Source: an uncultured Planctomycetia bacterium (GTDB lineage Bacteria; Omnitrophota; Gorgyraeia; 2-01-FULL-45-10). Taken from it: a stretch of DNA of 64,000 bases. Position numbers and translations under genes: made by a program. The DNA is taken from the NCBI GenBank assembly GCA_964352425.1, contig CAYGRZ010000003.1, forward strand, positions 21,077 through 85,076, written 5' to 3'. Within the stretch, counting starts at the first letter, position 1; each line of letters begins with the position of its first letter. The notes beneath the pieces were generated by a model. The model ran no database searches and was not told the origin of the DNA. It was given only the letters and a program-made list of their open reading frames with translations. Positions 1 to 64,000 of this stretch are shown piece by piece.

Positions 1-668
1 CCGATAATAGGCGAAGCGATGCCGGCGATCTCCTTGGGCATTACGGTAACTTCGGCCGCTTTCTCAAAGATCGCAGGGTTCACCCCCATAGGAATACAGG
101 TAGTTCGAGAATTATAGGCTTTACAATATTCCACTAAATTTCTTGCCATGACAAATACTGCGTCCGCCTTCTGTAATACCTGTTTTTCATACGCGATTAT
201 TTTTTTAGCGGATCTTGAGGTTGCTGCAAAGTTGTCAGTGCAGTAGTAAATAAAAGCCTTGTGCGGTATGTTCTCTTGAATATCAAGCGCTATGGGTGTG
301 GGTATAAATGTCCATATGATAGGATTCTGAAACTGCATCACCTTGCCCCAGCGCTGCAGGGAACGTAAAATAAGAAAGCGGTTTATTATGCGCGCCAGTC
401 GTGAGTATGGGAACGGCAGGATAAGCGGGGAATATACATAAAGATTAGGCATCTCCTGACGAAAACCTTTTGTGCTTTTATGCCAATTGACGATCCTTTT
501 CCATATTCTCGAGGTATCGGAGAACCTGGGAGAGCGCACACCGGTGTTCTCGATGAACAATACACGGTTGCCGTTTTTGGCAAAGGCCGTCATGATTTCC
601 TGGTGCTGCTGCCAGATAAAATCCCAGTCAATACTTGATATGCATATAATATCTTCGCCTGTCAGCAT
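1..668 (-). CDS. Glycosyltransferase family 4 (GT-B), N-terminal part; the gene runs off the window start
   Basis: Not in the ORF track. Translating the minus strand from the ATG at 666..668 gives MLTGEDIICISSIDWDFIWQQHQEIMTAFAKNGNRVLFIENTGV..., a typical GT4 N-terminal domain. The frame stays open to position 1. Confidence 0.55.
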   Translation of the reverse strand, partial: MLTGEDIICISSIDWDFIWQQHQEIMTAFAKNGNRVLFIENTGVRSPRFSDTSRIWKRIVNWHKSTKGFRQEMPNLYVYSPLILPFPYSRLARIINRFLILRSLQRWGKVMQFQNPIIWTFIPTPIALDIQENIPHKAFIYYCTDNFAATSRSAKKIIAYEKQVLQKADAVFVMARNLVEYCKAYNSRTTCIPMGVNPAIFEKAAEVTVMPKEIAGIASPII

Positions 669-853
669 CTACTATTTTAACCCCCATATTACATACAACC
701 GGTCCGGACGACAAATCTCCAGCCCGGAACCGACAATCAGCCGGATTTTATATATTTCTTGTTGGATGCTATTATATTATTATATTAGCGTATATGCAAG
801 AGTATAAAAAGGCGGGAATAACAGGCATTAAGCAGGGCTATCGGAGGCCCTAA

Positions 854-2335
854 TTATTTAATAGGCGTCTTCGTCTTATTAAAATATGTCATGCAAAACC
901 TTAAAAAATATAATGGATTATGCAATAGCTTAAAAATGATCTTATCCAGGAACTTTTTCGGGTTTCTGACCAAATACAGGAAATATAATTTTAACTTTTC
1001 CCTAAGAACCAGGCCCATAAGTGTTTTTCGGGGCAGGCCCTTGGTTTCGAAGCTCGGATAATCGGACTTTAACCTTGCATAGTCAAGCCCATCATCGATC
1101 AATTTTAGCGATTTACAGGTTTCCAAAAGCCTTGTTCCCGGCAACGGTGTGGCATAGAAAAAATTTGTGGTATCAAGCTGCAGATTTTCAGCGAATCTGA
1201 AGGTATTTTTTAACGACTTCCTGGTTTCTCCCGGAAGACCGACTACAAAAAATCCCGAGGTTTCTAGCCCCAACGTTTTCGATTTATCAATGATCGGTTT
1301 TATCTGAGAAAGTTCGATAGGTTTTTTTATAACGTTCTTTAGCATATATTCATCGCCGGACTCTATACCTATGCTTATTGCATAGCAGCCGCTCTTCTTC
1401 ATCAGATCAAGCATCTGGCCATCAAGAGTCTGCACAGCTACGCCATTCGGCACATTCCATAATATGTTAAACTCTTTTGCGATAATACCCGAAAAAATTC
1501 TCTTTGCCCTGTCTCCGTCTAAAGTCAAATTATCGTCTTCAAATAATATCTCCTTAACCCCGAATCGCTTCATAAGATACTCGATTTCCATTAAGACGTT
1601 TTCGGCTGATCTTTTTCTGTAATTTCTTCCCCAAACATTATGGATTGAACAAAAAATGCATTCAAACGGGCACCCGCGCGATGTTATAAGCGGCAGAAAA
1701 GGCACTTTTCTTGCAGGGCTCCCATGAGGGTTGTTGATCTTGAAATATTTTTCAAGAGGGAATATGTCCCAATATGGAAATTCTATGCCGTCAAGGTTTT
1801 CGATTGGGATCCTTTTCCTGGTTATTACGGCTGTTCCGTTTTTTCTGAAACCTATTCCATCAACCTTATCTAGATCTGATCTATTTTCTACAACATCTGC
1901 AAGCTCGACAAGCGTCCTCTCCCCCTCACCGATAACGACATAATCAGTATCATTATCAGCAAGGACCCTTTTTGGCTCAGCGGAAGGATGCGCGCCTCCC
2001 AAGACTGTTATAATGCCCCTGCTTATACTTTTAGCTGCACTGCAAACTTTATACACATTTTCAGTTTGCGCAGAAAAAAGACATGAAACCCCGACCATAT
2101 CCGGTTTCAGATCATAAATTTTACGTTTAATTTCTTCGAATGTTGACCCAAACCTGATAAAGTCTTCATCCACCGGCTCTTCCTGATAAAAGCCTTCAGC
2201 CAATGCATCCATCACATGAACATCATGCTTTTTTCTAAGCGCCGATGCTAGATATGCCAATCCTAAAGGCGGATGGCATTTTTTTGTTTCTGTTTTATAG
2301 ATAGTATATGGCGGCTGAATTAAAAGGATCTTCAA
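854..2335 (-). CDS. B12-binding domain / radical SAM (class B) enzyme
   Basis: 493 aa. N-terminal cobalamin-binding-like domain (MKILLIQPPY...VLGGAHPS) and a CxxxCxxC radical SAM motif (RGCPFECIFCS). Confidence 0.8.
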   Translation of the reverse strand: MKILLIQPPYTIYKTETKKCHPPLGLAYLASALRKKHDVHVMDALAEGFYQEEPVDEDFIRFGSTFEEIKRKIYDLKPDMVGVSCLFSAQTENVYKVCSAAKSISRGIITVLGGAHPSAEPKRVLADNDTDYVVIGEGERTLVELADVVENRSDLDKVDGIGFRKNGTAVITRKRIPIENLDGIEFPYWDIFPLEKYFKINNPHGSPARKVPFLPLITSRGCPFECIFCSIHNVWGRNYRKRSAENVLMEIEYLMKRFGVKEILFEDDNLTLDGDRAKRIFSGIIAKEFNILWNVPNGVAVQTLDGQMLDLMKKSGCYAISIGIESGDEYMLKNVIKKPIELSQIKPIIDKSKTLGLETSGFFVVGLPGETRKSLKNTFRFAENLQLDTTNFFYATPLPGTRLLETCKSLKLIDDGLDYARLKSDYPSFETKGLPRKTLMGLVLREKLKLYFLYLVRNPKKFLDKIIFKLLHNPLYFLRFCMTYFNKTKTPIK

Positions 2336-2337
2336 TT

Positions 2338-3129
2338 CTATTTCTTTCTAAGTTCTGCCACGACAGTAAATCCGCACCATGTAAATGGGAACGTTTTGCC
2401 CCAATACTTTGAAATCAGGTAAGAAAGGAAGCCTAATGCTTTTTGCACCACACCAGGCATCCTGACTATCAGGCTTCCCGGCAAATAATATGACCCTATC
2501 GACTGCATTATTTCAGCATCAAAATGTTTCAGATAATCAATGAACTCAAAAGATGAATAAATATACTGATGCGTTGGATCCCAAGCATTCCATTTATAAT
2601 CTCTAACAAATGCCTCGATAATTTTGCCTTCCAGGCCTGCAAATGATATTTTATTCGGAGTTGATATATAAAGCCTTGCCCCCTTCCTGGAAATTCTCAA
2701 TAATTCACCGATAGCTTGTGTATGTTTTTCTTTTGGAAGATGCTCTAAGACTTCAAAGGCTATTACTGTATCAAAATATGCATCTTTAAAAGGCAGCTTA
2801 TAAATATCGGAGCATAAGTAATGTATTTTCGCAGATAAGTCGTCATTTACCAATTTGGCGCCATTTAAGGAAAAGAGATCTTTATCGCAAAGAACTATTG
2901 TCGAGGATCTCTCCGCATAGGTCTTTTCCAATAAGCCTATATTGCTGCCGATATCGATAGTGGCACCAAGAGTCTTGTTCTTATTTAAAATATCACTGTA
3001 AAGTTTAAATCTATATTTGTCGAAAGGACTTTCATTGAACCTGGCCTTCATCTCTTCAACATAGCTTAGGAGATCCGCATTATTATGCGAATCGCGTATT
3101 CGCTCCTCATTTTGTTTTGAGCTATGCAT
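2338..3129 (-). CDS. Class I SAM-dependent methyltransferase
   Basis: 263 aa with the Rossmann motif I-like IDIGSNIGLL and acidic motif II VIAFEVLEHL. It sits 3 nt downstream of the radical SAM gene. Confidence 0.65.
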   Translation of the reverse strand: MHSSKQNEERIRDSHNNADLLSYVEEMKARFNESPFDKYRFKLYSDILNKNKTLGATIDIGSNIGLLEKTYAERSSTIVLCDKDLFSLNGAKLVNDDLSAKIHYLCSDIYKLPFKDAYFDTVIAFEVLEHLPKEKHTQAIGELLRISRKGARLYISTPNKISFAGLEGKIIEAFVRDYKWNAWDPTHQYIYSSFEFIDYLKHFDAEIMQSIGSYYLPGSLIVRMPGVVQKALGFLSYLISKYWGKTFPFTWCGFTVVAELRKK

Positions 3130-3130
3130 G

Positions 3131-4438
3131 TCAGTACGACTCTTTTTCTACTAAATTACTTATATTCGAAGCCACGCCCTCCTCTATGCTAATGGAGGTC
3201 GCCTTAGACCTTTTAAATGACACAAAAAGCCACGCGACCACCACCGCTTCGCAAAAAAGGGTAGATAAAACCGCACCGTTAATGCCTAACCTTGGTATCA
3301 TAAAGCAATTCAAAATTACATTGCCGACAATCCCTAGAAGGTATATTTTGCAAATCAAAAATTGTTTTCTCAGCGCAAATAGCAATCTTTCGAATACAGG
3401 CTTTATGAAAAAAGGGGCCAGGAGCAGGGAAAGTGTCGCTAAATACTTACTCGCATCGTCAAATTTTGCCCCATAAACAACCCTGATAATATCGCTCCCC
3501 TTAGCATATATGGCCGCTATGAACAAAAAGCTTATCAGGACTAAAGTTAACACGGATCTTTTTATTAAGACATCAATACTATTTATAGAATCGGATAGTT
3601 TAGAAAAGACCGGGAAAAAAACTGCAGATAAAGTTACGGGAATCAAGAAAAGCTGTTCCAGAAGCTTGAAGTCCGCGCTAAACCAACCGGCCGCCATATC
3701 CCCTTTTATCAAAGTTAACATCATTATATCGATTCTAAAATTCAGAAAACCTAAAATATATATCAAGATCAACGGCGAGGAAGCCCTGAGAAGACGTCTC
3801 CATAATCCATAATCTATCGAAAACGAAATAACTTTAACATTATGTAAAAAAGCAAACAGGCTTGTTAAGCAATTAATAAAGCTGGCAACGAGCAATCCGA
3901 CAGCAATGAATACGGGCCCATGGATATTAAGATTCGTTTTGGTTATAGAGAATATGATCCCCAATTTTATAATAGACTCCAAGATCATCAGCATTCCTTC
4001 GTAGTGCATTGTTTCGTTTACCCGAAAAATATACCTGAAAAAATACATAAATGAATCTGATATTACAGAAATGCCTAAAATAAGAATTATCCAGAATTTG
4101 CCTGAACTCAATGACGTCAATTTAGCCAAAACAATAATAACTAAAATATTGGCTATGGCTAACAATACTTTTAGCGTAACAATATTATTTATGTATTTAT
4201 GAAGGAATCCCCTATTATGAGAAACGTCTCGAAGAAAGATATCAGTCAGGCCAAAATCGGCTAAAAATAGAAATACCCAGACAAAAGAAAGACAATACGA
4301 AAGTTCGCCAAAGCCGTCTACACCTAAAAATCTCGCTATCAAAATCATTACGAAAAGATTGATTATTTTAAATATCGCCTGCGAAAATATCAGGCTGGAG
4401 AAATTCGTAAATATTTTATGTATTTGTTCTTTAGTCAT
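3131..4438 (-). CDS. Polysaccharide biosynthesis protein / Wzx-type oligosaccharide flippase (MOP superfamily)
   Basis: 435 aa, about 12 hydrophobic helices, N-terminus typical of the Wzx/PST family (FKIINLFVMILIARFLGVDGFG). Confidence 0.6.
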   Translation of the reverse strand: MTKEQIHKIFTNFSSLIFSQAIFKIINLFVMILIARFLGVDGFGELSYCLSFVWVFLFLADFGLTDIFLRDVSHNRGFLHKYINNIVTLKVLLAIANILVIIVLAKLTSLSSGKFWIILILGISVISDSFMYFFRYIFRVNETMHYEGMLMILESIIKLGIIFSITKTNLNIHGPVFIAVGLLVASFINCLTSLFAFLHNVKVISFSIDYGLWRRLLRASSPLILIYILGFLNFRIDIMMLTLIKGDMAAGWFSADFKLLEQLFLIPVTLSAVFFPVFSKLSDSINSIDVLIKRSVLTLVLISFLFIAAIYAKGSDIIRVVYGAKFDDASKYLATLSLLLAPFFIKPVFERLLFALRKQFLICKIYLLGIVGNVILNCFMIPRLGINGAVLSTLFCEAVVVAWLFVSFKRSKATSISIEEGVASNISNLVEKESY

Positions 4439-5544
4439 TTTGACCCGGTTATTTTATCTTTGTCTGCGCTACTTAAAAGTTGTTCGGTGATAGTATTATA
4501 AATTACATTGGCAAAAATTGCGTGGGCGGCCTTATTAGGGTGTTCGTTTTCAGGATAAATGATCAAGTCGCCCGTATCTAACCCTTTATATAAGTCCGAT
4601 GGGTAGGTATTTACAAAATAATAGCCGTATTTTTTACACTCGGATCGCACGGTGTCCTGAAAGTCCTTATGGAAGTTCCGGGCGTGAATCGAGAACATCT
4701 TGCGAACCAACACGATGACAACCCGCACGTTTTTATCTTTGATGCTGCCTCTTATTTCGTTGAAATAGCCGGATATTTTTTTATCGCTGAACCTGGAAAG
4801 ACCCGACCCGCTGCCTGATGCATAGCTCGTCTTGTAACGGACAAGATAGTTTTTAGCATTATCCCTTAGAACTGTTAATGAATTGAGGATAAAGGAATTG
4901 GCATAAATGTTGTTGTATATTCTTTGCAAAAGGCCGGGCTTCTCAGAGCTTTCGATGAGGCTATTCTTGTTGAATGCCTCATCAGAAATAGGGAAAAAAT
5001 TCGAAGTGAGCCCAATAAGAACGACGTCAGGAGCATAGTCATTACATGCTTTCCCAAGCCGCTTAATAAGGGACTTGTTAAAGCTATCACCCGCTACTGC
5101 AAAGTTAATAACTTCAATAGTATTTATTCCTAAGCGAGAATCATCCCTTAAAAATTCATTCAATCGTTTTTCAAGGACGCTGACATAGTTATCTTTCTGA
5201 TAAACACCCGTTCCCATCGTAAAAGATTCCCCGAAACAAGCGACTCGCCATACACCGGGCTTCTTTTTCTTCTCACAATCTTGCGACTGCCAGAGTCCGT
5301 CCGCGTTAGTTCTATAGGGCTTACCGTATAAATATCCTTCTTTATCAGGCAAGAGCGCAATAAGCCCATTATCGTTAATATACGAGATTTTTTTAAGCCC
5401 GGCCGCCGGAGAATATTTCACTAAATCCAGCCCCTTGAGCCCGAAAATGTGCAGCCGAAAATACGCCTCGCCAAATAGTAAAAGAGCGAGGTTTAACCCG
5501 AAAAAAAGGAGCACAAAGAAGATGGGTCTATTTTTATTTAGCAT
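4435..5544 (-). CDS. SGNH/GDSL-like hydrolase-fold protein, probable O-acetylation partner of the MBOAT (AlgJ/AlgX/DltD-like)
   Basis: 369 aa. N-terminal TM anchor and a GDS-like block VACFGESFTMGTG. It overlaps the stop of the downstream MBOAT gene by 4 nt. Confidence 0.4.
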   Translation of the reverse strand: MLNKNRPIFFVLLFFGLNLALLLFGEAYFRLHIFGLKGLDLVKYSPAAGLKKISYINDNGLIALLPDKEGYLYGKPYRTNADGLWQSQDCEKKKKPGVWRVACFGESFTMGTGVYQKDNYVSVLEKRLNEFLRDDSRLGINTIEVINFAVAGDSFNKSLIKRLGKACNDYAPDVVLIGLTSNFFPISDEAFNKNSLIESSEKPGLLQRIYNNIYANSFILNSLTVLRDNAKNYLVRYKTSYASGSGSGLSRFSDKKISGYFNEIRGSIKDKNVRVVIVLVRKMFSIHARNFHKDFQDTVRSECKKYGYYFVNTYPSDLYKGLDTGDLIIYPENEHPNKAAHAIFANVIYNTITEQLLSSADKDKITGSK

Positions 5545-5546
5545 GT

Positions 5547-6995
5547 TTAGAATTTGAAATATATAAATTTTTGATCTACAGGAAGACTGTAAATTCCGCC
5601 GAAGATCAGTGAATAGGCAATAAAATATACGATAACCGTGCCGACAAGCACTTTTCCCCTCACGCTAAGCATCTGCAGCACCTCTAAGTCATTACGCCTA
5701 TATTGGAGATACTCCACAGCAAATATGACCAGAGAAAGGAAAACAAACAGGGAGAATTGTCTGCCTGATATGAAATTTGACAAAGAGATATTGCCGATTA
5801 AAGCCGTCAGCATGCTCCCGATCTGACTGAAAGAATTTGCCTTGAAGAGAAGCCAGCCCGCGCAGACAAGGTGGAAAAAGAATATGATGCGCAGCCACTT
5901 CCATATCTTCCCGGCAAAAATATTTTTTGGGGACGGTACGCGCGCAAGGACCGGCTCGATTATTTTATGTATGCATAGTAAAAGACCATGGTAGGCACCC
6001 CAGATGATAAATGTCCACGCAGCGCCGTGCCAGAGCCCGCCCAGAAGCATCGTAACGAAAAGGTTGCGATATGTCATCGCCCCCCCTTTTCTGTTCCCGC
6101 CCAGAGGAATATACAGGTAATCTCTGAGCCAGGTTGACAGGCTGATATGCCATCTATGCCAAAAATCGCGCGGGTTGGTAACAAAGTAGGGCAGGTTGAA
6201 ATTGACCATTATATCGAATCCCATGCACCTGCCCAATCCCATGGCGATCTGAGAATATCCGTTAAAATCACAATATATCTGTACTGTGAACGCATATATG
6301 GCCAGAAGGATCTTGGCCCCGTCGTAAGGAGGCGCCGCAGAAAAAACGGGATCGACTATTCCCGCCAAATTGTCGGCAATGAATACCTTTAGGAACAATC
6401 CCCAAAGGATCAGAAATGCTCCTCCATATACCTTGGCTAATGTTATTCTCCGGGGTGATTGTACTTGAGGCAGCAGATGTGCGCCTCTTTCGATGGGTCC
6501 TGCTATAAGCAACGGAAAAAAGGAGACGAGCAGAGCATAATCTACCAGACTTTTTACCGGAACGAGCTTCTTCCTGTAAACGTCGATTGTATAGCTCATC
6601 GTTTTAAAAGTATAAAACGATATCCCGACGGGAAGAATGATGTGCAATAAGTTAATATTGACTCTGAGTCCCAGGCTCTGCAGAAACATTTGAAAATTAG
6701 AAGCAAAAAAATTGAAATATTTAAAAAATCCCAGAATGGAAAGGTTGATGAATATGCTGATCAATAAAAAACGTTTTCTTCGCACCGCATCATCGGATGC
6801 GCATATCTTCTGGCTGCAAATAAAATCGGTTATGATGGAGGTGAACATCAAAAACAAGAACCTGTAATCCCAGCTGCCATAAAAAACACAGCTTGCCGCA
6901 AGGAGCAGCCTGTTCTGCCATTTGTGGCCCAACACAAGATACAGGCCGTAAACGATTACGAAGAATATCCCGAATTGCAAGCTGTTGAATAACAT
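5547..6995 (-). CDS. MBOAT family membrane-bound O-acyltransferase (AlgI/DltB-like)
   Basis: 482 aa, multi-TM, with the hallmark MBOAT motif FWHRWHISLSTWLRDYLYIPLGGNRKG and its catalytic His. Confidence 0.8.
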   Translation of the reverse strand: MLFNSLQFGIFFVIVYGLYLVLGHKWQNRLLLAASCVFYGSWDYRFLFLMFTSIITDFICSQKICASDDAVRRKRFLLISIFINLSILGFFKYFNFFASNFQMFLQSLGLRVNINLLHIILPVGISFYTFKTMSYTIDVYRKKLVPVKSLVDYALLVSFFPLLIAGPIERGAHLLPQVQSPRRITLAKVYGGAFLILWGLFLKVFIADNLAGIVDPVFSAAPPYDGAKILLAIYAFTVQIYCDFNGYSQIAMGLGRCMGFDIMVNFNLPYFVTNPRDFWHRWHISLSTWLRDYLYIPLGGNRKGGAMTYRNLFVTMLLGGLWHGAAWTFIIWGAYHGLLLCIHKIIEPVLARVPSPKNIFAGKIWKWLRIIFFFHLVCAGWLLFKANSFSQIGSMLTALIGNISLSNFISGRQFSLFVFLSLVIFAVEYLQYRRNDLEVLQMLSVRGKVLVGTVIVYFIAYSLIFGGIYSLPVDQKFIYFKF

Positions 6996-7018
6996 AGATA
7001 CCGGTTCCTGTTAATAGG

Positions 7019-7897
7019 CTATGCTTTAATCCTATTCGAATCATGGATTCTTTTAAGCTGGTCGTTTAATAACCCCAAACAAAAGATGGGCATAAAGCTT
7101 GCGACACATATCGCGGAGATGAGCCAAAGCCAGGCATGTTTGAAAAATATGCCATTGAGCACAAAAAGCAATATGCCGAATACGGCGTTGGCTGTCGCTA
7201 ATAATAAGAACAGTTTTATCGGATTATAGAATAATATCATCTCCACGATCATTTGAGCAGCTCTTAGAGTATCCCTAAAATGCCTTATCTTCGACTTCCC
7301 CACACGCTTCAGATATGTTATGGGGACGTATTTAATATAATGGTTGTTCAGAAAGAAAATCAGCGTTAGGGATGTGGTGAACGAAAAGCCCGTGCATAAT
7401 GAGCTGCCCAGGGGCATAACTATGCTTTTTTTAAATATTCTGAAGCCTGAATTCACATCCGCTATTTTCCTGCCGCACGCGTACTCCGCAAGGCGATTGA
7501 ACATAAAACGAGCCGGGTTTTTGAAAATGCCCTTCTTGTACTCTTTTCCGGTCCTGGCGCCGACGATCATGTCATACTGGGGATAATATTCCTTCAGACG
7601 CTTAATCTCGTTCGCCGGATAAGAGCCATCCCCATCCATGATGAGGATGCATTCGTGCTTTGATGCTGCTATCCCATCGTAAAGCGATCGTCCATACCCT
7701 AAATTTTCCACATGATTTATTATCCGGACATTCTTCATATCAGCCCGCTTAAGAACATCGATCGTATTATCCGTGGAACCGTCATTCACCACTATAATTT
7801 CATATTCTTTATAAACACTAAGCTCTTTCGCGATACTGCCCAAGACGGAGGGAAGTCCCTCCGCTTCGTTATATGCTGGAATTATGACACTTATCAT
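7019..7897 (-). CDS. Glycosyltransferase family 2 (Dpm1/GtrB-like polyprenyl-phosphate sugar transferase)
   Basis: 292 aa. MISVIIPAYNEAEGL...VVNDGSTDNT, a DxD-type GT-A N-terminal domain, plus two C-terminal TM helices. Confidence 0.75.
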   Translation of the reverse strand: MISVIIPAYNEAEGLPSVLGSIAKELSVYKEYEIIVVNDGSTDNTIDVLKRADMKNVRIINHVENLGYGRSLYDGIAASKHECILIMDGDGSYPANEIKRLKEYYPQYDMIVGARTGKEYKKGIFKNPARFMFNRLAEYACGRKIADVNSGFRIFKKSIVMPLGSSLCTGFSFTTSLTLIFFLNNHYIKYVPITYLKRVGKSKIRHFRDTLRAAQMIVEMILFYNPIKLFLLLATANAVFGILLFVLNGIFFKHAWLWLISAICVASFMPIFCLGLLNDQLKRIHDSNRIKA

Positions 7898-7918
7898 GAG
7901 ATGACCTCCCGGGTTATT

Positions 7919-9322
7919 TTACCAACTTGTCTGTAAAAAAGCCTTTGCATGTGCCAGTATCGTCCCATTCATCAGAGTCCTAAAAAAGGTTTTCGTTATA
8001 TAGCTGAAACGGAAGTAAAATGTTTTGTATGACGCGTTATAGTATTTATCTATTGTCTCCCACGAAAGATTGTCGTGGTCGTAGAGCTCTTTAGGCGAAG
8101 CAGCGAAATTATATTTATCCCAATCCCTTGTCTTGATCTGCCCTTTCTTCAGCATTGAATCGAACATCTCGGTCCCTGGCAGCGGTATCGTTATCGCGAA
8201 TTTTACGTAATCCGGGTCGAGCTTGATAGCAAAATCGATGGTCTTTTTCAGATCCTCCTCCGTCTCCGAGGGAAGGCCCAGCATAAAATAACATTCTATC
8301 TCAAGACCTGCCTCTCTAGCCGACTTAACGGCGCTCTCTGCCTGCTCAAGAGAAATATTTTTATGGATCGAATCTATTATTCGCTGGCTTCCTGACTCGA
8401 TACCAAAAGGAATCCTGTAGCAACCGGCCCTCTTCATCATCTTAAGAAGCTCGAGATTGATCCTATCCACACGTATCCCGCCTCTCGGATACCACGGGAA
8501 TTTGAGACCTCGGCGCATTATCTCTTCGCAAATAGAATGAGCCCTTTTCATATCTGCGGTAAAGACATCGTCTATTATATGTATTTCCCTGAACCCCAAT
8601 CTGAGCATCCGTTCCATCTCATCAACTACGCGGCCGACAGATTTCATCCTCAACTTATAGCCGTGTATATTTTTATTGCAAAATACACACCTGCCGTAAC
8701 ATCCCCTGGATGTTTCAATATATCCAAGAGGAGCCCTTCTGCTGGAGATCCGCGGCTGATAGTACTTCTTTATATCAAAAAGCTCATAAGCAGGAAAAGG
8801 AAGCTCGTCTAGATTCTCTATAAAATCATTTTGAATTTGAGAGGTAACGACCTCTCCTTTATCCCTGTAGGTAACATTAGGGACTCTCCGGGAAAGGCCT
8901 TCCCGCGCGATCAAATTCAATATAAAATCTCCCTCCCCCTTAACAACACCGTCTATCCTGCTTTCATTGAGGACATCTTCGGAAAGTGAGGACGGATGCG
9001 GCCCGCCGACAACGATGGTTATGCCTTCATCCATATCTTTTATTGCCTCGGCAAGATGATACGCCTTCTTAATGACCGGCGTGGTAGAGGTAATCCCAAC
9101 CAACCCGGGGCTAAACTCCGCAACCGCTTTTCGAAGCTCTTTATCGGGATCATCGCTAAGATTAAGATCCAATAATTTAACTTTATGGCCATCCCTTAAA
9201 AGCGGTGCGGCTATGCATGCCAATCCTAAAGAAGTCGTACCTCGTGAAATCGCCGATCTCACCTTAGACTTGCCGAAGATATCTTCGTAATAGTTTGGAT
9301 TGATGAGCAGGATTTCGGCCAT
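7919..9322 (-). CDS. B12-binding domain / radical SAM (class B) enzyme
   Basis: The track ORF extends to 9496. I placed the start at the ATG at 9320..9322 (MAEILLINPNYYE), which avoids overlap with the upstream gene. B12-binding-like N-terminus (ITIVVGGPHPS) and CxxxCxxC (SRGCYGRCVFCNK). Confidence 0.75.
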   Translation of the reverse strand: MAEILLINPNYYEDIFGKSKVRSAISRGTTSLGLACIAAPLLRDGHKVKLLDLNLSDDPDKELRKAVAEFSPGLVGITSTTPVIKKAYHLAEAIKDMDEGITIVVGGPHPSSLSEDVLNESRIDGVVKGEGDFILNLIAREGLSRRVPNVTYRDKGEVVTSQIQNDFIENLDELPFPAYELFDIKKYYQPRISSRRAPLGYIETSRGCYGRCVFCNKNIHGYKLRMKSVGRVVDEMERMLRLGFREIHIIDDVFTADMKRAHSICEEIMRRGLKFPWYPRGGIRVDRINLELLKMMKRAGCYRIPFGIESGSQRIIDSIHKNISLEQAESAVKSAREAGLEIECYFMLGLPSETEEDLKKTIDFAIKLDPDYVKFAITIPLPGTEMFDSMLKKGQIKTRDWDKYNFAASPKELYDHDNLSWETIDKYYNASYKTFYFRFSYITKTFFRTLMNGTILAHAKAFLQTSW

Positions 9323-9327
9323 TTTTG

Positions 9328-10698
9328 CTAACGAGCCTCCCCTGCCGTATCGCACGTGCGTCCTATCGATCCAAAAGCAACTGCCATTGCAATAAAAAAC
9401 CAAAAATGCCTCATTGTAATTATATCGATGTAAAACGCATTTAAAAGAAATCCGATAAATCCGGCCAGGAAGAACCGATATATTGTCTTTACGCATCCGT
9501 TTTCAACCCGCAGCTTTTTTCTCAAATATAAAATGAAAGCGACAAAAAACACGAGCAAGCTGCCGAGCCCGATGAATCCGGTCTCTGCGGCCCATCCAAG
9601 ATACGTAGAGTGAGGGTCATGCCCTCTTTTGTATATATCCTCGTCCTTCTTTGTCAAACCGGGATACATCATGCGATATGGCCCCTCGGCCTCGCTCCAC
9701 TTGACATACCCGGCTGATTTAACATTATACATTCCCATGCCTACTCCGATAAAAGGATGCGATTTTGCAATATCGAGCGCTGCCTTTTGCTGTATAAAAT
9801 AGGACTGATGAGTAAAATTAATATCTACCCTAACGGTCTCAGTCCCGGGGAGCCTGCTGACTTTTACGGGAAGTATCCACCAAACGGTCATAAAAAAAAC
9901 GCAGACAATAAGTGCCATAGCCATTAGAAAAGAGAGGTATTTCATAACCGATACCAGCCTGGTCCTTAATGGGAATGCGGCTAATACCAAAAATATGCTC
10001 AACATTATCCCCGCATTATCCCTGGCTTTGGTTAAATAAGCGGCCAATACGCATAGGATTATGGAAATATATACCCAAGATGTACTTCGCCGCTTCGGTA
10101 AAAGCCTTACCGCCAGAATAAAACCGAAGATTATACTGACATGCAAGTAGCATGCAAACATACCCGGATGTTGAAAAATGGATACGGCCCGATAGACCAG
10201 ATCATGGCTTGCGAAACCAAGAAGGCCATACTTGTCCAAGAGAAATGTCTCTATCCCAAAAAAAGAAAGGACGTAAGCGCCGATAGCGGTTATAGAAAGC
10301 ACCGCGCTCAACGCTACCCAGACTTCTACCAGGCGCCACCACATGTTTTCCGAAGAAACCAGCTGAGCAACCAAATAATACATACATACTAAATAAAGTA
10401 TTCCCGCAAATTCGATGCCGCTGTGCAAAACGTTTCCGGAGTTAATAAACGATAATGAAAATGCCAGCAGGACGAGAAATAGCGGATATAACGGTTCTAT
10501 CCTATGCGCAACCTTATTCCCCTTTACGATTTGCGTAAACCATAATAAAAATATTACAGCAAATACGAGGTCGGAGTACTGTATTTTATTTATCGAGCTG
10601 AAGGGGGTTATTTTCATAAGGGGGATCAGCACGATATATAGAAATAGTAATTTTTGAGTTAGCTCTGAATTTTTTAAAGAAGCGATTATTCTTTTCAT
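9328..10698 (-). CDS. O-antigen ligase / Wzy-like polymerase family membrane protein
   Basis: 456 aa, about 10-12 TM helices, and a periplasmic loop carrying the Wzy_C-like motif GHDPHSTYLGWAAETGFIGL. Confidence 0.55.
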   Translation of the reverse strand: MKRIIASLKNSELTQKLLFLYIVLIPLMKITPFSSINKIQYSDLVFAVIFLLWFTQIVKGNKVAHRIEPLYPLFLVLLAFSLSFINSGNVLHSGIEFAGILYLVCMYYLVAQLVSSENMWWRLVEVWVALSAVLSITAIGAYVLSFFGIETFLLDKYGLLGFASHDLVYRAVSIFQHPGMFACYLHVSIIFGFILAVRLLPKRRSTSWVYISIILCVLAAYLTKARDNAGIMLSIFLVLAAFPLRTRLVSVMKYLSFLMAMALIVCVFFMTVWWILPVKVSRLPGTETVRVDINFTHQSYFIQQKAALDIAKSHPFIGVGMGMYNVKSAGYVKWSEAEGPYRMMYPGLTKKDEDIYKRGHDPHSTYLGWAAETGFIGLGSLLVFFVAFILYLRKKLRVENGCVKTIYRFFLAGFIGFLLNAFYIDIITMRHFWFFIAMAVAFGSIGRTCDTAGEAR

Positions 10699-10834
10699 AA
10701 TTCCCCCGCTAAGGATGCCGCATCCCTTGAGCGTTTCATTGCAAAACGCGGATATGCCCCGTCTTCGTCATTTAAGATGTTCTAAAGATTATACTTCCCA
10801 GCAACCGTTTTGTCGATAGAATATGCCTATACAA

Positions 10835-11584
10835 CTAATTGCCTTCCTGATGGTTAGGAGATATTCTATCTATTTTTAGCGCTTTACGCGCCTCATAGAC
10901 AAGGCGCCATAAAGGCATTTGGCGGTCTGGCCTGATTACGGCGGGTTTTGATATGCTGGACAAGTTATAAAAAAAGTCCTTATAGGATATTCCATTTATC
11001 TCGATGGTGTCCACGTCTTTACCGCTTACAATAGATGGATTCTTTACGATATTGTCAATGTCGGCTATCTCTCCGGCTCCGGTCCTGAAATATATGCCGC
11101 GATAAGCATCGAAGACGCACCACTCTCCATTCAGCATTACTAACGATATATAATATCCCGATGCGCTTCTCTTGCCATATACAGCCCCATAAAAAGCAGG
11201 GATATTAGTATAGGTGCATAAAGTCGTGAACACATCCTGAAATTGCTCAGGCAAAGCATGGCCTCGTATTATTATATTCAGTATATGATCATCGCATACC
11301 GGCATGCCCGCTGGAACATCTTTCAGGTTATCCCGTGTCCATTTAAGTATAGCTAGTGTTTTTAATTCATCTGTCTTACAGCCAACCGTTATCTCTTTAG
11401 CGAGCCTGGCATACTCATAATGGCGCGATAGGAACTGAATCCACTTTACGTAAAGAGGCATGTGAACAGATCTGTAGTGGCCGTTTACGCCTACTCGGAT
11501 CGACGCATCACTATTCATCATCATAATAGCGGCAGCGAGGAGCAAAACTATTATAATAATGTTTCGACTTTTACGCGTCATCAT
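10835..11584 (-). CDS. Hypothetical secreted or membrane-anchored protein (possible transglutaminase-like fold)
   Basis: 249 aa with an N-terminal hydrophobic segment (IIIIVLLLAAAIMMM) and spaced Cys/His/Asp residues. No confident family assignment. Confidence 0.3.
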   Translation of the reverse strand: MMTRKSRNIIIIVLLLAAAIMMMNSDASIRVGVNGHYRSVHMPLYVKWIQFLSRHYEYARLAKEITVGCKTDELKTLAILKWTRDNLKDVPAGMPVCDDHILNIIIRGHALPEQFQDVFTTLCTYTNIPAFYGAVYGKRSASGYYISLVMLNGEWCVFDAYRGIYFRTGAGEIADIDNIVKNPSIVSGKDVDTIEINGISYKDFFYNLSSISKPAVIRPDRQMPLWRLVYEARKALKIDRISPNHQEGN

Positions 11585-11892
11585 GGCGCATCCATTTTTA
11601 GTTTACCAAAGCCCGCTCAAGCGCATCCAGCACGATGCTTCCCTCGTATATGTTGACCGACACTATCTCCGCATATTTTATTAAGATCACAAGCCATTGC
11701 CTGAGAACTCGCGCTAATACGGATTGCCTGAACATTATTATTAAAATCGCACGCAAACGCCGACCCGCCGCGATAATGATGCGGCTAACCCACGCCGTCT
11801 GAAAACATTTTTTACAATACGAGTCTAGCGAATTACAGGCAGATATTAACGCGCTTACAAAACTCATTACATATTTTACGAGAATGGAGCTA

Positions 11893-12417
11893 TTAATCAT
11901 TGCCATTCGAACGTCCATCGATATCAAGGATAACGCCTTTCTCAAGAGTATAGAACTCGTTATATATGGTGATCGGGGAATTTATTTTTATGGGCACATT
12001 GGTGCAGTAATATTCCCCATGCAATTTCGCACAGGCGGCCTTAATGAGCACGGTAACATCGCTCCAACCCCGAAGAACGGACAGGACCTTATCGCTGTAG
12101 ATCGCGGGTTTTCCGTCCATTGCCGTTACGTCCGCCGCCGATATAGGGACAACTTTCAAGACTTTTACAATGGTTGCCTTTCCCGCAAGAACTTTATCTC
12201 CTGACTGCAGTACTTTTTTATTATCCAGCACCTGATCTAAAACAGTAAAACGCACCTTTATAAGTTTCTCTACGGAACTGTCGCTACGTCTACCGCATAC
12301 CTTAAGCTGTAGGTTAACGATAAAACTACCGATTAAGGCAGCCACCAAGACTAAAACGAAGAGATCAATAAGATTGATCATGCCGAAGAGCCGACCTTTT
12401 CCATCCACGATTCGCAC
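11893..12417 (-). CDS. Hypothetical protein with N-terminal TM anchor
   Basis: 174 aa. Hydrophobic N-terminal helix (LIDLFVLVLVAALIGSFIV) and a beta-rich C-terminus. Its frame is followed by a 115-aa ORF (11598..11945) in another frame, so a frameshift is possible. Confidence 0.35.
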   Translation of the reverse strand: MRIVDGKGRLFGMINLIDLFVLVLVAALIGSFIVNLQLKVCGRRSDSSVEKLIKVRFTVLDQVLDNKKVLQSGDKVLAGKATIVKVLKVVPISAADVTAMDGKPAIYSDKVLSVLRGWSDVTVLIKAACAKLHGEYYCTNVPIKINSPITIYNEFYTLEKGVILDIDGRSNGND

Positions 12418-12488
12418 AAAAGACCCCCCTTATTTTGTAAACCCTTTGCATTGCATCATGGCCCGCGAAAGGAAGAAGACCTGTTCTC

Positions 12489-13769
12489 TCAACGCCTTTT
12501 GACGGCCTTGCGGCGAATTATACTATAACCATATCCTGCAAATATGGCATATCCGGGAATTACCATGCCACGATGCCGAACGAGCGCCTCCATGTTGCCG
12601 CCCGCAATCACGATCATTGATGAAAGGAACAATAATAACAGCAGCAAAGATACTATTCGAAGGTCGATTCGTCGAAACGATCCAAAGATACCGATAATAG
12701 AAAAGATTAATATGCCGTACCAGAGCATCATCTCAGGTAAGAGCAGCATCTGGCGTAATTTAAACGAGTTAAATAAGTTCGGTTCTAACATAAAGACTTC
12801 AAGCCCCCTCAGGATCATAAAGACACCATCTGCCGGCAAGATAAAAGAAAAATATAGCAGATTATTCTTTTCGGGACCGTAATATTGCTCCGGAAGTAAT
12901 TTGTATGTAAAGCCGCCATAACCCACAAAGCCAATATGGTGATTTATGGTCTCCGCCATTTTTGAATCGAAGAAATTTGAGACGGCATCACCGTATAAGG
13001 GCATGGCCAATAAGAACACTATTATCAGCATCGAGAATAGCCATCTGTACTTGCCGGTCAGGACCAGTATCGCATAAAACAGCGATGCGCCTGTCACGAT
13101 AAATGCCGCCCTGCCTCGCAGTAGAAAAAGAAACAATATGGAAATACCTACGTATATGACTCTGCGTATCTTTATAGCAGGCTTGTCGTATCGTTTAATC
13201 GTGAGCAGGCCATAGATAAGGAGCATCATGAAGAAATTGACAGAGGTGTCTCGCAGTAAGCTCGCAGAATATATAAATTGCGAGGGCAGGAGCAGTATCG
13301 ATACGAACGCTACGCGAGCGATATCCTTATTGAAAAGGTTTTTTGCCAGTAGATAGCACAGGATAGCCGTCGCAACGCTTAATACTATGTTCAAAAGCCG
13401 AAAGAGCACCGGCACATAGCCGAAGATAAAATAGAATAACCCCATCATGTATGAATAACAACCTATGCCATATTGAAAAGGTGTGGGAAGCTTCCCCGCA
13501 AAATCTGCGATAAAGACAAATAACCTGTCATTGTGCCAACATTCGGCCGGGATGTATCTGGCCGGCAGAGAGAGAAGGTTTACGCCTTTCAACACAAGGC
13601 CTATATACCATCCTACCGCCGAGTAAAATTCCCCGTCAAATGCATACAGGGGTTCTTTCGACGACAGAATAAAGGCGATGTGGTACGATAGCGCAAATAG
13701 AAATCTGGTGATTATGGCAAGCAGCGCCAGTTTTACCAGGAACATGGTGTCACGGTCTTTTATGCTCAC
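12489..13769 (-). CDS. GT-C fold membrane glycosyltransferase (ArnT/PMT/GT39-like)
   Basis: 426 aa, multi-TM, with a DGEFY (DE-type) motif in the first extracytoplasmic loop. Its start overlaps the upstream stop (ATGA). Confidence 0.45.
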   Translation of the reverse strand: MSIKDRDTMFLVKLALLAIITRFLFALSYHIAFILSSKEPLYAFDGEFYSAVGWYIGLVLKGVNLLSLPARYIPAECWHNDRLFVFIADFAGKLPTPFQYGIGCYSYMMGLFYFIFGYVPVLFRLLNIVLSVATAILCYLLAKNLFNKDIARVAFVSILLLPSQFIYSASLLRDTSVNFFMMLLIYGLLTIKRYDKPAIKIRRVIYVGISILFLFLLRGRAAFIVTGASLFYAILVLTGKYRWLFSMLIIVFLLAMPLYGDAVSNFFDSKMAETINHHIGFVGYGGFTYKLLPEQYYGPEKNNLLYFSFILPADGVFMILRGLEVFMLEPNLFNSFKLRQMLLLPEMMLWYGILIFSIIGIFGSFRRIDLRIVSLLLLLLFLSSMIVIAGGNMEALVRHRGMVIPGYAIFAGYGYSIIRRKAVKRR

Positions 13770-14980
13770 GAAAATGCCTCTGTATACATCTTTTTATATC
13801 GCGCGATTCCGTGCTCTATAGAAAAATATTTTTCCGCGGCAGCCCTGCACCGTCTCCTGAAACCAGGCTCGGAAACCAACACGCTCACTTCGCTGATCGC
13901 GCGCGCATATTCTTGTTCGGCAAAATCATTGATAACAACCCCGACACGCTCGCCAATCAATACTCCCGCGGTATCTCCCACCCCGCCCGTGACAACGACT
14001 GCCAACCCGCACGCGAGATACTCCCCTATCTTCGTCGGACAGCATGCCATCCGAGAATACCCCGGCTTGTAGAACGCAAGCCCAACCTGCGCATGCTTAA
14101 GGTGCAACGGCATATCATCATATGACACGTTCTTTATCGCCACCAGGCGCCGGTCTAATCCCGCATCCCGTATTATCTTCATAAATATCTCCGGTTCCCG
14201 GGTGCATACAAGAAGGTGCGTATCCTTAAAAGACGTGAACGCCTTCTGATAAAACTCGACTATTTGACGAGGCATATACCAGGTGCTCGCCGATCCTGAA
14301 TACACCATGTCCAGGCCGAAACCGGCGCCCGCGCTGTCCGGCGCCGCGCGATCATGCAGGGCAAATCTGCCAAGATCGACGCAGGTAGGTATATGGTCGA
14401 TATACACTGACCGATCATACGAAGAGAAGTTCTCTTCGATCTCTTTTTGTGCAGCATCGGTTAACGTGATGATCGCCTTTGCCTTACCTATAAATTTCTT
14501 TTCAAAATATTTTGCCGCCTTATACAGCCCGCCGCCCCGCTTCCAGATCCCCGCCTCCACGCGCTCATCAGCCCAAAACCCCCTCATGTCAAAGACAAAA
14601 TCCGTGCCAAGCAGCTTGTGCACAAGAAGGGCTATCATTGCCGGCACATAACTTCTAACATGGATGAAAGCGCAGTTCCTGCACATAACAAAACGCAGCG
14701 CGCAACAGCTGCCCGCCAGTATATCATACAAGGTCGAAAGAACGGGGGGACTTTTATGATACGCGAGGCGCTTCCATTCTATCCCCTCTCTTTCCAGGAG
14801 ATCGCCCAGTTCCTTACAGACCTTGATATTCAGAAGGTCGACCGGCTTTTCGAAGCTAATGATGATGAAGCGCTCCCCCTCCTTCGCCAAGCCGCGCACA
14901 TATGGTACGATCTGCGATCGGCCGAGCGGCTCAAGAATGCCGTCATAGGTGATATACAACACGGGACGCTTGCTGTCCAT
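13766..14980 (-). CDS. Glycosyltransferase family 4 (GT-B)
   Basis: 404 aa. The N-terminus MDSKRPVLYITYDGILEPLG and C-terminal domain are typical of GT4 retaining glycosyltransferases. Confidence 0.7.
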   Translation of the reverse strand: MDSKRPVLYITYDGILEPLGRSQIVPYVRGLAKEGERFIIISFEKPVDLLNIKVCKELGDLLEREGIEWKRLAYHKSPPVLSTLYDILAGSCCALRFVMCRNCAFIHVRSYVPAMIALLVHKLLGTDFVFDMRGFWADERVEAGIWKRGGGLYKAAKYFEKKFIGKAKAIITLTDAAQKEIEENFSSYDRSVYIDHIPTCVDLGRFALHDRAAPDSAGAGFGLDMVYSGSASTWYMPRQIVEFYQKAFTSFKDTHLLVCTREPEIFMKIIRDAGLDRRLVAIKNVSYDDMPLHLKHAQVGLAFYKPGYSRMACCPTKIGEYLACGLAVVVTGGVGDTAGVLIGERVGVVINDFAEQEYARAISEVSVLVSEPGFRRRCRAAAEKYFSIEHGIARYKKMYTEAFS

Positions 14981-14996
14981 ACGTTCGCTCCGGTAA

Positions 14997-15893
14997 CTAC
15001 GCCTTTTCGGCGATGATAAAGATAGACTCGCCGAGGCGCGTCATATTAAGCAGCGCGTTTGCTAAGCTCTTCGCCCACCGCAAAAAGGCGCTATTCTCAA
15101 TGGTGCCCCTTAGCTCCTGGTCTCGCACGCGGTTTTCAGGCGAGCGGGGCTTGAAAAATTTTAATAGCTCATGCGGCTCGACATTGCGCACATCGCATTC
15201 CTGTGTCCTGAACCCGTTCTTGGTTATAAAATTGCGTAACGCCTTCGGCGTAAAATAGAAGAGGTGTTCCGGATTGATCGCCCTCCACTTATCCCCTATC
15301 ATCAGCCTCGTTATAGAATTAAAATTCGGGGTTGTAAGTATCATGCAGCCCCCCTTACGCAGAACCTGGCGGGCCTTCTCTATATACTTTTCGGGATGCG
15401 TAAGATGCTCGATCACTTCAAACAAGCTGACCACATCGTAATGCTCCGGCCGTTCGTATACCAGGAGGTCCGTTTCTATGACGGGTATTTTGTATTTTTT
15501 GCATATCTGCACGGCATACGGAGCGACTTCCATACCCTCGGCAGACCATCCTGCAGCTATAGCAGTCTTTGCAAAATGGCCGGCCCCGCATCCGATATCG
15601 AGGAGCGTATTGCTCTTCCGGTATCTTTCCACCCGCATCAGGATGTCCCGGTATCTCTTTTCGTTGAGGGCGGTATAAAGCTGACCGCTGCTAAAACCCA
15701 TCTTCTCCCGGTAATAATCATAATGCGCAATGTCGTAGATTTCCGCTCCACGATCGAGGAACGCTATGCCGCAGCCCACGCACCAGCGCACATCGCCTTT
15801 ATCGATGCGGTACAGCCGCTCCGTTCGCAGGCTCGCGCACAGGGGGCATTGAGATAGCATAGTATCGTTCGTTTTGGATGCTGACGGGATCAT
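14997..15893 (-). CDS. Class I SAM-dependent methyltransferase with N-terminal zinc ribbon
   Basis: 298 aa. CPLCAS...CVGCG zinc ribbon, then LLDIGCGAGHF (motif I) and VVSLFEVIEHL (motif II). Confidence 0.65.
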   Translation of the reverse strand: MIPSASKTNDTMLSQCPLCASLRTERLYRIDKGDVRWCVGCGIAFLDRGAEIYDIAHYDYYREKMGFSSGQLYTALNEKRYRDILMRVERYRKSNTLLDIGCGAGHFAKTAIAAGWSAEGMEVAPYAVQICKKYKIPVIETDLLVYERPEHYDVVSLFEVIEHLTHPEKYIEKARQVLRKGGCMILTTPNFNSITRLMIGDKWRAINPEHLFYFTPKALRNFITKNGFRTQECDVRNVEPHELLKFFKPRSPENRVRDQELRGTIENSAFLRWAKSLANALLNMTRLGESIFIIAEKA

Positions 15894-15912
15894 CGTTCCT
15901 TTTCCTTCGTGC

Positions 15913-17391
15913 TCATAGAGAGTACCTTTCGATTAAGAGATCTCCAAAGGAGCGCGACCCTTTCAGGGTATATTTATGTTCCTTGAGAAGAGACCTGAGA
16001 TATGCGTTCTTATCCTGTAATTCCAGTTTGCCGTCATGAGTGACGAAAATAACTTCCTTTGTAAGCGCCGCCTGCAGATCAGCGTCATCGACATTCTTCT
16101 TTTGCCTGATATCGGAAAAATAATAGTCCAGAATATACCTGAATCCTTTCGATGGCGCGATAACAAGCGTTTCGGGTCCGGCGACCTCCTTCACATAGGA
16201 GTGTGCGGACTTGAAATCAAGCCCCTTGTTCTGATACATGAAAAAGAGCCTTGCGCTGAAAATGACCACCATAACGGCGAAAACGGATATCGCCAGTCTC
16301 TTTACCGGCAGTGACCGCAGGAAGATCGATACAAAAAACATCAAAAATATAAAACTGGTAAGGAAGTAATGGGACATAAGGATCATATTCCATGCGTGGT
16401 TAAGCGCGAGCGCCGTAACGAAAGGTATGACGGACAAAAGAAAGAAAAAGAGCAAAAATACCTTGTTCTCATTCTTTTCATCTTTCCGCATGACATTGAC
16501 CGCATACATGGACAGATACAATACCCCGACAACGCATATAACGGAAAAAAGCGCCGCTATCAGTCTGAGGTAGGCGAAACCGGAATATACCCGTGTAGCC
16601 ATAAATCCGGGATCAAACCCAAGCATACCTAAAAGCGCCCGTATCGCGGATCCTATGTGCAATGGCCCTATATGGAAACCGAGCCGCTGAGTCATTTGGG
16701 GATGGCCCAAATAACTGGATCGCTGCCGAATAAAGAAATGGATCCACGGCAGGTATGAGACCGCTATCGAAAGTTGAGCGAGCGCCCAGGTTGCCAGGCA
16801 TGACAGCTTCTTTCGAAAATGAACCGCCATGAATATGTTTTCCGCCACCAGAACAAGCGCCGAGAAATAGAAGGTATAGAGGGCGGCTGCCGAAAAAAAT
16901 ACATACCCTATCCATAGCCCCCGGCTGCGAATAGATCCTTGCTCATTTTTGATGATCCGCACCAGAAAATAAACAGAAAATATGATAAAAAAGTACGCCC
17001 ATGAATATGTCCTTACATATTGAGACACCCAGACAGCGCCGGGAGAAAAAGCCGTAATGACGGCAAGAAATAAGGAACCTTCCCTGCTGACCACTAGCAT
17101 ACCAATCATGTAGACAAGGACGCATAACCCCACGCCGGGGATCACGCTCAGCAATCGTAAATACGCCTCATTCATCGAAACCCTCATCCAGATATTCAGC
17201 ATATAAAAATAGAGCGGCGGATGCGTATCCTCCAGGATCGCCTGGGGGATGCTATGGAAGTGCCTGGCATCAAGAACGCTGAAATATTCATCGCCCTGGA
17301 AGCTCTTATCTATACCCGCGAGACGAAGGCCGCACGCTAATATGATGATCAGCAATATAACTGCAGCCTGTGATATCCGAGTTGCTGTCAT
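15913..17391 (-). CDS. GT-C fold membrane glycosyltransferase (family 39 / ArnT-like)
   Basis: Multi-TM protein with the motif DKSFQGDEYF...HPPLYFY characteristic of GT39/ArnT. I chose the start at ATG 17389..17391 (MTATRIS), which forms an ATGA overlap with the upstream stop. The track ORF extends to 17415. Confidence 0.5.
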   Translation of the reverse strand: MTATRISQAAVILLIIILACGLRLAGIDKSFQGDEYFSVLDARHFHSIPQAILEDTHPPLYFYMLNIWMRVSMNEAYLRLLSVIPGVGLCVLVYMIGMLVVSREGSLFLAVITAFSPGAVWVSQYVRTYSWAYFFIIFSVYFLVRIIKNEQGSIRSRGLWIGYVFFSAAALYTFYFSALVLVAENIFMAVHFRKKLSCLATWALAQLSIAVSYLPWIHFFIRQRSSYLGHPQMTQRLGFHIGPLHIGSAIRALLGMLGFDPGFMATRVYSGFAYLRLIAALFSVICVVGVLYLSMYAVNVMRKDEKNENKVFLLFFFLLSVIPFVTALALNHAWNMILMSHYFLTSFIFLMFFVSIFLRSLPVKRLAISVFAVMVVIFSARLFFMYQNKGLDFKSAHSYVKEVAGPETLVIAPSKGFRYILDYYFSDIRQKKNVDDADLQAALTKEVIFVTHDGKLELQDKNAYLRSLLKEHKYTLKGSRSFGDLLIERYSL

Positions 17392-18032
17392 GTCTGTCGT
17401 TTCCTTATCCTGCAATGGGCAAATAAGGCTACCTTGAGCGGTACGTTCAGGGGAAATGTCTTTATCTCATCTATGTCAAAATACTTTTCGGCGCTGGCAA
17501 TGATATCATCCTGGTCGACCGGATGTGCTTTTCGCGAATTGATCCCTATCATAAGGAATGCAATGTCCGTCAAAACGCTCACGACAGGAAATCCTATTAC
17601 TGCGTCACCGCCGTCTTTCAGCACTCTGGCCATTTCGCTGAATGCCTTGTCGAGATCCTTGACAAATTCAAGGACGCTGATGCATGTTACGCGGTCAAAA
17701 TACCCGTCGCGGAACGGCAGGCTCGTCGCATCGGCGTACATCAGGTCTGCTTTCACATGCTCTTTTGAAAGCATCCTCTGGACCATATCGACATTTTTAT
17801 GGATATCGACACCGTAAAGCTCGTCGCATCTGGTCGAAAGCTCCGGTAAGAAAACGCCGCCGCCATATCCTATATCGAGGAGCCTGTGGCAGTGTTCGGC
17901 ACCCAGCAACCGGAGAGCACCTGTAAGCCTCTTGTTCATGAAATAACTGATGACCGGATGGTAATGCCTGTGGATGGGATCCGTCTTACCCGTCACCCAT
18001 ACATTCTCTTTCTTCGGCAGTCTCATTTTCAT
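17388..18032 (-). CDS. Class I SAM-dependent methyltransferase
   Basis: Motif I LLDIGYGGGVF. The track ORF begins with GTG at 18056. The ATG at 18030..18032 forms an ATGA overlap with the deacetylase stop and is the more likely start. Confidence 0.6.
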   Translation of the reverse strand: MKMRLPKKENVWVTGKTDPIHRHYHPVISYFMNKRLTGALRLLGAEHCHRLLDIGYGGGVFLPELSTRCDELYGVDIHKNVDMVQRMLSKEHVKADLMYADATSLPFRDGYFDRVTCISVLEFVKDLDKAFSEMARVLKDGGDAVIGFPVVSVLTDIAFLMIGINSRKAHPVDQDDIIASAEKYFDIDEIKTFPLNVPLKVALFAHCRIRKRQT

Positions 18033-18922
18033 AGCAGCTCTTTCACGCTGTCGCACATCCGGCGCGATGTCATGACCTCGTACCGGTCTTTGAGGGATGA
18101 CAAAATTTTCCTTGCCAGGCTCAATTTCCTCGCTGCCGTTATATTCAGGCCACGGACCTTTTCAGTTATATGCACCGATTCCGTATCGACCATATCGAGC
18201 GGATGAAATAGATAATTCACGAATTGTACACCGGACGCCTTGAGCGCACGTGTCGTAACGTTCGAATATGCTGAGCCTCCCAACATGGCATAACTGAAGT
18301 GCATAGGCAGTCTCAACCACGGCATCGCCGTGACCGGCATCTCCACTACAGGGCTATCCCCTTTTCTGAAGATATCGGTGCGGGAGGGGTGATAAGGCGA
18401 GTTCGGAGCTCTCGCCATGCCCCATTTCGGATACGACAACCCGGAAAAAAATTCCATGAGAAATGCCAGCGAGGTGCCGAAGACGGACGAATCGTACAGA
18501 TAGCCGGCTGCTTCCACATCCTGCGCCATACAGCCATAAGAGGCGAATCCCGCGCTCTTGAAACCCGAGACATTCAGGCCAAGGAGATCTCCGATCAGTT
18601 TCTTACTCGAGATGATCTCGTCACGCCGGCCGGCTGCGTCGAGACTGTTAACATAAAGGTGCGCCGCACCGTGGCTCGCTATCTCATGGCCGGCCGCGGC
18701 GACCTGCCGCAGGATTTGTACCTTATCCCGGCTTTCGAGATCACGGGCCACCACAAAGAACGTTGCTTTGATATCGAATTCGTCAAATAGCTTAAGGATC
18801 CTCTTTATCCCGACCTCAAATACCGGATCGGGATCTATCGGAGCCGGCTTCCCCAGAAGTCTGCGCAGGACCCAGAGACCGTCCGCATCGACCTGTATCG
18901 TACAATAGCGCTTATCCGGCAT
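18029..18922 (-). CDS. Polysaccharide deacetylase (CE4 family)
   Basis: 297 aa with the NodB-homology motifs FDIKATFFVV and HEIASHGAAH. Confidence 0.75.
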   Translation of the reverse strand: MPDKRYCTIQVDADGLWVLRRLLGKPAPIDPDPVFEVGIKRILKLFDEFDIKATFFVVARDLESRDKVQILRQVAAAGHEIASHGAAHLYVNSLDAAGRRDEIISSKKLIGDLLGLNVSGFKSAGFASYGCMAQDVEAAGYLYDSSVFGTSLAFLMEFFSGLSYPKWGMARAPNSPYHPSRTDIFRKGDSPVVEMPVTAMPWLRLPMHFSYAMLGGSAYSNVTTRALKASGVQFVNYLFHPLDMVDTESVHITEKVRGLNITAARKLSLARKILSSLKDRYEVMTSRRMCDSVKELL

Positions 18923-19706
18923 GAAATCCGCTCATGGCGAGGAACCTTTCGACGGCTATCCTGTCATCCCTGCGCGACCGCACCAGCTGGCTGCCTATGA
19001 ACTTCAGATATCCGATAATGGTCTTGCGCCGGCGCATCTTGCTGGCACCCTCTCTCATATTACACCTGAGGATCATAGGCACCTCCGCCATCTGGAGAGG
19101 CAATCTCGCAAGCTTCACGATCATCTCGACCATGCAGACGAACCCCTTCACCTCGATGAGCCGGCCGTGATAGGCCTCGAAAGCCATCTTGAGCTTTGTG
19201 GCATTGAAAGCCCTGTAAAACGAACTATATGTATTCACGCCCTTGATCGGAAAGAATAATTTCAGCAGGGTATTGGCGCCAAAACTCAATATATGACGGT
19301 CGGCCGTTGAATTCTCCACGCCGCCGTTCTTTGCAAAACACGACGCAAGAACAACATCGTTCCCCGCCTGGATAAGGCCTATCATCTTCTTCAATATGTC
19401 CAGGTCGCTCGTATTATCCGCTTCTTTCGTAACTATGATATCCCCTTCTTTCGCGGCCTCAAGAGCCGCCTCAAAACCTTTTTTGAACGCGGCGTCGACC
19501 CCCATATTCTCATCAAATCCTATCTCTTCAAGCGGCAGATCCTTCTCAAATTGCGTACAGACCTCGCTCGTATTATCGGTTGAACCGTCGTTAACGATGA
19601 ACATCTTGTACGGGATCCCCAGGGCGCCCATGGCTTCTCCGGTGTTCTTGATAAGCAATGGAAGGTTTTTCGCTTCGTTATACGCCGGTATTATGAAGTA
19701 TACCAA
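18912..19706 (-). CDS. Glycosyltransferase family 2 (Dpm1-like)
   Basis: 264 aa: MVYFIIPAYNEAKNL...FIVNDGSTDNT. No TM helices. Confidence 0.7.
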   Translation of the reverse strand: MVYFIIPAYNEAKNLPLLIKNTGEAMGALGIPYKMFIVNDGSTDNTSEVCTQFEKDLPLEEIGFDENMGVDAAFKKGFEAALEAAKEGDIIVTKEADNTSDLDILKKMIGLIQAGNDVVLASCFAKNGGVENSTADRHILSFGANTLLKLFFPIKGVNTYSSFYRAFNATKLKMAFEAYHGRLIEVKGFVCMVEMIVKLARLPLQMAEVPMILRCNMREGASKMRRRKTIIGYLKFIGSQLVRSRRDDRIAVERFLAMSGFHAG

Positions 19707-19715
19707 TGCGACCCC

Positions 19716-21419
19716 CTACTTATCTTTCGAAATTAATATATCGCCCATTATCAGATAATCCATCTGCGTAGAGAGAAAACAATCAATTGCCTGCGCCGGG
19801 TCGCACACAATCGGCTTACCCCTTACATTAAATGATGTATTGAGGATGACCGGCACGCCTGTAAGTTTATAAAAATTGTTAATGAGTTCATAATAGAGCG
19901 AACAATCCTTCCTGGAGACAGTCTGCACCCTTCCCGTGCCGTCAACATGCGTAACGGCAGGGATCTTATTTCTTTTCTCCGGCAATACATCGTATACCAG
20001 CAACATAACAGGTGAAGGATGGTCGTGGTCGAAATATTCCGTTAAATTTTCCTCTAAAATGGAGGGTGCAAACGGACGGAAGTACTCTCTGTGTTTGACC
20101 TTTAGATTAATAATGTCCTTCATCTCCGACTGTCTCGGATCGGCTATGATGGACCTGTGCCCCAGGGCCCTTGGGCCGAACTCTATCCTGCCCTGGAACC
20201 ACCCTAAAATTTTACCGTCGGCTAGAAGTTTAGCGCCATCGGCAGTCGGATTTATGCGCCTATACGGCAGATTCCTAGCCTTAACTTCTTCCAATACCTC
20301 ATCTTCGGTAAATTCCGGACCGAGAAAAGTTATCTCATTTGAAAAAACACGGGGTTTTTTCAGGACGCAATTATGAAAATAGAGGGCCGCGCCTACGCTG
20401 CCGCCGCCGTCTCCGGATGCCGGCTGGATAAAGATATTTTTAAACCTTGATCTCTTTAGCGCATAACCGTTGGCAACCGAATTCAGCCCCACGCCTCCGG
20501 CGATACATAGATTTTTACTTTTTGTGACATCGTAAAGGTAGTTCACCATGTGCAGTATCGCCTCGTTCAAAACCTGTTGAAGGCTAGCCGCAATGGCTTC
20601 ATGCCGACTGTCGATCTCTGATTCAGGGACCCTCACAGGCCCAAATTCGTCAATAAATTTTTTCGACACCCATAATTTGACATTATTCACATGCGCCGCA
20701 TTTCTGTAATAATCGAAATACGAGAGATCCAGTTGATACCCTCCTTCCGGCGTCAGTGTCAGGATTTTCCTGAATTTATCAATATAATCCGGCTTGCCAT
20801 ATGAAGCGAGCCCCATGACCTTACCCTCACCGCTGTTTGGCTTAAAACCGAGGTATTGGGTTACGGAGGCATACAAATATCCGAGCGAGTTAGGATAGGC
20901 GATCTCTTTTATAAGTTTAATCTCGTTGTCTTTCGCATAGTACATGCCCGTGTTGGCCCATTCGCCGGAACCGTCGACTGTCAATATGGCCGATTCAGTA
21001 AAATCTGACAAAAAATAGCTGCTTGCCGCATGAGCCAGATGATGGTTTATGTAATGGAATTTGTACGTTTGTCTCTTTAAATTAAGTTCTTTTTTTATCC
21101 TATCATTGATGAAGACCATATTTGTCCATATGCCGCTGTGGGAATCAAAAAAACCTAAAGAACCGGGCAGATATTTTATAATGGACCATGCCCGATGGTG
21201 CAGCCCCAAAAACGGATCCCAGAAATAAACTACGTGTTCAATATTAGAAAAACTGATATTTTCCCGTTTTAATAAAAATTTTATGGCATTGACCGGAAAC
21301 TCTCCGGTATGCTTTCTAGCAATTATTTTTTCCTCCTCAACTGCGCCTACGAGCCTGCCATCCTTCAGCAACGCTGCAGAGCTATCGCTCTGAAAAGCAG
21401 AGATTCCTAAAATGTACAT
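19716..21419 (-). CDS. Carbamoyltransferase, NodU/CmcH family
   Basis: 567 aa. The N-terminus MYILGISAFQSDSSAALLKDGRLVGAVEEEK and later blocks match the NodU/CmcH O-carbamoyltransferases. Confidence 0.8.
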   Translation of the reverse strand: MYILGISAFQSDSSAALLKDGRLVGAVEEEKIIARKHTGEFPVNAIKFLLKRENISFSNIEHVVYFWDPFLGLHHRAWSIIKYLPGSLGFFDSHSGIWTNMVFINDRIKKELNLKRQTYKFHYINHHLAHAASSYFLSDFTESAILTVDGSGEWANTGMYYAKDNEIKLIKEIAYPNSLGYLYASVTQYLGFKPNSGEGKVMGLASYGKPDYIDKFRKILTLTPEGGYQLDLSYFDYYRNAAHVNNVKLWVSKKFIDEFGPVRVPESEIDSRHEAIAASLQQVLNEAILHMVNYLYDVTKSKNLCIAGGVGLNSVANGYALKRSRFKNIFIQPASGDGGGSVGAALYFHNCVLKKPRVFSNEITFLGPEFTEDEVLEEVKARNLPYRRINPTADGAKLLADGKILGWFQGRIEFGPRALGHRSIIADPRQSEMKDIINLKVKHREYFRPFAPSILEENLTEYFDHDHPSPVMLLVYDVLPEKRNKIPAVTHVDGTGRVQTVSRKDCSLYYELINNFYKLTGVPVILNTSFNVRGKPIVCDPAQAIDCFLSTQMDYLIMGDILISKDK

Positions 21420-21434
21420 GCCATTTCTCCTTTA

Positions 21435-22271
21435 CTATCCATTTTCACCATAGGCACACCAGGTATTGTTGTTACGTTTCTTTATTCGAAAATTCACGAG
21501 TCCAGATTCCGAAAACCATTTCTCAATGTCATCTTTTGTAAAAAAATAAATTATCGGGGTGGACAAAAAATCCAATATGACCGCCTGGCGATAGGTGAAT
21601 CCGTTGCGATACAAATACAGAAAATACTCGATCTTGTTTTTTGCGCCTGACAACCCAAAAATTTTAGTGCCCCAATAGCATATCCATACAAAGACGGACA
21701 ATAATATATTAACCATTAAAGCAATGTAATACCTTACCGTTGCGCCCTGTTTATAAGTGAGCTTCCTTAGGATATTTACCAGTTCCATCGTCCGACGGCT
21801 ATCTTCCTTTGCGTAAATCAGGATCTCTATTTTTCCTCCGGGCGCAAGATAGCGTGCCAGATTTAAAAATCCCATGCGCGGATCCGGGGTATGGTGCAGG
21901 ACCCCGAAGGCGGTAATTATGTCAAACTTCGCGTTAAAAGGCAGCCTATTTAAATCCGACTGCACTATGAATGCATTTGCATTGTCAGCGTTGTTTTTCC
22001 TGGCGGCGTGTACGCTTGGGCTGATATCCACGCCGATCGCAAGACTTGCATCCTGTTTTGCGACAAGATCAGTGACCCTTCCGGTGCCACATCCCGCATC
22101 AAGCACTACCTTTTTGGAAAAATCTTCTTTTTTAATAAACGGGCTTAGCTCATCGAACTCTTTTGAAAAATCAGCGTACAGCCGGTCCTTAAATTTATCG
22201 TTAATTAAGTTCCATTGAAATCCAAACCGTTCTTTGGTTTGATCTATCTTTTCTTTATTCTCTTCGGCCAC
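21435..22271 (-). CDS. Class I SAM-dependent methyltransferase
   Basis: 278 aa. Motif I VLDAGCGTGRVT and motif II ITAFGVLHH. Confidence 0.6.
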   Translation of the reverse strand: MAEENKEKIDQTKERFGFQWNLINDKFKDRLYADFSKEFDELSPFIKKEDFSKKVVLDAGCGTGRVTDLVAKQDASLAIGVDISPSVHAARKNNADNANAFIVQSDLNRLPFNAKFDIITAFGVLHHTPDPRMGFLNLARYLAPGGKIEILIYAKEDSRRTMELVNILRKLTYKQGATVRYYIALMVNILLSVFVWICYWGTKIFGLSGAKNKIEYFLYLYRNGFTYRQAVILDFLSTPIIYFFTKDDIEKWFSESGLVNFRIKKRNNNTWCAYGENG

Positions 22272-23247
22272 AGCTCTCCTTCAAAGTTATTTCCACCGCC
22301 CGTTTAAATTTCACCGTAGGTTGATATTTTAAAATCTTCCTGGCCTTCGCAAGGTCCGGAATTCTTCTGGCTATCTCTTTGTAATCTCCAAAAACATTCT
22401 TCATTGGCGTGTGTACTATTCTTGAACGTTTTGCCCTGCTTGTAATTTTTTTGGCGGCGCCTATAATAATTTCTGCCGACTTTTTCACGCTTACCTCTTC
22501 GTCGGATCCGATATTTATTATCTGGCCGACCGCTTTATCATTTTCTATTGCAAGGAGCGTGCCCAGTACAACATCTGCTACATGAGCCATCGAACGCGTC
22601 TGGATGCCGTCTCCATGCACAGGTATAGGTTCTCCCTTAAGAACTTTATCTATGAACAAAGGCACATGGCCACCGCTCGGGCCATAGTTCGACCTGGAGC
22701 CAAAACAACCGAAATAACGCAGCACCACTACCGGGAGCTTGTATTCCTGATGATACGCGAAGACCAGGTGCTCGCAATAGAGCTTCGATGCGGCATACGA
22801 CCAGCGCTTTATATACGAAGGTCCAAGAACGACATTGCCGTCTTCCCGGAACGGCAGGTCTCTCGATGCTCCGTAGACATCCGATGTGGAGGCAAATACG
22901 AACTTCGCCTTATGTTTCCTGGCAAGGTCGAGCATATTCACGGTGGATTCCACATTGTTCGTAAGAACGTCGAGGCTGGAACCCGTCTCGCCTATCTTTT
23001 TCGAAGCGGCCATGTGGACGACGATATCGAATTTTATGCCCTTAAGCTTATTACAAATCCGCCCTTTTCCGGATATATCGATCTTCTTGAATGTAAAATT
23101 CCTGTTCTTCAGTGCTATTTTTAAATTCGACATCCTGCCGGCAGAAAGATTGTCCACCCCAAAAACGCGATAGCCGTTTTCTAACAATGTATCCGCAAGA
23201 TGCGAGCCGATGAGTCCCGCAACGCCGGTGATAAGGGCCCTCTTCAT
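22255..23247 (-). CDS. NAD-dependent epimerase/dehydratase (SDR family)
   Basis: 330 aa. GxxGxxG Rossmann motif (ITGVAGLIGSHL) and a YxxxK catalytic pair (YAASK). Confidence 0.75.
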   Translation of the reverse strand: MKRALITGVAGLIGSHLADTLLENGYRVFGVDNLSAGRMSNLKIALKNRNFTFKKIDISGKGRICNKLKGIKFDIVVHMAASKKIGETGSSLDVLTNNVESTVNMLDLARKHKAKFVFASTSDVYGASRDLPFREDGNVVLGPSYIKRWSYAASKLYCEHLVFAYHQEYKLPVVVLRYFGCFGSRSNYGPSGGHVPLFIDKVLKGEPIPVHGDGIQTRSMAHVADVVLGTLLAIENDKAVGQIINIGSDEEVSVKKSAEIIIGAAKKITSRAKRSRIVHTPMKNVFGDYKEIARRIPDLAKARKILKYQPTVKFKRAVEITLKESCGRRE

Positions 23248-24338
23248 CTTTTTTTCCTCAATTGACCGACCGTTATTTCAAGTATCTTCCTGGCAGAAGA
23301 AAGATCGCTATAGGACCCTCTCTTATCGCGTCGGTTTTTTCTCGATGCAAAATGCGCGAGTGCCTTGGCGATTTTGCGTTTGTCGACACCGGCAAGGATG
23401 TTCCATCCGGATTCGACGGTCTCGACCCACTCGGTCTCTTCCCTTAAGGTTACGCAGGGTATCTTCAGAAAATACGCCTCTTTCTGCACCCCGCCCGAAT
23501 CTGTGAGTATCGCGGCGGCGTTCATCTCAAGCATCAGCATATCGACATACGGGACCGGCTCTATGCCAACGATATTGCCAGCCAGGCGTATCCCGTGCTT
23601 TGCGATGATATGCTTCGTCCTGGGGTGGACAGGAAATATGACCGGCTTAGCGAGCGCTCCGAACGCTTCAATAAGACGTTTCAGCCTTGCTATATCGTCG
23701 GTATTGTAGGACCTGTGGACAGTCGCAAGATAATACGCCCCCTTCACGAGCCTAAGGCGCCTCAGGACACCCGACCGCCTCTCGGCGATCCTCGAGTACC
23801 GGACAAGCATATCGAGCATGACATCCTCGACCCGGAACACCCCGTTCGTTATGCCTTCGGCCCGCAGATTTTCGATCGCCGTCTTTGTCGGGCAGATCAT
23901 GATATCCGACACGCTGTCCGTCATAATCCTGTTTATCTCCTCCGGCATAGAACGGTTAAAGCTCCTCAGGCCTGCCTCAATATGCACGAGCTTAGCGCCG
24001 GCCTTTTTCGCCGCGACGGCGCCGGCAAGCGTAGAGTTGGTATCGCCATAAACGACAACGGCATCCGGCCTCTCTTTTGCGAATATCACGCCGAGCCCTT
24101 TTATCATCTTCGCTATCTGCTGTGTGCCGGGCCCGGACCCGACACCCAGATTGTACGCAGGCTTGCGCATCTTCAGCTGTCTGAAAAAGACATCGGACAT
24201 GTTGCAATCATAGTGCTGTCCCGTATGGACGACGACGGTCCGTATACAGCCGATGTTTCTGGCCGCGTCGGTCACGAGCGCCATCTTGACGAACTGGGGA
24301 CGCGCCCCTACAACATGCAGTATCTTATAACGTTTCAT
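23244..24338 (-). CDS. wecB: UDP-N-acetylglucosamine 2-epimerase (non-hydrolysing; WecB/WbpI family)
   Basis: YKILHVVGARPQFVKMA...HTGQHYD, typical of this family. I placed the start at ATG 24336..24338 (MKRYKIL), which forms an ATGA overlap with the upstream stop. The track ORF extends to 24422. Confidence 0.8.
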   Translation of the reverse strand: MKRYKILHVVGARPQFVKMALVTDAARNIGCIRTVVVHTGQHYDCNMSDVFFRQLKMRKPAYNLGVGSGPGTQQIAKMIKGLGVIFAKERPDAVVVYGDTNSTLAGAVAAKKAGAKLVHIEAGLRSFNRSMPEEINRIMTDSVSDIMICPTKTAIENLRAEGITNGVFRVEDVMLDMLVRYSRIAERRSGVLRRLRLVKGAYYLATVHRSYNTDDIARLKRLIEAFGALAKPVIFPVHPRTKHIIAKHGIRLAGNIVGIEPVPYVDMLMLEMNAAAILTDSGGVQKEAYFLKIPCVTLREETEWVETVESGWNILAGVDKRKIAKALAHFASRKNRRDKRGSYSDLSSARKILEITVGQLRKKR

Positions 24339-25273
24339 CACAGAGGGAATGACCTTTTCTCCGTCTTCCCGAAGTGATCCAGCGCCTTCAACAGCTCTTT
24401 CTCCGGAAGGTTCTTGTACCAATCGATAGTGATTTTAAGGCCCTTATCGAAAGGAGTGAAATCATCGACCTTCAGGACATCCTTGAGCGCAGTGGTATCG
24501 GCGGCGATGTTCGACCTCTCCGGCTCGCCCGCCCTCATCGGAAGATGTTTCAGCTTGGATTTTGACTTCGTGATCTTGATGATCATCCCCGCAAGCTCGT
24601 TGACCGTTATCGGCAGACCAGTGCCGACGTCTATGACCTTGCCTATCTTGCCGCAGTTGCGCGTAGCGTTAATTGCGATCTTGGCGATATCGGTCACATA
24701 GATCATATCGACCGTCTGATTGCCGTCGCCGAACACCTCGAGGGGCTTATTGTACAAAGCCTGGGCGATGAAGAGCGGCACGGCTTTCCTCACGGGATAG
24801 AGATGCTGCCTCGGGCCGTACGCGTTAAACCACTTGAGGCACGCGATAGACATGCCGAAGTTCTTTATGAACATCATGCAGAACTGCTCTGCGGCGAATT
24901 TGGTTATCGAATACGTGTTCAGCCAATCATTCGGTTTTGTCGGATGGAATACCCTCTTGACGCCGGAAAGCTTCGCAGCCTTGAGCGCGTTAATGGCGCC
25001 ACCTATATTGACGTCGACGGCTCTCGAGTTCGAGAACATGAGCTCGTTCGTGCCGAGGACGCCGGCTATATCATACAGCTCGTCAACTCCCTGCATGGCC
25101 GATATAAGCGTCGCTATATACCGCGTATCGCCGTCAAAATATTCCACGTTCTCCGGAAGCTCGAAATCGGGTTTAGCGATATCATAGATAATAACCTTAT
25201 GCCCTTCCCGCGTAAGCTCCTCTACTACAAAACTTCCGATAAACCCGGAACCTCCCGTAACAAGACACTTCAT
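24338..25273 (-). CDS. NAD-dependent epimerase/dehydratase (SDR family)
   Basis: 311 aa. MKCLVTGGSGFIGSFV Rossmann motif and a YSITK catalytic motif. Confidence 0.75.
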   Translation of the reverse strand: MKCLVTGGSGFIGSFVVEELTREGHKVIIYDIAKPDFELPENVEYFDGDTRYIATLISAMQGVDELYDIAGVLGTNELMFSNSRAVDVNIGGAINALKAAKLSGVKRVFHPTKPNDWLNTYSITKFAAEQFCMMFIKNFGMSIACLKWFNAYGPRQHLYPVRKAVPLFIAQALYNKPLEVFGDGNQTVDMIYVTDIAKIAINATRNCGKIGKVIDVGTGLPITVNELAGMIIKITKSKSKLKHLPMRAGEPERSNIAADTTALKDVLKVDDFTPFDKGLKITIDWYKNLPEKELLKALDHFGKTEKRSFPL

Positions 25274-25331
25274 GATGCTTCTCCTTTCGAATTTTCGTAG
25301 AAAATTCGTTCTGCGGCTCGAGCCACAGGGC

Positions 25332-26723
25332 CTATTCCCCCACTACTATTTCCCGCTTTACGGTCTGGCGCTCGTTTAACGCCAGAAAGCGGTCCACCAC
25401 CTCTTTGTTAATATGCTTGTTCAATACCGTCGTCGCGCTCTGCGCGTAATAGTCCGTCCACAGGTCCTCGGGGAAGTCTATTCCCGCCCCTTTCATCCTG
25501 TCCCAGAGCTCCGAGCCTATATGCGGCGTAGCCACGCTCAGGCTCACATACGCCGGCTCGATCTCTTTGAGGAGATCATATGTCATCTCGACATCCTCCG
25601 GCTCTTCGACGGGCATCCCGAGAAGAATATAGATGGTCATCTCTATGCCGGCCTTCTCGATAAGCCGCACCGTTTCGCGGACGTCCTCTACGGTGATGCC
25701 TTTCTTCATGTATGCAAGGATCTTGTCGCTGCCGGATTCTACGCCGAGCTTTATGCGTTTGCATCCGGCTTCTTTCATGAGCTTCAGCATCTCCTCATCG
25801 AAAGATCCTACACGGGCTTCGCAGCTCCACGCCAGGTCCCACTTCTTGGCTATGATGCGCCTGCAAAGCTCTTTGCCGAACTTTTTGTTAATGCTGATAT
25901 TGTCGTCGCAGAAATAGTAGCGCTTGACGCCGTATTTATCGTGCCTGAAGGCCAGTTCTTCCATTATGTTGTCCACAGACCTGAAGCGGACCCTCTTATT
26001 CCATAGGCGCGGGCTAGAACAGAATATGCAATTCAGCGAACACCCCCTGCTCGAGGTTATCATGCCGAAATTGTTCTTGAGGTCCCTGACCTTTATAAGT
26101 TGATAATCCGGTTCCGGGAACGGCAGGCTATCCAGGTCCTTCATGAGCTCCCGCGGCTTATTGTGGCTGCATTTACCAGAGCTATCCTTGAACGACAGGC
26201 CATGTATGCTCTCGAGCGGATCGCCACGAACGAGTTCGAGCATCGTGTGCTCACCTTCCTGGCGCGCAACGTAGTCGACCCAATCCTTTGTGATCGTATC
26301 CTCATAGACCATAGTCGCATGCGGCCCGCCGACTATGACCTTGATATCCTTATTGACCTCACGGGCAAGCCGCGCTATATTCTCCGCGCACTTAAGCGTC
26401 GCGAAGAGGACTACGGCAATGCCGATCAGGTCCGGGTTATAATCAGCAATCTTTTTCTTTATATCAAGCCACAGCGGATGATCGATATCGTTTATGACCC
26501 TGCGGTAATTGTCATAGCCTTCAAATACTTCTTTCAGGCTCAGGTCCCTGTCCTTCTCCTCATAATCGGCGTTCAGGATCATCGCCTGGAACCCGTTCTT
26601 GTTCAGGTAACTGGCAATATACCCCAGGCCAAGCTGGATCCAGTTGTTCTTTCCGCCCATGAGCCTGTAGAACGGCGGCACGACCAGAAGTATCTTCTTG
26701 AACCGGGGGCTATTTTCCTTCAC
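25332..26723 (-). CDS. B12-binding domain / radical SAM (class B) enzyme
   Basis: 463 aa. B12-binding-like N-terminus (KVIVGGPHAT) and CxxxCxxC (SSRGCSLNCIFCSS). Confidence 0.8.
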   Translation of the reverse strand: MKENSPRFKKILLVVPPFYRLMGGKNNWIQLGLGYIASYLNKNGFQAMILNADYEEKDRDLSLKEVFEGYDNYRRVINDIDHPLWLDIKKKIADYNPDLIGIAVVLFATLKCAENIARLAREVNKDIKVIVGGPHATMVYEDTITKDWVDYVARQEGEHTMLELVRGDPLESIHGLSFKDSSGKCSHNKPRELMKDLDSLPFPEPDYQLIKVRDLKNNFGMITSSRGCSLNCIFCSSPRLWNKRVRFRSVDNIMEELAFRHDKYGVKRYYFCDDNISINKKFGKELCRRIIAKKWDLAWSCEARVGSFDEEMLKLMKEAGCKRIKLGVESGSDKILAYMKKGITVEDVRETVRLIEKAGIEMTIYILLGMPVEEPEDVEMTYDLLKEIEPAYVSLSVATPHIGSELWDRMKGAGIDFPEDLWTDYYAQSATTVLNKHINKEVVDRFLALNERQTVKREIVVGE

Positions 26724-26738
26724 AGATGATCCCCTGCA

Positions 26739-27452
26739 TTATTTCCTGCATACAGCGATGAGCATCTTCGAATAGATCCTGGGCCTGTCACAACCAAGCT
26801 CTACCAGATAAATAAGCTTTAAGATCAAAAACCACACACGAAGAGCAATGGCGCGTAGAAGCGAAAATATACCGAAATTTATCGGATATTTATTACCGGT
26901 TATCCTGACGTTCTTAAAACCGGCCATTGAAAGCACCTGCTCCAGGCTGTATTCGGTATATGCTATCTCATGAGTGAAATCTTTGTACCGTATATACATG
27001 CCCCCGAGCGTACTAAAATTCACCGTTCGCAGTAACAGGATCCCGCCCTCCTTCAGCGACAGCCTGATCGCCTTTACTATGCCGACCGTGTCCTTTTTCG
27101 GCAGATGTTCCAGGGTGTCATTAAGCACTATGAAATCAAATGTGCCGGCTTTCTGTGACAGGTACTCAACGACATCTCTGACCAGCTCGACATTCGCGAT
27201 ATTTTGCTTCCTGCAGAAATCGACCATCTCGGATGAAACGTCAACACCGGATACATTGCTGTATTTCTTCGTTCGAAGATATGTGATGAATTCTCCCATG
27301 CCGCATCCGATATCCAGTATCCTGGCACCGGTATCACGAGGCAAGTACGCAGCATATTCGCTCTCATAGAACTTATAGGCCACTGCCCTGTTCCTGGGGT
27401 CCGTAAAACGTGCCGTTGACAGATAATTCTCGAAATATTCTTCGCTCTTCAT
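26739..27452 (-). CDS. Class I SAM-dependent methyltransferase
   Basis: Motif I ILDIGCGMGEF and motif II FIVLNDTLEHL. I chose the start at ATG 27450..27452 (MKSEEYF). The track ORF extends to 27608 and would overlap the next gene by about 150 nt. Confidence 0.6.
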   Translation of the reverse strand: MKSEEYFENYLSTARFTDPRNRAVAYKFYESEYAAYLPRDTGARILDIGCGMGEFITYLRTKKYSNVSGVDVSSEMVDFCRKQNIANVELVRDVVEYLSQKAGTFDFIVLNDTLEHLPKKDTVGIVKAIRLSLKEGGILLLRTVNFSTLGGMYIRYKDFTHEIAYTEYSLEQVLSMAGFKNVRITGNKYPINFGIFSLLRAIALRVWFLILKLIYLVELGCDRPRIYSKMLIAVCRK

Positions 27453-27459
27453 GCAGATC

Positions 27460-28464
27460 TCACAATAATTTCTCTGCCAGCGCCTCCGCAGGCAAATGCG
27501 CATATTCCCATCCATGGAAGATCGGAGGACATACATGGTTGGCTTTGATAAATTCAGCGTTCGGGAATTCCCCTCCCAGGCCCATAAACTCATGACAAAG
27601 CTCTCCATACACCTTACCGGTCTCTATCTTAAGCTTTTTTTCAAAAGCTATATACTTGTAATAGCCGGATTCCATGCCTGCCGGGAACATGACCCTCCTG
27701 GGAAAGATCCTGTCGTATTTTTTTGCCAGGTCTCTTTTCCATTTTAATATCTCCGGCAATCTTTCGAACTGGACGATCCCCAGGGCGGCGGTAAATTCGC
27801 TCATCCTGAAGTTAAAGGCCTTGATCTTATAATCGAATTTTCCGTAATTCCTGAATTTCTTTACAAACTCGTACAACCCCTCGTCTTTTGTCACCACCAT
27901 CCCGCCCTCACCCGTCGTCATCGTCTTGGTCGCATAGAAAGAATAGCCCCCGCCCACACCGAATGAACCGGCAGAGCGTCCCATGAACGTGGCGCCGTGC
28001 GCATGTGCGCAGTCTTCCAGGAGGGTTATCTTGTGCGCGTCACAGATCTCTTTTATCTTTAATATGTCAAACGCTATATGGCCGCCTATATGGACGACCA
28101 TGACCGCTTTCGTATTCTTGGTGATCCTCTTCTCCAGGTCCCCGGCGCTCATGCAGAGATCTTCCCTATTGCAGTCGCAGAAGACCGGCGTACCCCCTGC
28201 CCATTGGACCGCAAGCGGAGTCGCCATAAAAGTGTTCGTCGGCACGATCACCTCTTTCCCCTGCACGCCGACATATTCCAGGAGAGCCAGGAGTGCTGCT
28301 CCGCCGTTCGTAACACCAAGCGCTTTCAAACCGACGAATTCGCCAAAGCGCTTCTCGAGCTCCTTGATCGCATCGCCTTCAGACCAAAAGCTTGACGCAA
28401 ATACCCTGTCGAGTAACTTATAGTAATTTTTCTTACTCCTGTCGTCAAAAGGTATGGTGAACAT
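27460..28464 (-). CDS. DegT/DnrJ/EryC1/StrS family PLP-dependent sugar aminotransferase
   Basis: 334 aa with a typical DegT-family core (VVHIGGHIAFD, NFRMSEFTAALG). Confidence 0.75.
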   Translation of the reverse strand: MFTIPFDDRSKKNYYKLLDRVFASSFWSEGDAIKELEKRFGEFVGLKALGVTNGGAALLALLEYVGVQGKEVIVPTNTFMATPLAVQWAGGTPVFCDCNREDLCMSAGDLEKRITKNTKAVMVVHIGGHIAFDILKIKEICDAHKITLLEDCAHAHGATFMGRSAGSFGVGGGYSFYATKTMTTGEGGMVVTKDEGLYEFVKKFRNYGKFDYKIKAFNFRMSEFTAALGIVQFERLPEILKWKRDLAKKYDRIFPRRVMFPAGMESGYYKYIAFEKKLKIETGKVYGELCHEFMGLGGEFPNAEFIKANHVCPPIFHGWEYAHLPAEALAEKLL

Positions 28465-28478
28465 CGCGTATATCTCCT

Positions 28479-29318
28479 TTACATCTTTGTTATGGTAACT
28501 ACCAGCTTGGAACCGAAATATTTTAAGACCCTATTATTTTTAAGCCCGTAAGAAAAAAACCGCAATCTGTCGCAGATATTCGCGCGGCTTCCCAGGATGG
28601 GCATATTAACAGGAAGCAGGACGTTGTACCCCTTCACCCTGAAATCAAGCCCTGTCTTCTTGAGCGCACGCAGCATCCTGAGCGGCGAGATGAGGCGAAA
28701 GTTGATCTTCTCGGGAGCAGCCTTAAAATGAGTCTTAAACCCCAGAGATCGCTTGCATTCTTTCAGCCACCGTATGGCCCTGAAACCGAGCTGGCTTCCC
28801 TCGAGGAATCGATACCAGTAATTTGTGATCTGGGAAATGTGCCACGGATTCATGAAGTCAAACACCACCATGCCGCCTTTTTTAGTAACACGCAGCATTT
28901 CACGGATGGCTTTCGGCACAGCGTCCACATAGGGCATAACGCCGATGGCAAATGTAATGTCGAACGACCCTTCCCTGAACGGGATATTATTGACGTCGGC
29001 CAAACTGAGCCGTACCGGCATACGCTCGCTGTGAAAACGTTTTTGGCAATCGCTCAGCAGATTACCGCAGAAATCGATGCCATATACTGCTTTGCCGCCC
29101 CGCGCAAGGCCGAGGGCAAAAAACTCGCCCGTTCCTATGCCGCACTCCAGCACCTTGGCGCCCCGCGCATCAAGGATCGTGTTCAAGGTATCCTGGAAGT
29201 GGTCCTTCTTATAATAGTCCGAGACGAGCCTCTGCGAGCTGGCAGTAAGCCATTGGTCGGAATATTCGATCTTATTATAGGCCTCGCGTTCCTTGCCTTT
29301 TAATACGACCTCTTTCAT
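28479..29318 (-). CDS. Class I SAM-dependent methyltransferase
   Basis: 279 aa. Motif I VLECGIGTGEFF and motif II ITFAIGVMPY. Confidence 0.6.
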   Translation of the reverse strand: MKEVVLKGKEREAYNKIEYSDQWLTASSQRLVSDYYKKDHFQDTLNTILDARGAKVLECGIGTGEFFALGLARGGKAVYGIDFCGNLLSDCQKRFHSERMPVRLSLADVNNIPFREGSFDITFAIGVMPYVDAVPKAIREMLRVTKKGGMVVFDFMNPWHISQITNYWYRFLEGSQLGFRAIRWLKECKRSLGFKTHFKAAPEKINFRLISPLRMLRALKKTGLDFRVKGYNVLLPVNMPILGSRANICDRLRFFSYGLKNNRVLKYFGSKLVVTITKM

Positions 29319-30457
29319 TGCGCTTTTCCTCCGGCTCCCGCAAGCAGCCGATACGTGTTCTCAAGCCTTGAGAAGTTCTTTGAGAAATCCGCATCCGATT
29401 CTATCTTTTTAATATTGTTCCCGGACATCCGCACGCGGAGATCGTCGTCTTTCAGCAATCTGTTGATGCCTTTCGATATGGAAACGGGATCGGACTTCTT
29501 CACCACGATGCCGTTCACGCCGTCTTTTACCCATTCCATATTCCCCGGTATATCGGTTACCACTGCCGGAAGGCCGCACGCCATCGCCTCGAGCAGTGAT
29601 GAGCTTGAGCCATCCATCAAAGACGTCGAAACATATATATCGGACGCGTTAATGTATTTGACGACTTCACGCTGCGGCACATAGCCTGTCCAATGGATAA
29701 AACCATCCAAAGCAAGATCGGACGCGAGGTCCTTCAAGTCGTTCTCAATAGGCCCATATCCCAGCATCAGCACCCGCGCCTCCGGGTTCGCTTCTTTCAC
29801 TGCCGGAAGCGCTTTTATAAAATCTTCTATTCCGTATGCCGGCCTGAATATTCGCATCATCAGCAATACTTTTCTACCCGTAAACCCCAATTTTTCTTTG
29901 AGCGCCGGATCATTATTGCTCTTACGAAAGACCTGAAGGTCGACATCCCACGGCATGACCACGACCTTTCCCTCGGGGTACTTAAAATCATCGGCCAGTA
30001 TCCGCTTTTCATACTCGCAGTCACACGTGATCATATCAGCGCGCGATATCGCATATCCGGCAATAATCCTGTTCCTCACGGAGCTCTTCGCGTAATACAT
30101 AATATCCGACCCCCATGGCATAAGAAGATAGGGGTGAAACCCCGAGAGCGCCGCCACGAGGCCCGAAGTCAATATCCATCCCGCATGGAGCACATCGGGC
30201 TTTTCGGCCCTGATGATCCGCTTGATCTCCATAATTCGCCTGAAAATGTTTACCGCGGTATTATCGGCAAGTCCGGGGCTGTGAACAATCTTCAGTCCTT
30301 TGATATTTCTTACGTCATAATGCCTTGATTCCATCCCCGCCGCGTCAAGATCTTTCCTGTGCGTGAGCAGTGTGACATTATACCCTCGTGCGATGTCCAT
30401 GCTCAGGAATCTGTAGTCATGAGGCCCGAGCATCTCCGAAAGATAAAGGATCTTCAT
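29315..30457 (-). CDS. Glycosyltransferase family 4 (GT-B)
   Basis: 380 aa with the GT4 C-terminal signature EAMACGLPAVVTDIPG. ATGA overlap with the upstream gene. Confidence 0.75.
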   Translation of the reverse strand: MKILYLSEMLGPHDYRFLSMDIARGYNVTLLTHRKDLDAAGMESRHYDVRNIKGLKIVHSPGLADNTAVNIFRRIMEIKRIIRAEKPDVLHAGWILTSGLVAALSGFHPYLLMPWGSDIMYYAKSSVRNRIIAGYAISRADMITCDCEYEKRILADDFKYPEGKVVVMPWDVDLQVFRKSNNDPALKEKLGFTGRKVLLMMRIFRPAYGIEDFIKALPAVKEANPEARVLMLGYGPIENDLKDLASDLALDGFIHWTGYVPQREVVKYINASDIYVSTSLMDGSSSSLLEAMACGLPAVVTDIPGNMEWVKDGVNGIVVKKSDPVSISKGINRLLKDDDLRVRMSGNNIKKIESDADFSKNFSRLENTYRLLAGAGGKAQ

Positions 30458-31864
30458 CTATGTGAAAACACTCCTGATGCGCGCGATCTCGGCTTTTGTA
30501 ATAACGCCTGCCATAAGCAGGGCACCGGCATAGATCGCCGCGCCAATGACAATCAGAGCCAATGGATTCAACCATCCGCAGAGAGGCAACAGGATCAACC
30601 CCATCAGAAAGGCAGCGGCACATGGTTTCACCGCCAGCTTAATAAGAGGCAGCCGCACAATATCCCTCGCGAAAAAGATCGACAGCGCGAGTATCACGAC
30701 CTCCGCAAGCACCAGCGCGATCGACGGCGCAAGATAACCGATAAACGGTATGGCGATAACGTTAAAAACGACATTCAGTAAAGTGGCATACATGAGAATA
30801 CGCAGATATACAGATTGCCTGTCGAAGGCCACAAGCGCATAGCTGAGAATATAATCCACGAGATTCAGCATTACGGCCCATGCCATTATCTGGAGCGGCG
30901 CGCCTGCCTTACTATACGAGACACCATACACAAGAGTAATGAGCCTGGGCCCGAGCAAAAGCCCGCCGACCGCTATGGGCAGCCCTATAAGCACCGCGGC
31001 CTTGATGCAATAGTTTATGAACTCCTGTAATTGTTCACGAGATTCATGATAAAGCCTGGATATGACCGGAAACGTAACCGCCACCAGCGTATCGCTTAAC
31101 GCATAGCAAAATAATATCAACTTAAAAGCGGCGCCGTAAATGCCGACGACCTGTTCATTCTTGGCAAAGCCGAGCGCCACGGTACCGAAATTGAGATACG
31201 CGATAAAAAGGCCCGATGACACAAAAAGCTGCAGCGATGTCGGCAAAAGCGAGAACCATCTTTTAATATCAAAATGCAGTTTCACCTGTCCGAATTTTCT
31301 TGAAAAATTGACATAATAGAATATGCTGCTGATAAAATCCGCCAGGATCGTTATCGCCGCGACTTTCAATATGTCCTCGGGCTTCCTTACGAACATAATA
31401 ATGAGCCCCGCGTATAACACAGCGTTTATTATCTTCCCGTACGCATTATACTTCATACGCTCGATACCCCTGAAGACCCATTCAACGGACAGCGCATACG
31501 GGAAAAGGGTAAATCCGAATGCGATGAGCAGATATCTGGTATGCGGCATCTTGCGCAATGTGCATGCAATGACCAGGAGGGCTAAAAAGGAGATCGCGGA
31601 AGCGGTAAGCCTTATGGAAACGATCGTCTCAACAATATCCTTAACATCTTTTTTTCGCGCTATCTCCCTCACGCCCAACTCTCCTAACCCCAGGTTTGTC
31701 GCCAATAAGAAATACGACAATAGGGCAAGAGAAAAGCTGATGGAGCCGAAGCCGGAGACCCCCAGCATCCTGGCGAGATAAATGACAGCGATAAAATGGC
31801 ATACGCGCGCTACGATCTCGCCTGTAAACAGGGCTGCAAAATTAGTGACTATTCTCTTTATCAT
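30458..31864 (-). CDS. Wzx-type flippase / polysaccharide biosynthesis protein (MOP superfamily)
   Basis: Multi-TM, Wzx-like N-terminus (MIKRIVTNFAALFTGEIVARV). I chose the start at ATG 31862..31864. The track ORF extends to 31957 into the neighbouring gene. Confidence 0.65.
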   Translation of the reverse strand: MIKRIVTNFAALFTGEIVARVCHFIAVIYLARMLGVSGFGSISFSLALLSYFLLATNLGLGELGVREIARKKDVKDIVETIVSIRLTASAISFLALLVIACTLRKMPHTRYLLIAFGFTLFPYALSVEWVFRGIERMKYNAYGKIINAVLYAGLIIMFVRKPEDILKVAAITILADFISSIFYYVNFSRKFGQVKLHFDIKRWFSLLPTSLQLFVSSGLFIAYLNFGTVALGFAKNEQVVGIYGAAFKLILFCYALSDTLVAVTFPVISRLYHESREQLQEFINYCIKAAVLIGLPIAVGGLLLGPRLITLVYGVSYSKAGAPLQIMAWAVMLNLVDYILSYALVAFDRQSVYLRILMYATLLNVVFNVIAIPFIGYLAPSIALVLAEVVILALSIFFARDIVRLPLIKLAVKPCAAAFLMGLILLPLCGWLNPLALIVIGAAIYAGALLMAGVITKAEIARIRSVFT

Positions 31865-31871
31865 AGTACTC

Positions 31872-33002
31872 TTACCTGGACAGGAACTCCCTGATCTTGC
31901 CGACGACATAGTCTTTCTGCTGCACGGCCAATTCCGCATAGACCGGCAATGAGACAACTTCCTTCATGGCCTTTTCAGACTCAGGGAAGTCGCCTTCTTT
32001 ATACCCAAGACTCTTAAAGCACTCCTGAAGGTGAAGCGGTATGGGATAATATGTACGGGCCTCCACACCATTATCGTTCAAAAATTTCATCAAACCGTCC
32101 CTCACGCCGGGAACTCTGATCGTATACTGATGATAGACATGCGTACAGTATTCCGGGACAAACGGAGTGACAAGCGGCAGGCCCTTAAGTTGCTCATTGT
32201 AATACGCGGCATTCTCCTGCCTCTTTTTCGTCCATCCGTCAAGATATTTCAATTTGACCAGCAAAATAGCCGCCTGCAGATTGTCAAGACGGCTGTTGAT
32301 GCCGACCATCTCGTGGACGTACTTTGATTTTGAACCGTGGACCCTCAGCTTCTTAATCACCTCGGCGAGTTTTTCGTCATTCGTCACGACCGCTCCCGCA
32401 TCGCCGAACGCGCCGAGGTTCTTCCCGGGGAAAAAACTTATGCCGCCGGCGCCTCCCATCGAACCCGCGACCTTGCCTTTGTATGTCGCGCCGATCGCCT
32501 GCGCATTGTCCTCTACCACCTTAAGGCCGTTCTTGCGCGCAACGGCGTTTACGCTGTCCATGTCCGCGCACAGTCCATAGAGATGCACCGGCATGATTGC
32601 CTTCGTCTTCTTCGTGATGTGCTTCCCTATTTTCTGGGGATCGATGTTATAGGTTTTAGGGTCGATGTCGCACAATACGGGGCGCGCGCCTGCGTTATGA
32701 ATAGCTCCGCCGGTCGCTATGAACGTGAACGGGGTGGTTATGACCTCGTCACCCTGGCCTATCCCCATCGCCTTCAGGGCCAGGTAAAGGGCATCCGTCC
32801 CGGACGCTACGCCGACAGCGAAGGCCGTCCCGCAATACCGCGCAATTTCCCGCTCCAGGTCTATGACTTCCTGCCCCAGGATAAAGCTCTGGGCATCGAG
32901 GATGCGCTGGATGGCATCGCCTATCTCGGCGCGCATCGGCTTGTACTGCGCCTTAAGGTCCAGAAGAGGTATTTTCATCTTTGCGGTATTTTTTGTGATC
33001 AT
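31872..33002 (-). CDS. DegT/DnrJ/EryC1/StrS family sugar aminotransferase (WbpE/PglE-like)
   Basis: 376 aa with the canonical DegT N-terminus KIPLLDLKAQYKPMRAEIGDAI. The PLP-Lys region is conserved. Confidence 0.8.
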   Translation of the reverse strand: MITKNTAKMKIPLLDLKAQYKPMRAEIGDAIQRILDAQSFILGQEVIDLEREIARYCGTAFAVGVASGTDALYLALKAMGIGQGDEVITTPFTFIATGGAIHNAGARPVLCDIDPKTYNIDPQKIGKHITKKTKAIMPVHLYGLCADMDSVNAVARKNGLKVVEDNAQAIGATYKGKVAGSMGGAGGISFFPGKNLGAFGDAGAVVTNDEKLAEVIKKLRVHGSKSKYVHEMVGINSRLDNLQAAILLVKLKYLDGWTKKRQENAAYYNEQLKGLPLVTPFVPEYCTHVYHQYTIRVPGVRDGLMKFLNDNGVEARTYYPIPLHLQECFKSLGYKEGDFPESEKAMKEVVSLPVYAELAVQQKDYVVGKIREFLSR

Positions 33003-33592
33003 TTTTTCCTTTCCACGGTTTCATTCTTTTTAATGTAGCTCTTTTCGCACGACCCGCAGGTCGCCCTCTCATGCTTGAACGACAGCTTCTCGCCGCATTC
33101 GCACATCCAGCCCCGCGGCTTTGCCGGATTGCCGTAGACAAGCGCGTGGTCGGCAACGTCACGCGTCACGACCGATCCCGCGCCAACGAACGAATGGCGT
33201 CCCAGAGTCACGCCGCACACTATCGTGGCGTTCGCTCCAATGCTCGAGCCCGTGCGCAAGACCGTCTTCCTGAAAAAATCAGGTGTGTTTCTGGGGTGCG
33301 CAGATCGGGGATTGAATATATTAGTAAAAACACACGAGGGTCCGCAGAAAACATCGTCTTCGAGGACCGCGCCTTCGTAAAGCGAGACGTTATTCTGTAT
33401 CTTGACATTATCACCGATAATGACATTTGGGGCTATATACACATTCTGGCCAAGCTTGCAGCCTTTCCCGATCCTGGCCCCGGCCGCGATATGGCTGAAA
33501 TGCCAGATCTTGGTGCCCTCGCCAATTTCGGCGCCCTCATCCACAACCGCTGTTTCGTGCACAAAATATTTCTTTTCCATATAGCCAACCAT
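32999..33592 (-). CDS. Hexapeptide-repeat (left-handed beta-helix) sugar N-acetyltransferase (WbpD/PglD-like) with C-terminal zinc ribbon
   Basis: 197 aa. Imperfect [LIV]-G-x-x-x-x hexapeptide repeats run through the middle of the protein. The C-terminus carries a zinc ribbon, CECGEKLSFKHERATCGSCEKS. 4-nt overlap with the DegT gene. Confidence 0.7.
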   Translation of the reverse strand: MVGYMEKKYFVHETAVVDEGAEIGEGTKIWHFSHIAAGARIGKGCKLGQNVYIAPNVIIGDNVKIQNNVSLYEGAVLEDDVFCGPSCVFTNIFNPRSAHPRNTPDFFRKTVLRTGSSIGANATIVCGVTLGRHSFVGAGSVVTRDVADHALVYGNPAKPRGWMCECGEKLSFKHERATCGSCEKSYIKKNETVERKK

Positions 33593-33623
33593 CCTTATTA
33601 TTTGCCTTCCTGCAAGAAAAGCC

Positions 33624-34649
33624 CTACACTCCTCTGTACCCCATGTCCCCTTCAGCGAATGTCAGATGCCAATCCGTATCCGACGCGCTTCGGAAAGCAT
33701 TATTCGTATCGGCAAGGAAGAAAGGCCTCCCCTTTCTATTTGTGGAAACATACCCCACACTTCCAAGGGCAGCCACATGATCCGGATGTGAGGCCAAAGT
33801 TGAAATAACAGCACACCCTTTTTTCCTAAAAAAATCCTCAACTTTATTCAACACGGACGCCCATACATCTGCATTGTCGCCAAGATATGAAATATGCACG
33901 ATCCTGCCGGTAAAAACATTGTTTTTCCGATCGATATAACATATAACAATACCGATCGGATCGTCACGACATTTTATCGTGAACGCATGCGCTTCAATGA
34001 TCGACGGGCAATCCAGCAGCCAATTAACGCAACCCCTATTTTCTGTGTTATGAACGATCGATCCATGCCTGCGGCCCTGCACACCAATCTCCCTGTCGTA
34101 GGCATCAAGCTTGATGTCCCCGGCACAGATTGCGGGACGCCTGTTTTTCAAAGCTCCTGCCGCCAGGAATATGGTTTTGAGCATCTTTTTTGAAAAAGAA
34201 TCGCTCATCGTCCGCATGTACCTTCGTGGATCCAGAAGCTTACAATATTCTTTGATGTGAAACCTAAAATTAAGGTTAAAACGCGGGTAGAGCGTACGCG
34301 TCCGGGGCTCACCGCCGATAATAAAGCTAAAATCACCGTAACCAAGCGCTTTTTTCATGAGCTGCACCCCGACCCCCTTACCTCGGTAATCGGGATCGAC
34401 TATCCAGAAAATCGGATGCACCCCCATAAATGTCGAACGACCATAGCCATACTCAGATGCTGCAAAACCGACATGGCCGATTATCTTGTCTTCGGCTATT
34501 GCCACGAATGATCTGCTTGTGCGATCACGCAAAGGATACAAAAGAGCCCATCGCAATTCATCGCCGCTTATCTTGCCTGAATAGAGCATCCTGACAGGCT
34601 CTATGTCATTTTCGGTCGTATCTCGCAGGATAACCGCGCTCACCGGCAT
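33624..34649 (-). CDS. GNAT-like acetyltransferase domain protein (hypothetical)
   Basis: 341 aa with a GNAT-like acetyl-CoA site R/Q-x-x-G-x-G/A (YRGKGVGVQLMKKAL). Family assignment is uncertain. Confidence 0.35.
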   Translation of the reverse strand: MPVSAVILRDTTENDIEPVRMLYSGKISGDELRWALLYPLRDRTSRSFVAIAEDKIIGHVGFAASEYGYGRSTFMGVHPIFWIVDPDYRGKGVGVQLMKKALGYGDFSFIIGGEPRTRTLYPRFNLNFRFHIKEYCKLLDPRRYMRTMSDSFSKKMLKTIFLAAGALKNRRPAICAGDIKLDAYDREIGVQGRRHGSIVHNTENRGCVNWLLDCPSIIEAHAFTIKCRDDPIGIVICYIDRKNNVFTGRIVHISYLGDNADVWASVLNKVEDFFRKKGCAVISTLASHPDHVAALGSVGYVSTNRKGRPFFLADTNNAFRSASDTDWHLTFAEGDMGYRGV

Positions 34650-35665
34650 AGCGCCATCTGATTATTGAAAAAAGGCGCGGCTCCGGATAAGGTCACGCCC
34701 TTTACGCCGTACTCTTTCGCTGTCTTGAGCACATAGAGTATTTTCTCTTTAATATTTTTTAAACGCTCCTCGCTATCGGAATAGGGCGAGCCACCCAGCA
34801 ACAGCTCGTTTGAATGGAGCATGAAATTGATTAAAGGAATATCCGATTGAAAAAGGTCGCGAGTAATTTTTTGAAAAACTTTTAACGGTAAATTCCAGTA
34901 CGAAGGCCTGAAGGACATGTCCTCTGTCTTATCATATCCTAACCTGTTACACACATACCGCAACCTGCCTATACCTTTAATTCTCAAGCGGCTCAGAAAA
35001 TCTCCCTTGATCCCCGTCACAGGTATCTCAAGGATATTCATAGCATTCTTTGTCTTTGACGCATCTTTTGTGATGTCATCGGAATCAGGAAAATAGGGAT
35101 AGTTCGGGGCAAAATACGTATCTGTTGTAACATGCCCCCGGACTCCTTTTGTGCCAGTATACGAATTATACGGACAGACAGAGCTATCGACCAGATAGCC
35201 GTTTTTTTCAAGCCATACCAGTGTTCTTTTATCTATACTCCATCTTCCTGCCCTATGCGAGGTAGGTCTGACCCCAAAAATATGTTCGATAGCCTCGTGA
35301 AGCGACTGCATTTTTGCTTCGAATACATTATCCCGCAATTCAGACTGGATCCCGTCGATCCACTGCTCGTCCACACCATAAGGATTGCGATTTTCAAAGG
35401 GAGGGGTGCTCCAAATATGCAAATGGTGCCCAATTTCACATGCGCCGTGCTTCAAAAAATCCCTCAGAATTGTTGCCGAGCAATCGTTGATCGCGACTTC
35501 GTAGGTGACGAGATAGGTCGGGGGCATATCATATTTCGAGCAGGCCTCCTGAAGAAAATGAAGCTCGCCGATAGAAGTGACTTTGTTAAACCGGCTGTCA
35601 AACCAATCCGATTCGGTATCAACAGTTATAACAAAAAGTTTCTCCGCCATGGCATAACGCTCCAA
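34640..35665 (-). CDS. Hypothetical protein, possibly polysaccharide-deacetylase-like (WalW-like)
   Basis: 341 aa. The N-terminal FVITVDTESDW resembles divergent CE4 / WalW-like proteins found in LPS loci. Weak. Confidence 0.3.
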   Translation of the reverse strand: MERYAMAEKLFVITVDTESDWFDSRFNKVTSIGELHFLQEACSKYDMPPTYLVTYEVAINDCSATILRDFLKHGACEIGHHLHIWSTPPFENRNPYGVDEQWIDGIQSELRDNVFEAKMQSLHEAIEHIFGVRPTSHRAGRWSIDKRTLVWLEKNGYLVDSSVCPYNSYTGTKGVRGHVTTDTYFAPNYPYFPDSDDITKDASKTKNAMNILEIPVTGIKGDFLSRLRIKGIGRLRYVCNRLGYDKTEDMSFRPSYWNLPLKVFQKITRDLFQSDIPLINFMLHSNELLLGGSPYSDSEERLKNIKEKILYVLKTAKEYGVKGVTLSGAAPFFNNQMALCR

Positions 35666-35675
35666 TAAACGGATC

Positions 35676-36689
35676 CTACGGCAGCAAAGAAATTCTTGCG
35701 CCGTCGTTGTCCAGGGACTTCTGTGCCCCTTCGAGGACCTTCAGCACCTCTATGCCGTTATCGACATCAGCGAGCGGCTGCCGGTTATGCCTGACGCAAT
35801 TCAGGAACTCCCGGCATTCTATCTTCAGCGGCTCTTCCATCTTAATGGTAGGCGCGAGCACATCGCCGGACCTGAGCGTGAGGAAGGTTTCGTATGAGTT
35901 CCTGTCTACGGTCTTGTCGACGCCCTTGTCGTATATCTTGAGTTTTTCGTCGCTCGACATATCGTCGAAGACGGCCATGCGTTTTGTGCCGACCACGGTA
36001 AGCTGCCGTATCTTATGCGGATCCAACCAGCTGGCGTGGACGTGAGCCATGCAGTCATTCTTGAAATTGAGGCTTAAGAACACGACATCGTGGACGTTCT
36101 TTCGCAGATACGCCTCGCCGCTAGCCGAAACGCTGACAGGATGTTTTCCCAGCAGATACATGATGACGGAGATATCGTGAGACGTGAGGCTCCAGAGCGC
36201 GTTCTCTTCTTTCCTGACCTGGCCGAGGTTGACCCTGGTCGTGTAGATATAGCAGATATCCCCCAGGAATCCGTCGTCGATATACTTTCTTAACGCCACC
36301 ACGGCGGGATGGTACAGCAGGATATGGCCTACCATGCAGATCTTCTTATGCCTGGCCGCGGCCTTCTTTATCTCCAGGCCCTCTTTGACGCTCATGGCAA
36401 GCGGCTTCTCTATAAAAACGTGCTTCCCGCTCTCGATCGCTCTTATGGCAAGCTCTGCGTGAGTATCCGGAAGCGTTGCTATAACGACGGCGCCTATCTC
36501 AGCGTCCTTAAAAATATCCTCCGGATCGGTGGTCTGAGCGATCTCGCCCTTATAGTCGCGCTCAACGCCGTCCAACAGGGCCTTGTTCTTGTCGCAGCAT
36601 ATCTTGACCTTGCAATCACCAAGGTTTGCATAGTTCCTCAGGTGGTTTTTGCCCCATACGCCTATACCTATTTGAGATAATATTATCAT
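35676..36689 (-). CDS. Gfo/Idh/MocA family NAD(P)-dependent oxidoreductase (WbpB-like UDP-sugar 3-dehydrogenase candidate)
   Basis: 337 aa. MIILSQIGIGVWGKNHLRNYANL Rossmann N-terminus and the GKHVFIEKPLA motif. Confidence 0.8.
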   Translation of the reverse strand: MIILSQIGIGVWGKNHLRNYANLGDCKVKICCDKNKALLDGVERDYKGEIAQTTDPEDIFKDAEIGAVVIATLPDTHAELAIRAIESGKHVFIEKPLAMSVKEGLEIKKAAARHKKICMVGHILLYHPAVVALRKYIDDGFLGDICYIYTTRVNLGQVRKEENALWSLTSHDISVIMYLLGKHPVSVSASGEAYLRKNVHDVVFLSLNFKNDCMAHVHASWLDPHKIRQLTVVGTKRMAVFDDMSSDEKLKIYDKGVDKTVDRNSYETFLTLRSGDVLAPTIKMEEPLKIECREFLNCVRHNRQPLADVDNGIEVLKVLEGAQKSLDNDGARISLLP

Positions 36690-36908
36690 GATAGTTATAA
36701 TATAATATTATATAATGCCGGAAAAGTCAACCAAATGAGAGGGCCTTGTCAAGCCAAAATAGAGGGCCTGTTGCGCCGAATAAGTGTTATATGGCATCCG
36801 GTATGGTGTAAAGTATAAGCGCGAGGTTAGATGTCAGGTTATTTGCGAAGTAGACTGAGCTCGGAGAGCGCGATGGCCGGATAGATGAATGTGACTTTCA
36901 CGTCTTTC

Positions 36909-37850
36909 TTATCCGCTGATGGATCTGAAATAGGCTACGGTCCGCTCGAGCCCGGTCGCGAGATCCACCTTCGGCGCCCAGCGCAGAAGCTTCTTCGCCT
37001 TTGTGATGTCCGGACACCGGACCTTGGGATCGTCGACAGGCAGGCCCTCGAACACGATTTTGCTCTTGCTACGGGAAATCTTGATGATCGCATGAGCCAG
37101 CTCAAGCAGCGTCATCTCGTTCGGGTTGCCGATATTCACGGGATAATGCGCGCTTGAGAGGAACAGCTTGTAGATACCGCTGACGAGGTCCGATACGTAA
37201 CAGAAGCTGCGCGTCTGCCGGCCGCTGCCGTAGACAGTAATGGGTCTATTCTTGAGCGCTTGGCCGATAAAGTTCGGTATCGCCCTGCCATCCTCTTCCC
37301 GCATCCTTTCGCCGTATGTATTGAATATGCGCACGATCCTGGTGTCGACGCCGTGGTACCGGTGGTACGCCATCGTCATCGCCTCGGCGAAACGCTTCGC
37401 CTCGTCGTAGACGCCGCGGGGGCCGATGGGATTGACGTTCCCCCAGTATTCCTCGTACTGCGGATTGACCAGCGGATCGCCGTAGACTTCGCTCGTCGAT
37501 GCCAGGAGGAATCGCGCTCTCTTCTCTTTCGCCACGCCCAGGGCGTTATGCGTGCCGAGCGAGCCGACCTTGAGGGTCTGGATGGGAAGCTTGAGATAAT
37601 CGATCGGGCTTGCAGGCGAGGCAAAATGCAGGACATAGTCGACCCGCCCCTTCACGTCGATATACGTCGTGACATTATGCTTGGCGAACTCGAAATCGCG
37701 GTTCTTCAGGTTGTGCCGGATATTCTCCATCTTTCCCGTCAGGAGATTGTCCATACAGATGACGCGATGGCCCTTCGCGAGGAAGAGGTCGCACAGATGG
37801 CTTCCTATGAATCCCGCGCCGCCCGTTATCAATACTGTTTTTTTCGCCAC
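36909..37850 (-). CDS. UDP-glucuronate decarboxylase (UDP-xylose synthase, UXS/ArnA-decarboxylase-like SDR)
   Basis: 313 aa with a GTG start. [18 protein letters not shown]...YDEAKRFAE is a near-canonical UXS signature. Confidence 0.75.
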
Positions 37851-37943
37851 CCCACACCTTCTTATCTTTTAACAATACAAACTATTTTCTTTGCAGCATA
37901 CGCACCCAAACCATTCCCTGTGAAAACAAAAGAAGGTGTGGGG
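37850..37943 (-). repeat. Perfect 14-bp inverted repeat (ccccacaccttctt / aagaaggtgtgggg) bracketing the whole intergenic spacer
   Basis: Arms at 37850..37863 and 37930..37943. One arm abuts the epimerase stop codon and the other contains the SD (AAGAAGG) and the first base of the GTG start of the UXS gene. Confidence 0.7.
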
Positions 37944-38876
37944 TTATTTGTTCCTGAACCACTCGACCGTGCGCGCGAGCCCTTCCTCAAATCCTATTAT
38001 TTTTTTCATCCGCAGCATGCGCTTCATCCTGCTGATATCGGCATACGTCTTGCGCACGTCACCCCGCCTTTTCGGCGCATATTTCGGCTTGATATCCGTC
38101 CCGAGTATTTTGTTAAGCTCATTGACGATGTCAATGACCGATACGGTCGTGCCGCAGGCGACATTGAATACCTCGCCCGATATCCCGGGCACGACACATG
38201 AATTCAGGTTCGCCGCAACGACATTTCCCACGAACGTGAAGTCCCTGGACTGCTTGCCGTCCCATTCGACGATCGGAGACTTGCCCTTCATTATCTCGAA
38301 GAGGAATGCCGGTATGACCGCGGAGTACTTCGACTCCGGATTCTGCCGGGGGCCGAAGACGTTGAAGTAGCGCAGCGAGACCGTCTCGAGACCGAATGTC
38401 CTGGCGAATGTAATGCAGTAATTCTCGGCGGCCAGTTTCGAAACACCGTACGGTGAGATCGGCTTCGGCAGGTCGGTCTCTTTCTGGGGAAAGCTCCTGG
38501 CGTCACCATAGGCAGAACTTGACGAGGCATACACGACCCGTTTTACACCCGCCGCCTTGGCTTCGAATAGGACATTTAACGTACCGTTCACATTAATATC
38601 ATTGGTCGTGAATGGATCATCGACAGATTTCGGGACTGAGCGGAGCGCCGCCTGGTGGATGACGTAGTCGACGCCTCTCAGGGCCTTCCTAAGCGTACTC
38701 CTGTTCCTTATATCCCCCTTAATGAACGTGATCTTTCCCGAAAAAGGCTTCAGGTTCTCCATCTTTCCGGTGATAAGGCTGTCGATAACCCTGACTCTCT
38801 TCTTCCGCCTTACGAGCTCCTCGACGATATTCGAACCTATGAATCCGGCTCCGCCGGTAACGAGATAGTGTGCCAT
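37944..38876 (-). CDS. NAD-dependent sugar epimerase (UDP-GlcNAc/UDP-glucose 4-epimerase-like, WbpP/CapD-like)
   Basis: 310 aa. [21 protein letters not shown] and YGVSKLAAE (YxxxK). Confidence 0.75.
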   Translation of the reverse strand: MAHYLVTGGAGFIGSNIVEELVRRKKRVRVIDSLITGKMENLKPFSGKITFIKGDIRNRSTLRKALRGVDYVIHQAALRSVPKSVDDPFTTNDINVNGTLNVLFEAKAAGVKRVVYASSSSAYGDARSFPQKETDLPKPISPYGVSKLAAENYCITFARTFGLETVSLRYFNVFGPRQNPESKYSAVIPAFLFEIMKGKSPIVEWDGKQSRDFTFVGNVVAANLNSCVVPGISGEVFNVACGTTVSVIDIVNELNKILGTDIKPKYAPKRRGDVRKTYADISRMKRMLRMKKIIGFEEGLARTVEWFRNK

Positions 38877-38878
38877 AG

Positions 38879-41647
38879 TTATAGTTTTATGATGCTCTTC
38901 CTTTCCTTCTGGTTCTTCAGGACGTTCCGCGTATCGACGATCAGTTTCGAATGCTCGACGATAAAATCGTAGTCGACGTCCGTGTGATCGGTCACGATGA
39001 CGACGCAGTCCGCGCCCCTGAACGTTTCTTTATCGAATTTGGCAAGGTCAAGATTGATCTCGCCTATCTTAAGATACGGGAAGAGCGCGTCGTAGTACGA
39101 GACATCGGCGCCCTTATGCATGAGGAACTCTATGATCTCAAGCGCGGGAGACTCGCGCAGGTCCTTCACGTCCTTCTTGTACGCCACGCCGACGACGAGG
39201 ACCTTCGATCCGTTCAGCGCCTTCTTATGGTTGTTCAGGCCTTCGGTCACTTTGGAGACGACATAGTGCGGCATCTCGGAGTTGACCTGGGCGGCGAGGT
39301 CGATGAACCGCGCCTCGAACCCGTACATCCTCGCCTTCCACGAAAGATAGATGGGATCGACGGGTATACAGTTATGCGTCAATACACCGTACGACGTCAC
39401 GAAGGTATTTGTGTCACGCACTTCCATCGAATAAACATTATCCGCGTTCGAACGGGATATGCTCTTTATTTTAACGGCGGCAAAATCTTTATATAGTTTG
39501 AATGACTTGTTTGAAACCACTCGTTTTTTATTCTTAAAGTAAGTCCCTATCTTTTTTGATTTCTCTCCGAGGAATACAGTTTTGAGCATTTTCAACTGCT
39601 CACTGCCGAATATATTGAGCAGATTCTTCCTTTTCTTAAGGGTCGGAACAAACCCGAGGTCCTGCAATAGCAGCAGCACTTGATTAAAGAGAATGTCGCT
39701 TGAGGTGAAATAATTTACCACTGCGGCATTGTTATTGTGGCAATACTTTTTGCCCCTCTTAAAATAAGTCCTTTGCAGGTTTGAGTAATCTACGCCTCCG
39801 TCGCCGCGCAAGATGCCCATGAGGAGATTCAGCTTCAATTCTTTCGGAAAAAGCAGAAACCTGTCCGGTATTTTCATCGCGTAGGAATTGATACCGCATT
39901 TTAAGATATCCCTTAAAAGATATCCAAAAATAGAAGATGATATCTTAATACATGCGCTTTTCCATATCTTTGATTTATATACCGAGTAAGTTATGCCTCT
40001 TTCTTTTAAGAATAAAATGACATCCGTGATATATTCCGTCTCGTTCGAATTAAACGTCAGCCTGGTTCTTATCGAACCATCCAGAGTTATACATCCTTCA
40101 CTTAAATAGTAGCCGATGAATCTGCTGAAATCTTCGTCTATCTCAATAACGGCCGGAACGCTCTGGAATGATGGGCCTCTACCTGTAACTAATAAGAGAT
40201 CTTCCCTATCAACTGCCCAGGACGTCTTCTTCTCTAGCGACAGGTAAACGCTTAATGGTAGAGAGTTGTCCCTTATGTAATCGCGCACCTTATCTTTTTC
40301 AGAAGGCTCAGTATTTTTGTATATAACATCTCTATAGGACGACCATTCAAAGTCTTTGCCTTTCAAGCGGACGCCTTTCACGAGATCGTTATCTCTTAAA
40401 AAATCTATCATATCTATCCGCAAGTCGCTCGATTTTGTCAACGATTTTGGCATGGTAAGAATTACGGGTATCTCATCGTTAATTTCAAGCTCTTCGGCGA
40501 ATTTAACCCCCATAGCGCCGTCTTTCGCGACCATCACCGGATGCTTTGGAGTAACGCAAAATTCACGCCTGTCCGCCAGCATGATATTCAACATATCGCC
40601 TTTATAAGGCCTTTCGGAAAGTATGCCTATCTCCTTAAAACAAGGCTCTGCCTTTACCACATCGTAAGAAAATATTTCTTTCGCATTAGGCCTTATAAAT
40701 GTTGTGCCTCTGAGATCGTGCATTCGGGATTGGGGGTCATCCTTAGACTCCTTAACAAAATCCGATATTTTAATAACTCGTAACTCGCTACCATCCTTCT
40801 CTTTCACGAATATTTGCTCGTCTTTACCAAGGCAGTGCCCACCTACCCCGGGCCCCGGATAGAACGGCATGAAGCCGTAGGGCTTCGTCTTGGCCGCGTC
40901 GATCACTTCCCACACGTCGATCTTGAGCCTGTCGCACATGAGCATGAGCTCGTTCACCATGCCGATATTGACGATCCTGAACGTGTTCTCGAGGAGCTTC
41001 ACCATCTCGGCGACTTTTGCCGACGAGACGGGGACTATCTTCTCAAGCGCCTGCTCGTAGAGGAGCTTCGCCAGGTCCGTAGAGTTCTTCGAAATGCCGC
41101 CGATGATCTTCGGCGTGTTCTTCGTATCATACTTCGGATTACCGGGATCGATGCGCTCGGGTGAGAAGGCAAGATAAAAATCCTTCCCTTCCTTCCAGAG
41201 GTCCTCTTCAAGGATCGGGAGCATAACCTCCTCGGTCGTTCCGGGATACGTCGTGGATTCAAGAACGATTATCTGGCCACGCTTCATGTGCCTCTTTATG
41301 TTCCTGACCGCAGAGACGATGAACGAGACATCCGGCTCTTTCGTCTTATAGAGCGGTGTCGGCACGCAGATGATCACCGCGTCGAGGTCTTTTATTACGC
41401 TGAAATCGGTCGTGACCGCGAGCGACTTGTTCTTCCTGACCAGGATGAGATCCGACTGCTGCACGTCGAGGATGTATGACTCGCCCTTCTGGATCTTTGC
41501 CACCCGGTCCTTGTCGATGTCTATTCCGTGTACCTTAAACCCGCACTTCGCGAATGTCACGGCAAGCGGTAGCCCCACATAGCCGAGGCCGATGATGCCG
41601 ATCTTCGCCTTCTTGCTTGAAATCTTCTTCTTCAGTTCATTTAACAT
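38879..41647 (-). CDS. UDP-N-acetyl-D-hexosamine (ManNAc/GlcNAc) 6-dehydrogenase, WecC/WbpA/Cap5O family, with an intein inserted at the catalytic Cys
   Basis: 922 aa. The N-extein (1-271) has the NAD-binding KIGIIGLGYVGLPLAV motif and ends ...GPGVGGH. The C-extein (760-922) starts CIPVDPIYLSW. Joined, these give the family signature GVGGHCIPVDP. Combined extein length is 434 aa. Confidence 0.8.
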   Translation of the reverse strand: MLNELKKKISSKKAKIGIIGLGYVGLPLAVTFAKCGFKVHGIDIDKDRVAKIQKGESYILDVQQSDLILVRKNKSLAVTTDFSVIKDLDAVIICVPTPLYKTKEPDVSFIVSAVRNIKRHMKRGQIIVLESTTYPGTTEEVMLPILEEDLWKEGKDFYLAFSPERIDPGNPKYDTKNTPKIIGGISKNSTDLAKLLYEQALEKIVPVSSAKVAEMVKLLENTFRIVNIGMVNELMLMCDRLKIDVWEVIDAAKTKPYGFMPFYPGPGVGGHCLGKDEQIFVKEKDGSELRVIKISDFVKESKDDPQSRMHDLRGTTFIRPNAKEIFSYDVVKAEPCFKEIGILSERPYKGDMLNIMLADRREFCVTPKHPVMVAKDGAMGVKFAEELEINDEIPVILTMPKSLTKSSDLRIDMIDFLRDNDLVKGVRLKGKDFEWSSYRDVIYKNTEPSEKDKVRDYIRDNSLPLSVYLSLEKKTSWAVDREDLLLVTGRGPSFQSVPAVIEIDEDFSRFIGYYLSEGCITLDGSIRTRLTFNSNETEYITDVILFLKERGITYSVYKSKIWKSACIKISSSIFGYLLRDILKCGINSYAMKIPDRFLLFPKELKLNLLMGILRGDGGVDYSNLQRTYFKRGKKYCHNNNAAVVNYFTSSDILFNQVLLLLQDLGFVPTLKKRKNLLNIFGSEQLKMLKTVFLGEKSKKIGTYFKNKKRVVSNKSFKLYKDFAAVKIKSISRSNADNVYSMEVRDTNTFVTSYGVLTHNCIPVDPIYLSWKARMYGFEARFIDLAAQVNSEMPHYVVSKVTEGLNNHKKALNGSKVLVVGVAYKKDVKDLRESPALEIIEFLMHKGADVSYYDALFPYLKIGEINLDLAKFDKETFRGADCVVIVTDHTDVDYDFIVEHSKLIVDTRNVLKNQKERKSIIKL
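39371..40834 (-). mobile_element. Intein (488 aa) with LAGLIDADG homing-endonuclease domain
   Basis: It begins with Cys (CLGKDEQIFVKEKDGSELRVI, block A) and has block B TPKHPV. It carries two LAGLIDADG-like motifs (FIGYYLSEGC and LLMGILRGDGG). It ends ...YGVLTHN (blocks F/G) and is followed by the +1 Cys of the extein. Confidence 0.7.
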
Positions 41648-41677
41648 ATAATCCCTCTTAAGATTGCTTCGTCAGCA

Positions 41678-41760
41678 TAGAAGCCAACTACGGCTTCCTC
41701 GCAATGACGGTTATTTTAAATAGAAGCCGGTAACAGCTTCCCCGCAATGACGGTTATTTC
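41678..41760 (-). repeat. Tandem duplication of a 40-nt element (hairpin plus conserved 20-mer) overlapping the rmlD stop
   Basis: Copy 1 (41678..41717) is tagaagccaactacggcttcctcgcaatgacggttatttt. Copy 2 (41721..41760) is tagaagccggtaacagcttccccgcaatgacggttatttc. Each has a gaagc/gcttc stem with a variable loop. Confidence 0.6.
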
Positions 41761-42701
41761 GACAAATATTCCTTGAGCGCCGCCTTCCAGCCGCGCATCC
41801 GGTATCCGGTAAATTTCCTGAACTTCGCGTTATCCATGACCGACATCGCCGGCCGCTTCGCGGGCCTCTTCAACTCCGACGACGTGATCGGCGCGACCTT
41901 CGCCTTCGACTTCACTATCTTCAGGATCTGCCTGGCATACTCGAACCACGATACTTTCCCGGAGTTTGATACATGATAAATCCCATAGCCCTTAGCCCTA
42001 AGCTCTTGGCCCTCAGCCCTTAGCCCTTCGCCCTTCGCCCTCAGCCCTTCGCCCTTAGCTATCTTATTGAGCAACGCATGGATCGCCTTCGCCAGATCCT
42101 TCGTATACGTCGGCGAACCGACCTGGTCGTCGACGACCTTCAGCGCCTTCCCGGCCTTCGCCCTGGCCGTGATCGTATCTACAAAATTCTTGCCGCGCTT
42201 GCCGTAGAGCCAGCTTGTGCGCAGGATATAATATTTTTCGAGCGTCTCCTGGACGGCCCTCTCGCCCTTCAGCTTCGAATCGCCATATATGCCCAGCGGC
42301 GCGACCGCGTCGGTCTCTCGATATGGCTTCTTCTTCCTGCCATCGAATACAAAATCGGTGCTGATGTAAATGAGCGCTGCATGGGCATTCTTACATGCAA
42401 GAGCAACGCTCCTCGTCCCCTCGCTATTTACCGCATAAGCCTTGTCAGGATCGAGCTCGCACCCGTCGACATCGGTCCACGCGGCCGCATGCACGACAAG
42501 ATCCGGCCTCGCCTCTTCGATCATATCCGCAACTGCCTTGCCGTCAGTGATATTGCCTTTATAAAACTTGTGTACACTTGACAGCGGGCTGCGGATCACA
42601 TCCAGCCCTGCGAGATCATAGTCAGCGGCGAGTTCACGAGAAAGATCTATCCCGAGCATCCCGCTCGAGCCCGTTATCAATACTTTATATCTTGTCGGCA
42701 T
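41754..42701 (-). CDS. rmlD: dTDP-4-dehydrorhamnose reductase (RmlD) with an internal 3x7-aa repeat insertion
   Basis: YKVLITGSSGMLG, ...HAAAWTDVDGCE and YGDSKLKGE match RmlD. I placed the start at ATG 42699..42701 (MPTRYKVL). The track ORF starts at GTG 42743. The sequence KGEGLRAKGEGLRAEGQELRA is inserted near the C-terminus. Confidence 0.75.
   Translation of the reverse strand: MPTRYKVLITGSSGMLGIDLSRELAADYDLAGLDVIRSPLSSVHKFYKGNITDGKAVADMIEEARPDLVVHAAAWTDVDGCELDPDKAYAVNSEGTRSVALACKNAHAALIYISTDFVFDGRKKKPYRETDAVAPLGIYGDSKLKGERAVQETLEKYYILRTSWLYGKRGKNFVDTITARAKAGKALKVVDDQVGSPTYTKDLAKAIHALLNKIAKGEGLRAKGEGLRAEGQELRAKGYGIYHVSNSGKVSWFEYARQILKIVKSKAKVAPITSSELKRPAKRPAMSVMDNAKFRKFTGYRMRGWKAALKEYLSK
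41986..42060 (-). repeat. In-frame tandem 21-nt repeat (gcccttRgccctYagcYctt-like units) inside rmlD
   Basis: The DNA tagcccttagccctaagctcttggccctcagcccttagcccttcgcccttcgccctcagcccttcgcccttagc encodes KGEGLRA three times on the minus strand. Confidence 0.6.
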
Positions 42702-43657
42702 ACAAGCAACCGGTCCCACCACGCCTTGTTGGACTGATACCACTCAACAGTGAGTTCGAGCGCCGTCCTAAATTCATGCCGCGGCTTCCAGCCCAGAGCG
42801 GAAAGCTTCGATATGTCGAGGGCGTAACGCTTGTCGTGGCCGGGCCTGTCTTTGACATATTCGATGGAGCTTTCGTCCTTGCCGAGGATCTTCAGGAGCG
42901 TATGCGTGAGCTCCATATTCGTGATCTCGCTTCCCGCCCCGATATTGTATATCTCGCCTGCCTTGCCTTTATGCATCACTACGTCGATGGCCTCGCAGTT
43001 ATCGGCCACAAAGAGCCAGTCGCGCACGTTCATTCCGTCGGCATAGAGCGGCACCTTCTTGCCGACCATCAGGTTCGTTATAAAGAGAGGTATAACCTTT
43101 TCCGGGTACTGGTAGGGCCCGAAATTGTTTGAACTGCGGGTTATGATGACCGGTAATTTGAAGGTGACAAAATAGGATCTGGCCAGAAGATCCGCGCCCG
43201 CCTTAGTGGCAGAATATGGGCTGTTGGGTTCAAGCGGATCGCCCTCTTTTGAATAGCCCCGAGCGATGCTGCCGTAGCACTCATCCGTTGAGATTTGTAT
43301 GACCAGCTCGATGCCGGACTTCTTAGCCGCCTCTAAAAGCGTGTAGGTCCCAAAGACGTTCGTCCTGACGAATTCGGACGCGTCCTGTATGGACCTGTCC
43401 ACATGCGATTCGGCCGCGAAGTTGATGATTGAGTCGCAGCCCTTGACAAGCTTCTCGACCGTCTGCTTGTCGGTGATGTCGCCTTTGACGAACCGGTACT
43501 GCCTGTTCTTCTCGACGTCACGCAGGTTCTCCAGATTGCCGCAATAGGTGAGCTTGTCGAGGTTCGTGACGTGATAGTCGGGATATTTTCCGAGGATGTG
43601 CCGGATGAAATTTGACCCTATGAAACCGGCGCCGCCGGTGACGAGAAGTGTCTTCAT
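42677..43657 (-). CDS. rmlB: dTDP-glucose 4,6-dehydratase (RmlB)
   Basis: 326 aa. [22 protein letters not shown], ...ISTDECYG and YSATKAGADLLARSY are all canonical for RmlB. Confidence 0.85.
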   Translation of the reverse strand: MKTLLVTGGAGFIGSNFIRHILGKYPDYHVTNLDKLTYCGNLENLRDVEKNRQYRFVKGDITDKQTVEKLVKGCDSIINFAAESHVDRSIQDASEFVRTNVFGTYTLLEAAKKSGIELVIQISTDECYGSIARGYSKEGDPLEPNSPYSATKAGADLLARSYFVTFKLPVIITRSSNNFGPYQYPEKVIPLFITNLMVGKKVPLYADGMNVRDWLFVADNCEAIDVVMHKGKAGEIYNIGAGSEITNMELTHTLLKILGKDESSIEYVKDRPGHDKRYALDISKLSALGWKPRHEFRTALELTVEWYQSNKAWWDRLLVCRQDIKY

Positions 43658-43658
43658 T

Positions 43659-44399
43659 TTACAGTACGCATTTCTGCGCGGGCCGTTTCGCGACGAGGTT
43701 ATTCGCCTTTAAGAGCGATTCGAACGTCCCGGCGTCGGTCCACCAGCCGTCGAGGACGCTGTATTCGAGCTCACCCCGCTTCAGGTACGCGGAATTAACA
43801 TCCGTTATCTCGAGCTCTCCGCGGTGCGAGGGTTTGAGCGTCTTTATGATATCGAAGACCTTGTTATCGTACATATAGATGCCGGTCACGGCGTATTTCG
43901 ATTTCGGCCGCTTCGGCTTCTCTTCGATCGAAGAAAGCTCCTTGCCCTTGAAGCCCACGACGCCGAACCGTTCCGGGTCCGGGACTTTCTTTATAAGGAT
44001 CCTCGCGCCCTTCTTCTGCGCCCTGAAGGCGTCGACGTGTTTTGCGATTGTTTTTTCGATGATGTTGTCGCCGAGCATGACGACGATCCTGTCATTGTCC
44101 GCGAAATGGCGCGCCAGCCCGAGGGCCTGCGCGATGCCGCCCTCGCCTTCCTGGTAGGTGTAATTGATATGCATCAGGCCGAATTCTTTACCGTCGCCCA
44201 GCAGGCGCAGGAACTCGCCGGCATGCATACCGCCGGTCACGATAAGGATGTCCTTTATCCCGGCGTCGACCAGCGTCTGGATCGGGTAATAGATCATCGG
44301 CTTATTAAAAACTGGCAATAGATGTTTGTTGCTTATTTTTGTAAGCGGAGCCAACCTCGTCCCCAGGCCGCCGGCAAGAATGACGCCTTTCAGTCCCAT
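43659..44399 (-). CDS. rmlA: Glucose-1-phosphate thymidylyltransferase-like sugar nucleotidyltransferase (RmlA, short form)
   Basis: 246 aa. MGLKGVILAGGLGTRLAPLTKISNKHLLPVFNKPMIYYPI is a canonical RmlA N-terminus. Confidence 0.7.
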   Translation of the reverse strand: MGLKGVILAGGLGTRLAPLTKISNKHLLPVFNKPMIYYPIQTLVDAGIKDILIVTGGMHAGEFLRLLGDGKEFGLMHINYTYQEGEGGIAQALGLARHFADNDRIVVMLGDNIIEKTIAKHVDAFRAQKKGARILIKKVPDPERFGVVGFKGKELSSIEEKPKRPKSKYAVTGIYMYDNKVFDIIKTLKPSHRGELEITDVNSAYLKRGELEYSVLDGWWTDAGTFESLLKANNLVAKRPAQKCVL

Positions 44400-44402
44400 G
44401 TG

Positions 44403-44497
44403 CTATTTCCTCCAGTCATAAAATAGGGGACAGCGCCCTATTTTCCAGTCCTATTTAGAGAAAATAGGGCGCTGTCCCCTATTTTCCCCAGTCATAG
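44403..44497. repeat. Perfect 25-bp palindrome with 16-nt spacer, flanked by 9-bp direct repeats (MITE/REP-like or operator array)
   Basis: Arms at 44420..44444 (aaaataggggacagcgccctatttt) and 44461..44485 (exact reverse complement). Direct repeat ccagtcata at 44412..44420 and 44489..44497. The motif ctattttcc(cc)agtc recurs three times. Confidence 0.7.
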
Positions 44498-44925
44498 GGT
44501 ATATCGTTATCATACGCGTCGACCCTGTATTCGTCAGGAACTTTAGCATTATACGGGACCGTCACCGTATTGATAACGACCGCCTCGGTGGAGCTGGCAC
44601 ACTTGAAACCGTGGTAGACCAGCTTCGGTATGTGGATGAGCATCGGGTCATCCGGGCTTACGACGAATTCGTTCACCTCGCCGAACGTCGGCGAGCCCGG
44701 TCTGGCGTCGTAGAGGGCGAGCTTCATCCGCCCCGATATGCAGGTAAAATTATCGTCCTGCTTCTTGTGGAAATGCCAGGCCTTGACCACGCCGGGCAGC
44801 GCCGTCGTCATATAGACCTGGCCGAACTTCTCGAACATCTCGTCGTCGCAGCGCAGGATCTCCATCAGGCGCCCGCGGTCGTCCGGAACAACTTTAAGCT
44901 TTTTGACCTTCACACCTTCTATCAT
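44479..44925 (-). CDS. rmlC: Cupin-fold dTDP-sugar epimerase/isomerase (RmlC / FdtA-like)
   Basis: 148 aa small cupin with an HFH motif (VKAWHFHKKQDDNF). It is in operon context with rmlA, rmlB and rmlD. Shorter than typical RmlC. Confidence 0.5.
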   Translation of the reverse strand: MIEGVKVKKLKVVPDDRGRLMEILRCDDEMFEKFGQVYMTTALPGVVKAWHFHKKQDDNFTCISGRMKLALYDARPGSPTFGEVNEFVVSPDDPMLIHIPKLVYHGFKCASSTEAVVINTVTVPYNAKVPDEYRVDAYDNDIPYDWGK

Positions 44926-44941
44926 AACTCCCAGCTCCTGA

Positions 44942-46237
44942 TTACCTGCGCCCCATCCCCTCGTAGGTAAATCCGAGCGCCTTAACTTCGTCAGGGTCGT
45001 AAATATTCCTGCCGTCGACTATCACCGGCTGCCGCATCAGCTTCTTGACTTTCTTAAGATCCAGCTCCTTGAACTCGCTCCACTCGGTGGCGATGACGAG
45101 GCAATCGCAGCCCCGGGCCGTATCATACACATCCTTGCAGAATTTCACACCGCTCTTCAGTATAACCTTTGCCTTGTTCATCGCGACGGGATCATACACC
45201 TTCACCCTGACGCCCTGCTCCCGGAGCACTTCGATCACATCGAGGGCGGGCGCATAACGAAGATCGTCGGTGTTCGGCTTGAACGCCAGCCCGAGCACGC
45301 CAACGGTCTTGCCGGACAGGTTCCATATCGCATTCTCGACCTTCTTTATCAGCGCGAGCTTCTGGCCGTCGTTTATCTTCTGCACTTCCTTCAGGAGGGC
45401 GAAGTCGTAGCCTGCCTTCTCGGCTATCCTGATGAACGCCGCAAGATCCTTCGGGAAGCAGAACCCGCCGAAACCGAGGCCGGCGTTCAGGAACTTGTCG
45501 CCGATCCTCTTGTCGAGCCCGATGCCCTTCGCGACCTCGACGACGTCGGCACTCAGCTTATCGCAGACGTTCGCGATCGCATTGATGAATGATACCTTCA
45601 TGGCGAGGAACGAATTGGCGGCGTGCTTGATGAGCTCGGCAGATTTTATATCGGTCACCACGATCTCGGCCTTGAGCGGCCTGTATATCTCGGAGAGGAT
45701 CTCGGCGGCCTTCCTGGACTTAACGCCCAGGACGATCCTGTCCGGGTTCATAAAATCCTCTATGGCGGAACCTTCTCTTAAGAATTCCGGGTTGGACGCG
45801 ACGTCGAACTTCACGCCGCGCTTACTGAACGTCTTGATCGTATGCTCGACCCATTCGCCGGTATTGACGGGTACGGTCGATTTTTCCACGACCACCTTGT
45901 ATGACTGCATGGATCCGGCGATCTCTTTGCAGACGCCCTCGACGAAGCTCAAGTCAGCCTCGCCGTTGTCCTTCGGAGGCGTCCCGACCGCTATGAATAT
46001 GACGTCGGACTTTACAACACCGTCCTTCACGTGCAGAGCGAAAGAGAGCCTGCCCTTCTTGACGTTCCGTTTCACGAGCTCAGCAAGGCCCGGCTCGTAA
46101 ATGGGCATGACGCCGCCTTTAAGCTTCCTGATCTTTGACAGATCGTTATCGACACAGATGACCTTGTTGCCGAGCTCGGCAAAACAGGCCCCGGTCACCA
46201 GCCCTACGTATCCCGCACCGACCATGCATATATTCAT
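44942..46237 (-). CDS. ugd: UDP-glucose 6-dehydrogenase
   Basis: 431 aa. MNICMVGAGYVGLVTGACFAELGNKVICVDND and the catalytic-Cys motif GLGFGGFCFPKD. Confidence 0.85.
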   Translation of the reverse strand: MNICMVGAGYVGLVTGACFAELGNKVICVDNDLSKIRKLKGGVMPIYEPGLAELVKRNVKKGRLSFALHVKDGVVKSDVIFIAVGTPPKDNGEADLSFVEGVCKEIAGSMQSYKVVVEKSTVPVNTGEWVEHTIKTFSKRGVKFDVASNPEFLREGSAIEDFMNPDRIVLGVKSRKAAEILSEIYRPLKAEIVVTDIKSAELIKHAANSFLAMKVSFINAIANVCDKLSADVVEVAKGIGLDKRIGDKFLNAGLGFGGFCFPKDLAAFIRIAEKAGYDFALLKEVQKINDGQKLALIKKVENAIWNLSGKTVGVLGLAFKPNTDDLRYAPALDVIEVLREQGVRVKVYDPVAMNKAKVILKSGVKFCKDVYDTARGCDCLVIATEWSEFKELDLKKVKKLMRQPVIVDGRNIYDPDEVKALGFTYEGMGRR

Positions 46238-46265
46238 TTATCCGTCCTCTTCTATAATTGAGAAA

Positions 46266-46295
46266 ATTATATCATGATAGTAATAATCGGCACAA
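46266..46295 (-). promoter_or_regulatory. Candidate sigma70-type promoter for the ugd-led operon
   Basis: On the minus strand: ttgtgc, an 18-nt spacer, then tataat, about 30 nt upstream of the ugd ATG. An RBS-like agaggacgg is adjacent. Confidence 0.3.
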
Positions 46296-46296
46296 G

Positions 46297-46346
46297 GGAA
46301 AAATGAGGGTTGTGAGACCCGCTGGCGCACCTGCTGCGGGCGGGTG
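46297..46346 (-). terminator. Candidate intrinsic terminator downstream of lptD
   Basis: GC-rich stem acccgc...gcgggt (46317..46346) followed on the minus strand by tcacaaccctcatttttccc. Confidence 0.35.
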
Positions 46347-46351
46347 AAGTG

Positions 46352-48547
46352 CTAATTGCCCGTTCCGGCGTCGCCGAAGCGCGGCGTCGAGTAGGTCTGC
46401 TTGAGGCCGACAGGATAGTCGGGGAAGGCCTTCAGCTTCATGACAAAGAAAAGGCCCTGGGTCATGAGATTGTTGCCGATGCTGTAGGTGAGCTCCGCGA
46501 CCCAGCAATGCAGGTCCCTGGAGACAGTGAACTGCAGCTCCTCCTGCTTCTTGGAATTGAGGTCGAACCGCTCGTAGGCGCGGAGAGACCATTTCTCGTT
46601 GATCTTGTACCTGATGTCCATCGTGACGAGCGTGCTCTGCAGGGATTCCGTATCCGCGTACCTGAGGCCCGTCGACACCGACCATTTTTCTCCACCGTTG
46701 GCGACAAGGTCGATGCCCACCTCGTCCATCAGGTATTTCTTGGTATTGACATGGGCGGTCGATACCATGTACATCCACGAATAAGGGATCAGTTCCAGCC
46801 TGAAATCGATGCCGTCGAATTTGTTGGACTTCGTGTCCCAGTTATTCTTATCCAGCCTGAACTTGTAGTCGGTGCTGACTAAGAGCGTCGCGAGGTCGAC
46901 CGACTGCATGTTGTCGGCCGTCCCGCGCTTGGTCTGCAGCCTGTTCTCGAGAGCAAGCCTCACGCCATTGTCGGTATCGAACGCGTCGATCTCGTCGAAC
47001 TGGTTCAGGTTTTCCGGGGCTATCGTCGGCTGATGGCGGTGGTAGTAATTCGCCGTCGGCGTGATGATATGCCTGACTTTGTTTATGTCGAGCCCCATAA
47101 AATTCGTCTGGACGTCATACACCTTGTAGAATTTTATCGACGTATCGACGCCTTCCTGGAAGATCGTCCTCACCAGGTTGGTATCGCCCCATATGTTCCT
47201 GGAATAGTACGTCTCGCGTATGCCGGCGTACGGCGTGACGCTCAGCGCATTGAAGAACCGCGCGGCGTACGAGATCTGGTTATACGCGTCGAACCGTATC
47301 GTGCTGACGTCCTTCTGCGACAGGGCGGACGGGTACGTGTGGTTGAGGAAGACGCCGCTCGCGTTTGCGGTATAGTAAAAGTTCGTGTCCTTGATTTTGT
47401 AGTTCAGGATATCGATCTTGTATTCCGGCAGCCTTTCGACATAGTCAAGGAAGTTGTCGAAACGCTTCCTGACGAGAAGCTGGGTCGTGTAATCGCGCTT
47501 TGACGTGATGACGGAGATATAATTATCGGGCGTATCGCCGATCTCCTCGTATTCGTTGTAGAAATAATCCTTGATCACATCGACATCGCTCAGCTTGTTG
47601 AACTCGACTACGGCCGCCGTATCGAGGTTCGGCATATCCCACCGGTGCCTGTACTGGTAGCGGTAGCGTGTCGTCTCGGCGCCGGACTTGTCGTAGGCGA
47701 GGTTGCTGTTTTCGTCGATGTAATAGACCTTGAACGCGCCCTTGCCAACGTCCTTGCTGTCCAGATAATGGTGTATGCCCGCCGCCAGGCCCTTCTTCGA
47801 CCTGTAGTCCAGCAGTATGTCGCCTTTGGAATTTTCATTGATATAGTACCGGTAGGCGGTAAGGGCGTAACAGCCCCAGTCTTTGCTCTGGCCGGGGATC
47901 ACGGTAATGTGGGTCTTGCGCTCTTTGCCGAGCGCCTGCACGTAGTAGGGCAGCCATGCAACCGGTACTGTGCCGATGTACACCAGGACGTTCTTCGCGA
48001 CGATCTTGTCGTCGAGGTACACATTGACCTGCTGGGCCTGGATGCGGTAGTGCGTGTTGTCGTAATCGCAGGTGGTGACATATCCTTCGCTCATCCCGTA
48101 CTCGTCTTTGTTGGCCGCCTTCCCCAGATCGCTCGCCTTCCCGTAAAAAGGCTTCGCGTTCAGGTAGCCGTTCGAGACCGAGCCTTTGCGCGTCTCGAAA
48201 TTGTAGAGGACCCTGTCGCCGGTGAAATAGGCGTCTTTCTGGGTGATTTTGACGTTGCCGATGGCTTCGGCGTCGCGCGTCTCGAGGTTGACGATTATCT
48301 TGTCGCAGGTGAGGACGATGTCTTTGTAGGTTATCGAAATATTGCCGGTGCCGGTGACCTCTTTCTGCTCCTGGAAATACACGACGCTGTCGCCGTTGAC
48401 GACGATCGCCTCTTTACCGGGGATCACCTGTTCGGCGCCGGCGCCGGAAGCGGCGAGCATCACCATCAGTATCAGGATGATCTTACTTTTGAGGGAGCTG
48501 GCCTGGCTGATCTTGTGTACGTTCGCGGTATCTATGGACAGCTTCAT
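46352..48547 (-). CDS. lptD: LPS-assembly outer membrane protein LptD (OstA family)
   Basis: 731 aa. N-terminal signal or TM region (KIILILMVMLAASGAGA), an OstA-like N-domain, and a large beta-rich C-terminal region ending in aromatic residues. Confidence 0.6.
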   Translation of the reverse strand: MKLSIDTANVHKISQASSLKSKIILILMVMLAASGAGAEQVIPGKEAIVVNGDSVVYFQEQKEVTGTGNISITYKDIVLTCDKIIVNLETRDAEAIGNVKITQKDAYFTGDRVLYNFETRKGSVSNGYLNAKPFYGKASDLGKAANKDEYGMSEGYVTTCDYDNTHYRIQAQQVNVYLDDKIVAKNVLVYIGTVPVAWLPYYVQALGKERKTHITVIPGQSKDWGCYALTAYRYYINENSKGDILLDYRSKKGLAAGIHHYLDSKDVGKGAFKVYYIDENSNLAYDKSGAETTRYRYQYRHRWDMPNLDTAAVVEFNKLSDVDVIKDYFYNEYEEIGDTPDNYISVITSKRDYTTQLLVRKRFDNFLDYVERLPEYKIDILNYKIKDTNFYYTANASGVFLNHTYPSALSQKDVSTIRFDAYNQISYAARFFNALSVTPYAGIRETYYSRNIWGDTNLVRTIFQEGVDTSIKFYKVYDVQTNFMGLDINKVRHIITPTANYYHRHQPTIAPENLNQFDEIDAFDTDNGVRLALENRLQTKRGTADNMQSVDLATLLVSTDYKFRLDKNNWDTKSNKFDGIDFRLELIPYSWMYMVSTAHVNTKKYLMDEVGIDLVANGGEKWSVSTGLRYADTESLQSTLVTMDIRYKINEKWSLRAYERFDLNSKKQEELQFTVSRDLHCWVAELTYSIGNNLMTQGLFFVMKLKAFPDYPVGLKQTYSTPRFGDAGTGN

Positions 48548-49959
48548 GGCGTATTATTATAATCTTTTTTGTATTCGCATACAACATTTTTTCCTGATTT
48601 TTTTGCCTCATACAACGCCTGGTCGGCCCTGTCGATCAGGTCCTTCATCTCGAAGGCGTCTTCGGGGTATACCGCGATGCCGGTGCTTATCGTCAGCTGC
48701 AGCCGCTCGTCATACGCCTTGAAGACGTTCTCCGCGATCCTCTTGCGGACCCTGTCCGCCACGGCGCGCGCATTCTCGGCCTGCGTTTCGGGCAGCACGA
48801 CCGAGATCTCCTCGCCCCCGTAGCGCGCGACGATATCTATTTCGCGGACGTTCTCCCTGATGATACGCGCGATCTCCTTCAGGACGAAGTCGCCGACGAG
48901 GTGGCCGTAGGTATCATTGCAGCGCTTGAAATCGTCGATGTCTATCATCAGGAACGCGAACGGGAAGCCGTACCGCTTCGAGCGCTGCAGCTCCTCGGTA
49001 AACCTTTCGTAGAAATAACGCCTGACGTAGAGGCCGGTGAGCGAGTCGGTTATGGCCATCTTCTCAACCATCTCATACAGGAGGACCTTCTTTATCTCAA
49101 GGGCGAACTGCATCGAAAGGATGACGAACCGTTCAAGGTCGGCCTTCGGCAGGTTTTCCACGGCGAGGATGCCGACGAGCTTGCGCTCGCTTAAGAGCGG
49201 CAGGACGGCCATCGTGGCGACCGCGTCGTTATCGATGCCGAGGTTCTTGAACGCCTGGGCGTTGGCGTCCCGCGCGATATAGACATCCCTGAAGCCCGCC
49301 GAAAAGAGCGCTATCAGCCTGTCGCGGTCGGCCTGCTTGCCTCCCAGATCCTTCACCCCCTGCCGCCATACGCTGTATTCCCTCTCGACGCGCAGCTTCT
49401 CACCGTCGCGCTTCAGGATCAGCAGGTCGCACTTCCTGAATACGAACGTATCCTTCAGGAGCGCGCTGAACGCTCCGAACATGTCCTCGAACGTGAGGTG
49501 CTCGGACATCTTCTTCGTGATCTCATAGAGGTTGACGATCGAGAGCTCCTTTGCCTTGATGCCGTTCTCGAACCTCGACGCTTTTTCGCAGGTCTCCGTC
49601 AGGGCCTCTTCCCTTTCCTCCCGTTCCCGTAATTCCCGGACCCTGCGCCTGTTCTCGCGGTAGAAGAGCTTCTTATGCCAGATAAATATCGCCTGAAGCG
49701 CGTTGAATATCAGGATCGGGAGAGATGCGTTGAGCGGATCGACCCGGTAGACGATGATGCAGGCCGGGCAGAGCACGGCCCATGACAGCGCGGCGATCGC
49801 ATACGAGACGGATTCCGGGTAGACGTATCCGCTGGGCGCTATCAACAGGAGGAAAAAGATGATGGAGGCATACGGGATCACGCGGCCGGTGTAGAGGACA
49901 TGGAATACCAGCATCGACAGCGGGATCCATACAATATACGCGCTCTTCAGCTTGAACAA
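48544..49959 (-). CDS. Diguanylate cyclase (TM + GAF + GGDEF)
   Basis: 471 aa. N-terminal TM helices, a GAF-like middle domain, and a GGDEF domain with active-site RYGGEEISVVL and FLMIDIDDFKRCND. ATGA overlap with lptD. Confidence 0.75.
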   Translation of the reverse strand: MFKLKSAYIVWIPLSMLVFHVLYTGRVIPYASIIFFLLLIAPSGYVYPESVSYAIAALSWAVLCPACIIVYRVDPLNASLPILIFNALQAIFIWHKKLFYRENRRRVRELREREEREEALTETCEKASRFENGIKAKELSIVNLYEITKKMSEHLTFEDMFGAFSALLKDTFVFRKCDLLILKRDGEKLRVEREYSVWRQGVKDLGGKQADRDRLIALFSAGFRDVYIARDANAQAFKNLGIDNDAVATMAVLPLLSERKLVGILAVENLPKADLERFVILSMQFALEIKKVLLYEMVEKMAITDSLTGLYVRRYFYERFTEELQRSKRYGFPFAFLMIDIDDFKRCNDTYGHLVGDFVLKEIARIIRENVREIDIVARYGGEEISVVLPETQAENARAVADRVRKRIAENVFKAYDERLQLTISTGIAVYPEDAFEMKDLIDRADQALYEAKKSGKNVVCEYKKDYNNTP

Positions 49960-51380
49960 ACCCTGTCTCTCCCTTCGGCCTTTGCCTTGTAGAGCCGCGT
50001 GTCGGCGGCCCTGATCATATCTTCCTCGGAAACGGCGTCTTCCGGGTACGTCGCGACGCCTATCGACACCGTAAGGGTCGCCTCTTCCCGGCGCAGCGTA
50101 AGAGGATGCTCTTTTATCATCGCGCGTATCTTTTCGGCCTCGGCAGCAGCCTCCCGGGCGCCTCTGCCGCAGAGCAGGATCGCGATCTCCTCGCCGCCGT
50201 ACCGGCCGACGACGTCATCTTCATGCACGAGCGACGTGATGCTCGCGGCCAGATGCTTCAGGATGATGTCGCCGGCGGTGTGGCCGTACGTATCGTTATA
50301 TTGTTTGAAGTGGTCTATGTCCAGCATCAGGACCGAAAGCCTCTCACGCTTGCGCGACGCCCTCTTTATCTCGCGGTGGAGGCTCTCCATAAAGAAACGG
50401 CGGACCTTCAGCCCGGTCAGGCCGTCCCGTATCGCGAGCTCCTGGGTCCTGGCGTAGAGGTAGGCGTTCTCGACGGCGGCGGCGGCGATGTTGGCGATGA
50501 TATCGAGAAGCCTGAGGTCGTCCTGCGTGTAGATGGACTCGCCCGGAGCGTCCATCCTGAGGATCCCGATGACCTTGTTCTCGCTGGAAAGCGGCGTAGC
50601 GATGAGCGACCCGAAGGTCTCTTTCGCGGCCTCGATCTCGTGTAAAGGAAAGCGGAAGTCCTTGATCACGTCTTCGACGAGCAGCGACCTCCGGTGCCTC
50701 AGCACCCAGCTGTCGAAGATATCGCCCTTCTTCGTCTTTATGACCGAGTCGTCCCCTACGCTGGAGGCCGAGAGCGTCAGCTCCTGCCTGTCGGCATCGA
50801 CGAGGAAGAGGAGCGCCCTGCCGGGCTTGCCGATCGTCTTCAGCGTCTTCCCGATGATAAGCCTGTTGATCTCATCGAGGAGGAGAACGGTGCTGAGCGC
50901 CTCGGCGACCTCTCTCAGTACGGAATACTTCATCAGCTTCTCCTCGAACGCGCCGATCGCCTTGTTCTTCTGGCTGGTATCGTTGCGCAGGATATTGATC
51001 TCTTCGTCGAGCTTCTCCGATTTCAGCACATACAGCTGGTTAATCTTATGCCTGGCGTTCGCGAACGCGTAGCCCAGGTATGCGGTAAAGATGAACGGCA
51101 GCGAGAATACGTAGTACCCGTGACGGCCCATCCTGAAGTCCAGCAGCAGGACGATGATGACACAAGCGGAGGTCACGGTGACGCCGCCGATCATGCCGAA
51201 TCCCATCCAGGCAAGCAGTATCGGAATGTTGAAACCGGATATGGCCGTCGCCAGTAACGTGAGGTAGAACAGGGAGCCTGAACTTACCTTGAACGAGAGG
51301 TTGGATGAGAAAAAGGCGAGCGCGATCAGGAACGTCAGTGAGAGGACGCCGGCAATCGGCCTACCGCGAGAAGAGATCAT
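49947..51380 (-). CDS. Diguanylate cyclase (TM + GAF + GGDEF)
   Basis: 477 aa. GGDEF domain with LMLDIDHFKQYNDTYGH and RYGGEEIAILL. Confidence 0.75.
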   Translation of the reverse strand: MISSRGRPIAGVLSLTFLIALAFFSSNLSFKVSSGSLFYLTLLATAISGFNIPILLAWMGFGMIGGVTVTSACVIIVLLLDFRMGRHGYYVFSLPFIFTAYLGYAFANARHKINQLYVLKSEKLDEEINILRNDTSQKNKAIGAFEEKLMKYSVLREVAEALSTVLLLDEINRLIIGKTLKTIGKPGRALLFLVDADRQELTLSASSVGDDSVIKTKKGDIFDSWVLRHRRSLLVEDVIKDFRFPLHEIEAAKETFGSLIATPLSSENKVIGILRMDAPGESIYTQDDLRLLDIIANIAAAAVENAYLYARTQELAIRDGLTGLKVRRFFMESLHREIKRASRKRERLSVLMLDIDHFKQYNDTYGHTAGDIILKHLAASITSLVHEDDVVGRYGGEEIAILLCGRGAREAAAEAEKIRAMIKEHPLTLRREEATLTVSIGVATYPEDAVSEEDMIRAADTRLYKAKAEGRDRVCSS

Positions 51381-51394
51381 CTTATTTTCCGGAC

Positions 51395-52498
51395 TTAGAT
51401 GATAGTTGTGTCCGTCGATTTGTCGAAGAAGTGGACTTTAGACATATCGAACACTAAATCCATGTCCTGGTTAATGGTGGGCTTGTCATGGCCGCCGACC
51501 TTGGCGATAAGCGCGCTCTTGCCGGTATTCAAATACAGGTATGCCTCGGCGCCCATTGGTTCTATCACCTCGCATGTCGCCCTGATCGTGTTCTCCGGCG
51601 CGGCCTCAGAGACGAAGAGCTTATCGTATATGTCCTCCGGCCGTATGCCGAACGTCACTTCCCTGTCGAGGTACGGCGTGACCGCCCTGGCCATCGCGTC
51701 TATGATCTTTACCTGGAACCTGCCCTCGTTGAAATAGAGCTTGGCATCCTTCCTGATGATGGTGCCGCTCACGAAGTTCATCGGCGGCGTGCCGATAAAG
51801 CCGGCGACGAACCTGTTGACCGGCTTGTCGTACAGGGTTATCGGGTCGGCAATCTGCTGGATCAGGCCGTCTTTCATCACGACGATCCTGTCGCCCATCG
51901 TCATCGCCTCGACCTGGTCATGGGTGACGTATATCATCGTCGTCTGGAGCCTTATGTGCAGCTTCTTTATCTCGGTCCTCATCTGCACGCGCATCTTCGC
52001 GTCGAGGTTCGAGAGGGGTTCGTCGAAAAGGAACACGAGCGGCTTGCGGACGATCGCCCTGCCGACCGCCACGCGCTGGCGCTGGCCGCCGGAGAGCTCC
52101 CGCGGCTTGCGGTGCAGGAGCGTCTCGATGCCGAGGATCGTGGCGGCATCCTTTACGCGCGAGGCGATCTCCGCCTTCGGGTATTTCCGCAGCTGCAGGC
52201 CGAACGCCATGTTCTCGTAGACCGACATGTGCGGGTAGAGAGCGTAGTTCTGGAAGACCATCGCGATGTTCCTGTCCTTCGGCGGGATATCGTTGACGAG
52301 CTGGTTGCCTATGTAGACATCGCCTCCGGTCGCCTCTTCGAGGCCGGCGATGATCCGGAGCGTCGTGGATTTGCCGCATCCGGAAGGGCCGACGAAGACG
52401 ACGAATTCCCTGTTCTCAATGCCCAGGTTGATATCGCGTATTGCCCAGACATTTCCGGAGAAGCATTTCGAGACATTCTTCAGGCTTACCTGTGCCAT
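51395..52498 (-). CDS. ABC transporter ATP-binding protein, MalK/UgpC/MsiK-type (sugar importer ATPase)
   Basis: 367 aa. Walker A GPSGCGKST, Q-loop, signature LSGGQRQR, Walker B FLFDEPLS, and a MalK-like C-terminal regulatory domain. Confidence 0.85.
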   Translation of the reverse strand: MAQVSLKNVSKCFSGNVWAIRDINLGIENREFVVFVGPSGCGKSTTLRIIAGLEEATGGDVYIGNQLVNDIPPKDRNIAMVFQNYALYPHMSVYENMAFGLQLRKYPKAEIASRVKDAATILGIETLLHRKPRELSGGQRQRVAVGRAIVRKPLVFLFDEPLSNLDAKMRVQMRTEIKKLHIRLQTTMIYVTHDQVEAMTMGDRIVVMKDGLIQQIADPITLYDKPVNRFVAGFIGTPPMNFVSGTIIRKDAKLYFNEGRFQVKIIDAMARAVTPYLDREVTFGIRPEDIYDKLFVSEAAPENTIRATCEVIEPMGAEAYLYLNTGKSALIAKVGGHDKPTINQDMDLVFDMSKVHFFDKSTDTTII

Positions 52499-52537
52499 AT
52501 CGCCCTCTATTGTAACATACCCACTACGACCGCGTAA

Positions 52538-53380
52538 TCAAAAATACGTCAGGAGCTTCGTCAGCGTATCCTTCATGTTCTTCCTGTGCACGATCATGTC
52601 GATCAGGCCGTGGCTGAGCAGGAATTCCGATTTCTGGAAGCCGGGCGGGAGCTTCTGCCGTATCGTCTGCTCTATGACGCGCGGGCCGGTGAAGCCTATC
52701 AGGGCCTTCGGCTCCGCTATGATGAAGTCGCCGAGCGACGCGAAACTCGCCATGATGCCTGCCATCGTCGGGTTTGTCAGTACCGAGATGAAGAGCCCGC
52801 CTGAGCGGTCGAGGCGGCTTAAGGCCGCCGACGTCTTCGCCATCTGCATCAGCGAGTACATCCCCTCGTACATCCTCGCCCCTCCGCCGGAACCGGAGAC
52901 TATGATGAGCGGTTGCTTTTCTTTCGTCGCTTTCTCGATGGCCCGCGTAAGCTTTTCTCCGACAACGGAGCCCATCGAACCCATGATGAACCGCGCATCC
53001 GTCACGCCGATGACCACGCCGCGGCCGCTCAACTTGCCGGTGCCCGTGACCACGGCGTCCTTCAAACCTGTGGCCTCCTGGTCCTGCCTGATCTTTTCCT
53101 TATACGTCTTGGGGCCTTCGAACAAGAGCGGGTCGAGCGACTGCATCCCCTCGTCGGCCTCCTTGAATGTCCCGTCGTCTACCAGGAGCCGTATCCTCGC
53201 GTGTGCGTCGAGATTGAAATGGTAGCTGCACTTGTGGCACACCCGCAGGTTCTCGTCGAGTTTCTTGTTGTAGATCAGTTCGCCGCAGTCGGCGCACTTC
53301 GTCCAGAGGTTGCCGGGGATATCGCGCTTCTTCGAGACCTTTACGATAGTGTATTTCGGTTTCCTGGGGAATAGCGGCAT
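52538..53380 (-). CDS. accD: Acetyl-CoA carboxylase carboxyltransferase beta subunit
   Basis: 280 aa. N-terminal zinc ribbon CADCGELIYNKKLDENLRVCHKCSYH followed by a carboxyltransferase domain. Confidence 0.85.
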   Translation of the reverse strand: MPLFPRKPKYTIVKVSKKRDIPGNLWTKCADCGELIYNKKLDENLRVCHKCSYHFNLDAHARIRLLVDDGTFKEADEGMQSLDPLLFEGPKTYKEKIRQDQEATGLKDAVVTGTGKLSGRGVVIGVTDARFIMGSMGSVVGEKLTRAIEKATKEKQPLIIVSGSGGGARMYEGMYSLMQMAKTSAALSRLDRSGGLFISVLTNPTMAGIMASFASLGDFIIAEPKALIGFTGPRVIEQTIRQKLPPGFQKSEFLLSHGLIDMIVHRKNMKDTLTKLLTYF

Positions 53381-53385
53381 ATATG

Positions 53386-54063
53386 TTATTTCTTCAGCAT
53401 CTCTCTGGCTTTGTCCACCGCGCTCGCCGCGTCCTTCGCGTAGCCGTCCGCGCCGATCGCGGAGGCGAAATCCTGCGTGATCGGCGCCCCTCCGACCATC
53501 ACCTTTACCCTGTCGCGGATACCGGCGACCTTGAGCGCGCTGATCGTATCCCTCATCGCGTTCATCGAGGTGGTCAAGAGGCTCGACATCGCCAGTATGT
53601 TCACGTCCTTGGCCCTGGCGGCGTCGACGAACTTCTGGGGGCTGACGTCTATGCCGAGGTCGTCGATCTCAAAACACCCGCCCTTCAGCATCATGCTGAC
53701 GATATTCTTGCCTATATCGTGCAGGTCGCCCTTGACGGTGCCGATCACGACCTTGCCGGCCGGCTTTATGCCGTGTTTCGTGAAATGCGGCTCAAGCACC
53801 GCCATGCCGGCATGCATCGCCTTCGCGGATATCAGCACCTCGGGGATGAATATCTCGTTACGCTTGAATTTTCCGCCGACGACCTCCATCGCCGCTATGA
53901 GCGCATTTTCCATGATGTCCTTGATCGCCAACCCCTGGTCGAGGGCAAGCTTTGTGGCGCCGACGACTCCGCTACGGTCACCTTTCATGAGAGCCGTTTT
54001 TATATCACTAAATATTTTTTCTTTCATTTCACGTCCCCTGATAGTAGATATCACTTCATCCAT
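53386..54063 (-). CDS. Cobalamin (B12)-binding domain protein, corrinoid protein type (MtbC/MtmC-like)
   Basis: 225 aa. Helical cap domain plus a Rossmann B12-binding domain with DxHxxG (GDLHDIGKNIV) and SSLLTTSM. Confidence 0.75.
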   Translation of the reverse strand: MDEVISTIRGREMKEKIFSDIKTALMKGDRSGVVGATKLALDQGLAIKDIMENALIAAMEVVGGKFKRNEIFIPEVLISAKAMHAGMAVLEPHFTKHGIKPAGKVVIGTVKGDLHDIGKNIVSMMLKGGCFEIDDLGIDVSPQKFVDAARAKDVNILAMSSLLTTSMNAMRDTISALKVAGIRDRVKVMVGGAPITQDFASAIGADGYAKDAASAVDKAREMLKK

Positions 54064-55937
54064 GTATCATACCACATCTCGAACATAAATAGCGCCCAAA
54101 TTTCTTTTCGTGTATCATTTTTGTTGCTTAGGAATTCCCGGACAAGCCGCTCTATGTAACTGTGATCGAATATTCCTTCCCGCTCGATCTTCGTCTTGCT
54201 GAACGCATCCATCATCAATGGCTTCAGGTCTTCCTTGAGCCATTGAGCAACGGGAACTGCGAACCCCTGCTTTGATTTGGTCAGCGTCTCATCGGGAAGC
54301 TTGCCTCTGAGCGCATCCTTTAATATCCATTTTGCAGTAAAATTCTTCAGTTTGAAAGATGCGGGAATGCCGGCGGCAAAAGCGGCAAATTCGGTGTCGA
54401 GGAATGGCGCGCGCACCTCGAGCGAATTTGCCATGCTCGCGCGGTCAACCTTTGTCAATATATCGTCCGTCATATAAGTCCTGGCGTAAATGTATATTGC
54501 CTTGTCCAATGGGTTAAGGCTTTTCGCGTCGCGATAAAGACGCGCCGTCAGTTCATACACGTCGGAAATATCCGCCGTTACCGTACCGGGAAGGAACAGG
54601 AATCTCTGTTCGGGTGGTGTAAAAGACCCTATCCATACCTGATGGCGGACCGCCTCCGGGTAGTCAAGACCTCTCAGGAACCGCTTCATTTTGAAATTCA
54701 TGCTCATGTAATTGTTGGAAGGTTTTACGCACTGCGTTAATAATTGCAACGGCAGTCTCTTTAAGAACGGCGGGACAAAAGCCAAGCAGGTATTTATCTT
54801 ATGTGCGAGGAATGACGGATATCCGAGAAAGAACTCATCACCGCCGTCCCCGCCGAGCGCGACTTTTACATGTTTTCGGGTAAATGCCGAAACCAAATAG
54901 GTCGGCAGGATCGAAGAATCGGCAAACGGTTCATCGAGCATATCCACTATCTTCGGGAACACGTTAAGCATCACTGACGAGCTCAGGATCTCCTCCCTGT
55001 GGTCGGTCCCGAAATATTTTGCCACGCGCCGCGCATCGCCGGACTCGTCGAACGACCTCTCCTTGAATCCGATGGAGAACGTCTTAATATCCCTGGGATC
55101 CATCAACTCTGCCATCATTGCCACGATGGCTGACGAATCGATGCCTCCGCTCAGGAATACGCCGAGCGGCACATCGCTTATGAGCCGCCTCCTGACCGAT
55201 TCTCTCAGCAGGTCAAGAAGGCGGGTTTTCGCTTCGTGCTCGTCAAACCGTTTCTCAATATTGAACGAGAGGTCCCAGTAACGCTCTGTCGCAAAACTGC
55301 CGCCCTTCAACACAAGCCTGGAACCGGCTTCAAGTTTGTAGATATTCTTGAATATGGAATATGGCGAGGGAACGTATTCGTACGCCAGATACTTGCTCAA
55401 GGCATTGAGGTCGATCTGCCTTCTGACCGAAGGATGTTTTAGCAGCGCTTTCAGCTCTGATCCGAATATGAACTGATTGTCGAACGCGGCATAATAGAGC
55501 GGCTTTTTACCGAACCTGTCCCGGGCGAGAAATAAGGCCTTCTTCCTCGAATCCCATACTGCGAAAGCGAACATGCCGTTAAAGTGCTTAACGCAATCCT
55601 CGCCGTATTCTTCATAGGCCTGCAGGACGACCTCTGTATCGGAGTTCGTCGCAAATCGCCGTCCCTTGCCCAGCAGCACTGTCTTCAGTTCGGGGAAATT
55701 ATAGACCTCGCCGTTGTAGACGATCGCCACGGCGCCGTCGGCGCTCAGCATGGGCTGGTGGCCGGTCTTCAGATCTATGATGGACAACCTGCAATGGCCG
55801 AGAGCAATATTGTCCTTGATGAACACGCCCGCATCGTCAGGGCCCCGGGGGACGATAGTATCCATCATCGATCTCAGGACGGCCTCCGACGGCCGCCTAT
55901 CACTGTCAAAGTGTATATAGCCGCAGATTCCGCACAT
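54051..55937 (-). CDS. asnB: Asparagine synthase (glutamine-hydrolysing), AsnB family amidotransferase
   Basis: I placed the start at ATG 55935..55937 (MCGICGYI, N-terminal nucleophile Cys2). The track ORF extends 47 codons further. Synthetase domain SGGIDSS present. Confidence 0.85.
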   Translation of the reverse strand: MCGICGYIHFDSDRRPSEAVLRSMMDTIVPRGPDDAGVFIKDNIALGHCRLSIIDLKTGHQPMLSADGAVAIVYNGEVYNFPELKTVLLGKGRRFATNSDTEVVLQAYEEYGEDCVKHFNGMFAFAVWDSRKKALFLARDRFGKKPLYYAAFDNQFIFGSELKALLKHPSVRRQIDLNALSKYLAYEYVPSPYSIFKNIYKLEAGSRLVLKGGSFATERYWDLSFNIEKRFDEHEAKTRLLDLLRESVRRRLISDVPLGVFLSGGIDSSAIVAMMAELMDPRDIKTFSIGFKERSFDESGDARRVAKYFGTDHREEILSSSVMLNVFPKIVDMLDEPFADSSILPTYLVSAFTRKHVKVALGGDGGDEFFLGYPSFLAHKINTCLAFVPPFLKRLPLQLLTQCVKPSNNYMSMNFKMKRFLRGLDYPEAVRHQVWIGSFTPPEQRFLFLPGTVTADISDVYELTARLYRDAKSLNPLDKAIYIYARTYMTDDILTKVDRASMANSLEVRAPFLDTEFAAFAAGIPASFKLKNFTAKWILKDALRGKLPDETLTKSKQGFAVPVAQWLKEDLKPLMMDAFSKTKIEREGIFDHSYIERLVREFLSNKNDTRKEIWALFMFEMWYDTWMK

Positions 55938-55945
55938 AGGCAGGT

Positions 55946-57202
55946 TTAATGTTTGTTGATGACCACGCCGGAAATCGGCTTCGGGTAAAAGTACGTCGCC
56001 TTCCTCGGCATCTTCTCGCCCAGCCTCGCGATCCGCTTGACCTCCGCGACCTTCGTCGGGTTGAGAAAAAAGGCGCACGTGAACTTCCCCGTATCGACAG
56101 AAGAGGCCGCCTCCCGCGGGCTCTTGACAAATTCGATATTATCGTCGTCGTCGGCTATCCCCAAGACATGCTGAAATATAAAGAGATGGAGTATCGACAC
56201 GTCGAGCCTCCTCCAGGCCTTCGGCTTGTGCCTGATCGCCGCATCGACCGCTTTTATGTCTTTCAATATGAGGACATAGAACCCGCCTTTTCCGAGACAC
56301 ATACCGAACGCGTGCTTATCGCGCAGCCTGCCCAGCTTCGCCATCACGGCTTTTACGCCTGAGGCCTTCTCGATCCGGAACCATTTTTCGAGGCGGCTCC
56401 TGATCTCCTCTTTCGTAAGGCCTCCCGTATCGATGACGAGCCTGTGCGCGGGAAGGACGGTGAGCATCTTCTCGTTCGATTCGACAAAATATACCATCAC
56501 GTATTTCGAGCCCTCGCCGGGGGCCTCGCGCGAATACATCCGGGAGACCTCGAAACGGTGGTGGCCGTCGGCGATGAACGTGTCCTTGCTCGCCATCAGG
56601 CGCGCCACCTTCCTGATATCGGCCTCGGCGTCCATCCTCCAGGCCCTGTTCCTGGCCCCTTCGAAGACGACATCGATGAAAGGCCTCTTCCGGGCGGCCG
56701 TTTTTTTGAGCATGCCGAGGATCGCGTGGGAGGCGTCATCGTAGAGGACAAATATCGGGCTTAAGTTCGCCTTCACCTCGCGCATCAGGTTGAGCCGGTC
56801 GGTCTTCGGCGCCAGAAGCGTGTTCTCGTGCGGGAGGACCGACTTACCCTTCGGTTCAACTTCCATCAGACCGATGAACCCTATCCGCTCGACGTCCTTA
56901 CCGCCGGCCTTGTATTTCTGGGAATAGACGTATATCGCCGGCTTTCCGTCCTGTACCATCACGCCGCTCTTCAGCCACGCGTCGAACAGTTTCCCGGCGC
57001 GCGTGTACCTGTTGTCGCGGGCATTATCGGACTGAGTTTTCTTGTTCAGCTCGATCCTCACAAAATTATACGGGCTTGCGCGGTAGAGCCGGTCCTGCAT
57101 ATTCTTCGGGATGATATCGTAGGGCGGGGCGACGACGGGTGCCAGGTTCTTTATCTTTTTTTGGTTATACACTACTCCTTTGAACGGCCTTATCTGCGGC
57201 AA
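55946..57202 (-). CDS. DUF1015 domain-containing protein
   Basis: 418 aa. The N-terminus MPQIRPFKGVVYNQ...VAPPYDIIP matches the conserved DUF1015 opening. Confidence 0.6.
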   Translation of the reverse strand: MPQIRPFKGVVYNQKKIKNLAPVVAPPYDIIPKNMQDRLYRASPYNFVRIELNKKTQSDNARDNRYTRAGKLFDAWLKSGVMVQDGKPAIYVYSQKYKAGGKDVERIGFIGLMEVEPKGKSVLPHENTLLAPKTDRLNLMREVKANLSPIFVLYDDASHAILGMLKKTAARKRPFIDVVFEGARNRAWRMDAEADIRKVARLMASKDTFIADGHHRFEVSRMYSREAPGEGSKYVMVYFVESNEKMLTVLPAHRLVIDTGGLTKEEIRSRLEKWFRIEKASGVKAVMAKLGRLRDKHAFGMCLGKGGFYVLILKDIKAVDAAIRHKPKAWRRLDVSILHLFIFQHVLGIADDDDNIEFVKSPREAASSVDTGKFTCAFFLNPTKVAEVKRIARLGEKMPRKATYFYPKPISGVVINKH

Positions 57203-57204
57203 GG

Positions 57205-57612
57205 CTACCCCCTTCTCCCTTTGCTGTCACCGATGTAAAGAAATATGCCCGCAAGCGAGCCGGCGCAATCTGCGAGATAATCGAAGAGGTCGCACGACCT
57301 GCCCGGGACTGCGCGCTGATACAATTCATCAATGGCGCCGTAGCACAATGCTATGATTATAGCCAAAATCGATAATTTTGCAAGACCGACGTTAAAATCG
57401 CTCTTGTTGATCACGAGCGCAGCCGAGTGATCAAAGGCTCTGATCAGCAAAACACCGAGGACAAAGTACTCGACCAGGTGGAAGATCTTGTCGGCGTGGG
57501 GTATCCCTACACTCGGCAGGTCCTGGCCCGGGGTCGCGGAGAAATTGTGTATGACGAGGACCCAGGCGATGAGCGGCACCCAGAATATGAGTATCGTCCT
57601 TAAGGGCCTCAC
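57205..57612 (-). CDS. VanZ family membrane protein
   Basis: 135 aa, 4 TM helices, and a VanZ-like motif HADKIFHLVEYFVLG. Confidence 0.55.
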   Translation of the reverse strand: MRPLRTILIFWVPLIAWVLVIHNFSATPGQDLPSVGIPHADKIFHLVEYFVLGVLLIRAFDHSAALVINKSDFNVGLAKLSILAIIIALCYGAIDELYQRAVPGRSCDLFDYLADCAGSLAGIFLYIGDSKGRRG

Positions 57613-57875
57613 GCGCTGTCTTTGCTCTTCGGACAGCCCTTGCAGCCGTCGCTTTTGGAACCCGGGCAGGAATCGCCCGATGCGGGAGGCGACTTCTTCT
57701 TATAATCGGTCTCGTAGAAACCGCTGCCTTTGAAAATGATCCCGCCGCCCGAGCCTATCAGGCGGTGCACGGTGCCGCCGCACTTCGGGCAGGCTTTAAG
57801 CAGCTCGTCTGTCATCTTCTGGAATTGTTCGAACCGGTCGCCGCATGTATCGCACTGGTAGTCGTAGGTGGGCAT
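57609..57875 (-). CDS. FmdB family zinc-ribbon protein
   Basis: 88 aa. MPTYDYQCDTCGDRFE...CPKCGG is a canonical FmdB putative regulatory zinc ribbon. Confidence 0.7.
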   Translation of the reverse strand: MPTYDYQCDTCGDRFEQFQKMTDELLKACPKCGGTVHRLIGSGGGIIFKGSGFYETDYKKKSPPASGDSCPGSKSDGCKGCPKSKDSA

Positions 57876-57905
57876 GTTGTTCTCCTTGCGGACTATTGAC
57901 TAACA

Positions 57906-59072
57906 CTACCGAAACATCCTTCGCATCTTCTCCAGAAATGATCTCGCAAGCGGCCCCGACCCTTCGCCGGATACCCTGGCAAACTCTTTCAGTGTGCGCT
58001 TCTGCTCCGCCGTCAGGTCCGTGGGGACATCGACCTGGACCTTGACGAGCTGGTCGCCCCTGCCCGTATCGTGCAGATGGGTAATACCTTTGTTCCTCAG
58101 CCTGAAGGTCCTGCCGCCCTGCGTACCCGACGGTATCTTCATCATGATCTTGCCTTCGATCGTCGGCACCTCGATCTCGCCGCCGAAGACGGCCGTCGCA
58201 AAACTTATCGGCACTTCGCAGTATATATCGGCGTCGTGCCGCTCGAATATCTCGTGGGCCCTCACGTATATCAGGATGTAAAGGTCTCCGCGCCGGGCGC
58301 CGCGCTCGCCGGCCTCTCCCTCGCCGTGGATCCTGAGCCGCGAGCCCGAATCGACGCCCGCGGGGATCTTCACCTTGATGTTGCGCTTCGTCTTGACCCG
58401 CCCCCTGCCGCCGCACCCGGGGCACGGCGTCTTTACTACCGTCCCTTCGCCGCCGCACGTCCCGCACGTCTGGATCAGGTTGAAGAACCCGCTCGACGCG
58501 CTCACCTGCCCGCGGCCGCCGCAGTCCGGGCAACGCTCGCGCTTTGAGCCTGCCTTCGCGCCCGTGCCGCCGCACTGCTCGCACGTCTCGTAACGCGGTA
58601 TCGATATCGTCTTCTCGGTGCCGAACGCGGCGTCCTCAAAGCTTATCTCCATTTGGAACTCGAGGTCCGAGCCGCGCCGGCCCCCCGCGCGCCGGCCGCT
58701 GCCATAGGACTCGCCGAAAATATCCCCGCCTACGCCGAACCCCCTGAAGAGGTCGCTTACGTCGATCCCGCCGAATATGTCTTTAAGGTCATCGAAGTGG
58801 TGGAAGTCCTGCCAGCTGAACCCGCCCTGCTTAAACTGGTTCTCGACGCCGGCGTGGCCGTACTGGTCGTAGTTCTGGCGCTTCTGCGGGTCGATCAGGA
58901 CCTCATACGCCTCGGACATCTCCTTGAACTTCTCCTCCGCCTCTTTCTTCTTATCGGCGGAGACCCTGTCAGGATGGTATTTGAGCGCAAGGTTCCGGTA
59001 GGCTTTCTTCACCCCGTCGGCGCCCGCGGTCTTCGCAATGCCGAGGACCTCGTAATAGTCGCGTTTTGACAT
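57906..59072 (-). CDS. dnaJ: Molecular chaperone DnaJ
   Basis: 388 aa. J-domain (YYEVLGI...YHPDR), G/F region and four CxxCxGxG repeats. 1-nt stop/start overlap with dnaK. Confidence 0.9.
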   Translation of the reverse strand: MSKRDYYEVLGIAKTAGADGVKKAYRNLALKYHPDRVSADKKKEAEEKFKEMSEAYEVLIDPQKRQNYDQYGHAGVENQFKQGGFSWQDFHHFDDLKDIFGGIDVSDLFRGFGVGGDIFGESYGSGRRAGGRRGSDLEFQMEISFEDAAFGTEKTISIPRYETCEQCGGTGAKAGSKRERCPDCGGRGQVSASSGFFNLIQTCGTCGGEGTVVKTPCPGCGGRGRVKTKRNIKVKIPAGVDSGSRLRIHGEGEAGERGARRGDLYILIYVRAHEIFERHDADIYCEVPISFATAVFGGEIEVPTIEGKIMMKIPSGTQGGRTFRLRNKGITHLHDTGRGDQLVKVQVDVPTDLTAEQKRTLKEFARVSGEGSGPLARSFLEKMRRMFR

Positions 59073-61009
59073 TATTTCTTCTTTTTCTTTCCGTCCTCAT
59101 CCTCGGCCGTATACTCAGCGTCGATGATATCCTCTTTCTTGCCGCCGGCTGCCTGCTGTTCGGGCCCTGCCTCTTCGCGCGGCCCTTCCTGCCGCGCTCC
59201 CGCCCCGGGCGGCGCCCCGGCCTTCGAATCGCCGGCTGTCTTTTTGTAGATCTCTTCGGCGAGCTTGTGCGACACCTTGGTAAGCTCATCCATGCCGCGC
59301 TTGACGCTGGCGATATTCTTATCCTTCATCGCCTGCTTCAGGTCGTTGATCCTCGACTCTATTTCAGCCCGCTCGCCCTGGCCGACCTTCTCGCCGAACT
59401 CCTTGAGCGATTTTTCGGTCGCGTAGACCAGCGAATCCGCCTGGTTTATCGTCTCGATCTCTTCCTTCTTCTTCGTGTCCTCGGTCGCGAACTTCTCGGC
59501 CTCCTTGACCATCTTGTTTATCTCTTCCTTCGACAGTTTTCTCGGAGCCGTTATCTTTATCGACTGCTCTTTTCCGGTGCCGAGATCCTTGGCGGAGACG
59601 TGGACGATGCCGTTGACGTCTATGTCGAACGTCACCTCCACCTGCGGGACGCCTCTCGAGGCCGGCGGTATGCCGATCAGGTCGAACCTGCCCAGCTCCA
59701 CGTTGCCTTCGGCATCCGCCATCGGGCGCTCGCCCTGGATAACGCGGATCGTGACCGCCGTCTGGTTATCGGCCGCCGTCGAGAATATCTGGCTCTTTCT
59801 CGTCGGGACCGTCGTATTCCTCTCTATCAGTTTCGTATCGACACCGCCGAGCGTCTCTATGCCGAGCGAGAGCGGCGTGACGTCGAGAAGGAGCACTTCT
59901 TTGGTCTCGCCCTTCATGATCGCCGCCTGTATCGCGGCGCCGAGTGCCACGCATTCCATCGGGTCGACGCCGCGCTCTATCTTCTTCCCGACGTAATCTT
60001 CGACGAACTTCTGGACGATCGGCATTCTCGTGGGGCCGCCGACCAGGATCACCTTATCCACGTTCTTGGCCGCGATCTTCGCGTCAGAGAGCGCTTGCTC
60101 GATGGGCCCGCGACAGCGGTCGATGATCGGCCCGATCAGCTCTTCGAGCTTCGAGCGGTTGAGCGACATCGTGAGATGCTTCGGCCCCGTCTGGTCAGCC
60201 GTTATGAACGGGAGGTTCATGTCGGTCGAGAGGGTGCTCGAAAGCTCCACCTTCGCCTTCTCCGCCGCCTCGCGTATGCGCTGCATCGCCATCTTGTCGT
60301 TCTTCAGGTCTATGCCGGTATCCCTCTTGAACTCCTTGGCGATGTAGTCGACGAGCGTGTTATCCATGTCGGTGCCGCCGAGCTGCGTATCGCCCGAGGT
60401 CGACATTACCTCAAACGTCGCCGCCTTATGCTCGTCGTCCCATCCCATCTCGAGTATTGTGACGTCAAGCGTACCGCCGCCGAAGTCGAAGACCATTATC
60501 TTCTGTTCCTTGCCGGCCTTGTCAAGCCCGTATGCCAGGCACGCGGCCGTCGGCTCGTTGATGATCCTTAAGACCTTTAAGCCCGCTATCTCGCCGGCGT
60601 CTTTCGTGGCCTGCCGCTGGTTGTCGTTGAAATACGCCGGGCACGTGATGACGGCCTCGTCGATCTTGTCGCCCAGGTACGCCTCGGCATCCTGCTTTAT
60701 CTTCTGCAGGATAAACGCCGAGATCTGCTGCGGCGTGTACTCTTTCCCGTATACCTTATATGTATGGTCGGTGCCCATCTTTCTCTTTGCCGCGAAGATC
60801 GTGCCCTCGGGATTTATCGAGGCCTGCCTCTTCGCCGGCTCACCGACGAGCCGAGTGCCGTCCTTCGTGAACGCGACAAACGACGGGAACGCCTTGCCGC
60901 TGGCGACCCCGGCGCCCTCTGCCGACGGTATGATGACCGGCCGGCCCGCTTCCATGTACGCCGCGGCGGAATTTGATGTCCCTAAATCAATACCTATGAC
61001 CTTAGCCAT
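59072..61009 (-). CDS. dnaK: Molecular chaperone DnaK (Hsp70)
   Basis: I placed the start at ATG 61007..61009 ([14 protein letters not shown]), preceded by SD AAGGAGG at 61016..61022. Canonical Hsp70 motifs throughout. Confidence 0.95.
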
Positions 61010-61022
61010 ACTTAACCTCCTT

Positions 61023-61199
61023 TGTAAAATGTTAAATGTCAAAGCACAAATGACAATTGAAGTCCAAAGATCAAAGTCCTCAGTTCAAAATTAAAGTTTA
61101 GAGTCAAAAGTTTTAAACTTTGGACTGTCACTTTGAACTTTGACTTTTGAACTTTGAACTTGCTTTGTCATTCGAATTTTGTCATTTGTCATTCTGTCT
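61023..61199 (-). repeat. AT-rich intergenic region with dense short repeats (TTCAAAGT / TGTCATT families) between grpE and dnaK
   Basis: On the plus strand: ...tttgaactttgacttttgaactttgaacttgc... and tgtcattcgaattttgtcatttgtcattctgtc. About 35% GC versus about 60% GC in the flanking genes. Confidence 0.5.
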
Positions 61200-61754
61200 T
61201 TAAGGCCTCTTTACTATCCTCACCATCGCCGGCCTGAGAAGCCTCCCGTTAAACCTGTAGCCGGGCTTCAGCTCCGCGACGATAAGCCCATCCTCCCCGT
61301 CTTTCGACTCCTCGGTCTCGATCGCCTCATGCATGTGCGGGTCGAACTTCTCGCCGACCGCCTTGATCCGCTCCAGGCCGATGTCTTTCAGGAACTTCTG
61401 GATCTGGAGCTGTATCATGTCGACGCCTTCCTGCACCGCCTTGAAATCCTTGGCCTGGGCTATGTGCTTTTCGGCCATCTCCAGATTGTCGATGATCGGC
61501 AGGAATTCGATCAGAAGGCCTTCGTTGGCGTACCTGACAAAATCGGTCTTCTCTTTCTCCATGCGCTTGCGCACATTCTCGAACTCGGCGTGGGCCCGCA
61601 CAAACTGGTCGTAGTAACCGTCCCGCTCGTCAGCTTTCGCCTTGAGCGCGTCGTACTCCTGCAGCGGAAGCGTCACGGTCTCACCGGCGGGCTGCTGTGT
61701 GGCCTTCTCGTCCTTGCCGTTACCGCTATCGCTCTTATTGTTCTTATGGGGCAT
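61200..61754 (-). CDS. grpE: Nucleotide exchange factor GrpE
   Basis: 184 aa. The coiled-coil region and C-terminal beta domain (AEFENVRKRMEKEK, LKPGYRFNGRLLRPAMV) match GrpE. Confidence 0.85.
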   Translation of the reverse strand: MPHKNNKSDSGNGKDEKATQQPAGETVTLPLQEYDALKAKADERDGYYDQFVRAHAEFENVRKRMEKEKTDFVRYANEGLLIEFLPIIDNLEMAEKHIAQAKDFKAVQEGVDMIQLQIQKFLKDIGLERIKAVGEKFDPHMHEAIETEESKDGEDGLIVAELKPGYRFNGRLLRPAMVRIVKRP

Positions 61755-61756
61755 CG

Positions 61757-62497
61757 CTATTTGATCTCCAGTTCATCGAGTATGTGCGTCACGGTATCGG
61801 CCAAAAATTCAACGGCCGGGATGACCCTCTCATAGACCATCCTCTTCGGGCCGATCACGCCGAGCCTGCCGGAGACCTTTCCTTTCACCTTATAACCCTT
61901 CGTCACGACACTGCAGTCGGATAAGGAGCTCGTCACATTCTCCTTGCCGATGTGGATGGTAAGCTTATCGCTGTCGAAGTCGTGGCTCAGCAGGCTCAGG
62001 AGGTCGCGCTTCTGTTCGAGGCACCGCAGGAGGGCATGCAATTTCTTCAGGTCATGGAACTCGGGCTGCTCGACGATGTGGCTCGCCCCGTCGAGATAGA
62101 GCCGGTCGTACTGCGCGAACAGCGTCAGCCCGACATAGTTGGTCATGTCCGACATCAGATGCGTGGTGCGCTGCAGGACGTCTTCAAGGGATCGTACCGC
62201 GCAGGAATACTCGTCGTGGACCGACCTGGCAGAGCGCTCATTCAGGTGCTTTAGATGCATCAGTGAGTCGATGAAATAACGGTAGCCGCGGTCGGTAGGG
62301 ATCCTCCCCGCGGAGGTATGCGGCTGCGCGATCAGCCCCATGTCTTCGAGATCGGCCATGACATTACGGATCGTGGCGCTCGAAAGGTCGAGCTTGCGCG
62401 AGATATAACGCGAACCTACCGGCTCCGCCGTCTCGACGTAGTGGCGCACGATCATCCCGAGCACTTCCTGCTGCCGTGTATTGAGCTCTTTTAGCAT
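61757..62497 (-). CDS. hrcA: Heat-inducible transcription repressor HrcA (short form)
   Basis: 246 aa. N-terminal winged HTH LTERQQEVL...VETAEPVGSR and C-terminal ...GVIGPKRMVYERVIPAVEFL match HrcA. Confidence 0.8.
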   Translation of the reverse strand: MLKELNTRQQEVLGMIVRHYVETAEPVGSRYISRKLDLSSATIRNVMADLEDMGLIAQPHTSAGRIPTDRGYRYFIDSLMHLKHLNERSARSVHDEYSCAVRSLEDVLQRTTHLMSDMTNYVGLTLFAQYDRLYLDGASHIVEQPEFHDLKKLHALLRCLEQKRDLLSLLSHDFDSDKLTIHIGKENVTSSLSDCSVVTKGYKVKGKVSGRLGVIGPKRMVYERVIPAVEFLADTVTHILDELEIK

Positions 62498-62519
62498 CGC
62501 AACCCTCTTCTTGCCTCTA

Positions 62520-62546
62520 TTGGCACTCTACATATTTGAGTGCTAA
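62520..62546 (-). promoter_or_regulatory. CIRCE operator (HrcA binding site) upstream of hrcA
   Basis: tTGGCACTC-tacatattt-GAGTGCTAA is a 9-N9-9 inverted repeat matching the CIRCE consensus TTAGCACTC-N9-GAGTGCTAA. It lies 23 nt upstream of the hrcA start. Confidence 0.7.
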
Positions 62547-63039
62547 TTGTCAAGGAAATTGTGAAATTTTTACTCGATTCTCAGGGCGGCGCCTACTTTT
62601 GTGCTTGCCTTCCGCTTGTTCGGCTTTACTTAAGGGCGTTTACTTTCGGAAGGTGCCTTCGCTTGCCGCTCACTTCGATTAGGCATCTCGTTCGCTGTCG
62701 CTGCGGCACGCATCCGAAAGTTCCGCCACTCTATGAAAGCCGAACAATCTTCGGCTACTTCTTGGATGGCGGCACGTATGCACGCCGCCCGCATCCCACC
62801 AAGCCCGGAGGCCTGGGTGCTAAAGCGGGGCCTAAAAATTGCGAGCGGGCATGGATCCGCCGAAGCCAATCTCTCACCTACACATGCAACGGCGAAGGCG
62901 GAGAGCGAGCAATTTTTCCGGAGTGTGGGTTTCCACGCCGGGGAGAACCACACGTCCCCGCGAGGCGCCCAGGCCGCAAGGGCTTGCTCAACAAGCGAAG
63001 GCGACAGCACAAGTGCCGCCTTACTCGAGAGCTAAATAC

Positions 63040-64000
63040 TTACACGCTCTTCTCGAGCATCTCTTTGAGGCGGAGCGGGACTTCGGCTTCGATATAGAGC
63101 CAGTCGCCCTCATACTCCTGCCTGCGGATAAAGCCGTTCTCGTGGATAAGATTGAGCGTCCTGGCGTCACCGGCGGGTATCTTGATAGTGATGATGGCCG
63201 TCGTGCCCTCCATGTGGCGCAGGATGCGCGCTATCAGCGTGTCGAACCCCTGCCTCTTGAGCGCCGATATCGCTATCGCGTCATTGAAATGGCCTTTGAG
63301 GCGCTCGACCGCTTCGCCCGCCTGGACCTTATCTATCTTGTTCAACGCGGTGATCACCGGCTTGTCGCTGGCGCCTATCTGGCCGAGCACGTCAAAGACG
63401 GCCGAGGCCTGCTCGAGGGCCTTCGGGTGGCTCGCGTCGACCAGGTGCAGGAGCACGTCCGCCTCGACGACCTCCTCGAGCGTCGCCTTGAACGCCTCGA
63501 CGAGGTGGTGCGGCAGCTCCTTGATAAACCCGACCGTATCGACGAAGAGGACCTTCTGGTTGTTTGGCATTACGAACTTTCTCACGGTCGGGTCGAGCGT
63601 CGCAAACAGCTTGTCACGGACGATGACGTCCGAATCGGTAAGCGCGTTTAAGAGCGTCGACTTGCCGACGTTCGTATACCCGATCAGAGCGACCGTAAGG
63701 ACTGAAAAACGCGACCGCTTCTTGCGCATCATCGCGCGGCGGCCTTCGAGGTCCCGGAGGCCCTTCTTCAGGAGCGTTATCCTGTCGCGTATACGGCGCC
63801 TGTCGACCTCGAGCTTCTGTTCCCCGGGGCCGCTCGTCCCGATGCCGCCGCCCGGCCTCGACATCATCACGCCCTTGCCGGTCAGCCGCGGCAGCAGGTA
63901 GCTGAGCTGTGCAAGCTCCACCTGCAGCTTGCCTTCATTTGAATGGGCGCGCCGCGCGAAGATTTGAAGGATGAGCTGCGTCCTGTCGACCGTCTTGACG
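63040..64000 (-). CDS. hflX: GTPase HflX (3' portion; the gene continues beyond the window end)
   Basis: G1 motif [15 protein letters not shown] and G3 DTVGF. Translating the minus strand to the window edge gives ...[34 protein letters not shown] with no stop. The track's start at 63921 is an internal GTG. Confidence 0.8.

What the first reader, a model, noticed from the sequence alone, without database searches (positions are those of the whole stretch)
62547..63039. About 490-nt GC-rich non-coding region between hflX and the hrcA promoter: candidate structured RNA
No credible ORF lies here. The overlapping ORFs 62540..63097(+), 62630..63010(-) and 62733..63035(+) have Arg/Cys/Pro-rich, protein-unlike translations. 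GC is about 60% with many short complementary segments, for example gtgtggg...cccacac, gcgagcgggc...gccgc and ccggaggcctgggtg. I could not match RNase P, tmRNA or SRP consensus motifs by eye. The size and composition are compatible with a structured ncRNA or a degraded gene remnant.
Basis: seen in the sequence. Interest (0 to 1): 0.55.

Follow-up and report, generated by a model that had tools for sequence, protein, structure and literature searches.

The report
Nest of structured interspersed repeat elements
The 490-base non-coding stretch is a lineage-specific insertion built from copies and fragments of hairpin-forming repeat elements scattered through Omnitrophota genomes, not a single-copy RNA gene or a dead gene, and these repeat families seem to be undescribed.

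Summary
Window 62547-63039 is non-coding, about 60% GC and far more self-complementary than chance (fold z = -7.3 on the + strand, -4.0 on the - strand). Rfam and ARAGORN find nothing.

It is not one RNA gene. Fourteen Omnitrophota relatives keep hflX next to hrcA with only 65-160 nt between them, so about 450 nt were inserted in this lineage.

The insert is a mosaic of four pieces:
- a 5'-arm fragment, U1
- a deletion derivative of repeat "A", at 62616-62747
- a second structured module "B", at 62797-62989
- an inverted 5' arm, U3, which pairs with U1

Family A units are 200-260 nt long. A pattern scan of metagenomes found about 62 copies. They occur several times per genome, in both orientations, always between housekeeping genes, and often at contig ends. 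One orthologous site is empty in this window and filled in a relative. A has a three-way-junction fold with 27 of 37 pairs showing compensatory changes, almost no G-U pairs, and invariant loop motifs.

My best reading is a set of non-autonomous mobile elements that act as DNA hairpins, like REPINs or MITEs, and that are a new variant of that kind. A multi-copy functional RNA, especially for B, is not excluded.

The parts
62519..62553 (-). Context and left boundary: the hrcA promoter (-35 TTGACA at 62553-62548, -10 TAGAGT at 62530-62525) overlapping the CIRCE inverted repeat. This is not part of the insertion.
   Evidence: Promoter scan. Inverted repeat I16. Conserved in five relatives.
62564..62584 (+). 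Left terminus of the insertion, AAATTTTTACTCGATTCTCAG. It resembles the AAATTTTT(A)CG 5' termini of family A units elsewhere. It contains the left copy of the 8-nt direct repeat TTACTCGA (62570-62577).
   Evidence: Termini of about 45 full copies listed. Direct repeat D15. Similarity to relatives stops just upstream of the -35 box.
62585..62620 (+). U1, a solitary A-type 5' arm (GGCGGCGCCTACTTTTGTGCTTGCCTTCCGCTTG) cut off after the junction motif. It pairs with U3 to form the outer stem, about 35 bp long.
   Evidence: nhmmer hit 62586-62618 to model positions 4-36. The outer helix appears in the minimum-free-energy folds. The same 'arm fragment followed by a full A unit' layout occurs in L106.
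62616..62747 (+). Family A unit, a deletion derivative. The extended closing helix (TTGTTCGGC...GCCGAACAA), the P1 arms, the junction CGCTTGCCGC, the P2 loop ATTAGGCAT and the 3' arm GTCGCT...AAAGTTCCGCC are all present. The whole P3 domain (model positions 71-153) is missing.
   Evidence: nhmmer hit 62632-62698 to model positions 3-70 (E = 1.7e-13 against about 1 Mb). Second hit 62697-62728 to positions 154-185. Inverted repeat I1. Alignment.
62764..62796 (.). Module H, a small hairpin (GGATGGCGGCACGTATGCACGCCGCCCGCATCC). It recurs with compensatory changes before B in L149 and in both L089 copies. Read on the - strand it looks like the 3' arm that matches U3.
   Evidence: 91% identity of window 62764-62856 to L149. 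L089 sequences. Inverted repeat I5, 62768-62781 with 63007-63020.
62797..62989 (+). Module B, a multi-helix structured unit of about 190 nt. It has a long closing stem (AAGCCC/GGGCTT, GGCCTGGGTGC/GCGCCCAGGCC, GCGGGG/CCCCGC). That stem leads to a junction carrying AAAAATTGC/GCAATTTTT, a variable hairpin, and the hairpin 62923-62953 with the conserved loop CCACGCCGGGGA.
   Evidence: Homologues: L153 128-303 (full), L149 and L089 (cut by contig ends). Alignment fold: 55 pairs, 13 compensatory, 6 G-U on the + strand at -96.6 kcal/mol, against 48 pairs at -70.8 on the - strand. Single-sequence z = -4.8 (+) and -3.1 (-).
62990..63020 (-). U3, an inverted A-type 5' arm with its junction motif. Read on the - strand it is GGCGGCACTTGTGCTGTCGCCTTCGCTTG. 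It is complementary to U1.
   Evidence: Inverted repeats I3, I10 and I23. The same inverted arm followed by TTGAGCAAGCCCTTGCGGCC occurs in L089 copy 2.
63021..63039 (+). Right terminus, with the right copy of TTACTCGA (63021-63028). It abuts the hflX stop codon at 63040-63042.
   Evidence: Direct repeat D15. ORF table. In several other copies a unit also starts directly at the stop codon of the upstream gene.

Best explanation
The region is an insertion of about 450 nt, specific to this lineage, between the hflX stop codon and the hrcA promoter. It is a nest of non-coding, hairpin-forming interspersed repeats that occur many times in Omnitrophota genomes.

**Shown**
- The insert contains, in order: an A-type 5'-arm fragment (U1); an A unit that has lost its P3 domain; a small hairpin H; a second structured module B; and an inverted A-type arm (U3).
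- The high folding energy has two sources. Each module has its own conserved fold, and U1 and U3 are related arms in opposite orientation that pair with each other.

**Inferred**
- The units are non-autonomous mobile DNA, comparable to REPINs, MITEs or IS200/IS605-derived palindromic elements.
- They are recognised and moved as folded single-stranded or cruciform DNA by an enzyme encoded elsewhere in the genome.
- They land in spacers just after stop codons or ahead of promoters.
- In this window the nest probably has no dedicated function. At most it adds a strong hairpin to the end of the hflX transcript and separates hflX from the hrcA promoter.
For: **Insertion**
- hflX-hrcA synteny is kept in 14 Omnitrophota relatives, with gaps of about 65-160 nt against 541 nt here.
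- Only the promoter and CIRCE element align.

**Multi-copy family**
- A 21-base pattern scan of metagenomes gave 71 loci, about 62 of them true.
- Several copies lie on the same large contigs, including convergent pairs.
- In 25 of 49 whole contigs the element is within 200 nt of a contig end, against 8.9 expected.
- Two Logan contigs carrying this exact hrcA both break inside the element, at window 62652.

**Gain and loss at orthologous sites**
- The accD / ABC-ATPase spacer is 39 nt in this window. In syntenic L136 it is about 655 nt and holds two A units.

**No orientation bias and no linked gene**
- Relative to the upstream gene, 26 copies point the same way and 31 the opposite way.
- Neighbours are unrelated housekeeping genes, and no transposase or other recurrent neighbour appears.
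- No conserved promoter or terminator accompanies the units.

**Conserved fold of family A**
- 96.7% of cells are paired, 27 of 37 pairs show double changes, 0 of 500 shuffles reach this, and slid controls give 38-50% paired.
- Among variable pairs there are only 7 G-U cells and 11 A-C cells against 848 Watson-Crick cells. There is no wobble excess and no strand asymmetry. That is what DNA-level pairing would give and is unusual for an RNA.

**Membership of the window copy**
- nhmmer E = 1.7e-13 for the 5' half, plus separate hits for the 3' arm and for U1.

**Mosaic and truncated architecture**
- The same kinds of arrangement recur in L089, L106, L149 and L153.
Against: - No transposase or other mobilising enzyme was found, and none could be searched for genome-wide.
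- No convincing target-site duplication exists. The 8-nt TTACTCGA pair in the window is no more than chance would give in 751 nt (about 4 such pairs expected, 3 seen), and other copies show none.
- Invariant unpaired motifs (CCGCTTGCCGC, ATTAGGCAT, ATCGCC, AGTCGCT), a three-way junction and a possible loop-loop pairing (UAGGC with GCCUA) look more like a functional RNA, or a protein-recognised fold, than a typical MITE.
- Two contigs whose flanking proteins are 74% identical both carry an A unit right after the stop codon, with different stem sequences. This hints at long-term maintenance rather than decay.
- Module B shows 6 G-U pairs on the + strand and none on the - strand, and it folds better on the + strand. 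That is RNA-like, but it rests on only two full sequences.
Confidence: 0.6

Rival explanations
1. A and/or B are multi-copy genes for a new class of functional structured RNA, such as a guide or scaffold RNA, a regulatory RNA or a self-cleaving ribozyme carried on a repeat. On this view the window holds one intact B RNA on the + strand and a crippled A copy.
For: - Family A has a conserved three-way junction with 27 covarying pairs and invariant loop and junction nucleotides across divergent genomes.
- B has 13 compensatory pairs plus 6 G-U pairs, all on one strand. Its + strand fold is well defined: the minimum-free-energy structure takes 9.5% of the ensemble, against 0.3% on the - strand.
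- An A unit is kept right after the stop codon of a gene whose product is 74% identical between two contigs.
Against: - No conserved promoter or terminator accompanies the units.
- Orientation relative to neighbouring genes is random.
- Family A has almost no G-U pairs and no strand asymmetry.
- Copies are gained and lost at orthologous sites, and truncated or nested copies are common.
- No Rfam family matches, even at permissive thresholds, on 10 canonical loci.
- The B evidence rests on two full-length sequences.
Confidence: 0.22
2. The insert acts in cis on its neighbours. It would be a 3'-UTR hairpin that stabilises or terminates the hflX transcript and insulates the heat-shock promoter of hrcA, in the way REP/BIME elements act in E. 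coli.
For: - The insert sits exactly between the hflX stop codon and the hrcA -35 box.
- Many family members start directly at the stop codon of the upstream gene.
- The predicted hairpins are very stable on the - strand too, which is the hflX sense strand.
Against: - Fourteen relatives manage without it.
- There is no canonical intrinsic terminator (a stem followed by a run of U) at the unit ends.
- Units lie in all kinds of spacers (co-directional, divergent and convergent) and in both orientations.
- Any such effect would be a by-product rather than the reason the family exists.
Confidence: 0.1
3. A single-copy, lineage-specific large structured ncRNA gene of about 450 nt.
For: - On the + strand the whole region closes into one large fold, z = -7.3.
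- No ORF is credible.
Against: - The closing stem is simply two inverted copies of the same repeat arm.
- The parts occur separately, and in other arrangements, in other genomes.
- The region is absent from close relatives.
- No + strand promoter is present.
Confidence: 0.03
4. A decayed protein-coding gene, or a frameshifted ORF.
For: Three frames are open over most of the region.
Against: - No Pfam match.
- Two translated searches of the B part against 5.8 billion proteins found nothing.
- Relatives have no gene between hflX and hrcA.
- Homologous copies vary by 1-2-nt indels and by paired substitutions.
- Open frames are expected in sequence with 60% GC.
Confidence: 0.01

Closest known systems
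REP / REPIN elements mobilised by RAYT (Y1/HUH) transposases, and their BIME mosaics in proteobacteria
   Same: - Short, non-coding, strictly intergenic repeats present many times per genome.
- Hairpin-forming, with stems kept by Watson-Crick compensation.
- Often found as inverted doublets and mosaics of several module types.
- Placed just after stop codons.
- No target-site duplication.
- Lineage-specific sequence subfamilies.
- Possible secondary roles as mRNA 3' stabilisers.
(The properties of REPINs are from my own knowledge.)
   Different: - Units here are 200-260 nt with a three-way junction and invariant loop motifs, not palindromes of 20-35 nt.
- There is no conserved GTAG-type head.
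- No RAYT gene was identified.
- The host phylum is Omnitrophota.
Bacterial MITEs that fold as long hairpins (Correia/NEMIS, ERIC/IRU, RUP, and the modular BOX elements)
   Same: - Non-autonomous and multi-copy.
- Terminal inverted repeats: AAATTTTTCG...CGAAAAATTT in many copies, and a 24-bp inverted repeat in the Ga0082335 subfamily.
- Presence/absence differences at orthologous sites.
- Nested and truncated copies.
- They break short-read assemblies.
- Modular make-up, as in BOX elements.
   Different: - No target-site duplication was found.
- The stems covary rather than being conserved in sequence.
- The strongest conservation lies in internal loops and junctions, not at the tips.
- No parent IS element with matching ends is known.
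Integron attC sites
   Same: - Recombination sites conserved in structure but not in sequence.
- They act as folded single-stranded DNA, show Watson-Crick-only covariation, sit right after the stop codon of the upstream ORF, and are species-specific repeats.
(The properties of attC sites are from my own knowledge.)
   Different: - The RYYYAAC / GTTRRRY core sites are absent from the arms.
- The units are dispersed singly or in convergent pairs, not in co-oriented arrays.
- No integrase gene lies nearby, and the units are longer.
Large structured bacterial ncRNAs in Rfam (OLE, ROOL, GOLLD, raiA, HEARO / omega RNA, RNase P, 6S, tmRNA)
   Same: Size range, multi-helix fold, covariation support and conserved unpaired nucleotides.
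   Different: - No match to any of 4227 Rfam models in the window or in 10 canonical loci.
- Multi-copy, with random orientation.
- Almost no G-U pairs in family A.
- No associated protein gene, unlike HEARO/IscB or omega RNA/TnpB.

Membership tests
Any Rfam 15 RNA family (including RNase P, tmRNA, SRP, 6S, OLE, ROOL, HEARO and group I/II introns) | Covariance-model match at or near the family's gathering score | tested here: not met
   No match at E <= 1 on window 61500-64000. None at gathering score over the whole window. Only tRNAs and one chance miRNA hit on 10 canonical loci. ARAGORN found no tRNA or tmRNA.
Omnitrophota repeat family A (defined here) | 5' arm GGCGTTTACTTTYG..., the junction CGCTTGCCGC and the P2 hairpin with loop ATTAGGCAT | tested here: met
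   nhmmer hit 62632-62698 to model positions 3-70, E = 1.7e-13 against about 1 Mb. Alignment shown.
Omnitrophota repeat family A (defined here) | 3' arm AGTCGCT...CAAAAGTTCCGCC pairing with the 5' arm (P1) | tested here: met
   Window 62697-62728 matches model positions 154-185. CTTTCGGA pairs with TCCGAAAG, a compensated variant of the consensus CTTTTG/CAAAAG (I1).
Omnitrophota repeat family A (defined here) | P3 domain (AAAATTTTGAT...ATCGCCATAAGGTATCAAAATTTT) | tested here: not met
   Model positions 71-153 are absent from the window copy. It is a deletion derivative.
MITE (miniature inverted-repeat transposable element) | Short, non-coding and multi-copy, with insertion polymorphism | tested here: met
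   About 62 copies in metagenomes, several per genome. The site is filled here and empty in 14 relatives. The accD/ABC-ATPase spacer is empty here and filled in L136.
MITE (miniature inverted-repeat transposable element) | Terminal inverted repeats | tested here: met
   AAATTTTTCG...CGAAAAATTT termini in many copies. A 24-bp inverted repeat in the Ga0082335 subfamily. In the window, U1 against U3.
MITE (miniature inverted-repeat transposable element) | Target-site duplication flanking each copy | tested here: inconclusive
   The window has TTACTCGA on both sides (D15), but 8-nt repeats are expected by chance in 751 nt. No duplication is visible in other copies. The available empty and filled sites are too diverged to fix the exact ends.
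MITE (miniature inverted-repeat transposable element) | A cognate autonomous element or transposase with the same ends | not testable with these tools
   No transposase lies among 177 neighbouring ORFs. Whole genomes could not be scanned.
REP / REPIN-RAYT system | A palindromic unit of 20-35 nt with a conserved 5' GTAG-type motif, and a RAYT gene flanked by the units | tested here: not met
   Units are 200-260 nt and have no GTAG head. No RAYT gene appears in the flanks. A genome-wide search for RAYT was not possible.
Integron attC site | R''/R' core sites (RYYYAAC ... GTTRRRY), co-oriented arrays, and an integrase or cassette context | tested here: not met
   The arms read GGCGTTTAC... / ...AAGTTCCGCC, with no AAC/GTT core pair. 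Copies are single or in convergent pairs.
Intrinsic (Rho-independent) terminator | A GC-rich stem followed directly by a run of U | tested here: not met
   Only one weak site was found in the region, on the - strand inside B (62861-62844), which is no more than in shuffles. None is consistently present at unit ends.
Protein-coding gene or pseudogene | Homology to a protein family, or codon-like conservation | tested here: not met
   No Pfam match. No protein homologues for B in two frames. Substitutions are paired and indels are not in multiples of three.

The most novel reading that the evidence does not exclude
Families A and B are not junk. They would be a new class of functional folded nucleic acid carried on a mobile repeat in Omnitrophota. 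One possibility is an undescribed structured RNA: B on its + strand, or A as a scaffold, guide or self-cleaving RNA with its invariant junction and loop nucleotides. The other is the recognition substrate of an unknown single-strand DNA transposase or recombinase whose site is a three-way junction of about 200 nt rather than a simple hairpin.
Probability: 0.2. Interest if true: 0.75.

Novelty: new variant of a known kind. Interest (0 to 1): 0.42.

Why it matters
**For annotating this window.** The region should not be flagged as a candidate RNA gene, and the ORFs in it are spurious.

**More broadly.** Following it up exposed at least two apparently undescribed families of interspersed, structurally conserved repeats in Omnitrophota, an uncultured phylum of very small, host-dependent bacteria.
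- The repeats break metagenome assemblies.
- They mark insertion polymorphisms between strains.
- They have an unusually elaborate conserved fold (three-way junction, invariant loops, Watson-Crick-only covariation).
- That fold points either to an unknown hairpin-DNA mobilisation system or to a new multi-copy RNA.

Either outcome can be tested with existing metatranscriptomes and complete genomes.

Tried and rejected
**Searches that found nothing**
- Rfam at permissive thresholds, on the window and on canonical copies.
- ARAGORN, for tRNA and tmRNA.
- BLAST of the region against phage and plasmid collections.
- Pattern scans of viral contigs. The A pattern gave only chance hits in coding DNA, and the B pattern gave none.
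- Full-text literature searches for Omnitrophota/Omnitrophica together with repeats, MITEs or structured RNA. Nothing relevant turned up.

**Attempt to recover more B copies**
- I searched translations of B in two frames against the 5.8-billion-protein collection, hoping spurious ORFs would mark B copies. There were no hits. I did not try the third frame.

**Ideas considered and dropped**
- I first read the 8-nt direct repeat TTACTCGA as a target-site duplication. I dropped this because such repeats are expected by chance, the left copy lies inside a family-typical terminus, and other copies show none.
- A specific link between family A and the hrcA-grpE-dnaK-dnaJ cluster (copies also occur after dnaK in L009 and before dnaJ in L007/L104). 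The density of copies, roughly 1 per 100-160 kb, explains this by sampling alone.
- An IHF-site reading of TATCAAAATTTTA in P3. The positions covary as a stem.
- An internal promoter (TAGGCA-16-TAAAAT). It is not conserved across copies.
- A recurrent neighbouring gene. The largest cluster among 177 flanking ORFs has 3 members, and all are housekeeping genes.

**Not attempted**
- I built no covariance model, because nhmmer already placed the window copy and no further public collection could be searched.

Full report
**Setting**

The window comes from a member of Candidatus Omnitrophota. Its HrcA is 82% identical to that of an Omnitrophota MAG, and the 15 best genomic matches are all from that phylum.

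On the - strand the gene order is hflX (stop codon at 63040-63042), a 541-nt spacer, hrcA (62497..61757), grpE, dnaK and dnaJ. The hrcA promoter is TTGACA-17-TAGAGT at 62553-62525, overlapping a CIRCE inverted repeat at 62519-62547. It is conserved in relatives. The finding covers the rest of the spacer.

**Checking the observation**

- GC is 0.53-0.64 over most of the region, similar to the coding flanks. A normal spacer in this genome is very different: grpE-dnaK has 31% GC.
- The region is much more self-complementary than shuffled controls. As RNA, z = -7.3 on the + strand and -4.0 on the - strand. As DNA, z = -6.4.
- Rfam finds nothing, even at E <= 1. ARAGORN finds nothing.

**It is an insertion**

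- Fourteen related Omnitrophota loci keep hflX directly upstream of hrcA, typically with 65-160 nt between them.
- Only the promoter/CIRCE block of the window's spacer aligns to them.
- No relative has a gene at this position, so a decayed gene is excluded. About 450 nt have been added in this lineage.
- Two short Logan contigs from two samples encode the identical HrcA. Both stop at the same base, window 62652, inside the region. That was the first hint of a repeat.

**Finding the family**

Weak matches to the region appeared elsewhere in two of the hrcA loci: just after dnaK in L009, and at a contig end in L007. Those two copies differ from each other by compensatory changes in hairpins.

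I scanned metagenome contigs with a pattern taken from blocks shared by the three sequences (CTTGCCGC N6-10 ATTAGGCAT N6-10 GCTG). It returned 71 loci, of which about 62 are clearly homologous. I call this element family A.

In the 64-kb window it finds only this locus:
- 62632-62698 matches model positions 3-70 (E = 1.7e-13).
- 62697-62728 matches positions 154-185.
- 62586-62618 is a separate hit to the 5' arm.

The window's A unit (62616-62747 with its extended closing helix) has therefore lost the whole P3 domain.

**Properties of family A**

- *Size and copy number.* Units are 200-260 nt. Several lie on the same large contigs. Seven pattern matches fall on four Ga0082335 contigs totalling 1.64 Mb, with extra copies beside them forming convergent pairs.
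- *Assembly breaks.* In 25 of 49 whole contigs the element lies within 200 nt of a contig end, against 8.9 expected.
- *Position and orientation.* Copies lie between ordinary housekeeping genes (PriA, a GGDEF protein, Fmt, KsgA and others). No neighbour recurs and no transposase is present. Relative to the upstream gene, 26 copies point the same way and 31 the opposite way.
- *Gain and loss.* The accD / ABC-ATPase spacer is 39 nt in this window. In the syntenic contig L136 it is about 655 nt and holds a convergent pair of A units. This is the reciprocal of the hflX-hrcA case.
- *Termini.* Many units start directly at the stop codon of the upstream gene and end in AAATTTTTCG...CGAAAAATTT. One genome-specific subfamily instead has a 24-bp terminal inverted repeat containing its own small palindrome.
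- *Target-site duplication.* None is evident.

**Structure of family A**

RNAalifold on the 32 units predicts a three-way junction:
- A long closing helix P1 (GGCGTTTACTTTTGNGG... with ...CCNCAAAAGTTCCGCC).
- A hairpin P2 with an invariant foot (GCCGC/GCTGT) and an invariant loop (ATTAGGCAT).
- An A/T-rich helix P3, with or without an inner hairpin.
- Invariant unpaired stretches: CCGCTTGCCGC, ATCGCC and AGTCGCT.

On this structure 96.7% of cells are paired and 27 of 37 pairs carry changes on both sides (191 cells). No shuffle out of 500 reaches these values, and sliding the partners by 1-3 columns drops pairing to 38-50%. The fold is real.

Among pairs that vary there are 848 Watson-Crick cells, only 7 G-U cells and 11 A-C cells. 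So there is essentially no wobble pairing, and no difference between the strands. That is unusual for a functional RNA. It is expected if the pairing matters in DNA, or equally on both strands.

The P2 loop UAGGC could pair with a GCCUA/GCCUG motif in the P3 loop. Both are nearly invariant, so this cannot be tested by covariation.

**The rest of the window's insert**

BLAST and an HMM show that 62764-62989 is also repeated elsewhere:
- 91% identity to L149, where it follows an A unit downstream of priA.
- The same arrangement in L089.
- A full but diverged copy in L153 (73% identity).

I call 62797-62989 module B. Its features:
- Window and L153 share a multi-helix fold with 55 pairs, 13 of them compensatory. 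Conserved unpaired stretches are GCGAGCGGGCAYGGA and CCACGCCGGGGA.
- On the + strand, 6 pairs are G-U in one of the two sequences.
- The - strand alignment supports only 48 pairs, at -70.8 against -96.6 kcal/mol.
- The single-sequence fold is better defined on the + strand.

This is a hint that B is read as + strand RNA. It rests on two sequences, and I could not find more.

The other pieces are as follows:
- Module H (62764-62796) is a small hairpin that recurs before B, with compensatory changes.
- U1 (62585-62620) is an A-type 5' arm ending in the junction motif GCTTG.
- U3 (62990-63020, inverted) is a second such arm.
- Because U1 and U3 face each other, they form the outer stem of about 35 bp that makes the whole region look like one closed molecule.
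- L089 copy 2 has the same A-H-inverted-arm layout without the B core. L106 has an arm fragment followed by a full A unit. L153 has A and B in the opposite relative orientation.

The region is therefore a mosaic of modules whose exact insertion history I cannot reconstruct.

**Interpretation**

Shown:
- The stretch is a lineage-specific insertion.
- It is made of members and fragments of multi-copy, non-coding, structurally conserved interspersed repeats.

Inferred:
- These are non-autonomous mobile elements that work through folded DNA, as REPINs, IS200/IS605-derived palindromic elements or attC sites do.
- The grounds are the insertion polymorphism, random orientation, lack of promoters and terminators, truncated and nested copies, genome-specific subfamilies and Watson-Crick-only covariation.

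Points against this reading:
- No mobilising enzyme has been found.
- No target-site duplication has been found.
- The invariant loops and junction are elaborate.
- An A unit is retained after an orthologous gene in two diverged contigs.
- Module B has RNA-like asymmetry.

I put about 0.6 on the mobile-DNA reading. I put about 0.2 on a functional multi-copy RNA, about 0.1 on a mainly cis-acting role at hflX/hrcA, and very little on a single-copy RNA gene or a pseudogene.

**Comparison with known systems**

No Rfam family matches. The closest analogues by behaviour are REP/REPIN/BIME elements and hairpin-forming MITEs such as Correia, ERIC and BOX.
- The present units are much longer and fold into a junction.
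- They are most conserved in loops rather than at the tips.
- They lack the REP head motif and any visible duplication.
- They resemble attC sites in being structure-conserved and sitting after stop codons, but they lack the core sites and the array organisation.

I found no description of them in the searchable literature, although that library is incomplete. I rate this a new variant of a known kind. For this window the practical verdict is ordinary: it is repeat DNA. The families behind it deserve a proper census.

Noticed in passing
window 61043-61199 (grpE-dnaK spacer): This spacer has 31% GC and is an imperfect long palindrome built from the heptamers TTTGAAC and TTTGTCA and their complements. 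A 58-nt stretch (61136-61193) recurs at 88% identity in L149 11711-11768, an unrelated spacer upstream of priA. It is probably another interspersed repeat family.
   Followed up: partly
window 52499-52537, against L136 2665-3322: The spacer between accD (52538..53380 -) and a MalK-like ABC ATPase (51395..52498 -) is 39 nt here. In the syntenic metagenome contig it is about 655 nt and carries a convergent pair of A units. This is a clean empty-site / filled-site pair.
   Followed up: yes
L116 (Ga0265297_10271421, 1194 nt), with L104 and L126 from the same sample: One A unit is split across the two ends of this small contig. Either two direct A copies flank a 1.06-kb segment encoding a PspC-like protein of 91 aa and two small ORFs, or the contig is a circle. 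Three contigs of that sample end inside the same A sequence, which lies between dnaK and dnaJ.
   Followed up: partly
L090, L091 and L149; also L009, L134 and L141 (5' ends of A units): A units often begin directly at, or overlapping, the stop codon of the upstream gene (TAAttttttc, TGAtttttcgg, TAAatttttcg). L090 and L091 have flanking proteins 74% identical, and both carry an A unit there, with different stem sequences.
   Followed up: partly
L081 and L082 (Logan contigs from ERR3804373 and ERR3804374): Both contigs encode the identical HrcA, and both end at exactly window position 62652, inside the 5' arm of the A unit. This fits an assembly-graph branch at a repeat.
   Followed up: yes
Ga0082335 contigs (L109, L111, L114, L136, L139, L145, L146): In this genome each A unit is bracketed by small palindromes (CATATGGCCATCTCGGCCATGATA ... 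ATCATGGCCTCGTGGCCATACAA) instead of the TTTTTCG/CGAAAAA termini. In three loci it is paired, tail to tail, with a second A subtype that has a different junction (CCGCTCGTCGC).
   Followed up: partly
window 62797-62989 and L153 126-303: Every non-Watson-Crick pair in the shared fold of module B is G-U on the + strand (6 cells), and none is G-U on the - strand. Family A, by contrast, shows 7 G-U against 11 A-C cells. B may be read as RNA even if A is not.
   Followed up: partly
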